Positions 1 through 64,000 of a stretch of 64,000 nucleotides of DNA are shown piece by piece; position 1 is the stretch's first letter; each line of letters starts with the position of its first letter. This DNA comes from Mytilus californianus (lineage: Eukaryota): contig NW_026262690.1 in NCBI RefSeq assembly GCF_021869535.1, forward strand, positions 109,244,001 through 109,308,000, in the 5' to 3' direction. The notes under the pieces were generated by a model. It had not been told where the DNA came from. It worked only from the letters and a program-made list of their open reading frames with translations, and did no database searches. A program made the translations under genes and the position numbers.

Positions 1-219
1 ATGTTCCTTTTGTAATTGTTCATTTATAAAATCTAATCTTTGTATTCTTTTTTTATTCCATTCTGATTGTGCTTTTTCTAATTTTTCTATAGCTTTATCA
101 TGTCTTATTTTCTCTTCATTTGCATTACTACCCATATGTGAAAATAAATAATTACTCCCTGAAAATGCAAAAGCATTTGTTATTGCCCCACCAAGCATCA
201 TTGTTAAAGCACTTGCCAT
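1..219 (-). CDS. Small viral-type protein, 5' part only (runs off the window edge): Gly/Ala-rich hydrophobic N-terminus followed by a coiled coil
   Basis: Not in the ORF track; translated by hand from ATG at 219: MASALTMMLGGAITNAFAFSGSNYLFSHMGSNANEEKIRHDKAIEKLEKAQSEWNKKRIQRLDFINEQLQKEH (73 codons, no stop). Starts 16 nt after the 78-aa ORF on the same strand. Confidence 0.8.
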   Translation of the reverse strand, partial: MASALTMMLGGAITNAFAFSGSNYLFSHMGSNANEEKIRHDKAIEKLEKAQSEWNKKRIQRLDFINEQLQKEH

Positions 220-235
220 TTTATAAAAACAAAAA

Positions 236-472
236 TTACTTCATGATATCAGCAGGTATAATACCTTGCTTAATCAACATATCTTTTGTTGCTATCGCAA
301 GTAATATATCAATGGATAACATTACAACATCATTCATATTAAAATCCACTTTTGGTGCTGGCCTCCTTAATACCTTTTTACCTATTTCTGCATATCCAAC
401 TGTTAACAATGTTTCCACTCCAGCATGATATAACATATTTGCTATTTGTTTTCCGTCTTTTTGAGTTGTCAT
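236..472 (-). CDS. 78-aa small hydrophobic protein of the ATPase cassette (putative virion membrane/structural protein)
   Basis: Intact ORF tightly packed between co-oriented neighbours, TAAAATG start context, two moderately hydrophobic helices. Function is inferred. Confidence 0.7.
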   Translation of the reverse strand: MTTQKDGKQIANMLYHAGVETLLTVGYAEIGKKVLRRPAPKVDFNMNDVVMLSIDILLAIATKDMLIKQGIIPADIMK

Positions 473-487
473 TTTAATGTACTAAAT

Positions 488-886
488 TTAATTAAATTCA
501 AAAGGATCAATTTCTTTCTTTTGTTTTTCTGGTTTTGTTATTTCTTTAATCATTCTTTCTGGTTTCTTACTTTGGATGTAAAAAAACAATCCCAATCCAA
601 CAATACTTATAGGAAAAAGTACAAATTTGTAATCAACTAGGGAACTGGAGTGTTTTTTGACAGAAGGGATATGTTCGTTTGATTCATAATCTGTTTCTGT
701 ATCAGAATCTTTTGTTATTTGTTTGATTTTTGAATTTTCTTTTTTTAATTTTTCCACTTCTTTTTTTCTCAATTCTGCATTTCTTATTCTTACTTCTGCA
801 CCTTTCTTACCAGCAGCTACTCTTTTTGGGTCTTTTGGTTTGGGTTTTTTAAATACTTCTTTTTGTTCAGGATTTTCATTCATCAT
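488..886 (-). CDS. 132-aa Lys-rich protein with a C-terminal transmembrane segment
   Basis: Basic N-terminus (KKPKPKDPKRVAAGKKG), charged helix, TM-like FVLFPISIVGLGLFFYI. Overlaps the upstream ORF by 11 nt. Confidence 0.75.
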   Translation of the reverse strand: MMNENPEQKEVFKKPKPKDPKRVAAGKKGAEVRIRNAELRKKEVEKLKKENSKIKQITKDSDTETDYESNEHIPSVKKHSSSLVDYKFVLFPISIVGLGLFFYIQSKKPERMIKEITKPEKQKKEIDPFEFN

Positions 887-1514
887 TTTTTATGTCATTA
901 TTTTCATCTTTTTTTCGGAAATCGAGCGAAGCGAATGGTTCAATATGTCTTGCTGTTGTTAATATTGCAGTAAAAGGAGCAAGATACATTCCATATCTAT
1001 AGTACAGTTCACAACATGTATTAGTTAAAGCATTATTGATAAAAGGATCTTCCTCTAAGTCTTGTATTAAAATTGGTGGATTAACAACTTTGAAAAACTT
1101 TGATACACCCATGACATATAAATTTATAAAAGAGTTTCCTAATGTCTTGGTCATACTAGCTCCCAATCTTGCTTCATATTTACAGTATAGTTTGTTTATT
1201 TGCTCTGTTGTCATTTTATCAATATCTGACAGTTGTAATTCTTTACCCAGATATTGTTTACTACTCCCACCAGCAACAACGGATGATAATCTTTCGCGTT
1301 TTTTTTCTTGAAGGGAACCGTTCACTTCGCTCGCTTCATCATCAATATTTATGTTTTCCACAATTTGCTCACTTAATAATTCTTCAGCATTCATTTTATA
1401 CGTTTCAAAAAACGGATATAATTTATTTTTAACTTTAAAAAAATTAAATACAACATATCCAACCAATGATAAGACTGCAGTGTTTGTTGCAATTGTTAGT
1501 ATTTCCAACAGCAT
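876..1514 (-). CDS. 212-aa protein with an N-terminal signal anchor/TM, part of the ATPase cassette
   Basis: Intact ORF with hydrophobic N-terminus MLLEILTIATNTAVLSLVGYVVFNFF; co-oriented with the ATPase. Confidence 0.75.
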   Translation of the reverse strand: MLLEILTIATNTAVLSLVGYVVFNFFKVKNKLYPFFETYKMNAEELLSEQIVENINIDDEASEVNGSLQEKKRERLSSVVAGGSSKQYLGKELQLSDIDKMTTEQINKLYCKYEARLGASMTKTLGNSFINLYVMGVSKFFKVVNPPILIQDLEEDPFINNALTNTCCELYYRYGMYLAPFTAILTTARHIEPFASLDFRKKDENNDIKNDE

Positions 1515-1526
1515 TGCTTTTTTTTA

Positions 1527-1700
1527 TTGCTTATTTTGGTTAAATTACTTAAGAATTACTTATTTTGGTTAAATTACTTAAGAATTACTTAAGCATTACT
1601 TAAGCATTATTTTGCTTATTTTGGTTAAAAATTTTGGTTAAATTACTTAAGAATTACTTAAGCATTACTTAAGCATTACTTAAGCATTACTTGAGAATTG
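1527..1700. repeat. Intergenic tandem array of ~11-bp units (TAAGCATTACT/TAAGAATTACT) interspersed with TTATTTTGGTTAAATTAC
   Basis: About 10-12 units visible, filling almost the whole gap between the ATPase stop (1710) and the next start (1514). Confidence 0.9.
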
Positions 1701-1709
1701 CTAAAAAAA

Positions 1710-2369
1710 TTAATCAAGTAACCAATAATCAGTAGGTTGATCTGTCTTTAATATTAATTTACGATGTTTCTTTTTTTTAAGTTCTTCCTTTATTCTTTGT
1801 CTTTCTTCCAAAGTAGGAATAACATCATTTTCTCTTAGGCAATTATCAAAACTATCTCTATCTTTTGTGTAGAACATGCATAACCATTTTGTTTGTTCTC
1901 TTAAATCTTTTAAAACAGAGTTGTATCTCTGTGAAATGATCCACACTGATTGTTCCGCATGTCTTCCTGAAAATGCAAGCTCGGACAGCATATCTTTTTT
2001 CTTTGTTAGTTCTTTTGTTGCACTGCAGTCATCAATGATATATAATGTTGGATGACCAGCATATTTTTTAAAGAACATTCTTAGTAGTTCTTGTAGCTTC
2101 TCTTCTTCTTTGACAATAGGATTAACAATTATTAGATTTTTTGTTTTTGGTTTTCTAACATCACCAATCCATTCACGATTTTTGTATGCTTTGTTCCATT
2201 GAATTGTTGGACAAAGTATGACTATATATTTGAAAACTCCACTATATTCTCCTTCTAATAAATCAAGAACAAACTCTGTTTTTCCACATCCTGTTTGTCC
2301 ACATATAATAACACAATGTGGATATTTTGGTAATTCGGAGTGTATCTCGCTCCGCTCGTTTGTTTCCAT
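1710..2369 (-). CDS. A32-like (FtsK/HerA superfamily) DNA-packaging ATPase, Polinton/Maverick-adintovirus type
   Basis: Walker A GQTGCGKT, Walker B LYIIDD, SGRH arginine-finger motif and downstream IISQ sensor; 219 aa, intronless. This motif order is characteristic of A32-type packaging ATPases. Confidence 0.9.
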   Translation of the reverse strand: METNERSEIHSELPKYPHCVIICGQTGCGKTEFVLDLLEGEYSGVFKYIVILCPTIQWNKAYKNREWIGDVRKPKTKNLIIVNPIVKEEEKLQELLRMFFKKYAGHPTLYIIDDCSATKELTKKKDMLSELAFSGRHAEQSVWIISQRYNSVLKDLREQTKWLCMFYTKDRDSFDNCLRENDVIPTLEERQRIKEELKKKKHRKLILKTDQPTDYWLLD

Positions 2370-3326
2370 TTTTTAAGGAAAAACACTTAATTTTTTTTTT
2401 CTCTTAAATCCCACAGAATTCTTTCTTCGCCTGTTCTCCCGGTTTTTTTATTTATTTTTTTTTTGGAATTTTTTTGTTGTTTTTTGGGTGTTTTTAATAA
2501 CGTTTTTTTCCAAAGTAAAAAAAAATTTTTTTGGGAGTAAGAAAATTTTGGTGTTTTTGCGTTTTTTTTGCTTTTTTTTTTATGAAAATTTAGGGCTCTT
2601 TTACTTGAAATGAGGGTAATTTTTTGGGGGTCAAATTTTTTTTTTTTGGAGGGGGGGGTATAGGTGTGTGATATTGTGTAGGGTTGCTCAAAACTTCTAT
2701 AAATTTAAGCCTATGAAACATAAAGCGCAGGCTACGACAAACTAAATATTCAAATCACATATGTAAAACGTTACAATAAACAATTTGTTTAAAAGACCTG
2801 TCTTGTCGACGCAAGCGCTCTATGGATCCAGTAAAAAAAATATGGAAATTTACCTGTTTTATTTAATTTACGTGGAAAATCAATATGTGTGCTACATGTT
2901 GTTGTGACGTCATGAAAAGAACGCAAATACATGAATTCTCAACATAAAACTGTCGTATAAATTGCTCATAAATTTTGTCATGACTAAAGACTGAATGACT
3001 AGTCCAGGACTCGGTTCCTCATCATTATTTGGTTCAAGGAGTAGGTTCGATAAGGCCCTACAATGCTCTGGGTGAGGGGTAATGGGGACTTAAATACTTA
3101 ATTGATAGGGGTGCCACTAGGGTTCTGTTCATATAATTTAGGTTTTAAAAATGTATACCTTTTCCTATATTGCGTAGATAAAAATGTAACCTTTTCCCAT
3201 ATTGGTTGGATTTTGTGTGGTGAGTTGGAAAAAGTGGAATACCAAAGTATCAAAAGAGAGAAAAATTTTGGATAAAACACAGCCAGAATGGGGACTTTAT
3301 TGACCTTATCATATATTTCTTATATA

Positions 3327-4780
3327 CAGTCCGCCAAAAGTTAAGCACCACCTATCTTTGTTGCATCGAAATTTTTTTCATTCAAAAAAACCAGTTTATC
3401 CTCGAAAAAGAGAAAATATTCATGTAGCAATTTTGCTAACATATGCTATAAACAAACCATAAACTTAAGTTTGGTCACTGATGCAGGTTCTATGCATTTG
3501 AATTTTGTGTTCATAGAAATAGTGAAAATAACATAAATCAGAAACGGAATTTAAGTTTTACTTTGATTTTTTTTTTTTACAACAATTTATCACCCAAAAT
3601 CATTAAAAGTCTCTACAAATAATCTTTGGTATGTTCGGCAAATTTAATGTCAATATTTAAGTCAATAGGATGTGTAAACACCTCTCTTCCGGTACAGTTC
3701 CATAACACGGCGTCTCATATTCTGTACAAGCCTTCTGAACTTTAGTTGAGCAAATTTATTCCATTTATCAACAATTGCCCCTCTAAAATCGCCACGATTT
3801 TGCAAAGGTGGATCTCTGCGATTGAGATTTCTGCCAATGGCATTCCAGACATGTTCGATAGGGTTCGGGTCTGGAGACATGGAAGGCCAAAAGATAGTGT
3901 CAATAGCTTCTTGGTCTTTGTAATCGGTTACAATTCCTTGCCCTGTGTGGTCTAGCGTTGTCGTCCATGTACGAGGGTCTTGACGCAAGTTGGGGATTCT
4001 CAAAATGAGGGACTACAGTGTTTCTAAGCACAAAACCCCTGTATGTCTGTCTGTTCATGTTACCCTGCAAAATATGCATACCCAGCTTACAACAGTATGG
4101 GAAGAAACCCCATACTGTAACACCACCATCAACGATTGCTGTCGTTGGGCAATTGTTGTTTTGGTGATAGGCAGTTTTATTTCCCCGCCAAACTCGTATT
4201 CTGCCGTCTATTGGTCGTAACAGAAACCAACTCTCATCTGACCAATGAATATTTTGCCAGATTCTCATGTTCCATCGTCGACGGTCATTAGCCCTTTGAA
4301 ACCTAATTATACGGTGCCTGGCTGTCATTTGACAACACGACGTGCTCTTAGGAAGCCTCTATGAAGTCGACGGACCAATGTTCGAACACTAACACGACCA
4401 CCTGGAGGCCAGTGGTGTCTAAATTATGGGGTAGGAGTAAATGGGTTGGCTTTAGCACGACCAATAAGTAGTCTGTCATCACGATAGGTAGTTAAACGGG
4501 GTCTTCCGGACCTTGGTCTATCATTTACAGTTCCTGTGTCATTATGACGTTGTAAAAATCTGACAATGACGGTGCGATTAACATTGAAATGGTTACCAAT
4601 GCTCCTAGTGCTCCTACCGGCATTTGACATGTCAATTGCTGTCAACGTTCAGTCACAGATAACTTACCTCTTGTCATATTTCACAGTGACTTGATGAAGG
4701 TCAGATTTCACCTGTACGCTGGACAGTAGGAAGATGAACCTATTTTCAAGCTGGAAAATATGACCTATTCCAGCGGCACG
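3327..4780 (-). mobile_element. Tc1/mariner DNA transposon, decayed; only one terminal inverted repeat found
   Basis: TA followed by CAGTCCGCCAAAAGTTAAGCACCACC at 3327 is a Tc1-like end; transposase remnants lie inside. The opposite TIR was not found, so the 4780 boundary is approximate. Confidence 0.8.
3662..4677 (-). pseudogene. Tc1-family DDE transposase pseudogene
   Basis: Start MTRGKLSVTER* at 4677; HTH region with RPRSGRPR; WSDES (D1), MDDNARPH (D2), WPSMSPDPNPIEHVW (E). Split over several frames by stops and frameshifts. Confidence 0.93.
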
Positions 4781-4960
4781 TCCTATCACCTTGTATATGG
4801 GAAGTGGCCCCCGAGCTAAAATGACCCTATTTCTAGCTAAAATTTCAAATTAGTATTTATTGACAAGTTCACAATGAATCATAGTTAAAACATTGACTAG
4901 TTAGGAAATATACCTTCGTGTAGTTTTTCCTTGACGGAGTTTGAGTTTGAGTATTTTTTT

Positions 4961-5066
4961 ACCTTGGCCTATTTTTGAGGTCATACTTGAGTTTTTTTTT
5001 ATCTTGGACTATGTTTTAGGTCATACTGAAGTTTTTTTTACCTTGGCCTATTTTTGAGGTCAAACT
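4961..5066. repeat. Three ~40-bp tandem units (ACCTTGGCCTATTTTTGAGGTCATAC...)
   Basis: Units start at about 4961, 5001 and 5040. Confidence 0.8.
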
Positions 5067-8000
5067 GTTTTTTTTTCTTGTTTGATTTATGTGGTATAAG
5101 CAAGTTTGATAAAAGATCATTTCTAGAACTGGTGGTGAATTATAAAAGGTTTGAGAAAATAATTTTTTTTTAAGTTTAGCAACCATTATATCAAATTGAA
5201 TTTAGTTGATTTTTGAAGGGATTTCTGCACGTTATCCTTAAACACGGCGACAAAGGAAAATAACTCGGACTCATATCAGGTTATTTAAAAACTATATACA
5301 GTTACTCATTTTATGTTACCTTATAATCGAGTGATGAATGCCCTGATGCTTGATAAGGATTAATTTCAAATAAATTTATGTAACACACGTGTCATTTAAG
5401 GAAAATAAACCACCATAAAATTCACAGTATCACGGCTTGATATGAGTACAGTATTTTATAGATGACAAAAACCACAATTTTGATTGATTTCAATAAAAAC
5501 AAAAGAATGAGTTCGGGAAAACATTCATACTGTGATTCATTATCTTCACCAAACTTCTGTCGGAAAGTATTATTGTCTCTGAGATATAAACCAATTGATG
5601 TTTTGGTAAATAATGTTCTTCGATTCAAAAATGAAAAACTTGCAATATTGTATCAACATTGTCTCAGGCATATTTGATGTATACATTGTATATGTTAAAT
5701 CATTGAAGTAGATTGTATTCAGGTTTATCAATTAAATTCCTGTTGGTTTCAAATTCTGAGTATGCGGGTGAAACAGTCTTCGGGGAAATGACTCTATCTC
5801 GTTTCAGTGGTATATTCAAACGCATTGTATTATTCAGTGAAGCCCAGTTTCTTGTAAGCTAAAGTATCCCGACAATAAATGTTTAGTCTCAATAGTATCT
5901 AATATCATAAACGGTGACGGACCACCGATAGACAGAGAACAGGTAGGATTTCCGTTTATTCTTAAATTGTAATTTGTATGAAATTGAAGAATATTAATAC
6001 ACATAGAATTATTTTTGATTGTGAGATGTAATATTTTCTACAACCGTTCTAGATTAATGGAGAAATAAGCAAACATACACCGTCAAAATAATGACTAGAG
6101 TGAACTTTACCTCGAATTTGTTTAATTTCTCATTATATTGCGCACATTGTACTGAAAGAAACGTATGCGGAAAGATGGATATTGCAGGATTAGCTTCTTT
6201 GAGCACATCATTAGTTGCATTTCTATGCATGGAACGAATGAAACGGTTCCTGTCAAAATGGAAGGACCCGGTTTTGTCTTTATGAAGGACCCGGTTTTGT
6301 TTCGTTTTGAAACCACAAATTTATAAAAAGCAGCACGAATCTGGACATTTTTCGTCCAAAGAAATTTACTATACTAATATATGAGCTCGTTAATGAAAAC
6401 TCATGTGCTATTCCGGCTTTAAACAACACCAATGTCACAATGACCAATGGAAAATGAAAATGAGGTCAGTGTCAAATGAACCCTGCCAGAAAAACATGTG
6501 CACCATATACCAAGAACAGTTGACCCATTACTTACAGAAATAAAGATACAGACTTGATCAAAACAATTTAACCTTCTTCACTGACCCATAAAATGAGGTC
6601 AAGGTAAGGTGAATCTGTCTGATGAACAGTTAAGTAGAACTTGTAAGGACCCCATATAAAACAAATACCTATATATATGGACGGAATTTTTGTAAACAAT
6701 AAATGCTAGCATAACATGGACAAACAAGTGAGTAATCTACATTGTATGTTTAAAATGTTATAACGAAAATTTCTGTAATAAAGTCTGTGGAATTTCTGTG
6801 AAAAAAATTGCCTAATTTGCCACAAAATTCATATTTTCTATTTAATGCAATGAAACAATAAATATCATTTCTCTGAACGGTGTTTCCCTTTGGTATATGT
6901 ACAAAATGCATCTTTTATTCAGTACTTTTGCTGTTTTGATATTATTGCACTTTGAAAATTTCCGAATAGAGAGGCCTATTTAGAAGGGGTCGCAAACCTT
7001 AATAGTCCCAACGTGGGGTAAGAAGATTTTTCAACGCATAATTATTGTGATCCTTTGCGCGATAGGATAATTTTCAAGGGCATTTCTGTTTAAGTATATG
7101 ATCAACATTTTGCGTTCAATTAAACTATCACAGGAAATATGATCCCCTGCCCGAGGTAGAGTGGATTGTTTACTTTGATAAACATCCTGTTGTCCTAGAT
7201 AATCACATCTTCAATTTTCGAGGCTGTACACTATCCAAGTTTGAACACTAAATTTTACAGAATTCACATCGAAAAATGTATAGAGAGCTGAGAGCATCAA
7301 ATTGAGTTACACTTTGTATTTGGATTTCGCCGTTAGTCAGAGGCGGAAGAATCCATAGCGATATATAGTCAAACTCATCAGTCTATAACAAACTGACAAA
7401 AAAACAAAAATAAAAAAAATCTACCAAAATTTTGTTTTATTAGAAAAATTGGCGCTAGGTGGGTTTTTTTTGCAAGCTGGGTAGTTTTTAGATATTGTTG
7501 AAGAATGAAGAAATCATAAAATTACAGAGAAATACATAAGGTCTTCGACATTTATAGAATCCAAATCAAAATGAATTTCTTGCTTGTTTACATGAAATTA
7601 TACGTATCTTTAAAGGTTAATTAACAACTGGTAGAAAATCATTAAGCATCATGATCGTTTCTAGAAGGTCCAGGTTTTTTTTTAAAGAAAGACCCACCAG
7701 CAAGACAATTTAACGTTAGGAGTTGGACGTGTAAAAAGTCTATGCATAAAGATTATATATGAATGACGAAAATTATTGAATAGTGTATCTATATATAGGG
7801 TGTATCTAAAATCCCGCTGGTGCACATCCCCAGACCCCTTTGCTTAAATTGTTTTAGGAGTGCGCTATGGCCGAAATTCAATGTAACTATAGATTGAGAT
7901 ATCAATAATATAAGAGGGTCTGGACGAGGTTTTCTTCAAATCTGCATTCTCTATGCTTTATGGATTTTGCACATTATTCTCTTTTCTTTATTATTTTTCT

Positions 8001-8159
8001 CCATTCTATTTTTTTTACCCATTTTCTGTAATATTAGCCCTTTATTCCAAATTTGTAAACCCCATTCAGACCCTCATATAACTATTCTTTTTTTTTTTAT
8101 TACAGAACAAGTCATCAATTTGTGGTAAAACATTAACGTTAAATAAATAAATCGATGCA

Positions 8160-8770
8160 TTAACACGTTACTTAGTAACATCCGCAAGCAGACATCTCAC
8201 TAAGAACTATTTACACACGCGCATAGCAGAGCCTCAAAATTAAAAAAAAACAAACATATTTACCCTATACAATTATGTGGAATTTTAGCATACTCCCTTG
8301 ACTGCCACCTTAAATGCGTCCAATACAGGGAAGGCTATCACAGGTGGTTGTGGTTGGTTCCATAAGATGATTGTTCGTGGAAATATCGAGTATTTGCACA
8401 CATTTACATTTGTCCGATTTCCGATTTGTCTGAAATTTCCATGCATGGCTGTGGCGAGTTGATTTTATTTCTGCCATAGCAGGGCGATGTTGAATAGGTA
8501 CGGCAATAAGGTGGTGGACTACCTTATACAAGAGAATTACGTCTGATGTTTTTCGCCTCTGATCTAATGTTTCCCAATTTAAATTTTTTACCATTTTTGT
8601 TGTGCTGTCTGTTTTTTTGTAATCGTGTAATTTATTGAGGACAAATCTTGCTGCGCTCTTTTTGACAGATTCTAATTTATTGATGTTGGTGTTTATATGG
8701 GGAATCCAAATTGTTGAGCTGTATTCTAATTTTGGTCTCACGAGGCTGGTATATGTACAAGAATATGTGT
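8160..8770 (-). mobile_element. 5'-truncated non-LTR retrotransposon (CR1/L2/Jockey-type): RT C-terminus plus 3' UTR
   Basis: ORF 8310-8741 RPKLEYSSTIW...KLESVKKSAARFV...LNWETLDQRR matches the conserved post-RT region of LINEs. Clade not resolved; boundaries approximate. Confidence 0.8.
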
Positions 8771-9479
8771 CAACAGGACACCAATCCCCGCTCGCACTAT
8801 TACATATTCATGTCAATTTTGCATATTTGTTAAACAAATCTCTACATAATAATACCAAATTTCATTTTGATGTGATCTAACCTCATACATGCTATAACTG
8901 ACATTTCCTTGAAAACTAACCCTTGAAATCAGGGTCAAACCATAAAGGCAAGTGGCGCTAAGGGCCGTATTTGGAGCCCGTCGCCACTTTCATTTAATTT
9001 GTCATGTTGTAATCTTTGGAAAATCATGACATTTTGTATTTACTTTATATACCGGTATTTTGTTCGTAGCAACATTTATAATGAGGGTGATAAAATTAAT
9101 AAATATTAATATACAGCTTGAATTTATTTCTATGACAGATTGATCATTCAACCGGGTGAACAGGACATTTATACATCTATATGCCCTTTCAGTGTTACAC
9201 AAAATTAAGTGCATACTTTTTGGCAATTATTTTTATATTTTAATTTTGAGATTTTTGGAATTATAACAGATAATAGTAGATGCATGCTGCAAATATACTA
9301 AACCTCGAAGGAAAATGTCAAAGATAGGAAAAAATCTTAATACTATCAACAAACAAACAAGCTATATATATAGACAAATAACTAATATTCAAGATAATTT
9401 TGTAACGTAATAGCTAGGGGCCTCGATGGACGAGTTGTCTTAAGTAATTCAACTAGAGCGATCAATATCCTGTAAACAC

Positions 9480-9610
9480 TGAGATTGTGCGTTTGAACCC
9501 GCTCTTGGCAGGTGCATTCGCCGTACTCTGACCTTAACTGACTTGTATTCGCCACGATATAGCACATAGTAATAAAAGTGGTGTTAAACATCAGCAATTA
9601 ATCAATCAAT
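9480..9610 (+). mobile_element. Degenerate tRNA-derived SINE fragment
   Basis: B-box-like GTTTGAACCC, a 3' segment CGCCACGATATAG...AAAGTGGTGTTAAACA and an (ATCA)n-like tail. Confidence 0.45.
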
Positions 9611-10556
9611 GTAACGAACATCCAGAGTCTTTTGTGGAATACAATATATCCCTTGTTGTCATGGCGAACTAGCTCATCATCGTTTTTTTTTTCACAAGCT
9701 GATACATCTACGCCATAGATATTCTTTATTATTTAAATAATATTTACACATATTGTCTCGTGCTATAGGTGGAGTCCGTAAAATGTTTTTTTCATACATG
9801 TGAGGTGTATACTTTTGTACTTTTACATTTATGTCATAACAATTGCCGTATATGAAGTAAAGTACATACGTTCTCTCTTTCAACCCCAAATGAACTGACT
9901 GGTAAAGGCAAAAATTGTACTGCCTGATCTTCCCTCGTCACGAAGTACACCCTCGCGCTGAAGTGTCCGTCCACTCGGAATGGATACGTTACATCCGATG
10001 CTCCTGCATGCGAATTCCACACACTTTACACGTTAAATAAGTCTTGTAATATCGCCATTATGGGTCTGTTGCCTATTGCAAGGCAAAATTTCTGCTTTAC
10101 CCTACACGCTAACTTTTAAAAGAGGCATTTATTCTTGCCGACCTACCTTGGAGAATCGACATATTTTTATGGAAAGCCTAAGCTGTCATATATTAGAGAT
10201 TTACAAAACGTTATGCTGAAGCTTAAAATGTAAAGCTAAGACAGCATGATGTTGAATTGAGTCATCAACATGCTAACTCTAAATTACAATATGCTAAGTT
10301 GAATCTGCGCAATGTTGACTTGCAATGACAAGTGCTTTAGTCGTGATAGTATAATGATAAGTCACGATGTTGTGATGATATGCCAAACACACGTAACGTT
10401 GGGTTTAAAGTACATGATGTGAAGTTGACGATGTATGATGTTAGCTTGCAGATGGATACTGCTCAGTCATCCACTTCGATAGCTATGATTACAAATAAAA
10501 TTACAAATAGCTAAAATGTATGGTTCTGACTAGTTATTAATAAATGTTGAGCTGAG

Positions 10557-11530
10557 ATAGTACGATGTTATATCATTGTGATATTACGATAGGTCTATCA
10601 TGCAATCTGTTGATATAAAACGCCATGATGCACAGTTGAAAGTACATGATGTTAAGTTAAGATAACACGATGCTACACCACTATATTGAAACGAAAGGCT
10701 TACCATACAATTTGTTGACTTAAAACAACACGATGCAACGTGTTAAGCTAAGATGCTCACTTGAAACTACACGACGTACAGTTGAAATTTTTTAATGTTA
10801 AGCTACGATATCACGTTGTTATATCATTAGAATGTCACGATAGGCTTACCACACGATATACTCATTTAAAACTACACGACGTACAGTTGAAAGTACGTGA
10901 TGTTGAGCTATGATATCACTATCTTATATCATAATAATATCACGATAGGCTTGTCATACAATATGCCCATTTAAAACTATACGACGTACAGTTGAAAGTA
11001 CGTGTTGTTCAGCTAAGATAACACGATGTTATATCATTATAATGTCACGATAGGCTTATTATACAATTTGCTCATTTAAAATTACACCACGTACAGCTGA
11101 AAGTACGTGATGTTAGGCTAAGATAGCACGTTGTTATATAATTAGAATGTCACGATAGGCTTTCTAAACGATATGCTCATTTAAAACTACATGACTTTCA
11201 GTTGAAACTAGGTGATGTTAAGCTAAGATAGCATGCTGTTATATCATTCGAATGTCTCGATAGGCTTACCATACAATATGCTCATTTAAAACTATACAAC
11301 GTACAATTGAAAGTATGTGATGTTGAGCTATGATAGCACGATGTTATATCATAATAGTATCACGATAGGCTTGCCATACAATATGCTCATTCAAAACTAC
11401 ACGACGTACAGTTGAAAGTACGTGTTGTTCAGCTAAGATAGCACGATGTTATATCATTATGACGTCACGAGAGGCTTAATTATCATACAATGTGTTGACT
11501 TGAAACTACACGATGTAAATTTGAAGTAGT
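10557..11530 (+). repeat. 105-bp tandem array (~9 units) in the left foldback arm
   Basis: GTACAGTTGAAAG-like anchor at 10881, 10986, 11091, 11196, 11301 and 11406 gives an exact 105-bp period. Confidence 0.95.
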
Positions 11531-14500
11531 TTGGTCTTGACCTGAAACAGTAAAATGTTAAGTTATAAAAACAGAACGTAAAGTCAAAATAAAACAATGA
11601 TAGGATGACATATACTTGTGCAGAATTGAAGATTTTTGGTGTTGACTTCGAATATAGTACAAATATTAGATCGTTTTATGTTAAATTGAAAGACAATAAT
11701 GATGCGTAAAACATTACAGAATTATGTGAATTAAAACTGCAATTCTATGGAAAAGAATGAGGGACAAATCCCCAGGATTTTTTCATCTTCATTTGCAAGT
11801 TGATGAATATTAATGAAATTTAACTCAAGAGGCAAAATGATATACAAAGAAAGTTTTCCATAAATTCATAAAGCATAAGAATTACCCATCGCTATATATT
11901 GCACTTGAATACAGTTTTGCCGTTTATTTTACATGTTTTGTTTTGGATTTTTTTTAATGATTAAAAACCAGACTTTTTTTATGAATAATATTTAAGAAAA
12001 TATTTATCTATGTTGTGTGTTAATATATACAACATAATATTGTGGCTTTATAAGACTTATGACTGTGAGGGTCAAATTTTACTCATATCACTCCCCTTTT
12101 CCCCGAAATAAAACATAAGAATCTGGAGCCTTAAAAAAACAAAGATCAACTGATATGACAAATAATACGCTAAAGCGTAGGACTGAGGGTCAGAGCTATA
12201 TGAGAATGTGACCCCCCCCCCCCCCCCCCCCCCTCCCTCGGCCTTGTTAGAGGTTAGAGGTATCTGAAAATTGGAAAAACGCACCCTTTTCCCCCGAAAT
12301 AAAACCAAAAAATCTGGACTTAATCAAAGCCGATGCTATTTGGATTTCCATAGATTGTCGGAGACGGATTGTCAACTAGTTTGTTAAAAATTCGGCTAAG
12401 CAAGCAAAATATGTCTTGTACAGAGCCAAGATTTATTCATATTCATATCACACTTACATATTCTCGTCCTTATATGCATATGTAATATTTGCCACTGTAC
12501 ACTAAACACAAATACATTATCATCAATTCTTTTTTATGAAAAGGAGCCTATTTTAAGCACGTTTATCGATTTGACACCCTGTAATTCATGTTTTTTGGGA
12601 GATCCTCGAAAATTATAACACATTCCTTCTTTATTTGCAAAATCGCCAAGTGACGGGTGCCACATATGAAACAGGATCTGCTTACCCTTCTGGAGCACCT
12701 GAGATCACACCTTTTTTGAGGGTTTTGTGTTGCTCAGTCACTCTTTGTTTTTCAAGTTGCGCTTAATATACTGTTGTTTTGCTTTTGATCTTTTTCTCTC
12801 GTTTATTTCGGCTGATGAGTTTTTGTCATGACATTGTCAGTTTGGTTAAAAGTTTTACTATCCCTTTTGTTTCTTTCGCCTTCTTTTATCCATTTTTGTG
12901 TATTTTTTAGTTTTTTTCGATTCTCCCCTCCCCCTGAACGTTATAATAGATAGATGAATGAAAACAGAAACCCTTTTCAACAAAAGGAGATCTACAAGTA
13001 ACTCGACGTGATCGAAATTGTAAATTTCTTCCTCATTAGAGATATTGCCCTTAGGGTAGATCGGGTGTCTTCCGCCATTTTAGATTCTCATATAGCACAA
13101 CACAATCGGTCTAGATCTAAAAAAATATACAAATTTTGAGAGAGGAATGTTATTCATATGTAGCACTTTTCATCTTGATGAAGAAAATTATGTGATTTAT
13201 CTGATTAAAACGACTATTTGTTTTTGAATACAGAACGTTTTTTGCATATTTTTTTCAACTTTTCCATATAAGAGGAGATAACTCGGAATACATTTTTGTC
13301 GTTTTTTATTTTTTGCCATGGCACTGTCAGTCTGTTTTCGACTTATGAGTTTGAAATCCCTTTGGCATATTTCGTCTCTAATGATGGAATGTGTAGGGAC
13401 TTTATCTATTTTGTTTTGTAGACAGAAAACGAGTCTCGTGATCCCAATTTTCATTTTTATTTTCTAAAATTGAGTTTTCCATGTATAGTTTATACAAAAT
13501 CTGACAATACTGCATAACCTGTAGCTTGCAAAATGCTCTGTGGCCCAAACTTTTTATTATGTTTTTCAAAAAAGAATAAACTACATTTCGGCACATAATT
13601 AAAAAAAATCTACCAATTTTAATTTAGACCACACTCATGAAAACTATAAGAGAGAGAGAGAAACTGTTGACATAAAAAAAAAACATATTTACAAATTAAT
13701 CAAAGCAATACCAAAATAATTCATGCACTTTAACAATTTTTACAGATTTTTAATTTTTTTTCTTTGAAAACACATATAGATAGAGAGAAGCTGCAAAGAA
13801 CCAAGAAAATCACTATGGACAAGAAAATAAGTGACGGAAATCATTATTTAGCTTCTTATTATAAGTTATAGGGGTCATTGTTCATTAATGACTTTACCAA
13901 TTTAAAAAAATAAAATATTCTCCGAGTGGATATATATAAAAACCCTGGGCACTATCTTACTTGGTGCTGGAAAAATGGTTGGCACTGCTGTAAATGATGT
14001 ATTTTTTTTTAGAAAGTTGACGATTTAGACTGGAGGCTCTAGGTCAAATTTCATTAGGTTTCATAGACTTCATGTATGAGCGAAAAGTAAACAACAGAAT
14101 CTACCATACTTTATGTTTGGGTTGGCCCCATGCAGTAGGATTCTTCCACCTATCAATTCATTCATATGGGTACATTCGAATTTTATAGATTATTATTCAA
14201 ACAATAATTTCATTATTTTGTTTTGTTTTGTTTTTTTTTTTGGAGGGGGAGAGGTCACATTCTTTTACAGTTTTACTCTTTAGCGTATCATTTATCAGAT
14301 CTGTTGGGTTTTATTTTTTAGATTAAGTCCATATTATTTTCCTTTATTTCGGAGAAAAAGAAGGCGGTATTAAATTAAAATTATCTGATAACTCTGACAC
14401 GGATGTGGTGTTATAAGCTTTAATTTTAGTAGATCATTTCCCAGAGCATTTGATTTTTGTTAGAGAAGATAACACAGATTAAGGCATAAGACTTTGTATT

Positions 14501-15399
14501 TCCTGTCAGTGATATTTTTTTTTTCGTGTAAAAGGAATTTATACGAGAGAAAAAAAACTAATCACATGTGGATTATTATAAAAAGTCGTTTAATCTTTAC
14601 AAAAATTAACAGTTACAAAGCTTATTATGTAAACGCTGTATGAATAAACGGGAATACGGATTATGCATAACTGGGACAGCAATCCAACGACGAAAAAAAA
14701 AAATCAAAAGACATAGTGAGAGTAACACATTAAACAGAATTCATCAAAGAATTGTCATTAAAATCGAATTCTTAAAAATAACGAAAAACATCAAGTTAAG
14801 ACAATTACCGACGAGGTTCTAAGTTGACTTGGAACAGATACACGGAAATATGATTGCCACAATATTATGTTGTATATATTAAGAAACAACATAGATAGAT
14901 ATATTCTTAAATATGGTTCATCAAAAAAAATTCTGACAGATTTTGTTTTTTTTTATCCAAAAATTTGCATAAAATCCTAACAAAACATGTAGAATATGCA
15001 AAACTGTGTTCAAGTGTACTGTATAGCGATGAGTGATTCTTTTGCTTTATGAATTTATGGAAAACTTTCTGTGTATATCATTTTGCCTCTTGAGTTAAAT
15101 TTCATTAATATTGATTAACTTGCAAATGAAAAAAAAAATCCTTGGGATTTGTCCCTCGCCCTTTTCCATAGAATTGCAGTTTCAATTCACATAATTCTGT
15201 TATGTTGACGCATCATTATTGTCTTTCAATTTAACACAAAACTATCTAAACTTTGTACTATATTAGAAGTCAACACCAAAAATCTTCAATTCTGCACAAA
15301 CATATGTCATCCTATCATTGTTTTATTTTGACTTTACGTTATGTTTCTATACTGTTTCAAGTCAAGACCAAACTACTTCAAATTTACATCGTGTAGTTT

Positions 15400-16290
15400 C
15401 AAGTCAACACATTGTAAGATAAACCTCTCGTGACGTCATAATGATATAACATCGTGCTATCTTAGCTGAAAAACACGTACTTTCAACTGTACGTCGTGTA
15501 GTTTTAAATGAGCATATTATATGGCAAGCCTATCGTGATATTTTTATGATATAAGATAGTGCTATCATAGCTCAACATCACGTACTTTCAACCGTACGTC
15601 GTGTAGTTTTAAATGAGCATATCGTGGGGTAAGCCTATCGTGACATTCTAATGATATAACAACGTGCTATATTAGCTGAATAACACGTACTTTCAACTGT
15701 ACATCGTTTAGTTTTAAATGAGCATATTGTATGGCAAGCCTATCGTGATATTATTATGATATAAGATAGTGTTATCATAGCTCAACATCACGTACTTTCA
15801 ACCGTACGTCGTGTAGTTTTAAATGAGCATATCGTGCGGTAGGCCTATCGTGACATTCTAATGATATTTCAACGTGCTATCTTAGCTTAACATCACGTAC
15901 TTTCAACAGTATGTTGTGTAGTTTTAAATGAGCAAATTGTATAATAAGCCTATTGTGACATTATAATGATATAACATCGTGCTATCGTAGCTTAATATTA
16001 CAAAATTTCAACTGTACGTCGTGTAGTTTAAAGTGAGCATCTAAGCTTAACACGTTGCATCGTGTTGTTTTAAGTCAAAAAATTGTATGGTAAGGTAAGC
16101 CTTTCGTTTCAATATAGTGGTGTAGCATCGTGTTATCTTAACTTAACATCAAGTACTTCAACTGTGCATCATGGTGTTTTAAATCAACATATTGCATGAT
16201 AGGCCTATCGTATTATCACAATGATATAACATCGTACTATCTCAGCTCAACATTTATTAATAACAAGTCAGCACCATACATTTTAGCTAT
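15400..16290 (-). repeat. Inverted copy of the 105-bp tandem array in the right foldback arm
   Basis: Repeated CTTTCAAC(T/C)GTACGTCGTGTAGTTTTAAATGAGCA, the reverse complement of the left array. Confidence 0.93.
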
Positions 16291-16384
16291 TCATTTTATT
16301 TGTTATCATAGCTATCGAAGTGGATGACTGAGCAGTATCCATCTGCAAGCTAACATCATGCAACGTCAACTTCACATCATGTAG

Positions 16385-16645
16385 TGTTGTGTAATATGGT
16401 ATAATGGACGTGACATTACTACGTAGCCCGGTTCCCGGTATGATCCATTGTAAACTACCCAACTCAGGGTAAGATCTCAGATAGTTACCAGGTAACGAGA
16501 GTTGGCGTATTGGCGGGAATATAGCGAGCGAGGAAACATATTACCAGAGACATATCAGAGGATATTTGGTAAGTTAGTACAATTAGAGGCGTTGAATTGT
16601 ATTAGTAGTATTAGTATTGAGTGATAATACTCGGAAATCACATCA
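16385..16645 (+). repeat. 5' LTR (261 bp)
   Basis: Matches 23740-24029 apart from about 3 substitutions and one 29-bp net indel. Confidence 0.97.
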
Positions 16646-16646
16646 C

Positions 16647-16664
16647 TGGCGCAAAAAGCATAAA
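16647..16664 (+). promoter_or_regulatory. Primer-binding site (priming tRNA not assigned)
   Basis: TGGCGCAAAAAGC starts 1 nt after the LTR-terminal CA. Confidence 0.7.
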
Positions 16665-16911
16665 AACTTGCGTTAATTACAGTGTTTACAAATTTACTTT
16701 CGATAATTGTTTTACGTTTGGCTTAAATTAGCCGTTTGTGTAGAAATCAGACAAATAAGCCGTTATCAGAGCAAATTGGAGAAAATTAGCCATTTTTCGA
16801 AAAATTAGCCGTTTTTTGTGTGGTTAGCCACATAGCACATACACATTAATTTTTTGTTCTGTTTCAGCAACCAGTGATTTAATTGAATTGTATTTGTGTT
16901 ATCATAACATA

Positions 16912-18971
16912 ATGGCAGACTTAGCTTTTCAGAAGGAGCGTACAAAGATTAATAGCTGTACTTATGAAGAATTATTATTGTTACCTGGTGTTGGAAATGC
17001 CACAGCTGACAAGATTATCTCTTTGACATATGGTAATATTCAGTTTGAGCATCTTTCTGAAATACCAAGACTACGACTTACTGAAACTTTGATGGATTTG
17101 ATAGATTTTTCACCGGTTCCACAGCGACAAGAATACAAATCACGGACACAGTCCAGTTATGATTTACAAGATTATGTTGATTATGGTGAAGTTAAAACAT
17201 CTGGATTTCATTCGGAATATGCAAAACAAGAAGCAGAATTCAATGACTTTTCAGATTCTGACACACCTTCTGATGAATGTTTGCTTAAACCTGAGCCTGA
17301 GGAAGTCAAACGTGAGTTATCACGTCCCAGTTAAGCAATGAGCAAACCTTTAGATTACACTTTGCAGTATGGGGACCACCGGTATTCATCAAAATTGTCA
17401 AGACCTGATGAAAGAAAGACGTTACTACAAATCGAGTGTGATGACGAAGATAAAGTTCAAGATTTTTCAATTGATGGACAGTTTAAGCCACACAAGATTC
17501 AAAGAACCGATGAATTAGGGTACATTAAACCACGTACCAGATTAAATGTTGAGCAAGACATTGAAGAACGTGATTATTCACGTAACCAAAATACACAACA
17601 GCAGACATCACAATTGGGATGGCAGCAAGGTCCCAATGAGCACATTGAAAAACGTGATGATTCACGTAACTAAAATACACAACAGCAGACAAAACAATTG
17701 GGATGGCAACAAGGGCTCAACGAGCACGAACCTAGATTAGAAAGGCCAGTTCCAGTCACAAGACTCCGTCAACAGGTAGAATCACATATACCTACACCAG
17801 AAATCCGACGCAGAATACCTACACCTGAAATCCGTCGCAGTATACCTTCACCAGAAATATTTAGGGAACCAGTATATTCCTTGAGGACACCAAATCCAAC
17901 AATAAACAGAAATATGTACCCTCCAAGACCATATTTAAGTTATGGGGAGTCGCCGCAATTATTGCCTCCAGCGAAACCAAAATCAAAGAACCTAGAAATA
18001 CCCAAAGGACTGAAGTATGATGGTTCCTCAAGTTGGAAAACTTTTTACACCAAGTTTCAAAGGTATGCTGATCGTTTATCGTGGACTACCACGGAACGAA
18101 AAGACCAACTGTGTTGGTGTTTACATGGGAAAGCAGGTGATTACTATGCAAATTTACTGGATAGAGACCAAGGTGTGGATTACTTTGATTTTATTCACAA
18201 ATTTGAAAAAAGGTTTAATTTTCAAGATTTAACAGAGACTTTGCAAGTTCAGTTTATGAGTGCACGACAAAATACAAATGAGAAATTGGAAGATTGGGCA
18301 GACCGAGTTCTCTCGTTAGCCTGTAAAGCCTTTAGAAATCTTCCCAAAAGTTATATGTATACACAAGCTATCTGGAAAATATGCCAGGGATGCTCAGATA
18401 AAAAAGTTGGTCAACATGGAGCCACAGCCAGACCAACATCTGTTGAAGCAGCAATTGACCAGATAAAATGGTTCCAACATAATCACGCAGCAATATTTGG
18501 TAAACCAACCGGTAGACGCAACGCAACACCAAATCAGGATGAACCAAGTTATGATTATGATAGCGACCTAGCTGTTCACGCCATTGGTAAGACAAATACA
18601 AAGTCTGAACTGTCTAAACAAATGGAAACACTGCTAGAAAAGATGACTGCTATGGAAGCATTTCATAAGCAGGAAATTGGAGACCTTAAACAGCAACTTC
18701 AAAAACAACAGTTTCCTACACAAAATGAAGTCCAGCCAGCAGTCCAACCAATTAGCCAGCAACATCAAGGTAATCGCCAACAATGACGTAACAGGGACAA
18801 TAAGCAAGATAACCGGCGACAATCACCATTTAAAGGCGCTGGGGACCTATTCCACCTGAAAAATTAGCAAATATGGCTTGCTATTTCTGTCATCAGTTTG
18901 GACACTTGCAACGGGATTGTCCTGAATTACATTCAACGACAGGAAATAATTATACAGACCATTTAAACTAG
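16912..18971 (+). pseudogene. gag: gag: N-terminal HhH motif, capsid-like region, CCHC zinc knuckle; 3 in-frame stops and 1 frameshift
   Basis: ORFs 16888-17334, 17338-17673 and 17698-18786 are in one frame, separated by single stops. Capsid-like KYDGSSSWKTFYTKF. Knuckle CYFCHQFGHLQRDC at ~18879-18920 after a frameshift. Ends CAT TTA AAC TAG. Confidence 0.9.
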
Positions 18972-19023
18972 AAGGAGTCGGGCTAAAGGGCGGAACCCTG
19001 ACTCAGACCACACCTAACCGCCT
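18962..19023 (+). promoter_or_regulatory. -1 programmed ribosomal frameshift signal (slippery UUUAAAC plus predicted H-type pseudoknot)
   Basis: T TTA AAC in the gag frame; 6-nt spacer; stem 1 GAGTCGGG(18975-82)/CCTGACTC(18997-19004); stem 2 GGGCGG(18988-93)/CCGCCT(19018-23). The -1 frame equals the pol frame (19232-18962 = 270 nt). Confidence 0.8.
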
Positions 19024-22000
19024 AACGTTGAACACGATTTCAAACGAAAGAAACAATACACCTGTTTTGTGGATTACCCCGTTGAAAACATGTGACATGT
19101 CAACATCTACAGATACTTTGTCTAATTCATCAGTACACACAACTGATAATAATTTACAGACAGTAATTGACGTTTAGTTGCAAGATCCCGTACACTTAGG
19201 AGGAACGATTTGCCAGTAAGGCTCAGCATCTATGCTTAGATTCACTTTAAAAGTACAAGGGCAGTCTGTAATTTCGGTAGTAGATACCGCAGCAGAAGTA
19301 ACGATAATTTCTGACAAAGTTTATGAATCGCTTAGCAAAAAACCACTCATGAAAAGAAAAACAACAATGCATGCAGCAGGACGTGGTATGCACATGGATG
19401 CTTTTGTAGTGGGACCAGAAGATTTACAAATTAGCGAAAGAACATATAGGACAGATATTTATGTTGCGCCTATTGATAATGACATGCTATTAGGACTTGA
19501 TTTTCTAGTCAAGGCAAAAGTAATTTTAGACTGCAGAAAATTAATCTTTCTCATCAATGGAGAAGCACTACCTATGATTCATGGAGATGTTGGACTGGTA
19601 CCGCCTGTGAACGTTATAGCAAGAGTAGCTAAAATAACCGTTCCATATAGAACAGTCATACCTCCTAATTCAGTTGTACAATTAGAGTCAGATTTGTCAG
19701 CCGAATTAACTGATTTTATAGTTGAACCTAATAAAGAGATAGATTTGTTAATCCCACGTGGTTATTACAATGCTAGTTCTTTGCCATGTGTCAGTTTACT
19801 TAATGTAACGAACAATCTTTTATGCGAAGCAATTGAAGCTGACGTTGTTGAAATGGGGCACGCCCCGTCAGTAACCAGAGATAACAATAAACTACCGGAA
19901 CAGTTGCAGAACATATTGGATAAATCCAGTACGCTTGCTGAAGACCAAAAATCCAAAGTTGCAAATTTACTTCATGAATTTGCTGATGTTTTTGCACTAG
20001 ATGATTTTGACTTAGGAACATTCAACCACATTGAACACGAGATTGATACAGGTGATGCGCGCCCTATAAAACAACAAATAAGACGAACACCCATGTGTTT
20101 TGCACACGAAGAAGAAAACCATTTAAAGAAAATGTTAGATGCAGGTATAATAGAACCATCAATATCAGAATGGGCATCTGCCCCAGTACTTGTGCACAAG
20201 CGCGATGGCAACGTGCGCTGGTGCATTGATTACCGGAAGTTGAATTCCGTGACGAAAAAAGATGTCTATCCGCTTCCCTTGATAGACGAATGTTTGGACA
20301 CGTTGGCGGAAAACGAATGTTTTTCAAAATTGGACGCTAATAGTTCATATTATCAGATTAAAGTGAAGGACTCAGACAAGGAAAAGACTGCCTTCATCAC
20401 TAAATATGGATTATTTCACTTTGTCCGAATGAGTTTTGGCCTTTGCAATGCCCAAGGAACATATTCACGAGTAATGAATCTCGTTCTCAGAGGTTTAACA
20501 TGGAATGTTGTACTCGCCTTCCTGGACGATATTCTAGTAATGGGAAAGACATTTGAAGACCATTTACAGAATTTAAGATCAGTTTTTGAACGTTTCAGAG
20601 AGTATGGGCTCAAATTGAAACCCAGGAAATGTGATTTCTTTAAAAAGGAAATAGACTTTTTAGGCAGAACAATCAATAGAGATGGTATGGCAATTGGCAG
20701 TGAATATGTTGAAGTTGTTAAGAAATGGAAAGTACCTACGACAACAAGAGAGGTTGAACAATTTCTTGGCTTTGCTAATTATCATAGAACTTTCATCAAG
20801 AATTTTGCAGATTTATCCCACCCTTTGTATCAATTGACCGGTAAGAAACCGTACAAAAGGGGAGATCCAGCGCAGGAGGCTTTTGACAAACTTGTAGAGG
20901 CATTGACAACAACTCCGTTATTGGCATTACCCAACAATAAAGATCCGTTTATTTTGGACACAGATTCTTCCAATTTCGCAATTGGCGCAGAGTTAATACA
21001 AGTCCAAGATGGTGTAGAGTGTACCGTTGCCTTCGGAAGTTTTTCATTAAACCATGAGCAAAAACGATATTGTACGACAAGAAAAGAATTGCTTGCAGTA
21101 GTAAAATTCACCAGACATTATAGACATTACCTTTTAGGAAGAGAGTTTATAGTTCGTACAGAAAATAGCAGTTTAACATGGTTATTGCACTTTAAAGAGC
21201 CACAAGGACAACTAGCTCGATGGTTAGAGGAGCTAAGCCAGTATCACATGACAGTAAAGCACAGGCCAGGTAAAAGACACCAAAATGCGGACGCATTATC
21301 ACGTCTGCCAGATTTAGCCTGTTCACATAATAGATTATCAGCTGGAAACGTGCTAAAACACAATCTACCCTGTGGAGCATGCGACTATTGTACTCGTGCT
21401 CACCAAAGTTGGCTTGGTTTTCAAGAAAACGTAGATAACGTTATTCCGTTAGCTTCACATCAGGACTGTAAAACTTATGAGCAAACACACAATACAGGAC
21501 CATTTACAGTACTACCGAGTTCTTTGATTTCTGAGAACAATTTACTGAAACAGGACATTGCACAACATACAAATGTAATTATAAAGGACCATGCTAGACC
21601 AGATTGTTCAATATCTCATGAGGGGGACCAGAACGTGACAAGTCACGTGAATGAGAATTCAGGTACATCTCCGGTCCAGCCACAACCATTTGACAGTACC
21701 AACCGAGATACAGTAAGCCAGAACCAAAATGTTTGTCACAGCTCAGTTGAAATAGTCACTACACCACTTGGTATGTCAGTTTACGCGACATATTTGGACC
21801 TTCCAAATGTAAATGCCATTACTGAGACAGGTATAGAAGCTAGTACTTATTCACCAGAGCAATTACGTGATTATCAGTCTAAAGACCCAGACTTGGAGTT
21901 AATACTGGTATAGTTCAGGGACAAAACAGAACCATCAGAGGCTACAATATTCAGATGCAGTCCAATAGCTAAGAAATATTGGATAAACAAAGATATGTTC

Positions 22001-23371
22001 TATTTAGATGATAATGGAATATTGAGAAATTTGGACAAGAAAGACAGAACACCAAGACTTGTGGTACCAAGAGATCTTGTTGAACAAGTGATATCATTAT
22101 GTCATGATATTCCTGCTGCAGATCACCAAGGTATGAATAGGACCACATTAAGAACAAAGGCGAAATATCAATGGTATGGTATGACACAACGAATAAGAGA
22201 CTTTGTCAAAACATGCAGTACATGCAATTTACACAAGAAGCCAAACAGGAAGGCTAAATGTCCGCTTACCCAGTTTCATGCAGGTGCACCAATGAAGCGT
22301 GTCCACTTGGATTTTCTAGGACCACTGCCAGAGACGAAATTTGGGAATGCCCATGTACTAGTTATAGTTGATCAGTTTTCCAAATGGATGGAATGTATTC
22401 CGTTACCAGCACAAACTGCAGAACATACGGCAAGAGCTGCTGTGAACGAGTTTTTTTCTCGTTTTGGTTTTCTATTTCAGGTTTTTACAGACCAAGGACG
22501 CAATTTTGAAAGCAAGCTTTTGAAATCCATCTGTGAAATCTTGCAAATGCACAAAGCGAGAACTACTCCGTACAGACCATCATCAAACGGACAAGCAGAA
22601 CGTTGCAACAGAACCTTAATGAACGCCGTCCGTTGCTTCGTGTCTAAACAACAAGACAATTAGGATGAACATTTGGCACAGTTGGCAGGAGCTATTCGAT
22701 CGTCAGTTAACAGAAGTACTGGTTTTACGCCAAACATGCTGATGCTTGGGAGAGAGGTTAACCAGCCTGTTGATTTATTGTACAGCGTACCTGGTGCTAA
22801 AACAGACGAGTCACAAGATGAGTATGGGATAAGACTCCGAGATGCCATAACATCTGCATATGAAATAGCGCGCAACACGCTAAAAACTACACAGAATACC
22901 ATGAAACGTGATTATGATGTACGTATTCTGGAGAGAGAATACAAAATTGGAGACTTAGTTTATGTTTTGGACACGGCAAAAATTAAAGGTAGGGCGAAGA
23001 AATTGGACCCACCTTGGAAAGGTCCAGGACTTGTATGTGCAAAATTATCTTCGTATCTGTACAAGATAAAATTACAAAAAACTGTACTGACAATAAATCA
23101 TGACCGTTTAAAGCCATGTAAAGACAGAGAAGTACCACCCTGGTTAAAACAGTGCCAGCACCGGTTACAGGACGGTGAAGATGTAACCAAGGCAACTAAT
23201 CGAGACTTATACTGTTTGTGGAGAAAACCAGATGATGGACTGTTTATGATACAGTGTGATTTTTGTCATGAGTGGTACCATGGAGCTTGTGTAGATTTGA
23301 CACCAGAGCTGGCGGACACTATGGTAAATTTCAGATGCCTACGGTGCCAAGACTCCAGTACCGCAAGGTAA
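18962..23371 (+). pseudogene. pol: pol: aspartic protease, RT, RNase H, integrase with C-terminal PHD finger; 4 in-frame stops
   Basis: PR VVDTAAEVT; RT WCIDYRKLN, MSFGLCNA, AFLDD; RH LDTDSS, ELLAVV; IN H-H-C-C, HLDFLGP, FTDQG, NGQAERCN, WKGP; then a PHD finger. ORFs 19232-21913, 21995-22663 and 22673-23371 share one frame and are separated by TAG codons at likely Trp positions. Confidence 0.96.
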
Positions 23372-23724
23372 TTTAAAATATAAGACAGGATACTATGATG
23401 TACATATAGAGCAGATTCGTGTGTACATAGAGGATAAAGGAAATCAGTTGTAAATTTTGTTTGGAAATTACATCAACAGTGAAGATTGTTTATAATATAT
23501 ATATCAAGGAATGATATGCTAGTTATAAATTAACTCCGCAGAGCGACAACGGAGCAATTGTCGAATTTTGAAATATATATGTGTGTTGTTGAAATGTCAA
23601 CATTGGAAAATATATTTATATATATTTGGAGATTTATTTGTATCCCCGTGGTGCAACCAGACGGGGTGGACTAAAAAGTGATAGTGAGTATTCGAATACG
23701 AAGTAAACTCACTCCTTTCAAAGT

Positions 23725-23739
23725 GGGGGGGGGGGGGGG
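23725..23739 (+). promoter_or_regulatory. Polypurine tract
   Basis: G run directly 5' of the 3' LTR. Confidence 0.85.
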
Positions 23740-24029
23740 TGTGGTGTAATATGGTATAATGGACGTGACATATCTATGTAGACAGTACGGTAGTTGTATA
23801 TACCGCGTAGCCCGGTTCCCGGTATGATCCATTGTAAACTACCCAACTCAGGATAAGATCTCAGATAGTTACCAGGTAACGAGAGTTGGCGTATTGGCGG
23901 GAATATAGCGAGCGAGAAAACATATTACCAGAGACATATCAGAGGATATTTGGTAAGTTAGTACAATTAGAGGCGTTGAATTGTATTAGTAGTATTAGTA
24001 TTGAGTGATAATACTCGGAAATCACATCA
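23740..24029 (+). repeat. 3' LTR (290 bp)
   Basis: TGTGGTGTAATATGG...GGAAATCACATCA, matching the 5' LTR. Confidence 0.97.
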
Positions 24030-25535
24030 GTACTTTAAACCCAACGTTACGTGTGTTTGGCATATTATCACAACATCGTGACTTATCATTATACTATCAC
24101 GACTAAAGCACTTGTCATTGCAAGTCAACATTGCGCAGATTCAACTTAGCATATTGTAATTTAGAGTTAGCATTTTGATGACTCAATTCAACATCACGCT
24201 GTCTTAACTTTACATTTTAAGCTTCAGCATAACGTTTTGTAAATCTCTAATATATGACAGCTGAGGCTTTCCATATATTTTGTTTTCGTTTGCATAAAAT
24301 ATTGCCACTGTATGTTCAACACGGAACATCAATCAATCATACAGTATTTCCTGCAATATACAACACGTCGACCAAACATAACAATTTGTTTCAATGAAAA
24401 AGCAGCATCTTTATGATTTCAGTTTTAAAGAACTTCTTGTTTTATTTGTATTTATTAGGTATATGTCCCTTGCTAGCATGATATTTGTACCGACTTTCCA
24501 TCTTTTATTAAAAAATTTGAACTAAGTCTCTTAGTCTGTTTTACGTTTACAATTAACATAGTTGTGTGTTAAATTAGAGAAGTCAAATGTTTATAACCAT
24601 GCATTCATTACTACGAAATACAAATTGTACATTTTATCTTTCTTAATTTCTAAGCGCACAAAAAGCAAAGAAACAGTGCTTTTCCATTTCATTCTACTAA
24701 AAGTTCACAAAACTTCTCAATAAAATGTTTTCATTACAGCAGTTTTGATAACAGAAAACATATACGAGCAATAGCAACATGAATATTAGGTGATATTAAG
24801 ACTACAATAACATAGAGGGAGAAATAGGGGCTTCCTTGGTAAATTATCAGTTGCACTTTGGTTGGTAATTGTTATAGCTATTTTCTCCTTACATTTTTTG
24901 GATGAATTTCTGCATTTAATCAATTTTATTTTCCACTGGAATGCTTAGAAATGATAATAGCGCCAAATATCTACGATATATGATTGTAAATGCAAGTTTC
25001 ACGTCACCTTTAACAAAAATTTGAAATTGAAGAAAACATTCGAAAATTTCAGTTACACTTTTTATACCTAAAAACAATTTGAAAATACATTTTTATAAGT
25101 ATTAAAACACACAATCACACAATGGCAAAGTGAAATGTCATAGTTTTCAAATAAACCTAGAATTATAGAAATGTTTTTAATTAAAAAAAGAACAAAGCAG
25201 GTATTGAGTCCGGGACTGAAGCAATCAATTCATACCTCAAAAGAAAACGCGAACCTGATAGAGCACTTGGCAACTGGTGTAATTACATTGAAACTATGGA
25301 TTCATAACATTCAACTGTACCAATACATTAATGCCGTGCATGTTACGTTATATAAATTATTGTTTTCGCAATTTCCGGACTAGTATTTGTTTGCAAATAA
25401 TCGTAATTTGTATTAAAATGACCTAATAAATAAAGAGCGCCGTCCTCCGCTGTAGTAGATAACCGCAGGACATGCATTCAAGGGGATTATTGCATTTTTA
25501 GCTTGACATATTTATATTTATTGTTAACTTTATAG

Positions 25536-26631
25536 AGTCCTACTAAAAAGCGCCCGGGAGCGCCCGGGTGAAGAAAAAGCGCCCGGGGAAAAGAAAAAGC
25601 GCCTTGGGAAGAAAAAAGGGCCAGGAAAAAGAAAAAGCGCCCGGGGAAGAAAAAAAAAAAAAAGCGCCCGGGGAAAATATATAGATATTGTATTGGCATG
25701 AGACAACTTTGTGTCGATGAAATAAGTTATGCACATTGATTTTTTTTTAATTTTAGACAAGTATTATTACAAATTCAGATAATAGACATTTGTAATAAAG
25801 CACAAAAACAAGTATGATTGTTTCAATTTTAACAATAATATATGAATACTATTCCGAAAGACAGATAATAATGGATCACAGTTTATGCTGAAGATTTATA
25901 AAATGTTAGACATCAAAGACATGTTTTTCAAAAACGATATCAAAATGAAAAATGCAAAAACAACTTTAATTTCACAGATAAATATTAATTTTATAAAATT
26001 AAAAGAGTTACACATTATTTAAGAACGATAAAAGTGACACGCAAATGTGTATCAGCATCAGCAAATAAAACAATTATACTATGCATGTTAAAGCAGGTGT
26101 TTGGTATAAAACAAATAATATTGAATCACCGATAAGCATTACAAATCGCATGCAGCGATTTAAACAGTTCTGGTTTTATAATTTTTTTAATAATAAATCG
26201 GCAAATAAAGCAGTAATATACATGTACCGTAGTTAAAACAAGGGGGTAAAAAGCAGGAGTTTGGTTTAAATTTAAAACTAAGCATTAAAGCACTGATTAG
26301 CATAGCCATTAAAACAGTTTTAGTTTTATAAAATCTATATCAGCATCTGAATATAAAACATTTACTATTGTTAAAAAAGCACTAAAAGTTAATATCAAAA
26401 CACTGATAAGCATAGCCATTAAACAGTTTCAGTTTTATAAAAAGATATAATAAATCTATATCAGCAATGATTATTTTTTTTTTATTCAGGAAAACATTTA
26501 TTGTTATAAAATATTATTATTTTATTCTCCCGGGCGCTTTTTTTCTTCCCTTGGCGCTTTTTCTTTTCCCTGGGCGCTTTTTCTTTTTCCGGGCGCTCCC
26601 GGGCGCTCCTGTGCGCTTTTTAGTAGGACCG
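25536..26631. mobile_element. Non-autonomous Mutator/foldback-like MITE (~1.1 kb) with modular GC-rich TIRs and a 9-bp TSD
   Basis: Ends AGTCCTACTAAAAAGCGC / GCGCTTTTTAGTAGGACCG; ACTTTATAG directly repeated at 25527-35 and 26632-40; TIRs built from AAAAAGCGCCCGGG modules. Confidence 0.88.
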
Positions 26632-27861
26632 ACTTTATAGCCACCGTTTAGAACGCCACAAGTGGGATGCATAATGCTGTATATGACATACGATTAAAGA
26701 ACTAGTAAATAAACGTTTAAAATTTTTTTTTTTGAGAACATCTGGTACCAAGTAACACGGACCCCTTGATTAAAAGCAGATGTCCCTAGTGTTGTGCTAG
26801 TTCAATCACCTCTAAGTTTTTATGGTCAAAGATTTGAAACTTTGGAAGCAAAGCGCTGTTTTAGTTCAATAAACATAAACTAAAATTTAGGAATGGTAAA
26901 TTTACGATTATTTCAGGAATTTAAATTTTAGTAATTTATGATTGGGACAAAATAACATGGATACATGTCTTAATATGTTCATCCCGAGGAACTTAATTTT
27001 TCTGTATAATAAGATAATGTAATGTTGTTGATTTTAACGAAATGTCAACAGATTAAACCACTACGATTGCCTTTCGACTGCCTGTTACCACTCGTAAGAT
27101 TACGATCAAACTTACGATAAAATTCTACTTACGATTGTTTATGAAACGGTCAAAAACTTACGATTTGACGTACGACCGACGTAAGATCTAAGATTGTCGT
27201 ACGATATTTTGTGAAACGATGACATGACTGGGTGGCCATGGCTACTATAAACAAGCTCTGTTCGAAGATGGTCATACAATCACTTCAATTTACATAACTG
27301 TTTTGTCCAGGTTTGCATTATCAAAAGTGTTATACTTAGCATGTTTACAAAATATAAGTATTGTCGCCTATGGAGAAAAAATACACCCGTTTTCCGTTTA
27401 ACGTCCTACTATTTGGCACTTATCTGCAAGTATCATGAATTGCACTTCACGCGAGAAAACCTATATTTTTCAATTTATATTTTTTAATAAATAACATTTG
27501 TTTGATCTCAATAGCTCGAGGTGTGTATGTGCACAACTAATCATTACAATGTAATTCTGGGTCACACACGTGTGCATGGATAAACTATATTCACGTTTAG
27601 TATCAGAACATGTGGATAGATTTAGCATGTTTATTATTAGAACATGTGATCAGTTTTAGCATGAATATCAGAATATAATATATGATGAAATTTAGATACA
27701 TCTTTTACTAAAATTGCATGCCAGTAGTATGGTTGGAGTGAAATTAACTTACGGGTAAAATTTGCAATTACAAACACGTGTTGCATGATCTCAATTTTGA
27801 CGACTTCACGTCCAAAACTCGCGGTTGCCCCTAACTTATTATTCCATTATATATTACTAAT

Positions 27862-28050
27862 GGTTTGAACATTGTCAACAACACTTCTCTGCGAAATGTG
27901 TTAACCAAAAGACTGAAATACCGTAAGTTTAACATGTTTGCATCGATAAATTGGAAACACAACTCTAAAAAAGTAATGGGGCTAGCCAAGGATTATGCCA
28001 GGAAATGGCTTAAACATGATAAAGAAGACGTAGATACTCTTTTCGAATTG
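27862..28050 (+). pseudogene. Fragment of a Penelope-like element ORF (region upstream of the RT core)
   Basis: NIVNNTSLRNVLTKRLKYRK...SINWKHN...DYARKW...EDVDTL resembles, from memory, the pre-RT segment of molluscan PLE ORFs. Needs a homology search. Confidence 0.55.
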
Positions 28051-31000
28051 AATTATGATTTAGGATAACGACTGTGAGGTTTTTATACAAATTGTGAATA
28101 GGTCTATTGCAGCTTAAGTCTCGAATTTCATCGTTTTTGTGTGTAAATCATATTAAACAAAGTGCTTGATAAAGGAATAAGGTATTGACAATTCACCTGG
28201 ATACTCCAACATATACTCTTACGTCCTTCCAACACATACCAAAGAGGTAATCCGGAACCATCATTGGTCTTTTTTAAGTTCATTTGGAATTTAAACTAAG
28301 ATGGAGAACTGGATCATCAGTGTAATAAAATTAAATAAGTTTCCGAACAAACACGTTATATTTCTGGGTCGGGCAGGCATTGTTCGAATCCTCTTACCCC
28401 TCTGGAGCACCTGAGATCACCCCCGGTCTTTGGTTTTCTATGTTGTGTTTTTGTACTATTGTTTGTCTTTTTCTATTTAGCCATGGCGTTGTTAGTTTAT
28501 TTTCGACTTATATGAGTGTGAATGTCCCTTTGGTATCCTTTACCTCTCTTTTATCATCAATATTATCAGAAATCAAAGAAAGACTTCTGAGGTACTGTGA
28601 AACTATCTACTTTAGGGGAGATATGAATCATTAGTGGATACAAAAATAATTGAAGATATGTTATAATACATACAATCTTAGTCTCATTCATCTTGCAATA
28701 GCATAAAACATTTGAATACTCGACCCTTATCACTAGTATTCTCAATATGAACTTAAAGAAAGATTGAAAGAAATAGTCTAACTTTGTTAAAAAAAGTAGT
28801 ATGGCTAACGTATTTATCAACACACACTCAAATGAGTACCAACTGTGATCCTCTTCCTCTCACGGCGACTTGTTCCTTATCTATAATACGAGACAGACTA
28901 AAAACAGAAGCTTCTGAAGAATAATAAAAAGCTAGCAATTTTAAGTTGTTTTCTTTTCTTATTGTCGTTTTTCGTTTTGCCACGTCATTGCCAGTTTTTC
29001 ATCTTTCAGATTGTGTTTCTGAATTTTCTGCCGACAGGCGAGACCTATCTCGGTGTTGATAGTTCATTAAGGAGTTATTATTGGTCGATGTTAAGTTTTA
29101 TTTGGTGTATGTAATGATTGCATGGTGTACGTGTTCATCTGGTTGGGTCCATTGACCTTGGCCTCTTTCTCGCGTACTTTTTTTTGTGGATGGGTCTGTT
29201 TATCGGAAACTATAAGCAGTCTGAACTTTATGTGGTGTACAACTTCGTCTTTCAACGTTCATCTAACCTAGACCGTTACTTTAGTCATTGATATTGTTTT
29301 CAGTTTATATGATAATTGAAATTGAAAGCCTTTATCTGTTAGACTTTCAATATACATTCAACCAGCAATGCAGGCGACACATTCTAGCGTGTGCACTCTT
29401 GAATTTTGGCCAAACTGACTGTTTATAATGAAATATTTCAAAAATCTGTTTTTATCATACATGTTATATATATGAATCAAAAAGAATTGGATTTTATTTG
29501 TCTAAATCGTAACTAATACCCGTTTAATGTATTCATTATCGTATACGTCACTTATCCTTTTATACATATGGGTCAACAATATATGGTATGTGTATTTGTT
29601 GCTAAGATTTTAAAAAATTCGCCTGGCAAATGGAGTCGAACCACAATACCTGTGGCAAATGAATTGTTTTAGAAAGAAAAAAAAAAATACTCGAATAATA
29701 ATTTTGTTTTTATCCGGAACGACCATGTGATATTTGAGGCTGGTGTAAAATGCGTTGACAACGATAAAAAAAATGCAAAGGGGTGACAGTTAATTGAGAG
29801 TGCCACATTTTCTGCACTTTTATGACTCCTTAATTGCAATAAATCTGAGGTGTCAGCAGGTGGTTTGTTGAAAGACAGCATTTCTGCCCTCATCCAGGAT
29901 ACCGTAATTTGCAGCTGCAGCAAAATGTTAGCCCTTCATCATGTTTGATTTACCTTTCATAACCTTTCTTTTGAAGTAATTTTTCGTTTCCTCTCGTTCT
30001 AAATTAGCATGAGATGATTTTCACTGGACGTTAAGCGAGTGAGCTCATATTATTGACTGCCAATTAAACTTTGAACAGATTTCTTTCTGCCAGTTTGCAG
30101 TGTCGGGTCATTTATATATCAAATCCTGCCCCCACTTCGCGCGGCCTATTAATCGCAAATGGCTGTCCCCTTGATTGATTAAAATCCTGCTATCTGGACC
30201 ATTTACTTGTCCGATGATATTGCTTTTCTTTGTACCTCCATTTTTTTTATGTATGTGTGTGTTGGGTTTAGGCTTTTTGAAACCTTTCAATTTATTTTTT
30301 GATGATGAATCCAATGTTTTGTAGTCTAGTATATGGAAATTTAAGTTAGAAATACCTATAAATATGACATCACGACTCAAAACTCTTAATAATGAATAAA
30401 AAGCAATGCCATAGCGGCCGGGAACTTGGTTCGTTCGTCAAGTAAGTCCATTCATGTGCAGGTGAACGAAATTACCGTAATAAATATCCATTAAATACCC
30501 CTTAAGTAACAACAAGTGCTTGTCGATACATATTTATGACGTGTAAGTCAAAATATTTTATTAATAAAACCTCAAATCTGGAACAAAACGCTTATTGGTT
30601 TCTAAAAATGTTATGCAATGAAATGAAATGTAGAATATAGGATGTAGTTAGTTTTAGAAGGGTACATTTTCAATGTCTTCAATCCGGTTGATATTTTATT
30701 GGTATAAAGGTACAAAATGATTCTCCCGAGTTTATTATCAAGTAGAGACAACCCGAAAATACGGCCACAAAAACCAATATACAACGTTAATCCGCAACCA
30801 TTTTCGCATCACAGGTCATTATTAGCCAAAATGGCGCCAATTGGGATTCGAAGATGACAACAGTTCTTTTAAAATATATTTGTATTCCATATCGTGAAAT
30901 GACTGACTAAAATGATTTCCAAGCGATGGACAGGCATCTAGAGAATATGTAAACAAACCTTTTTTAGGCCAGTTTTTATTCATTTTTGCTACATAGGATT

Positions 31001-31701
31001 CCCCCGCCTCATCATGAGATTCAGGTGTTGTTAAAAAGTGTTTTTTGACAAATAAATTTTCAAGACCTGATACTTACTGAACTAAATTCAGTCAACAACA
31101 TCTTCATGCTTGTCCGTTAAAAACTCACGATGACGTCATACGATAGACCACGAGGTTTCGCGGAAAAAAGGCAATTGACGGTAACTGGTCGTCGACCAGT
31201 ATGGTGATGTTCTATTCTGTTGTTTTGATGCACATAATATTTCAATGATTTGTAGATTGATTAGAACATGTGATATCGTGAAAGAAAACTCAGTAAGAAA
31301 CTTTATAAATAGATTTGAACGTTTCCAAAAATAAACAGATGAAGTTTCCGTCATATTTTTCAACTGTGTTATTTTTCATAGACGTTTAGATTGACAGTCA
31401 TGTTAATATGTTTATAAAGTTGAATTACCATTTTTCAGTTTGAGAATAATAGGAAAAGTTAAGGAAACAGACAATTTGATAAAAATACACGGACAGTTAA
31501 CGTTATCAATCTGTTAGCGATTAAAACAACTGGACAGTTCATTCTGTAAAGCCACAGGAATCACGGTTACCATCATAAACGTTTCTTTCATAATCTGATC
31601 TGATTCTAATTCTTAAGTTTAATTCATAACGGTATTTTATAAAGATTAGCTTAACATTATGAACAATATTCATTGCTTTGAAATTGTATAACAGTTCGTG
31701 A

Positions 31702-32400
31702 TTTTTGTCTCGCCTGCGACGAAAGTCGCGGAACGCGAGACATAGGGATAGATTTTCCGGCGACGACGACGACGGCGACGGCGTCGTCTTCAACAATTGT
31801 TAAGTTTTCTGAAGTCGCATTACTACCAGTACTTATCAGTTTAACGACTATTTTGAAGCCCTGATCCCTATGACATGGTCCAGTGACTTTCAACTAATTA
31901 GTAATTTTCAATGTTAAGTTTTCTGCTTAAGTAAGTTTGATAGGATCTACTTGTGATAGATCAATGATATTTTGTATGAAGTCGCATTACTGTCAGTACA
32001 TATCACTTTGACGACTATGTTGAGGCTATGCCACTAAGGATATGGTCCAATAACTTTGAATTCATGAGCCATTTTAAATGTTAAGTATTCTGCTTTGGTT
32101 AGTTTAATAAGATCTACTTGTGATTGACCAATGATATTTTGTATGAAGTTGCATTACTATCAGTTCATATCAGTTTGATGACTTTTTCAAGGCCCTGCCC
32201 CCTTTGTAATGGTCCAGTGACTTTAAAGTAATTAGTTATTTTCAATGTTCAGTTTTTGTCTGCTTAAGTTATATTAATAGGAACTGTTTACAATAAACAA
32301 CGATATTTTCTTTAAAGTTATATAACTGTCTGTACATCTCAGTTTGTCGACCATTTTCATGCACTGCCAACTAGATCATGGTCCAGTGACTGAATTAATA
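31702..32400 (+). mobile_element. Helentron-type non-autonomous element (HINE-like) with ~167-bp internal tandem repeats; mirror copy at ~36660-37150
   Basis: TTTTTGTCTCGCC end, TGCGAC-GAAA-GTCGCG hairpin, (GAC/GGC)n microsatellite, then GGTCCA(G/A)T anchors at about 31877, 32045, 32211 and 32380. This architecture is typical of bivalve HINEs. Confidence 0.7.
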
Positions 32401-34749
32401 AGCAATGTTGCTGTCCATCAGATTGTCTTTTTCTGAATTTTTGCCGATAGGCAAGATATATCTCTGTGTCAACAGTTTATATATATTAGTGTCTCCTAGT
32501 AGTGTAGGATACACCAAACGGTCTCGTCTAGACGGGGGATTCAGGTGGGGAATTCGTGATATCAGTGAACGAAAATTGCGTCATGCATGAAGTGATCGAT
32601 GAAGGAACAGGGTTGCATTCAATAGTATATCCCCTATGCCCATGCACACTCTTTATTTCTGCAAGTATATAGCGAGTGTCTGTACAAATTCCGTAAACTT
32701 TCTTAATCAATTTTTTATATGTTTTACGAATTTGAATCACTCCGAAGCCGTTTTGGATTTTCTAGAAACATGCAGCAGGAACTTTTGGCCCCTGGTTTTT
32801 GGTGGTGTTTGTGTTGCTCAGTCTTTTGTTTTCTATGTTGTGTTTTGATTACTGTAGTTTGTCTTTTGATCTTTTTTTCTTTTTTATCCATGACGATGTC
32901 AGTTTATTTGCGTCTATGAGTTTAAATATCCTTTCGAATCTTTTGCCTCTCTTTTGGGTTTCTATATGTAATAAGTGGCTAGGCGTGGCTAGATATACGA
33001 TAGAAAGTCAAAATTTACGTACATGTAGCCGTATATGGCTGCTACGACATTGAAGGCACCCAAGATAATGTGTTCTACGAATGCTTAAACGGAAAGGTTA
33101 ACTGCGCATGCATATGCATGACGACAAATCACGTTACCTGAAGAAATTGATGGAGGATGCTATCTTGTACTTCTCCGACTGCGTGACCTGAAGTATTGCT
33201 TTATTTCTCCTATTGGGAATATGACTTGTTTAGAACTTTGTGGCATTTTTGTTTTGGGTTGTGTAAGTGGTTTTTCTGCGACTCCGGTTTTATTAGATTT
33301 CTATAGGACAATTAAGGGCTAAAATCGATTAAAGTGGATTGAAGCTGTACACCATTGTGGCGAATTAAGTCGTAATCTCATGCTCAATATGAAAATAAGA
33401 TATGTGCCAGTGAGATAACTTTATATCAGTTCAGTTCAGCTTTCCAGGTACGCCGAAGAAGGAATTCCCGATTCCTTGATCCATGACGTCATACATTGTT
33501 ATTTCCGGTCGATGATGTTTGAATGTGATGAAATCACTAAATAAAACGTCTCGTTCGTTTTTTTTACTTCTTTTCTGGATTATTTATAGGAAACTGAACA
33601 TGATGATATGTTGCATGTACTCCATTTGTTATCATTATGATCATTTTTAAATTGTACATTATGCATGCAAGGTAATAACATTATTTATCTTAATTTAATA
33701 ATACTTCATTGCATCAATCAAGCAATATGATTGGACACAAGTTATTACAACGTATATTAAGTCTTCTCCTTACATATATAATACACATTATACATGTATG
33801 ATGACAGAAACACATATTAATAGTATATAATTTGAGCTATAGAAGAGAAAGGAAGCAGTCACACATTGGCATGGCAACAAAAAAAAAAAAAAAAAACAAG
33901 AAAGAAAACTAAAAAAAACTTGCTGTTAAGATCATTAGTCAATGATGATTTTAGTTTTGTTTTGTAAGTGCAAGTATCTGCCCATGGTAATTGTTCATTT
34001 GTCTATTCTGTTGAGTCCTTTTTGTCAAAAAGCTCCTAACGTTTTTAGCGTGTTTACGCACCCCTGACTGTCATATGTTGAGGTTTGAGCTCATGATGAA
34101 CGTAAATCTAGAAAGCCGATGGACTTTAAGCCCAAGATGGTATCCTCAGCTCCGTAGTTAGTGCTTCGGTAACGACACGGTTTATGGCATATGCTTATTT
34201 CAAATTCCCTGTTCATAAATTAAGAAATTATTAAGACACTTAGGTTTCAACTCCCTCAGGTTAAGTTGACCTTGGATAAATTTGGCTATTCTGTTTAGGA
34301 CTTTTTTGGTTATATAGCTCTTAACGTTGCAGTGTACTTACGCATCCCTGACTTTCAAATGTTTAGGTTTGAGAATTCATGATGAAGGTAAATGGGAAAA
34401 AAATATCTTAGGAGACACAATGTTTATAACGTGTTTTTACTTCATTTACTCACTAACTGATTTAGTTTTTGTATTACAGGCCCACGGATCTGCCCTAAAG
34501 AATCGCTAGCACGATCATAATTGTTTCTGATCTTTTCAAACCTTCTACATAGATTTGAATTTTCTTAAGTCGATCCAGATGATATTTTATCATTTGAAGG
34601 GATAACCGGATAACAATGACACCATCGCCATACCGACTGATTTGAGATAAATTGACGTAATGTGTTACATGCAACATGTCAAACAGAACAGGATCTTAGA
34701 ATGCATGTTCTTAATTTTATATTGTTTGAACTTATATGTAGATATTTTT

Positions 34750-34795
34750 CATATATATATATATATATATAATGCATATATATATATATATATAT
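34750..34795. repeat. (TA)n microsatellite in the palindrome spacer
   Basis: Directly visible. Confidence 0.9.
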
Positions 34796-37700
34796 TTGAT
34801 CATAGGATGCAATCGTTTGAAATTCAATTGAAATTTAAGAAAACGATAAATTCAACATTTAGTTAAAAAAATATTGTTCCTATATGTTACTGAAAGAAGT
34901 TCATTTAATGTTTTCGAGAAATTTCGAATCAATCAATTTATTAAAAAAAAAGTATTTCTATGCCGCCTCCCCACCCCCTCAAAGATAGATGGTTGGTGCC
35001 TTTTAAAGCAGTAGATTTCAGCATCGGATCAACACTTTCTTAATTTAGTTTCGCCTACAACGAAAGTCTCATGGAGTGTACATGTTTATATTAAAGAGTC
35101 AAAAAGATATTATTAACATTTCAAGTCGACAGTTTTGTCTTTTCTGCCTTTATGCTTTTGTTTTAGTTTTCTTTCTCTTTTTTTTTTGTTGCCTTGCCAA
35201 TGTGTGACTGCTTCCTTCTTTTCTATATGTTTCTGTCATCATACATGTATATGTGTATTATATATGCAAGGAAAAACTTAATATAAGTTGTAATAACTTG
35301 TGTCCAATCATATTGCTTGATTAATGCAATAAAATGTTATCAAATTAGGATAAATATTGTTTATAATAGTTATCAAAGGTACCAGGATTATAAATGTTAT
35401 TGATTTTAACTACGTAAGCTGGTAAACAGAAGTCACATGCGTTATTACCTTGCATGGATAATGCAGAATAAAAAATGATAACAAATGGAGTACATGCAAT
35501 AATCATCATGTTGAGTTTCCTGAAATTAGCCAGAAAAGAAGTAATAAAAAAACGAACGAGACGTCTAATTTAGTAATTTCATCGCATTCAAACATCATCG
35601 ATAGAAAATAACAATGTATGACGTCATGGATCAAGGAATCGTGTATTCTTTGTTCGCCGTGACCGGAAAGGTGAACTGAACTGATATAAAGTTATCTCAC
35701 TGGCACATATCTTATTTTCATATTGAGCATGCGATTACGACTTAATTCGCCGCAATGGTATAGCTTCAATCCACTTTATTCGATTTGAGCCCTTAATTGT
35801 CCTATAGAAATCTTAGGTAACACCGGGGTCGCAGAAAGAACCACTTACACAACCGATGTTTCCCAAAACGAAAATCCCACAGAATTCTAGACAAGTCATA
35901 TCCCCAATAGGAGAAATAAAACAATACTTCAGGTCACGCAGTCGGAGAAGTACAAGATGGCATCCTCCATAAATTTCTTCTGGTAACGTGATTTTCATCT
36001 GGGATGCGTTCAATGTCGTATCCGCCGTGTACGGCTACACGTAAATTTTGACTTTCTAACGTATATCTAGCCACGCCTAGCCACTTATTAGATCTAGAAG
36101 CCCAAAAGAGAGGCGAAAGATTCGAGAGAGATATTCAAAATCATAAGTCACAAATAAACCGACAACGTCATGGCTACAAAAGAAAAAAGATCAATAGGCA
36201 AACAACAGTAATCAAAACATAACATAGAAAAAAAAAAGGCTGAGCAACACAAACACCACCAAAAACTAGGGGCCAAAAGGTCCTGCTGCATGTTTCTAGA
36301 GAACTCAAAACGGCTTCGGATTGATTCAAATTCGTAAAACATACAAATAATTGATAAAGAAAGTTTACGGAATTTGTACAGACATTCACTATATACTTGC
36401 AGAAATAAACAGCGCATGGGCATAGGGGTTATACTATTGAATGTAATCCCGTTCCTTCATCGATCAAGTCATACATGACGCAATGTTCGTTCACTGATGT
36501 CACGAATTCCCCACCTGAATCCCCCGTCTAGATGAGACCTTTTGGTGCATCCTATACTACTAGGAGACACTAATATATATAAACTGTTGACACAGAGATA
36601 TGTCCTGCCTATCGGCAAAAATTCAGAAAAAGACAATCTGATGGACAGTAGCATTGCTTATTAATCATGTTAATTCAGTCACTGGACCATGATCTAGTGA
36701 GTAGGGCAAGAAAATGGTTGACAAACTGAGATGTACAGAAAGTAACTTTAAAGAAAATATCGTTGTTTATTGTAAATAGTTCCGATCAATATAACTTAAG
36801 CAGAAAAAACTTAACATTAAAATAACTCATTAATTTAAAGTCACTGGACCATGACAAAGGGAACAGGGCCTCGAAATAGTCATCAAACTGATATGAACTG
36901 AAAGTATCACAAGAAGATCCTATCAAACTAACTTAAGCAGAAAACTTAGCATTGAAAATTGCCAATTAGTTCAAAGTCACTGGACCATGTCCTAGGGATC
37001 AGGGCCTAAAAATAGTCGTTAAACTAGAAAACAGAAAACTTAACAATTGTTGAAGCCGACGCCCTCGCCGTCGCCGTCGCCGTCGTCGTCGCCGGAAAAG
37101 CAACCCCTATGTCTCGCGTTTCGCGATTTTCGTCGCAGGCGAGACAAAAATTACGAACTGTTATTACACAATTTCAAAGCAATGAATATTGTTCATAATT
37201 TTATGCTAATCTTTATAAAATATCGTTATAGATTTAACTTAACAATTAGAATCAGATCAGATTATGAAAAAAAAAAACCGTTTATGATGGTAACCCTTAT
37301 TCCTGTGGCTTTACAGAATGAACTGTCCATTTGTTTTAATCGCTAACAGATTTATAACGTTAACTGTCGGTGTATTTTTATCAAATTGTCTGTTTCCTTA
37401 ATTTTTCCTATTATCCTCAAACTGAAAAATGGTAATCCAACTTTATGAACATATTAACATGACTGTCAATCTTAACGTCTATGAATAATAACACAGTTGA
37501 AAAATATGACGGAAACTTCATTTGTTTATTTTTGAAAACGTCCAAATCCATCTGTAAAGTTTCTTACTGAGCTTTCTTTCACGATATCACATGTTCTAAT
37601 CGATCGTCGTGGTCTATCGTATGAAATCATCGTGAGTTTTTTACGGACACGCATCAAGAAGTTGTTGACTGGAGTTAGTTCAGTAAGTATCAGGTCTTGG

Positions 37701-39924
37701 AAATTTATTTGTAAAAAACACTTATTTTACAACCCCCGCATCTCATGTTCAGGTGGGGGAATCTTATGTAGCAAAAATGAATAAAAACTGGCCTAAAAAA
37801 TGTTTGTTTACGTATTTTCTAGAACCCTGTCAATCGTTTGGAAATCATTTTAGCCAGTCATTTCACGATATGGAATACAAATATATTTTATAAGAACTGT
37901 TGTCATCTTCGAATCCCATTGGACGCCATTTGGGCTAATAATGACCTGCGATGCGAAAAATGTTGCAGATTGACGTTGTATATTGATTTTTGTGGCTGTA
38001 ATTTCTGGTTGTCTCTACTTGATAATGAATTTGTGAGTATCATTTTGTATGTTTAAACCAATAAAATATCATTCGCATTGAAGACATTAAAAATATACCC
38101 TTCTAAAACTAACTACATCCTACATTCTACACATTTCATTTCATTGCATAACATTTTAGGACACCAATAAGCTTTTTGTTTCAGATTTGAGGTTGTATTA
38201 ATAAAACATTTTGACTTACATTTTGGTCTTCAAAAGTTTCAATCTTAGATCCTAAAGTCAGACTGCCTTTTCAGGTCGTACAACATAGTGTATGCACATT
38301 TGAGAATGGCAAACGTACGTTTTGAGCATTGTTTACAAACTGCAACGCTAAAAGTCAAGGTTATGGCCTTACTTTAACTTATAATTGTTTACTTTTTACA
38401 CATTGTTACTTGGATGGAGTATGTATCGACAAGCACTTGTTGTTACTTAAGGGGTATTTAAGGGATATTTATTACCAATGCACTCCTACTACAAGTCCGG
38501 TAATTTCGTTCACCTGCACATGAACGGACTTGCTTGACGAACGAACCAAGTTCCCGGCCGCTATGGCATTGCTTTTTATTCATTATTAAGAGTTTTGAGT
38601 CATGATGTCATATTTATAGGTATATCTAACTTAAATTTCCATGTTTTAGACTACAAAACATTAGATTCATCATCAAAAAATAAATTGAAAGGTTTCCAAG
38701 AGCCTGAACCCAACACACACATACATAAAAAAAAATTGACGTACAAAGAAAAACAATATCATCGCACAAGTAAATGGTCCAGATAGTAGGATTGAAATAA
38801 ATCAAAGGGACAGCCATTTGCGATTAATAGGCCGCGCGAAGTGGGGGCAGGATTTAATATATAAATGATCCGACACTGCAAACTGGCAGAAAGAAATCTG
38901 TTCAAAGTTTAATTGGCAATTAATAATATGAGCTCACTCTCTTAACGTCTAGTGGCAATCATGCTAATTTAGAACGAGAGAAAACGAAAAATTACTTCAA
39001 AAGAAATGTTATGAAAGGTAAATCAACCATGATGAAGGGCTAACATTCTGCAGCAGCTGCAAATTAAGGTATGCTTGGTGAGGGCAGAAATGCTGTCTTT
39101 CAACAGACCACCTGCGGACACCTCAGAGTTATTGCAAATGAGGAGTCATAAAAGTGAAGAAAATGTGGCACTCTCAGTTAACTGTCACCCCTTTGCATTT
39201 TTTTATCGTTGTCAACGCATTTTACGCCAGGCTCAAACATCAAATGGTCGTTCCGGATAAAAACAAAATTATTATTCGAGTAATTTTTTTTCTTTCTAAA
39301 ACAATTCATTTGCCACAGGTATTGTGGTTAGACTCCATTTGTCAGGCAAAATTTTTAAACTCTTAGCAACAAATACACATACCATATATTGTTGACCCCT
39401 ATTAATAAAAGGATAAGTGACGTATACGCTAATGAATACATTAAACGGGCATTAGCTACGATTTAGACAAATAAAATACAATTCTTTTTGTCTCATGTAT
39501 ATAACATGTATAATAAAAGCTGATTTTTGAAATATTTCATTATAAGCAGTCAGTTTGGCCAAAACTCAAGAGTGCACACGCTAGAATGTGTCGCCTGCAA
39601 TTGCTGGTTGAAGGTATATTGAAAGTCTAAAAGATAAAGGCTTTCAATTTCAAGTATCATATAAACTGAAAACAATATCAATGACTAAAGTAACGGTCTA
39701 GGTTAGATGAACGCTGAAAGACGAACTTGTACATAACATAAAGTTCAGACTGTTTATTGTTTTCGAGATCGTTGTTTCGAGTTTGTTGATCTTTATGGAA
39801 TATCCGTTTCACAGATGATTGCGGATATGTTCCTAATGTTCTAACCACAAAACGTCCACCCTTTTCCTGAATGTGACCAACCGAATTAGACTTGTTACCG
39901 GGTTTGTACTAACATGAGCAGCAC

Positions 39925-40146
39925 GACGGGTGCCACATGTGGAGCAGGATCTGCTTAACCTTTCGAATCACCTGAGATCACCCCCAGATTTTGGTGGGGT
40001 TCGTGTTGCTCGGTCTTTAGTTTTCAATGTTGTGTTTTGCGTACTATTGTTTGTCTGTTAGTCTTTTTCTTTTTTAGCCATGGCGTTGTCAGTTAATATC
40101 GAATTATGAGTTTGAATGTCCCTCTGGTATCTTTCGCCTCTCTTTT
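39925..40146 (+). repeat. Dispersed ~220-bp repeat (ACGGGTGCCACATG...GAGCACCTGAGATCACCCC...TATCTTTCGCCTCTC); other copies at ~12652-12870, ~28395-28555, ~32790-32955 and ~36100-36265 (-)
   Basis: Several diverged copies in the window. A retroelement 3' end origin is inferred. Confidence 0.8.
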
Positions 40147-42774
40147 GCATCAATGGCATTAATTATCAGGAAAAAAATCAATTAAGGTATTACAATTTAT
40201 TTTCTTCATGTACTCATCATGGCAAAATTGGGATGTTCCTATACTCAACATGACCAAAAAAGGTTGAGTCCATTGACTTGCCTAAAACATCCTTAGCCAG
40301 AACCAAGTGTTGCATGCAAAATTTACTTTTAATGCACATAAAGCAATATCAATTATCTAATATACATGATTGGGGACTGGGTTTTAAGCTAACAGTTACC
40401 TTGGTAGCTGCTACTCTCAGATGATGTCCTGATACTCTTGGCATTAACAATAATTGTTACTATAGTTATGTGCATTAAACCTTTGATAAACTTATTAGGC
40501 CGTACCATGACCTATAATGGTTTACTTTTATAAATTGTTACTTGGATGGAGAGTTGTCTCATTGGCACTCATAACACATCTTCCTATATCTATTATGGAC
40601 AGTACATCAATTGCAACTAGTTAAGTTGAAAATGACTAATGTTCACTGACCCTTTCATAACTGATGGAATATTTTCTCATTGGCAATTAACACATCTCAT
40701 CATTTTTATTGAGTAAGCCTGAATTTCACATCTGGTAAAATATGCCATTAATTTCAGGATTAAAAATTATCATATGCAAAACTTTCCATTAATTTTAACA
40801 GATCTTGTATCCCTGATCATTTGTTTGCTGTTTAAAGTATATGTCTACTAGTATCTATAATAAGATTCAATATAAATGACAAAAAGTGTTGAAATTGGTT
40901 ATTTGAATTTCTTAAGGATAACAACTCCTATTACATGTATAAGTAGTCAATAAAAGTTTCAATAGTTAAATATTTTATAGATCTTTTATTGCTGATAATC
41001 ATTGTTGTTTCCAGTTTCCGCCTTTCAATTTTAAATGTTTTTAAAGCGAAAATGCTAAAATGTATAAACATTAAAGCGAAAATACTAAAATGTATAAACA
41101 ATGTGCACATGCTGAAATGTCTTGCCTTGTTTACTGATCATGAATAAATAGGGTCATAGTCACTCAGGTGAACCCTGCCAAATGATTTGCATATCTAACA
41201 ATCATTCCATGCACTAAACACATGTATATAGTTAACCTATTGCTTATAGTATCTGAGAAACCAACCTGACCAGGTTACACTGAACCATTAAAATGAGGTT
41301 ATGGTCAGATGAGCCCTACGAGGTTTACATGTACATAATGTAGTTCTCACAGTCAAAGACAAAATACATATGAATTATAAGAAATCATCTGATAAATTTA
41401 GTAAAACAGACATAAAGGTAGATCTGGTCATTCTGAGCATTTCCATCCAGTCAGATTTTTTTTAAATTAACTACATGGTTTTCTAGATATTAGGTAACTA
41501 CATTTTTATGTACTTGCATTTTCCAGCTATGTTCTGTTGAAGCAATAGTCGCAGCCATGTTGGTCGATGAACCTAAGTATAATCAAGAAACTATAATCTA
41601 GGACACCCTAAAAATCATTGAAATGAAGTTCAATTTATGCTGCAGTGAAGGAGGTTTTTGAAAAAAAAGTATATGTACGACAACAGATGGTCTCCAAGTC
41701 ATTGCAAAAGCATGCCATGGACCCGTGGGCTAGATGAGCTAATAATGCCATTGTTCATCTCATTCCTCTCTTAATCACCTTACTAATATTTCCTTTTTCA
41801 TTATTAATTCATATGTCATAGCTGTACATTCACTGTGCATGTTTTTATTGTGTATGTTTTAGTATTAAGATCGGCAGAGGAGGAGGTGTGTGCGAACATA
41901 AAACTGGTTTAACCCCACCTCAATTTGTGTCTATACCAAGGCAGGCTTTCTAGACCATATGGTGTTTGCAATTGTTAGTATTGTATATTTTCTTTTTAGA
42001 CCGGTGTTCATGGTTGAAATTAAAATCTTACCAAAACAGGTGTTTCCCTAAATTTACCAGTTTTTCACATTAAACTAAGTTTTTACCACATTTTTGACTT
42101 CTAGGAATAATTTATAATGACCTTTATACATTGTACTTGTAAATCTGTTTTTGTTAAATTCTAGCAAAAGAAGATATTTTTCAGAATTTGAGATTTTCAA
42201 CAAGAAGTATTTTTATACCAATTTTATTTTAAATTTGTTGACTGATTTATTAAATAGTTTATTACACTTATCATGCTTATATATCAATCCTTTTTGAAAT
42301 CCTACTGTAGCATAAGACGACATTTTATCAAATTTGTGATTTTTAACAAAGTTTTCACTGTATTTAACTGCAAATCTGACGTGCCAAGAATGTGGAAACG
42401 CATATTATACATAGATCTAGATTGTTGTTGAAATGGAAACAAAAACGATGTTTTTTAAGATCTGTATATGTTCAACAAAGTTTGTTTTTACTGCTGTCTT
42501 TTCCCTAATTTTAATTATAATCAAATGTGACACTGGGAAATAATTTTGATGGCATATTATACCTCTTTATAATGTCTCTTCTGCTTGTTGAAAGTCTGTA
42601 ATATGAAGGTTTTGCTACAAGTATCACACACTTAACTTTGTCAATAATCCATGAAAATGAGGTCAACGTCAGATGAACCATACCAGAGAGACTCCTTACA
42701 ATCATTGCATACACCAAATTTAGTGGCCTTATTGCTTATAGTATCTGAGAAACAGACCAAACCACAATAAAATG

Positions 42775-44435
42775 TTCAACAGGGCGCACCTTGATACGAC
42801 CGCAGAGGTTGAATCCTGAACAGTTGGTTAAAAAGAAGTAGTTTAAGATAACAGGCGCCACTTAGTTTTTACATCCAAGACAATAGGGAAAAGTAAATGT
42901 ATTTTCTGCTGCCATGTAAATCAGAAAACAAAAATGAAATAATGATAAATGAGTGTTGGCTATTGGTGTAGAAATAGCGAGAATTTTGGAGGAAACTCTA
43001 TGTGACAAAGAACATTTTCTGTGCAAATATAAGCAAGGGCTGTTCTTCATTCATTCATACTATTTCGAAAATTCAGGATCCATAGAGTACTCTTAAAAAA
43101 TGCCATTTTTCTATCAAAAAAATTGCGGCACAATATGTGTTTTGCAGTTTTATTCACACCCAAAGTTTCTGATCATTCAGAATTTGACAGATTTATCAAC
43201 AGATCTTTTATAGTGAAAACGCAGGACCTAAAAAGACTTCTATTGTCGCCTATGTAAATAATTACTTCATTTTAACCAGTTGTGGCAAGAGTGGACACTA
43301 CATTCAAGTTTTATACAGCTCTGAATTTGGATTGAGATTAAATATTTGACACATCATAGGTTTCTGACACAGAATGAATGTGATCAAAGAAATGTAAAAT
43401 TTTACCTATTATGGTCCAATATCCAAAACCTAAATACATGGTTAGATTCTAAGAACCCAAAGAATTTAATTTTTGTTAAAATCAAACTAAGTTTTATCTT
43501 GGACTCTTTGGACCTTCAATGTGGACCAATCTAATAACAGGGTCCAAAATCCAAATACTAGTACACGGTTAGATATCCTGTGGTGTCTGTCGTTGATGGA
43601 ATATGTTCGTTGTTGTTCTGCAGTTTGCATGTTGTGTTGATATATTATATTATTTGTTTATGCGTTTCTCTGTGATGAATGTTCTTACGTGTGTTTGTGC
43701 TCTATTTCTGTCACGTAGTGTTGTCATTTATGCGATATTTTTTAACATTGTCATAAAGTGGGAGGTTTGGCTAGCCATTAAACCAGGTTCAACCCACCAT
43801 TTTTTCTTAAAATGTCATGTACTAAGTCAAGAATATGGCAGTTGTTATCAAATAGTTCGTTTCTATGTATGTTGGCGTTTGTTTTTGTTGCACTTCAGTG
43901 TTCTCGTTGTTCCTTTATTTTCCTCTTATAGTTGATATGTTTCCCTCGGTTTTAGTTTGTAACCCGGATTTTTTTTCTCTCAATCGATTTATGACTTTTG
44001 AACACTGGTATACTTCTGTTTCCTTTATTTAGTTTCAGCATACCAAAGAACTCATATATTCAATGTTTGTTGAAGTTTAATTTTGGGACCTAATTTGGAC
44101 CAACTTAAAAACTGTGTCAAAAATAAAAAAAAAAATTATCATATGCTTAGATTCAACATATCAAGAACCTCAAGAATTCAATTTTTGTTAAAATCAAACT
44201 AAGTTTAATTTTGGATACTTTGGACCTTAATGTGGACAAGTTTGAAAAAAACGGGCCCAAATCAAAATTCTTCAACACTGTTAGATTTGGCACATCAAAG
44301 AACACCAATAATTCAATTTTTGATGAAACAAAGTTTAATTTTGATCTTTAATTGGGACCAACTTGAATACTGAGCCTAAATCTAAATCTAAATACACGCA
44401 TATGTGTTCTTTTCCTTTTGTATGGTTTTTTATTT

Positions 44436-44482
<47 letters not shown>

Positions 44483-44810
44483 TTGCTTTGCATGTACTGA
44501 TTTTGTGTCATGGATGGATACCCCGTATCCTTTTTTGTCTATTATACCCAAGTTATTGTCTGCGAACCAAAATGTCTTCGGACGACATGAAAAACTCTTG
44601 TTTTTTACCCTTAATTATTAAACAGCTCCGACAATAACCCCAAAAATTAATCCACACCTTCCTATTGTTGTATGTAACCTTGTGCTAATAATTCATAGAT
44701 CCATACACATATAATGATGTTATTGTCTGCGAACCTTATGTCTTCGAACGACGACGCAGACATCGCGATAACATAATACGAACGCAAACATTTTGCGGTT
44801 GTATTAAAAA
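42775..44810 (-). mobile_element. HINE-like element with subterminal inverted repeats, carrying nested insertions
   Basis: TACGACCGCA at ~42795 is inverted relative to TGCGGTTGTA at ~44794; (GAC)n tract near 44750; internal repeats at 43440-43540 and 44150-44370. Interrupted by a MITE (42827-43276) and a dispersed repeat (~43600-44030). Confidence 0.6.
42827..43276. mobile_element. 450-bp MITE with 17-bp TIRs and a 6-bp TSD (CAGTTG)
   Basis: GTTAAAAAGAAGTAGTT / AATTACTTCATTTTAAC (2 mismatches); CAGTTG at 42821-26 and 43277-82. Confidence 0.8.
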
Positions 44811-46560
44811 CTTAACATTGACTTATGATACATGTGAAATGAGGTCAGTCATAAAAACCTTGCCAGTCGGTCATGTACTCCTAACAATCATGCAATTCAC
44901 CAAATATAGTTGACCTATTGCTTATAGTATCTAAGATATGAATCAAGAAAACTTAACCTTGATCACTGATCCATGAAATGAGGTCGAGGTCAGGTGAAGG
45001 ACATGTAGACCTCTGACCTTTAAAGGAACCAATATACCAAATATAAGTATTCTATTACTCAGAATAAGTGAGGAATTCACAGGACAAAAAAAAAACTATA
45101 CATTTTTTCAGTGTCTGAACCAGGAGGTCAAGGATAATGGACATATGACAGATGGAAACTTTGTAAAATAAAGTATCGGTATACAAGGTATTAAACATAA
45201 AGGTCTTCTACCCAAGGAAATACATGTATAAAGCGTTATGCAAATAGTTTATGCCGTCACTAGTTTGTAATCCCTATGACTCGCATTTGCAGTCGAAACA
45301 GAAAACATAGTCTTCATGGTAAATTTCACCCCAAATTATCACAAAAATCAAAACTTAACATTGGGAATCAATTTTGAAAAGCATATTAGAACTTATGTTT
45401 CAAATTTTTAATGGGATATTTTAGCTCACAAAATTATATTGTTTCTCGAAATTTGTGATTTTTTTAATAAATACCAAGTTTTCTAAATCATTCTTTCCCA
45501 AATTTTACCAAAAAGAAAAGGGACCTTTCGTTTATATTTATTTCAATTTTGCATGTAAAGTTTGAAAATTGGTTGAGACAATCTTGACTTATGGTATGTC
45601 AGAAAAGTGTTGACAGACTGACGGACAAAAACAGAGAGAGATTATTATATACGGTATATGTCAACAACTGGGCCCTCATAATCCACATTAAATATCATAA
45701 AATAATATAAAATTTATTTATGACAAAATATCTGGTAAAGTAGAGGCAATAGCCTCTTTTTGGGCAGCAATAAACTTAGTAAATAGACATGCAATTTTAA
45801 TTGTTAAATTCACTATTTTCCGAATATCATTGAACACAACTGAATTTTTTCTACAAAATAACATATTTTATTCCTATGTTACAGTTCACATTGTGACAAA
45901 ATCCATCATTATATCTTCAAAAAACAATTGCACAAAATCTGGCATCTCAAGTTGAATTGTCTAACTTCATGTTACTTTTTTTGTTCATTACTTGACATCT
46001 CATATTTCATCCTGGTAGTTGTAAACCATCGATTCACTAGTTAATACATTTTTCCTGAAAGAAAAAGTACATATAATATAATTTTATAATTAAATTTTTC
46101 TGTATGAATAAAAAAAAAAAAAAAAAATAACGCATACATTCATGTGGCATTGAAGAAAATTCCAATTCCAGTATACTTCTTTTGTTTTCATATTGGATGT
46201 TTGATATTTTCTTATATTTTTAATTTATCAGTCTCAAAACAATCTCTAAATGCTGATTTGTGAATATGCAAGTTTTACTCATTAAGAATAAATTTGGCAA
46301 AGCTGAATCTAGAATATGATAACTCAATATAACGTGACATTTCTCATTTCATCCTGTTAGTTTTAAACCATTGATACACTAGTTAATACATTTTCCTGAA
46401 AGAAAAAGTACATATAATATAATTTTATAATTAAATTTTTCTGTATGAAAAAAAAAAAAATAATAACGCATACATTCATGTGGCATTGAAGAAAATTCCA
46501 ATTCTAGTTTTTATACATCTTTTGTTTTCATATTGGATATTTTATATTTTCTTATATTTA

Positions 46561-47249
46561 TACCTCTGCTGGTGGACTATCAGTCCCCGAGGGTATCGTC
46601 AGCTCAGTAGTCAGTACTTCGGTACTGACATGATTTATAACAAACCTTTCTAAAATGGTCCGTTGTTAAAGTTTGAAATTATAAAGAAACTAAGGTTTCA
46701 ACTCCCTCAGGTAAAGTTGACCTTAGATGAATTTGGCTATTTGTTTTAGGTATTTTTGTCATATAGCTCTTCAACTGTTTCGGTACTTATACATCCCTCG
46801 GATTTCAAATGTTTGGCTTTGAGCGTTCCTGATGAAGGTAAATCCAGAAAAGCGCTTCGGACGCATGAAATTATTAAACTTGTTGTTTTCAATTTTTTAC
46901 ATTACTGTGTCGATACCTCTGCTGGTGGACTATCATTCCTTGAGGATATCATCAGCTCAGTAGTCCGTACTTCGGTATTGACATGATTTATAACAAACCT
47001 TTCTAAAATTGTCCGTTGTTAAATTTTGAAATTACAAAGAAACTAAGGTTTCAACTCCCTCAGGCAAATTTGACATTAGATGAATTTAGCTATTTGTTTT
47101 AGGTATTTTTGTCATATAGCTCTTCAACTGTTTCGGTATTTATACATCCCTCGGATTTCAAATGTTTGGCTTTGAGCGTTCCTGATGAAGGTAAATCCAG
47201 AAAAGCGTCGGACGCATGAAATTATTAAACGTGTTGTTTTCAATTTTTT
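46561..47249 (+). mobile_element. Tandem (~2 x 353 bp) hammerhead-containing repeat, non-LTR retrozyme-like
   Basis: TACCTCTGCTGGTGGACTATC at 46561 and 46914; CTGATGA core at 46829 and 47182; period 353 bp. Fragments of the same family at ~34230-34400, ~51425-51540 and ~62700-62740 (-). Confidence 0.8.
46823..46864 (+). ncRNA. Minimal type I hammerhead ribozyme motif
   Basis: Stem I GCGUUC/GGACGC; core CUGAUGA...GAAA; short stem II GG/CC with an unusual A.A closing position; palindromic stem III AAGCGCUU; predicted cleavage after UUC (C46858). Confidence 0.75.
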
Positions 47250-47639
47250 AATTTATCAATCTCAAAAAAATCACTAAATGCTGATTTGTGAATATGCAAG
47301 TTTTACTCACTAAGAGTAAATTTGCCAGAGCTAAATCTAGAATATGATAATTCAATATAAAAGTTTATTCCAAAATAGTGAAAAGTATTCATTCTTACAA
47401 AATTATATCAAAATTGAAGGTGCTTTTATAGTGAACACAAGTGAATTTATTTACAACTTTTATAGAGATGGGGGTATTGTATATACGCCTGTTCATCTTT
47501 GAAGAAATGTGAGACCATCTTACCCTCTGGATGTCTGGGTTACTGTTTCATTAATAAACACCCACATCACTTTTTATCCATACATTTTGTGTTACATGTA
47601 GTTAGTGTTACTGAACCTCAAAATTTTCAAAGCATGATT

Positions 47640-48392
47640 ACATATTTATGTCTATAAACATAATGAAACCACACTGAATCTACCAGAAAATATACTGAAG
47701 ATGATATTATCAAAATGCTGGAATTTTTGATCGACAATATATCTGTTGAGTTTGGAGGATTTATATTTCAACAGACAGTCGGTATTCCAATGGGTACTAA
47801 TTATGCACCCCTACTGGCCGATTTGTTTTTGTACTTGTATGAAGCAGAATTCATTCAGAACCTTCTAAAAGACAAAAAGAAAAAGCACCTTGCGAAATTC
47901 TTTAATTTGACTTTCCGATATATTGATGATGTCCTATCATTGAAAAACCCATATTTCAGCCAATACTTACATCTCATATATCCCAGTGAACTTGAAATTA
48001 AGGATACTACTGATACTAGAAGGACTGCTTCATACCTTGTTCTTTTCCTCAATATTGTCACAGCTGGACGACTTCACACGAAAATCTATGATAAACGGGA
48101 CGATTTCAACTTCCCAATTATCAATTTCCCATTTCTCAGCAGTAACATACCCTCTGCACCTTCGTATGGTGTTTACATATCTCAGCTGATACGTTATGAT
48201 CGTGCATGTTCACATTATACGGACTTCATAAGCAGGAGTGTGCTCCTAACGCAGAAACTGCTCCAACAAAGTTATGAGGAGGACAGATTAAAAATGACAC
48301 TCCGTAAATTTTACGGACACCATCACGAATTGGTTGATCCATACGATGTGTCTTTGTCCAAACTAACTAAGGACATTTTTACCACGTGTTAG
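47640..48392 (+). pseudogene. 5'-truncated Penelope-like element reverse transcriptase with no C-terminal endonuclease
   Basis: GIPMGTNYAP and FRYIDD motifs, then YPSELEIKDTT, IYDKRDDFNF, YGVYISQLIRY; stop right after the thumb region. The frame extends upstream of the ORF-track start (…KYTEDDIIKMLEF). Confidence 0.9.
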
Positions 48393-49204
48393 ATTGTGAT
48401 TTGACATTACGTCGTCTGATCTTTTAATTACCGAACGTGACTTATTCCCGATTGTGACTGTTTTGCTGAGTGTGAATTCGCATTGCTATAAGATGTGTCA
48501 TGGTACTTTTCTAGCCAAAATTCATGTATTTAGATTTGATGTTATATTTGGTATTCTCATCGGATTTTGTCAAATGTCTTATCGTTTGTAGTTGTAAATC
48601 TTATTTTTTTCTGTTATAGTAAAGATAATTAATCACCCAGTTCATTTATAAGATTATAGTTTGGGTCAACTAAATTTATACTATACGGTATATTTGGTTT
48701 ACAATTTTGATTTAGAAGAAACACCGACATAGCTAGATAATACAATTAATTATCTAATTACTACCACAATTTTATATTAATTAGTATTGTAATTTTCATT
48801 GTTATTAATAAATGTTATATGAGTATTACAAACCTTATCTTGAATTCTATCCTAATTCTATCCTATTTTGGGGAAAATGTTTAGAAATTCAAATGTGACG
48901 TTACTTTGTGCGTTGATCTCTTTTGCTAACTCGGCTGTGAATTTTTATGTGCTGGTTTATGTTGTTTTATGTATCCGTTTTTATTCTGTAGTTAGTCACC
49001 ACTTCGGTGTTATCATGTATATCTATTATATAGACATTTTTATAAATTTACTGTTTGCAAAAGTATGAATTAATCTAAATACTAAGGATGTTTTTATCCC
49101 AGACAGAAAACCTTAGCCATATTTGGCACAACTTTTTGGAACTTTTTGTCCTCAATGCTCTTCAACTTTGTACTTGTTTTGGCTTTCGAACTTTTTTGAT
49201 CTGA

Positions 49205-49248
49205 GCGTCACTGGTTAGTCTTGTGTGGACGAAACGCGCGTCTAGCGT
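49205..49248 (+). ncRNA. Degenerate type I hammerhead motif (second family) downstream of the PLE RT
   Basis: GCGTCA-CTGGTTA-GTC-ttgtgtg-GAC-GAAAC-GCGC-GTC-TAGCGT. Stems are retained but the core is mutated from CUGAUGA, so probably inactive. Confidence 0.65.
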
Positions 49249-49319
49249 ATTAAACTTTAAACCTGGAACCTTTTGTTAGCTATCATTCGTATGTTTCTCT
49301 GTCCTATATGTTGTCCCAT

Positions 49320-49650
49320 TTATTTGTATTGTAGTCCTGTCATGTAATGTTGTCATTTTAATGTTATATTTAACATTGCCATAAAAGCGGGAGGTTTGGC
49401 TAGCCACAAAACCAGGTTCAACCCACCATTTTTGTTCTTAAAATGTCCTGTACCAAGTCATTTAAATGGACATTGTTATATTATAGTTCGTTTCTGTGTG
49501 TACATTTTAATGTTGTGTTTCTGTTGTGTCGTAGTTCTCCTCTTATATTTGATGTGTTTCCTTCAGTTTTAGTTTGTAACCCGGATTTGTTTTTTTCTCA
49601 ATCGATTTATGAATTTCGAACAGCGGTATACTACTGTTGCCTTTATTTAT
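49320..49650 (+). repeat. Dispersed repeat (AAAGCGGGAGGTTTGGCTAGCC...ACTGTTGCCTTTATT); second copy at ~43740-44030
   Basis: Two recognisable copies; this one follows the hammerhead, so it is probably part of the PLE-associated terminal repeat. Confidence 0.75.
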
Positions 49651-51465
49651 GAGATTTTACTTCATAATATATACAAAGTAACAATGTTGCAATTTTCAAT
49701 GATTAAACTAATGGTACATGAACATAAATATCTGTCATAATGGCAAACTAATATAAAGATTTGAGATGAAGAACAGCAATAAAAGTAAGTACTGATTTTG
49801 TGTCATATATCCCCATATCCTTTGTGTTTCTATTATAATACCCCATTTAGTCTTATTCAAAATTACATCAGGGAATAGTTTCTGGTGTTTTTCTCAGGTA
49901 AAGGTCTAGGTGGAATGTCAGACCTTATTAAAAGTGCAATGCCTCGCTCAGACATTGGAGAACCAATCATAATGTTCTAATTTGGAACATGGGCGTTGGC
50001 ACTTCAAGTACTGGTAGACCATTTCTGAAAGACAATTCAACAATAAACATTTATCCAAACAAATTTTAGATCTAAGGAAGTCAAATAATATATTTAACAG
50101 TAACAATTTTCACAATTTATTGGTGGATTTCTCCAACGAGCTATGTTGGCCCAACTTTGAAAATCTTAATTATACAATCATTCAAATGAGGTAAAGGGGA
50201 TTTAAGCACGAACATACTCATTCAAACAATACAGTAGTAGATTAAAAACACTTGTGACAATATACAATGTTAGAGGAGCATTAGCCATTAAGTCATCTTG
50301 CACTTAAAGTCCACCATGGCATTTTTGAAAAGTTGGCAATTATGAATTTTACTGAACCATACATGTACATGTTTGCTCATTTCTAAAATTAATATACATT
50401 CGATAAAATTCTATAAAATTTCAAAATCTAATATATTGTTAAAAATATTTTTAAACGAATTAAGATTGAGATAGCCTAAATGGCCTCAAAATTTGAGTTT
50501 GTAATATCATTTCTGAAAGCACTATTAATGATCTCAAATATGCAAATTTTATATATGTATCTAGATGTAATCAGACTATTTTTCTGACTACTGTTACAGT
50601 GTTTGTTTTAGATATTTTTGATGTAAGTTTTAAGGTACAATGTGTGATATTTTCTAGTTTTAATCCATATTCTGCATTTTGAGGTCTACTTTCTTCCCCA
50701 AAACCAAATGCATCTATTAAAAGTTCACTATTATTGGCATATTGGTATGATAATGTAAAAATAAAGAGATGTGGTATGATTGCCAATGAGACATCTATCC
50801 ATATCCACTATGAGTCAAAATGACGTGAATATAACTATAGGTAACATTGCTTGTGTCTGGCCAAGAAATATTATACAAATAAAATGATAATGTGACAGTA
50901 TTAACCATATTAACACGTGATTATCATACATGTACATTATAATCATGTATGAAAATAATTTTAATAAGTTACTTTGGACTTTCATTTTGTCTTTATAGGC
51001 CCTTTAAAAGGAATAAAAGCTTCTTATAATCATGAAATTTATCATTTATTTGAATTACATGATCATCGTGTATCACAGTATGCAGGTAAAATGTACATGT
51101 ACATGCATGAAAACAATTTTAATAAGTTACTTTGCTATTTCGTCTATATACTGAGATGTCCAGTGGCAAATATTGCATAGATGTTCAGTTAACTAATTTC
51201 AAACATAACATACTTGGTGTTGGGTTTAGGATTGTCTATGGTAGTTGGTTGTACATAAGTTAGTGGCACATCTCCATTAATTCTGATAGGGAGTTAAAAC
51301 AAATACCACTGTTCCCTCGCAGCTATCGATGATGATGAACGGCTGCTTAACGTCCAGCGGCAAATTAATATGCATATCAAGGAAGAGAGCATGTTAATGT
51401 AATATGAATATATAAACCCTGCCTGGTACTTATACATCCCTCGGATTTCAAATGTTTGACATTGA

Positions 51466-51507
51466 GCATTCCTGATGAAGGTAAATCCAGAAAAGCGCTT
51501 CGGACGC
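51466..51507 (+). ncRNA. Third copy of the hammerhead motif, core intact
   Basis: GCATTC-CTGATGA-AGGTAAATCCA-GAAAAGCGCTTC-GGACGC; one mismatch in stem I. Confidence 0.65.
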
Positions 51508-51538
51508 ATGAAATTATGAAACGTGTTGTTTTCATTTT

Positions 51539-51801
51539 TGTACTAGACCGACACAGTGAGCTGGATTTTTAACATGCTAGTTCACAAGGTAACAGTTCGC
51601 AGGAAGAAACATCACCTTACCTGGACACATTATATTGACTCCGAGCAGAGCAGTCTTTGCTCTTACTCCTTAATATCGCGAGCTTAGCGGAGAAATATCA
51701 ATTACCAATTCTAAAGTATTTGATTTGACCCGACCCGGTTTCGAACCCACAACCTCCCGCACTCGAGGCGAACACGCTACCACGTGAACACCGAGGCAGT
51801 T
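51539..51801 (-). mobile_element. tRNA-derived SINE (Meta/MESC-like core)
   Basis: Minus strand: A-box TGGTAGCGTGTTCG, B-box GGTTCGAAACC, then the core CTCCGCTAAGC...TTAAGGAGTAAGAGCAAAGACTG...AATGTGTCC. Confidence 0.85.
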
Positions 51802-53544
51802 CGCAGCTGTCAAGGAGAGCTTTCGAGTTATTGGGGTACATGTGTCTACCAGAACATACATAGGCATGGAAAGTTGTTTTACAAAGATGAACTGCCAAAA
51901 TTTTAACTTGCACAGGAGAATGTTAACATGTTGGGTAGGGGCACATATTTTGCCTTGCAATGGAAAAACTACAAACTCCTAAATAAGTTGTTAAAAGGGT
52001 ATGTTAACTTGCAGAGATACTTTTTTCCAAACACAAGGCATAGATCGTCCCAACTTCCACTTGATCATTGATGTGGCTATGCATGCTATTTAAATGTCAT
52101 TTTTCCCATTTCTTCTTCCTTTTTAAGGAGGGGGGGGGGGGGGGGGGGTCTACCATAACAGAGAGAAACTGAGATCAATTTCTATACACCAGGGTATTGT
52201 CGTTGTGGACATGTTTTGGGTTCTACTTTCTCTCAAAATGCTATTTTATACGACGATTGACATGGTTAAGCCCCTGAGTTTCACACCATAAAACACAAAT
52301 ATAACAACTTGTATAAATCTATCTTCGAAAAAATAAAGTAAAATACTTTTATCTTCAATACCGACAACAAATGAGCAACATGTTTATTGTTCGCTTAAAT
52401 GGCTTGTTAGATAAACTTAGTCTATTAGACCACCTGGCCATCGAGATCGTTTACATTTATACCACTTGGCCACCGAGAGCCCCTACTTATGTTTTACCGA
52501 CAAACACATCCTTTAAACGGTGGTGTTCTTAATAGAGCCCGTCAATTAAGATACGATCCAAAAGATTGATTCTTTGAGTAAAAGTATTCTTAAGGTTATT
52601 TATTATTAGGAGAGGTATCCCTAATGGACCTTTATTAACAATGATACATCATGGCGTACTGCACGATGCATCCGTGTCCGTTATGTTAGATAAAACAGAA
52701 ATGTTCAGATATGATATACCAATGGTTATATCTGGGCATTTAAATCAAAACACTCACTAATCGCAATACCTTTTTTATTGAGGGGATGTATAAATAGTAC
52801 CCTGTCACGTCCAGTCTGTGTTTTTGTTAGATCCTGTTCTGTTTTGTATATGTCTGAAGATTTAAGCCCTTTTCAACTGATTTTTAAAGTTTGTTCTTAT
52901 GTTGTACTGTTACACCATTGTCCCAGGTTAGGAGGAGGGTTTGGCACCAACAAACTAGCGTATCCCCGCCACATTTTATATGTCCCTGTAGGAGCCTGTA
53001 ATTCAATGGTTATTGCTGTATATCATATTTGTTTTTGTTCATTGTTTTGTACATAAATCAGGCCGTTAGTTTTCTCATTCGAATTGTTTTACATTTGTGA
53101 TTCATTTGCCATTTCGGGGCCTTTTATAGCTTCTACGTCATGTGGTCTCTGGTGGAGAGTTGTCTCATTAGCAATAGATACAAGCTTCTCATTTTTATGT
53201 AATGAATATTTAACATTCCAATGAATTACAAAGAAATGTCATATATGTATTTTTAAAGTAAACCTACACTTAGTTGTTTAACAGGTAATATAAGACAGAA
53301 ATACCGGTTAAAAATAAATCCTTACATCTGAGCGATCAAGAAAAACAATGTGTCAGAGTATAAACACGTTTAAATCTAGGTCAGCACATTCACAACGTTA
53401 AAGACACTTAAATGGGTCATTAAATAAAAGTTATTAATGAGCGTGTCTGGAACAGAGATCTGGACTTCATGGTAAATCCTGTGTGTTACGAATATACTTT
53501 TTTCTACGTAGGTTTATATAAAGAACGATAATAGTTTTTCATCA

Positions 53545-53550
53545 TATAAA
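53545..53550 (+). promoter_or_regulatory. Candidate TATA box of the CYP gene
   Basis: TATAAA 67 nt upstream of the ATG, with an Inr-like TTCACC about 30 nt downstream. Confidence 0.45.
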
Positions 53551-53611
53551 TAGGATTTACTAAGATTACATACGTATTCACCACAAGTATATTATCTGTT
53601 TCTGTTTTGCA

Positions 53612-53981
53612 ATGGATATCGCATATTCCTATTTAGAAGGAATCGATCTAACAGCTACATTTATATTTTTAATAATATTTCTTGCGACAGTTTTGTGGAT
53701 GACATGTCCGAAATCGGATATTCCAGGACCACGCGCATGGCCTATTTTTGGAAATATTCTACTTGTTAGTCAGTTTAATAGTACACCAAAGAGGGTCAAG
53801 TTTGTGGAGGAGATGACAAGGCAGTATGGACCAATGTTTCGAATGTTTTTAGGACCATACCAGATTGTTTTTGTACAGGGTCATAAACATGTGATTGATG
53901 TTCTACAGAAACGAGGACGGGAATTTATAGACAGACCCAACTTTATTCCAGGAATCAAATTAGCTGAAAAAGCAAAAGGAG
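53612..53981 (+). CDS. Cytochrome P450 (CYP2 clan), first coding exon
   Basis: N-terminal TM anchor, IPGPRAWPIFGN proline hinge, YGPMFRMFLGP, EFIDRP; phase-1 donor GAG|GTAAAT at 53982. No later exons found in the window. Confidence 0.9.
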
Positions 53982-54528
53982 GTAAATCATAGATTATAAT
54001 AAAAATGAATAAAATCAAATTGTATTTTTAAAGAATTTCCAATGCAGAAAGGGAACGATCTGTACTTCCGTAATGTCATAAAAATACGAATATTGGGTTA
54101 TTGAAATTTATTGCTACAACATTTTGGAGATGATTCAGAATTAAAGGACACCGGCCACTTCAAACAATCATGTGTAAAGTAAAACCTTCATAGTTAATAA
54201 AATCGATATCTTCATGTTGTTGTGTGTATTTCTTATCAGGGAATGTGATAATCATTAGTGTAAACACAGATGGCCTTGATCGCCCTTGTATGCATATTTT
54301 TAGACACGATAACGAGAATCACGGCTATGACACCACTTGTGTTACCAGCTGTATATTCTCAGTGGTAATATTATATAGATAATACAGACATGCCATCAGT
54401 ATAGGGTTCCATTCATATCTCATATTACATACATGTTTTAGTTTTATGTAAAAAACAAATCTTTATGCAGTAGTATTATTCAAAAGTAAGAAGTAATTAT
54501 TATTTATTTCGTAAATATTAATATAAAT

Positions 54529-57500
54529 ATGTCGTATTGTGTGGTTTACGGATGCAATAGCAATTCTCAATGTGACACAAATATATATTGGTTTACTTTT
54601 TCGAAAGATTCGCAGAGAAATCGTGCTTGGGTTCACTATTGTAAACGACAGGACTTTACACCGTCTAAACATAGCAGAATTTGTTCTAAGCATTTTACCC
54701 TTCATCAGTATAGCAGACACCCAGAAAGAATTTTAGAATTGGGATATCCGGGTGCAAAGGCAGCACTGAAAGATGACGCCATACCCCACATTCCTGTAGT
54801 TGTGGATGCAGAAAAAGGACCATCTTCTCCTAAAAAACCTAGGTCGGCCTTCGAAAAAAAAACGGAAACGTCAGGTACAATTGATCCTCTTTATTATTCA
54901 TCGAAACTTATGTGAAAAATTCGTTCATGGTTATCTGTATGGTTTCTATACTTATAAACAATTATTATATTTGTATATCTTTCTTCCCGTTTTTGTTCTA
55001 CTGAAAATTGTCACAGGTATTTATCTTATTTACATGAAAAGGTATATATCCATGTAAATAATACTACGATCCATTAAAAAAACGATCGTAAGTAATACTG
55101 AAATGTTCAAAACTTCCGGATATTTTATTTTTTTTTCGTATACTTTTTTATGAAATGAGTCGCTTGGTGATAATTTATAATTTGGCTTGTAGAAGAGGTC
55201 TGAAACTCTTATAACATAAAATAAACGAATAAGGTTTCGTTAGTCTTAATAAAGAAAAAAAAAAAACATATCAATTATTCCATTCCACAAGAAATCTACG
55301 ACACAGTCCTTTCCCGAATACCACGACAAAACAAAAAGGTGAATTAACGGGATATATGATTTTTTTACATCCATGTATGTGTATACAGTTTTTTCAATGA
55401 AAGCATTTTTTTAAATAAAAATTTGATTTCACCTATAGGTTCTTGAAGAGGCCTTCAATGATTCATTAGATAAGTCTTTAGACTTCATTGACATTGAAAC
55501 AGAATTGTCACCCACATATGACAGTACGGACAACCGGGAAGAGGAAGAAATTCCGGCAGATATACAAAAAACATTCGAGACAACTGTTTCTAATACCGAT
55601 GCCACAAACATGACAACTCAAAAATTTCAAACAGATTCCATTCCACAGAAAACAAGAAGATTACAAACATTAAAGCCCAAGAGAAAATCTAAAGGTATCC
55701 AGTGTGACCCTTCAGATATTGATTCAAAATATCTAGTCGCCACACAAAACAAATTGATAACCGCAAATACTACAAGCTGTAGCCATACACAGGTACAGAC
55801 CGAACAAAACTTGGATGACAATGATGAGATGGATGATAATGAAGATGATGTAGATGAATATGATAATGATCCTGATTATATTTATAACGAGTCCGAGGAA
55901 GAAGATGGGGACGATGAATATGGTTCTGATGATGAAAAAGAAACAAGCAATTACAGATTGGAAGAAGGTAAAGATCCAGTTGATGAAAAGTACTACATGG
56001 TCTCTGAAACAGCATTATTTCAGTTACTCTCAGTATGCCGAGAGTGTAACCTTCGTTGCGTTCCAATAATTAAATTCAGTAGAGGGACAATGATATCTAC
56101 ATCATCCGTATGTGCTTTGGGACACGTCTACAGGTGGAAATCCAAAAACTGTCATGAAAGACTACCATCGGGAAACCTTTTACTTGCAAGTGCCATAATG
56201 TTTAGCGGAAATAATACAGCCAAAGGTGTAAGATTATTCAATCAAATGAAACTGAAAGGCATTAGTGAACGCTCGGTTAGAAGACTGCAAACAGCATACA
56301 CATCATGTGCTGTTATTTATGAATTTGACTCGCATCAAGCAGATCTGCTTACTTCCTTGCAAGGTATGTATATTTCTTCATAGTATTACTTCGTTTCTTA
56401 TAATTAAGTCTCTTTTAATTTATTTCCTGGAATACATGTTTATTTCTATACTCATTTCTCCCACTCTCAAATTAGGTATCTTGTAACAGAACATAATATA
56501 TTTTCTGTACGAAATAATTTCATTGTTTACTATATAAATAAAAATGTTATAATCTTCATGCATTACACTTTTTAATATTGCAGGTCCAGATAAACAAATA
56601 ATACTTGGTGGCGACGGAAGGTGTGACAGTCCTGGTTATAGTGCTAAATATGGCAGTTATACCCTGATGGACTTGAACACAAATAAAATATTGGACATTC
56701 AGCTTGTTCAGGTTTGCATTAATTTAACTCTTGAAAGGGTTCTCGATGTCAGTTTTAAATTAGATCTGTATAAATGATTCCAAATAAATTCAGCTTAATA
56801 TGCATACTTTTATAAAACGGATTTAGAGTTGCTGTCCAGTGGCAAGTATTTCATGAATATTACCCAAATCTCATTGTTTTCATATAAGTTTTGAATTAGA
56901 TCTGTATAAATGATCCCAAATAAATACAGCTTATTATGCATACTACTATAAAACGGATTTATTGTTGCTGTCCAGTGGCCGGTATTTCATGAATTTTTCC
57001 CCAAATCTCATTGTTTTAATAAATCATGTTGACAAATAATTTCATTATTTGCTTATTTATTTCAGTCCAATGAAGTTAAGGGGTCAACCCATATGGAATT
57101 TGAAGGACTAAAGAGGGGTTTGTCCCTTCTTATGGACACTAATCATATTGAAGTCTCGACGCTTGTCACAAATAGACACGTTATGATAAAGTAGTTTATG
57201 AAGGACAACAATCCAGAAATATATCATTAATTCGATGTATGGCATATAGCAAAAGGTATAACTCACTCAACTTCTTACTATAGCTATTTATACAATCTAA
57301 TCAAGTTGTGAGAACATTTAATTGAATAACAAATCATGTTTTATAAAACCGCAATACTCTTAGAATGTTAATAAAAAAAATATGCATTTCGAAATATTTA
57401 CTTGAATCCAATGCTTACAGGAATATAAAAAAAGTTGAAAACAGAGCCAAGAAGAAAGATAAATGAGACATAAGACCATGGATAAAGAGCATTGTTAACC

Positions 57501-58877
57501 ATACATATTGGGTAGCTGCATCAAGTGCGGAAGATCAAAATGTGAAAATACACACAAATGGACATCAATGTCCAACATCATCATCAATAACATGTCCATG
57601 AATCTGATGTACTTCCGCAATGTATCCATGGAGAGCTTGAGGAACAATGAGCTTGGCTTAAACAAGGTAAACAAATATCTTGAAATAAAAATGGTTTCCA
57701 TATTTCTATGAAAAAAAACCCAATTGTGATTTTTCATGTTTTTGTAAAAATTAAAAAAGAAACTATTTAAACAATGTTCGCATCTAGTGATTAATTTCAG
57801 TTTTGAATCTATACATTTCTATGGCTCAAATTATCTTTTTTAAATAAATGATATTCATTTTTAATTTTTAGGTTCCAGATCTCATAAACTTGTTCTGGAA
57901 TTAATCGAAAGCAAATATTTGCTTAACGATTTAAAAAGCTGTCACCAGTGCACCAGACATATGACATCGAGGTGTTTAACTCACTTGTGAACCAGTATGC
58001 ACCAAAGAACACCCACTTATTCCAGTATTCAATGAAAGCAAGGTAATTTATTGTGTACAGTATGTTAAAATAACCAATACCAAACAGAATAGTGAAAGGT
58101 GTGTACCTGTACTTTAATGGCCAACATATAGTGTACATATAAACTCATCAGTAGCTAAATTTAAACTTTGAAGCAATAAGTTAAAAAGTTTAGTAGGTTC
58201 TTTTTTTATAAATCTGTTGATTTAAATGCTTTTGTACCTGTTTTTTTTTTCTTCAGGATTTACATTGCTGCATTGCATTACAATGAAAATGGAAAAAGAC
58301 AGCAAGCTGTCACAAAAGCAGGAATCTTGAAATGGAAAATGTCGTACCCTAAAGCAAAAAAAGGAGAGCAATGTGTTGTCAAACCGCAGAAAGTTCAAGC
58401 AACCTATGGTAAGATTTCATAAAACGTTCTGCTTCAATTAGAAAAACATAAAAAGCACTATGCAAGACACTAACTTTGTAATAATATTGTTCTTCAGCAG
58501 TTTTTTTTTATTTATGGGAATTATAAAGGTTTATTTACAATAGAATGAGTCTCTTTTTGTACAATTAAAATTGAAAAAGTTATATTCTCCAAATGCATAA
58601 TGCACATGTACATGCATGTAAGTGCATCTATAAGTTTGCACTGTTAAGTTAAGTGGATTAGAGGCTGAGCTACTACATATTGTTTCTATTTGTCTTGTAG
58701 ATTATGTTGGAGCTCTTCTGAAAAGAACTTTTGACAGACGAAATAACTTGTCAAGCATTAAAGAAGCTCTAGAGGACTTTAACGTTGTATACCAGAGACT
58801 TCCTCCACTAACAGCATCAAATGCTAATTTTGATAAGGAGGAGTTTATAAGACATAGAACAAGTTGTTTTTGCTAGA
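54529..58877 (+). pseudogene. THAP-domain Kolobok DDE transposase, 8 exons (~54529-54874, 55439-56363, 56584-56711, 57066-57255, 57421-57666, 57873-58041, 58257-58408, 58701-58877)
   Basis: THAP C2CH (CVVYGC...WVHYC...ICSKHF...AIP); GDGRCDSPGYSAKY (D1); LVTNRH (D2 mutated to N); FDVWH; HQTYDIEVFNS...YAPK (E); AALHYNEN. GT-AG junctions located by hand; several stops and frameshifts. Confidence 0.9.
56752..57017. repeat. ~136-bp tandem duplication within a transposase intron
   Basis: TTAGATCTGTATAAATGAT...CCCAAATCTCATTGTTTT occurs twice. Confidence 0.85.
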
Positions 58878-59110
58878 AACTGACATCATTTCGCAACTTT
58901 GCATACTTGTACATTTGTTTTAATATATTATGTGATCATTGTTCAATATAACTCTTCACCATTATCCTTGTATTTACCACAATTTACACCATGTAATCAA
59001 GTGTTTTTATCTTTCAATGCTGTGTTGTGGAAACGTAAAATATACACAGATTTTAACCACAAGTATGGGCGGGTAATTGAGAGCTTCATGAAATAAATTT
59101 ATTTAAATTA

Positions 59111-60624
59111 TCATGGCCTGGCATATTTGAAACCAGTAAAGTACTCAGACGGGAATGCCTCCCGAATTTTTCTTTCTGCACATGCTGGTGTCACTTTTTT
59201 CTTTTTTTCCCAAGAATAAGCCAGATCCGGCGAGTGAATCGTCAGTACGCTTTATAGCTATATAATCTGAAAAAAAAAATTAACATATTTAACAGATTAT
59301 TCGAATTCTTTATACAAAGTGATACTCCAAACTTGAACAAGGATATTATTATAACTGATTGTCAGCATTGATTAAGATGATTTCACATTTTCATGATGAT
59401 ATATTTGTTTATCCAGATTTAATTATTTTGACTGTTTTGAATTTCATCATCAGCTTGGTCTTGAAATTTTTTTTATCATGTTTTTGATTGAAATTGTAAT
59501 TAAAAAAAAATAGTTGTGAAGTAAAATTTATGTTCAATCGACGATATTAAATTGAACGTACTCATGAATTGGTTTATTATCATCTACTGGTCCCTTCCGT
59601 TCAACAAAGCCATACAAAGAGACCTCAATGACATGTCTATTTAGACAGTTTCCAGTGAACCCCTCATGGTCTGTTATGCACTCAAGGTCCCCATCTTCTA
59701 TCTATTCTACAACCAGACCAACTTCCTTGCAACAAATGCATTCATACACAGTGGGCATTAAAGTGCAGTTGTTACAGTCACACCTGGGAAATTTAATGTA
59801 CAATGTAGATTTGACTTGCAAATATTTTACAATAAATCACTAAAATCCATTATTATTTATGTAAATTTAAAAAAAAAAAGTCATACCGGTCAAGTAATTT
59901 ATAAAAAGGTAATGCATCACTGTGAAAAAAATAGCATGGTGCATAACAAAAATAATTTATCAAAAATAACATTAATTCCATGATATCATTGTGACTAGTC
60001 CAAATAATTATGACGTCTTGAAAGGCTATTTGTTTTTTGCTTTGATGCCTTAGCATGCAAGGCGTCACAGCAAAAAAAATATAATAGCCTTTCAAGACGT
60101 CACAATTATTTGGACTATGTAAGTACATACTACATGTACAACAAAATCAGTACCTATTTTTTAAATTAAAACTATAGGTCTTGTTCATCATCTTCTTTGA
60201 AAATTAAAATATGGCATTCTCTCATTTCATTTGACTCTGTATGTAGTTCAGGGAGTGTTAAATATACGAGTGTAGGCAAATGTGTATGATATACACATGC
60301 CAAACCCTTTTTTTTTAATAAAGGAACAAAAAAAAACGGACAAAAACACATTTACATCTACGGCGGCTTTGCAATGTTTAGCATTTAATCATGTTAGACG
60401 ATATTGGACAATCAACCATACCATGCCAAGTTATTCATCTGAATGTCTTGCAGGTCAAAGGAGTCAGATTTGTCGACTTTAGAATTTTCCTCAGAGTCCG
60501 ATTGATTTTGACTGCTTACTTCGTTTTGTTCAATATGAACAACAGGCTCGAACTGATACGGTTGAATATTATCAACAGCAGCTAAAAGTGGCTCATCGCC
60601 ACTGTCCTGTCCGTCGAAATCCAT
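59111..60624 (-). pseudogene. KolX-type accessory gene (Cys-rich, P2X7 C-terminal 'ballast'-like); exons 60624-60422, 59783-59562, 59266-59111
   Basis: Spliced by hand with consistent phase-2 junctions: ...PYQFEP...NLAW|CDCNNCTLMPTVYECICCKE...CITDHEGF...NCLN...IHE|LYSYKAY*RFTRRIW..LGK..(frameshift)VTPACAERKIREAFPSEYFTGFK. Confidence 0.85.
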
Positions 60625-61040
60625 TGAATACTTTGTCTAATTTGAGTTACAAATATCTGTGTTTCTCGTGGTATGGCGGATGTAAACAACACAAGTGACG
60701 TCACGAACTCATTCGAGAAGGTTGCTTATTTTTTGTCGGCAATTATCGGCAATGTCCGGAAAAGGGTTATTTCAAGCTGATACAACCTGTTTTTATAGAT
60801 ATACGATATGTGTCACACACTAATCTACGAAATTAACGATGTTTACAACCCATTACGATTTATTTTACAAATGATTGTTTGAAGTGGTCGGTGTCCTTTA
60901 AGGAATATATCTCCGTCATACAAAGCTCTGATTCATTGAATGCTTTAATTATACATTTTATCCTTTTTAGGTTTCATCAGCTCTTAAAGTTTTGAATACG
61001 TTTAGGATTTTGAAATATTTCGACCTAGAGCATCATTTAA

Positions 61041-63751
61041 AGTAACACGATACCAAATGGCATATCTCCCGATTTCTAAAGTTTTTGGCACATTTGTACT
61101 TTGATTCGAGTTACATCGGAATATGAAATAAAAAATGGGGGTCATCGTTTTTTTTGTTTTGTTTTTTGTTTTGGTAACTTTCATAAGAAAACGTCAATTT
61201 TGGCGACAAATTTTCATAAATGTATATTCATGCCATGTTTTTTACTTATTTTTTTTAGATTTTTGATTGGATGGCTATGTTCTGATATACGTAGAAAGAC
61301 TAAAAACTAACATAGTAACCAGGATTTTATACTGAATCCATGCATGTATAGAAACCCATATGTCACCATCCTTGTTTTTTTAGATAAATTGCTTCAAAGT
61401 TGACCGATACGCTTAGAATTTGACAGAAAACGTGTGACGTTACTGAATTAAGAATAACGTTTTTTACTCAGCATGCTCAGAGGTATTGAAAAAGTATGTA
61501 ACAGGATCTGAATGGTGTTTGTTATTTTATTTTCATTTCTCCTGTCAGGTTTCGTAAATGTCCTATGTATTCAATATAACATTCTACTGGTTTTATTTTA
61601 TTTTGTCCTAACCAGGTGCACATGTAACTTTTCAAAACTTAATCTGCAACTCAACCCTACCAAACCAGAAAAAGCTGATGCCACCACTGCGTTCATGCAT
61701 TAATCAATAAAGTGCTTCAAAAATTTGATTAAGTCAACAGTGATGTTGAAATACAATTTGAATTGATTCATTGATGGTTGCTTAACGTCAAGTAGCAAAT
61801 AATTTATGCATGTTCAGGACGATTCGATGCAATTTCAAATAATTGTGTCTAAAGAACACATTTTATGCATCCGTCAAAAAAGTTTAAACATTCTATTAGT
61901 TGTGAAAATTTCAATGAAAATCAATATCCTAATAAAAAACACATTCTCATTATAGTATACTCTGTATGGTGTAAACGTGTGAGTTGTGTGTGTGTAGTTT
62001 GTTGGACAAACCTTGCAAAGTATGCAAATTTCCCTTAAAAAGACAAAGTTCAACATTTTGTCATTTGTTGAAATATTATAATTAAATAAATCTGACTATT
62101 GATTCGAACATGCATGTGATGTTATAATTTGATAGATTTAATACTTGCTATACTGAATATACTTATTGACTTCCCGATTCAAGGGAACAACGAATTTTCA
62201 CTAAAACTACAAATTAGCAGTAAAAAAGTTCTTGTCCATCCTGCATTAGTCACATGTTATCTAGATGCCTTTGGTTTTGTGTGTAGTCAATCGACCAGTT
62301 GCTGTCTTATTGTATATCCCACATCTCCATTTATTCACAACAAGAAATACCAACATATTTTTTACATACATACTTGTACACTTGTTAGAAAAAATCCTTA
62401 TAAGACTGTGAATACCCTCGAGCTTTTTTCCGACGCTTAAGTGAGCAAAATGCCCCTCCACCGAAAAGGTACCTTTGTTTATCGGATGTGAGTCGTTTTG
62501 TCTCCTCCCCCTCACCCTATTATTAGTACTTGTACATCATGTCCAACTAAAAACACCAAAAACACTAATCCCCGAAGACCCAAGCGTAGATTACAATGAA
62601 TCTAAAATCAAAAAGATTGTAAGATCTTGTTGGTTTTTTTCACCTTGTTTTTGCCATCTGAATAATATAGGCTAAAGAAAATATTACTTTATAATCTATT
62701 TACGTTCGAAGCACTTTTCTGGATTTACCTTCATCAAAGCACCGATTATTTATTTATTGTGGGGACGCTGTTTTTTTAATGAATCATTTGATTGTACATT
62801 TCGAGAAAATAATTTAATGTAGAATGGAATTTCAAAAAAAATATCTAACGAGGTCTGAATGATTTAGTTTTAGTTCGTCCTAACTTAGTGCACATTTATC
62901 GTTGACATCCCATGTGTTTAAGCCTTTGTTTACCGTCACCTCATTCCGATGTTACAGTCCTGTGTAGACTATGCTTATACGATTACAATGCTTGCACTTT
63001 ATCTTTTTAACAAGCTTCCGAAACTATATCAAAATTCTTCTGAGCCGTCCAATAAATTTCAAAAACTATTTACACTTGGAACATAGGGAAAGTGTTGTTT
63101 GTGTTCGGCCAAATAACCAAGTTCAACTATTCTCCTTTTTCATTCCATGCCTGACAAAATAAAAAAAACGGCTTTTTTTCGGCGACCATTTTAAAACAAA
63201 GGGGTTTCTTAACGGAATTGCAATAATAGTGATACAATTCCCCGTTATTTCACATATTATTCTAGTTTTCTATAATTTGGGTTTCTACTTTCAAAACAAA
63301 ATTTCATCGGGAAACGGCGTGCATCATAACTAAGAATTTATAACGAAAAAATGAACCAACGCAGATTAAGTTTAAAACTCTCAACAGATATAGATAAATC
63401 GTGCAAATGCTTACTTGTCAATAGAATAAAACATTTTAAAAGTATAGATTTAAATGTAAAGAATGAGCAGAAGAATGGGAGGAAGACGACTAAACGATCA
63501 ATGTCAAATAACGTATTGCATCAAATATTTCGGCACTCTGCATCTATGCAAAGTTACAATAAAAAATGTTTAACAAAAATAAACGATTATTTCATTATGT
63601 TTTTAGTTCGCGATACAATTACATGTTTTTGTCGTCAACCTCCAGAAACACGACGGAACCTGCTGCATTGACTGGTATCTAAGAACGTTGTTCAAAAACG
63701 TCTGACAGGAAGGAATACTCATAACGTAACGTCATTGGGTATCGTGTGACC
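61041..63751. mobile_element. Candidate non-autonomous TTAA-flanked (Kolobok-like) element, ~2.7 kb
   Basis: TTAA|AGTAACACGATACCAAATG ... CATTGGGTATCGTGTGACC|TTAA, 16/19 inverted match; no coding remnant recognised. Confidence 0.55.
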
Positions 63752-64000
63752 TTAATTAAGAAATTTTTTTGTAATTTTATAGGGTGTAAAATTGTTGATT
63801 GTGCACACATTTTTAGAATAAAGAGCATTCATTTCTTATAATTACATTTTTTATGCTAATAAGACCATAAAAAAATTTCACGAGGATCCGTTAGTTCGAT
63901 TGGATAACAACAATCGCGCGTCATTCAAAAATTGACCTTCATATTAAAATGAAATGTTACTTTGGTGATGACACGTGCTTCCACAAAAAGTGCACAGGTA

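What the first reader, a model, noticed from the sequence alone, without database searches (positions are those of the whole stretch)
23207..23350. Integrase ends in a PHD finger of the H3K4me3-reader type instead of a chromodomain
Seen: in frame after the integrase WKGP motif, YCLWRKPDDGLFMIQCDFCHEWYHGACVDL...FRCLRC is a C4HC3 PHD. The second Cys is W in this copy, probably through decay. Established: the Y, M and W residues at these positions form the methyl-lysine aromatic cage in H3K4me3-binding PHDs (ING, CXXC1/Spp1, PHF2 type), and chromoviruses use an integrase chromodomain to target heterochromatin. Inference: a Gypsy lineage with a captured histone reader that could steer integration by H3K4 methylation state, a parallel to chromoviruses. 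With the HhH-Gag, this is the most distinctive architecture in the window. I cannot confirm whether it has been described.
Basis: partly seen in the sequence, partly recalled or inferred. Interest (0 to 1): 0.78.

Follow-up and report, generated by a model that had tools for sequence, protein, structure and literature searches.

The report
Gypsy integrase carrying a PHD finger
A dead copy of a mussel jumping gene (Gypsy LTR retrotransposon) whose integrase ends in a conserved zinc finger of the type that reads the active-chromatin mark H3K4me3; the domain marks a large mollusc and sea-urchin lineage, but whether it steers insertion is untested.

Summary
Window 23207-23350 encodes a PHD finger in frame with the integrase C-terminal domain (Pfam PF00628, 31.3 bits, cut-off 24). 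In this copy the second zinc ligand is Trp, and pol has in-frame stops, so the copy is dead.

The domain is not a one-off:
- All 29 other family copies compared have Cys at that position.
- At least 44 near-full matches lie in the genome, 18 of them inside open pol frames of about 1470-1498 aa.
- At least four more diverged lineages in the genome carry the PHD.
- So do 110 of the 120 best database relatives, from oysters, gastropods, lucinid clams and sea urchins.

The cage Met and Trp are invariant (110/110), and an aromatic residue precedes Cys1 in 107/110. Within-family dN/dS of the PHD is about 0.2. The nearest solved structures are H3K4me3 readers (Spp1/CFP1, BPTF, PHF2/8, DIDO), and an AlphaFold model superposes on them at 0.8-1.4 A.

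Tethering of the intasome to H3K4me3 nucleosomes is inferred, not shown.

Retrotransposon-PHD fusions have been surveyed in print (Grau-Bove 2022; de Mendoza 2019). I found no description of this clade, so I rate it a new member of a known kind. First readers of this scan noted the same fusion on at least four other stretches of this genome.

The parts
16385..16645 (+). 5' LTR (261 bp, TG...CA)
   Evidence: Direct repeat with 23740-24029: about 5 substitutions plus one 29-bp indel.
16647..16658 (+). primer-binding-site-like TGGCGC... one base after the LTR
   Evidence: Read from the sequence. Position and TGG start as in LTR retrotransposons. The matching tRNA was not identified.
16888..18786 (+). 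gag remnants (HhH motif at the N-terminus, capsid-like PNMA/Retrotrans_gag part), broken into several ORFs
   Evidence: HHH PF00633 24.8 bits for 16888-17331. Weak PNMA/Retrotrans_gag hits for 17698-18783. The uninterrupted copy L045 has a 688-aa gag with HHH_3 and a CCHC knuckle.
19232..21913 (+). protease - reverse transcriptase - RNase H part of pol, ended by an in-frame TAG at 21911
   Evidence: Pfam gag-asp_proteas, RVT_1, RT_RNaseH. Stop positions.
21995..22663 (+). integrase N-terminal H2C2 zinc domain and DDE core, ended by an in-frame TAG at 22661
   Evidence: Pfam Integrase_H2C2 58 bits, rve 48.9 bits. Same reading frame as the parts before and after.
22673..23206 (+). integrase C-terminal part: helical linker, SH3-like (GPY/F-type) domain with WKGP, one helix and a short linker
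   Evidence: Weak Pfam MLVIN_C, Integrase_p58_C and SH3_Tf2-1 hits. AlphaFold strands at residues 95-148 with pLDDT 92-96. Foldseek matches to Ty3 and PFV integrase.
23207..23350 (+). PHD finger (C4HC3; H3K4me3-reader subclass), the finding itself
23219..23221 (+). codon of the second zinc ligand, Trp in this copy
   Evidence: Cys in all 29 other copies compared.
23720..23739 (+). polypurine tract (AAAG then a G run) abutting the 3' LTR
23740..24029 (+). 3' LTR (290 bp)
   Evidence: The flanks read GTAG (5') and GTAC (3'), a 4-bp target duplication with one mismatch.

Best explanation
The stretch is the C-terminal PHD finger of the integrase of a Ty3/Gypsy LTR retrotransposon (16385-24029) in a mussel genome.

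This particular copy is dead. It has in-frame stops in pol and has lost one zinc ligand of the PHD.

Shown: in the family and in a large related clade of mollusc and echinoderm elements, the finger is a conserved, selected part of pol. It sits a short linker after the SH3-like integrase C-terminal domain, which is where chromoviruses carry a chromodomain.

Shown by homology and model: its sequence and predicted fold are those of H3K4me3/me2-reading PHD fingers of the CFP1/Spp1, PHF2/8 and BPTF kind. The Tyr/Met/Trp methyl-lysine cage is conserved.

Inferred: the finger docks on the H3 N-terminal tail carrying K4me3. This tethers the intasome to nucleosomes at active promoters and 5' gene ends, so new copies land in open, transcribed chromatin.
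For: Element anatomy: LTRs, PBS, PPT, 4-bp target duplication, and gag then PR-RT-RNH-IN in Gypsy order.

PHD identity: Pfam 31.3 bits here and 41.9 bits in a copy with all ligands.

Conservation within the genome:
- At least 44 matches of 89% identity or more over the whole 232-aa query; 18 lie in open frames of about 1470-1498 aa.
- Cys at ligand 2 in 29 of 29 other copies.
- Within-family dN/dS is about 0.19-0.20 for the PHD and about 0.07 for the integrase C-part.
- Four further lineages at 42-58% identity keep the finger.

Conservation elsewhere:
- 110 of the 120 best relatives have a complete C4HC3 finger. It usually ends a median of 5 residues before the end of pol.
- Met is 110/110, Trp 110/110, Tyr or Phe before Cys1 107/110, and the C-x-C spacing is 110/110.
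- Named sources are Pinctada, Ostrea, Nucella, Diadema and Lytechinus.

Phylogeny: on a pol tree with the PHD columns left out, all PHD-bearing rows form one clade (support 100). Two PHD-less elements of the same genome fall outside it.

Reader type:
- phmmer against the PDB gives Spp1 7.5e-14, BPTF 6e-13, PHF2 7e-13, CFP1 7e-13, then PPS, PHF8, DIDO, KDM7, TAF3 and ING.
- The AlphaFold2 model has pLDDT 90-97 over the finger.
- Foldseek superposes it on H3K4me3-bound BPTF, PPS, DIDO, PHF2 and PHF8 at 0.8-1.4 A with 40-45% identity.

Plausibility of tethering:
- Chromodomains do this for chromoviruses (Gao 2008, cited in PMC6673714).
- An ING2 PHD tethered to HIV integrase through the LEDGF IBD redirected integration to transcription start sites (review PMC8149907).

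Expression: a few sense-oriented RNA reads and an RNA-library contig cover the family.
Against: - No binding or integration-site data exist.
- The complex prediction with the mussel's own H3 tail gave no verdict.
- The 0.8-kb 3' flanks of 22 copies have GC and CpG o/e like the rest of the window. The test is weak and lacks a proper background.
- The first cage residue is His rather than Tyr in about half of the family copies.
- The residue matching BPTF Tyr17 / PHF2 Tyr14 is absent, so the cage has three walls, as in CFP1 and Spp1.
- The window copy sits next to a 105-bp satellite, not an obvious promoter.
- The tree's ingroup was collected with a query that included the PHD. Nested PHD-less lineages could therefore have been missed.
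Confidence: 0.6

Rival explanations
1. The finger does read the H3 tail, but it does not choose the insertion site. It might instead hold Pol or integrase on active chromatin for nuclear retention. It might recruit or mimic COMPASS/NURF-type factors to keep new copies expressed, or shield them from silencing.
For: The same conservation and reader-type evidence applies. The flanks of existing copies show no promoter-like composition. Grau-Bove et al. suggest that TE-borne reader domains may help evade host suppression.
Against: The finger is fused to the integrase C-terminal domain. That domain contacts target nucleosomes in solved intasomes (PFV and Ty3 matches). The position is the one where chromodomains act in targeting. 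Old fixed copies are filtered by selection, so their flanks say little.
Confidence: 0.15
2. The finger binds something other than methylated H3K4: unmodified or differently modified H3, a non-histone N-terminal peptide, or nucleic acid.
For: PHF2's PHD also binds a VRK1 N-terminal peptide (PDB 7m10 and 8f8y among the matches). The piggyBac cross-brace zinc finger binds DNA (title of PMC5861402, listed). His replaces the first cage Tyr in many family copies. The complex prediction gave no verdict.
Against: The cage Trp and Met are invariant in 110 of 110 relatives, with an aromatic before Cys1 in 107 of 110. All of the best solved matches are H3K4me2/3 readers, and many were solved with that peptide. 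By established knowledge, readers of unmodified H3K4 (BHC80/AIRE type) lack this Trp.
Confidence: 0.15
3. The PHD-like motif is a chance cysteine pattern, a host exon read through by accident, or a capture confined to this copy.
For: One ligand is missing in the window copy.
Against: The Pfam score is above the gathering threshold. The finger lies in the same frame in 29 other copies, and the frame stays open through the pol C-terminus in 18 copies. It is present in 110 of the 120 best relatives from several phyla. dN/dS is about 0.2.
Confidence: 0.01

Closest known systems
Chromoviruses (Ty3/Gypsy elements with an integrase C-terminal chromodomain, e.g. MAGGY, Tf1; Gao et al. 2008)
   Same: Gypsy gene order. 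A small methyl-lysine reader is fused after the SH3-like/GPY-F integrase C-terminal domain. The presumed role is tethering the intasome to marked nucleosomes.
   Different: The fold is a zinc-binding PHD, not a chromodomain; no chromo hit was found. The predicted mark is H3K4me3 (active promoters), not H3K9me (heterochromatin). Function is shown for chromodomains and not for this finger.
Host H3K4me3-reader PHD fingers: Spp1/CFP1 (COMPASS/SET1), PHF2/PHF8/KDM7, BPTF, PPS, DIDO1
   Same: 35-45% identity over about 50 residues. C-x-C start, the F-M-I-x-C and C-x-E-W-[YF]-H motifs, and the cage Tyr/Met/Trp. The 11-residue Cys2-Cys3 loop matches CFP1/Spp1. The model superposes at 0.8-1.4 A.
   Different: It is part of a retrotransposon Pol, not a chromatin enzyme or remodeller. 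No close host donor was identified. Binding is untested.
Retrotransposon-PHD fusions surveyed by Grau-Bove et al. 2022 (bioRxiv 10.1101/2021.11.30.470311), including PYGO-like PHDs in cnidarian retrotransposons
   Same: A PHD reader encoded with reverse transcriptase and integrase domains. An H3K4me-reading subtype, with the same proposed logic of chromatin tethering or evasion.
   Different: The PHD subtype differs: CFP1/Spp1/PHF2-like, not PYGO-like. The hosts differ (molluscs and echinoderms). The position is fixed at the integrase C-terminus of one Gypsy clade. The paper's text does not name this clade.
Ginger1-9_HM DNA transposon of Hydra (Bao, Kapitonov and Jurka 2010, PMC2836005)
   Same: A Gypsy-type integrase (H2C2, DDE, GPY/F) with a PHD among its C-terminal extra domains.
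   Different: It is a cut-and-paste DNA transposon without reverse transcriptase or LTRs. The PHD accompanies a Ulp1 protease. It is a single family.
PHD fingers of non-LTR elements (CR1 and Jockey ORF1; Kapitonov and Jurka 2003; Metcalfe and Casane 2014) and of Chlamydomonas REM1 and Chlamys elements
   Same: A TE-borne PHD accessory domain.
   Different: A different element class and a different host protein (ORF1, reverse transcriptase/endonuclease, or a separate ORF), not the integrase.
Engineered LEDGF-IBD fusions to the ING2 PHD finger (Ferris et al. 2010, reviewed in PMC8149907)
   Same: An H3K4me3-reading PHD tethered to a retroviral integrase shifts integration to transcription start sites and active genes. 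This is a working model of the mechanism proposed here.
   Different: Artificial, in trans through a host cofactor, and in human cells with HIV-1.

Membership tests
PHD finger (Pfam PF00628) | Score above Pfam's gathering threshold | tested here: met
   31.3 bits against 24 for the window copy. 41.9 bits for a copy with all ligands.
PHD finger (Pfam PF00628) | Eight zinc ligands in the C4HC3 pattern | tested here: not met
   The window copy has seven of eight, with Trp at ligand 2. The family meets the feature: 29 of 29 other copies and 110 of the 120 best relatives have all eight. The window copy is therefore a decayed member.
PHD finger (Pfam PF00628) | Cross-brace PHD fold | tested here: met
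   AlphaFold2 model of a family copy with all ligands, pLDDT 90-97 over the finger. Foldseek gives 0.8-1.4 A rmsd to solved PHDs. This is a prediction, not a solved structure.
H3K4me3-reading PHD subclass | Cage Trp three residues after Cys4 | tested here: met
   Trp in the window copy and in 110 of 110 relatives.
H3K4me3-reading PHD subclass | Further cage walls: an aromatic residue before Cys1 and Met three residues before Cys3 | tested here: met
   Tyr and Met in the window copy. Met in 110 of 110 and Tyr or Phe in 107 of 110 relatives. Within the family the first position is Tyr or His. They align with BPTF Tyr10/Tyr23 and PHF2 Tyr7/Met20 (residue numbers are from my own knowledge).
H3K4me3-reading PHD subclass | Selective binding of the H3 tail trimethylated at K4 | not testable with these tools
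   No methylated ligand can be modelled. The complex prediction with H3 residues 2-36 gave no verdict.
Ty3/Gypsy LTR retrotransposon | LTRs, PBS, PPT and pol order PR-RT-RNH-IN | tested here: met
Chromovirus | Chromodomain at the integrase C-terminus | tested here: not met
   No chromo-domain hit at E 0.1 or below in the integrase C-part. A PHD stands there instead.
Chromovirus | Placement in the chromovirus clade on an RT tree with reference elements | not tested

The most novel reading that the evidence does not exclude
A whole clade of mollusc and echinoderm Gypsy elements uses a built-in CFP1/Spp1-like PHD finger on its integrase to insert at H3K4me3-marked nucleosomes. That would be the first natural LTR-retrotransposon lineage shown to read an active-chromatin histone mark directly. 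It would be the euchromatic mirror image of chromoviruses, and a likely shaper of promoter-proximal variation in these genomes.
Probability: 0.4. Interest if true: 0.7.

Novelty: new member of a known kind. Interest (0 to 1): 0.45.

Why it matters
How retroelements choose insertion sites decides how much harm they do and how they rewire gene regulation. Chromoviruses show that a reader domain on the integrase can send insertions to heterochromatin. A large, young and apparently transcribed clade whose integrase carries an H3K4me3-type reader predicts the opposite strategy, insertion at active promoters. The animals concerned (mussels, oysters, sea urchins) have abundant resequencing data, so the prediction can be tested with polymorphic insertions and H3K4me3 maps. 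The finger is also a compact natural module of possible use for directing integrases. The concept has been surveyed in print, so the value lies in a well-defined, testable clade rather than in a new principle.

Tried and rejected
- Complex prediction of the finger (70 aa, from a copy with all ligands) with the genome's own histone H3 residues 2-36 scored 0.31 against a mark of 0.34. That is no verdict and is not used as evidence either way.
- Flank composition was uninformative. For 22 copies with about 0.85 kb of 3' flank, median GC was 0.32 and CpG o/e 0.87. Window tiles gave 0.33 and 0.80. The background is not random and old copies are filtered by selection.
The single-origin inference therefore rests on two outgroups.
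- The first tree attempt timed out in MAFFT. I repeated it on trimmed sequences.
Pfam did not detect it in the part of L035 that I hold.
- Eight counted literature searches found no paper on a Gypsy integrase-PHD clade in molluscs or echinoderms. One further query was rejected for its syntax. Subscription journals and Repbase Reports are not covered.
- I did not run the large representative-protein search. It carries no names or taxa and the operators flagged its cost.
- I rejected chance, a host exon and a one-copy capture.

Full report
**What is at the coordinates.** Window 23207-23350 lies in the ORF 22673-23371. That ORF carries the end of an integrase, including the WKGP motif, and then reads L-Y-C-L-W-R-K-P ... 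C-D-F-C-H-E-W-Y-H-G-A-C ... F-R-C-L-R-C-Q. Pfam calls a PHD finger at residues 185-225 of the ORF with 31.3 bits (E 2.1e-07), above the 24-bit gathering score. Seven of the eight C4HC3 ligands are present. The second ligand, in the C-x-C start typical of this PHD subclass, is Trp (codon 23219-23221).

**The element around it.** The finger belongs to a Ty3/Gypsy LTR retrotransposon spanning 16385-24029.
- The 5' LTR is 16385-16645 and the 3' LTR is 23740-24029. They differ by about five substitutions and one 29-bp indel.
- A TGGCGC primer-binding-like site lies one base after the 5' LTR, and an A/G-run polypurine tract abuts the 3' LTR.
- The flanks read GTAG and GTAC, a 4-bp target duplication with one mismatch.
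- Gene order is gag (HhH motif, capsid-like part), then protease, reverse transcriptase, RNase H, integrase H2C2, DDE core, an SH3-like C-terminal domain, and the PHD.

This copy is dead. Pol stays in one frame but has in-frame stops at 21911 and 22661. There are several more stops between 18857 and 19217, and gag is fragmented. Against an uninterrupted copy it is 94% identical, and within pol it differs only by in-frame indels.

**Not a one-off: the family.** The genome (1.65 Gb) was called a Mytilus mussel by earlier agents of this scan. That fits the molluscan relatives found here. It holds at least 44 matches of 89% identity or more over the whole 232-aa query. Eighteen of them lie inside open frames of about 1470-1498 aa. 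All 29 other copies that I read have Cys at the second ligand and a complete finger, so the Trp is private to the window copy. Pooled pairwise dN/dS among 28-29 copies is 0.19-0.20 for the finger and 0.06-0.07 for the rest of the integrase C-part. This is purifying selection, somewhat weaker on the finger. One caveat is that the copies were chosen by protein similarity, which biases dN downward. The first cage residue is Tyr in some copies and His in others, and both forms occur in copies with open pol frames.

**Not a one-off: the clade.** Four further lineages of the same genome keep a finger with the same signature. Their integrase C-parts are 58%, 54%, 47% and 42% identical to the query. 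One has a long linker, and in one the ORF continues past the finger.

A word-indexed search of public proteins with the integrase C-part plus finger of an uninterrupted copy returned 277 hits. Of the 120 best, 110 have a complete C4HC3 finger, and in most it ends a median of 5 residues before the end of pol. The hits that carry a source name come from several groups:
- pearl and flat oysters (Pinctada, Ostrea);
- a gastropod (Nucella);
- sea urchins (Diadema, Lytechinus);
- metagenome bins of lucinid-clam symbionts, where they are presumably host contamination.

Across the 110 fingers the conservation is as follows:
- the C-x-C spacing is invariant;
- the Cys2-Cys3 loop is 11 residues in 106;
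- Met three residues before Cys3 is 110/110;
- Trp three residues after Cys4 is 110/110;
- the residue before Cys1 is Tyr or Phe in 107.

On a pol tree built without the finger's columns, all PHD-bearing rows form one clade with support 100. Two PHD-less Gypsy elements of this genome fall outside it. The few PHD-less tips inside the clade are truncated or decayed models. This fits a single old acquisition with scattered losses. However, the ingroup was collected with a query that contained the finger, and I could not add outgroups. A single origin is therefore not ruled out rather than shown. Sea-urchin rows nest among mollusc rows.

**What kind of PHD.** Against all PDB sequences, the finger of a copy with all ligands matches Spp1 (7.5e-14), BPTF, PHF2 and CFP1 (each about 6-7e-13). 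After these come PPS, PHF8, DIDO1, KDM7, the plant ALFIN/EBS/SHL proteins, TAF3, PHF13 and the ING proteins. Nearly all of these are solved as H3K4me3/me2 readers. The 11-residue loop matches CFP1/Spp1 rather than PHF2 or BPTF.

An AlphaFold2 model of the last 232 residues (56-row alignment, mean pLDDT 82.7) gives three confident parts:
- an SH3-like domain (pLDDT 92-96);
- one helix followed by a short linker (pLDDT about 78);
- the finger (pLDDT 90-97).

Foldseek superposes the finger on H3K4me3-bound BPTF, PPS, DIDO, PHF2 and PHF8 at 0.8-1.4 A over 51-57 residues with 40-45% identity. The upstream part matches Ty3 and foamy-virus integrase in their intasomes. In the alignments, the finger's Tyr, Met and Trp fall on BPTF Tyr10, Tyr23 and Trp32 and on PHF2 Tyr7, Met20 and Trp29 (the residue numbers are from my own knowledge). 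The fourth wall (BPTF Tyr17) has no counterpart, as in CFP1/Spp1.

**Mechanism: what is shown and what is inferred.** It is shown that a selected, lineage-wide PHD of the H3K4me3-reader type is fused to the integrase C-terminal domain. It is inferred that the finger binds the H3 tail with K4me3 and tethers the intasome to promoter-proximal nucleosomes.

The inference rests on three things. The first is the conserved cage. The second is the position, which is where chromoviruses carry the chromodomain that directs them to H3K9me chromatin (Gao 2008, as cited in PMC6673714). The third is an engineered precedent: an ING2 PHD tethered to HIV integrase through the LEDGF IBD moved integration toward transcription start sites (review PMC8149907).

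I put the domain identity at 0.97 or higher, H3K4me2/3 binding at about 0.65, and a real effect on site choice at about 0.4-0.45.

Direct tests available here were weak:
- The complex prediction with the mussel's own H3 tail gave no verdict.
- The 3' flanks of 22 copies show only a loose N-T-A-N target and background-like GC and CpG content.

RNA runs of two species labels hold a few reads at 90% identity or more. In one run every read has its first mate on the minus strand, as expected for sense transcripts in a stranded library whose first mate reads the strand opposite the RNA; I did not verify that the library is of that kind. An RNA-library contig spans 22226-23262. This is weak evidence that family members are transcribed, and DNA carry-over is not excluded.

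**Comparison with the literature.**
- de Mendoza et al. [quoted passage not shown]
- Grau-Bove et al. 2022 found that PHD and Chromo domains often co-occur with reverse transcriptase and integrase domains across 172 eukaryotes. They describe PYGO-like, H3K4me-reading PHDs in cnidarian retrotransposons. Their text names neither molluscs nor this subtype.
- Ginger1-9_HM of Hydra joins a Gypsy-type integrase to Ulp1 and a PHD.
- CR1 and Jockey ORF1, Chlamys and REM1 carry PHDs elsewhere in the element.
- Eight counted full-text searches found no description of a Gypsy integrase-PHD clade in molluscs or echinoderms, and no functional test of any TE-borne PHD in targeting.

I therefore file this as a new, well-delimited member of a known kind. 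It is not a chromovirus, because the chromodomain was tested and is not present. It plausibly works like one, with the opposite chromatin preference.

**Scan context and constraints.** First readers of this scan noted the same integrase-PHD fusion on at least four other stretches of this genome, none yet followed up.

Noticed in passing
window 16888-17331; L045:5952-8015 (- strand): The Gag N-terminus carries a helix-hairpin-helix motif. HHH scores 24.8 bits against a 24-bit cut-off in the window copy. HHH_3 scores 29.3 against 27 in an uninterrupted 688-aa gag that also has a CCHC knuckle. This is an unusual DNA-binding-type motif for a Gag protein.
   Followed up: partly
window 15272-16250: An array of a 105-bp tandem repeat (at least 7 units, 64-90% alike) ends about 130 bp upstream of the element's 5' LTR.
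   Followed up: no
window 17558-17725: An 84-bp tandem duplication (89% identical) lies inside the gag region of this copy.
   Followed up: no
L031:6435-7700, L033:6776-7699, L034:8696-10000, L041:6605-7600: Related PHD-bearing lineages have a further open frame of 300-435 aa or more downstream of pol. Three of the four were scanned (L034 was not) and gave no Pfam match. The window's family has only about 370 bp between the pol stop and the 3' LTR, and no such frame.
   Followed up: partly
L035:6099-7799: In one lineage the pol frame runs on for more than 500 residues beyond the PHD, with a D-S-H-M-H-L-D motif. Pfam gave only the PHD in the part I hold.
   Followed up: partly
L002-L030, codon before Cys1 of the PHD: The first cage position is Tyr in some family copies and His in others, and both forms occur in copies with open pol frames. 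Across other species His is rare (2 of 110).
   Followed up: partly
proteins P0031, P0038, P0048: Full Gypsy Pol proteins with the PHD are deposited as proteins of bacterial metagenome bins (Candidatus Thiodiazotropha from lucinid clams, Sedimenticola). This is most likely host-mollusc contamination of those bins.
   Followed up: no
tree (P0082, P0106, P0110): Sea-urchin elements nest inside clades otherwise made of mollusc and unnamed marine sequences. This means either an old bilaterian clade or horizontal transfer between marine invertebrates.
   Followed up: no
3' flanks of L002-L030: The first four bases after the 3' LTR follow a loose N-T-A-N pattern (T at position 2 and A at position 3 in 18 of 22 copies each). 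This matches the GTAG/GTAC flanks of the window copy.
   Followed up: partly
L034:770-8692: One copy of a related lineage has an uninterrupted frame of 2641 aa ending in the PHD, far longer than the 1817 aa of its sister copy L033.
   Followed up: no
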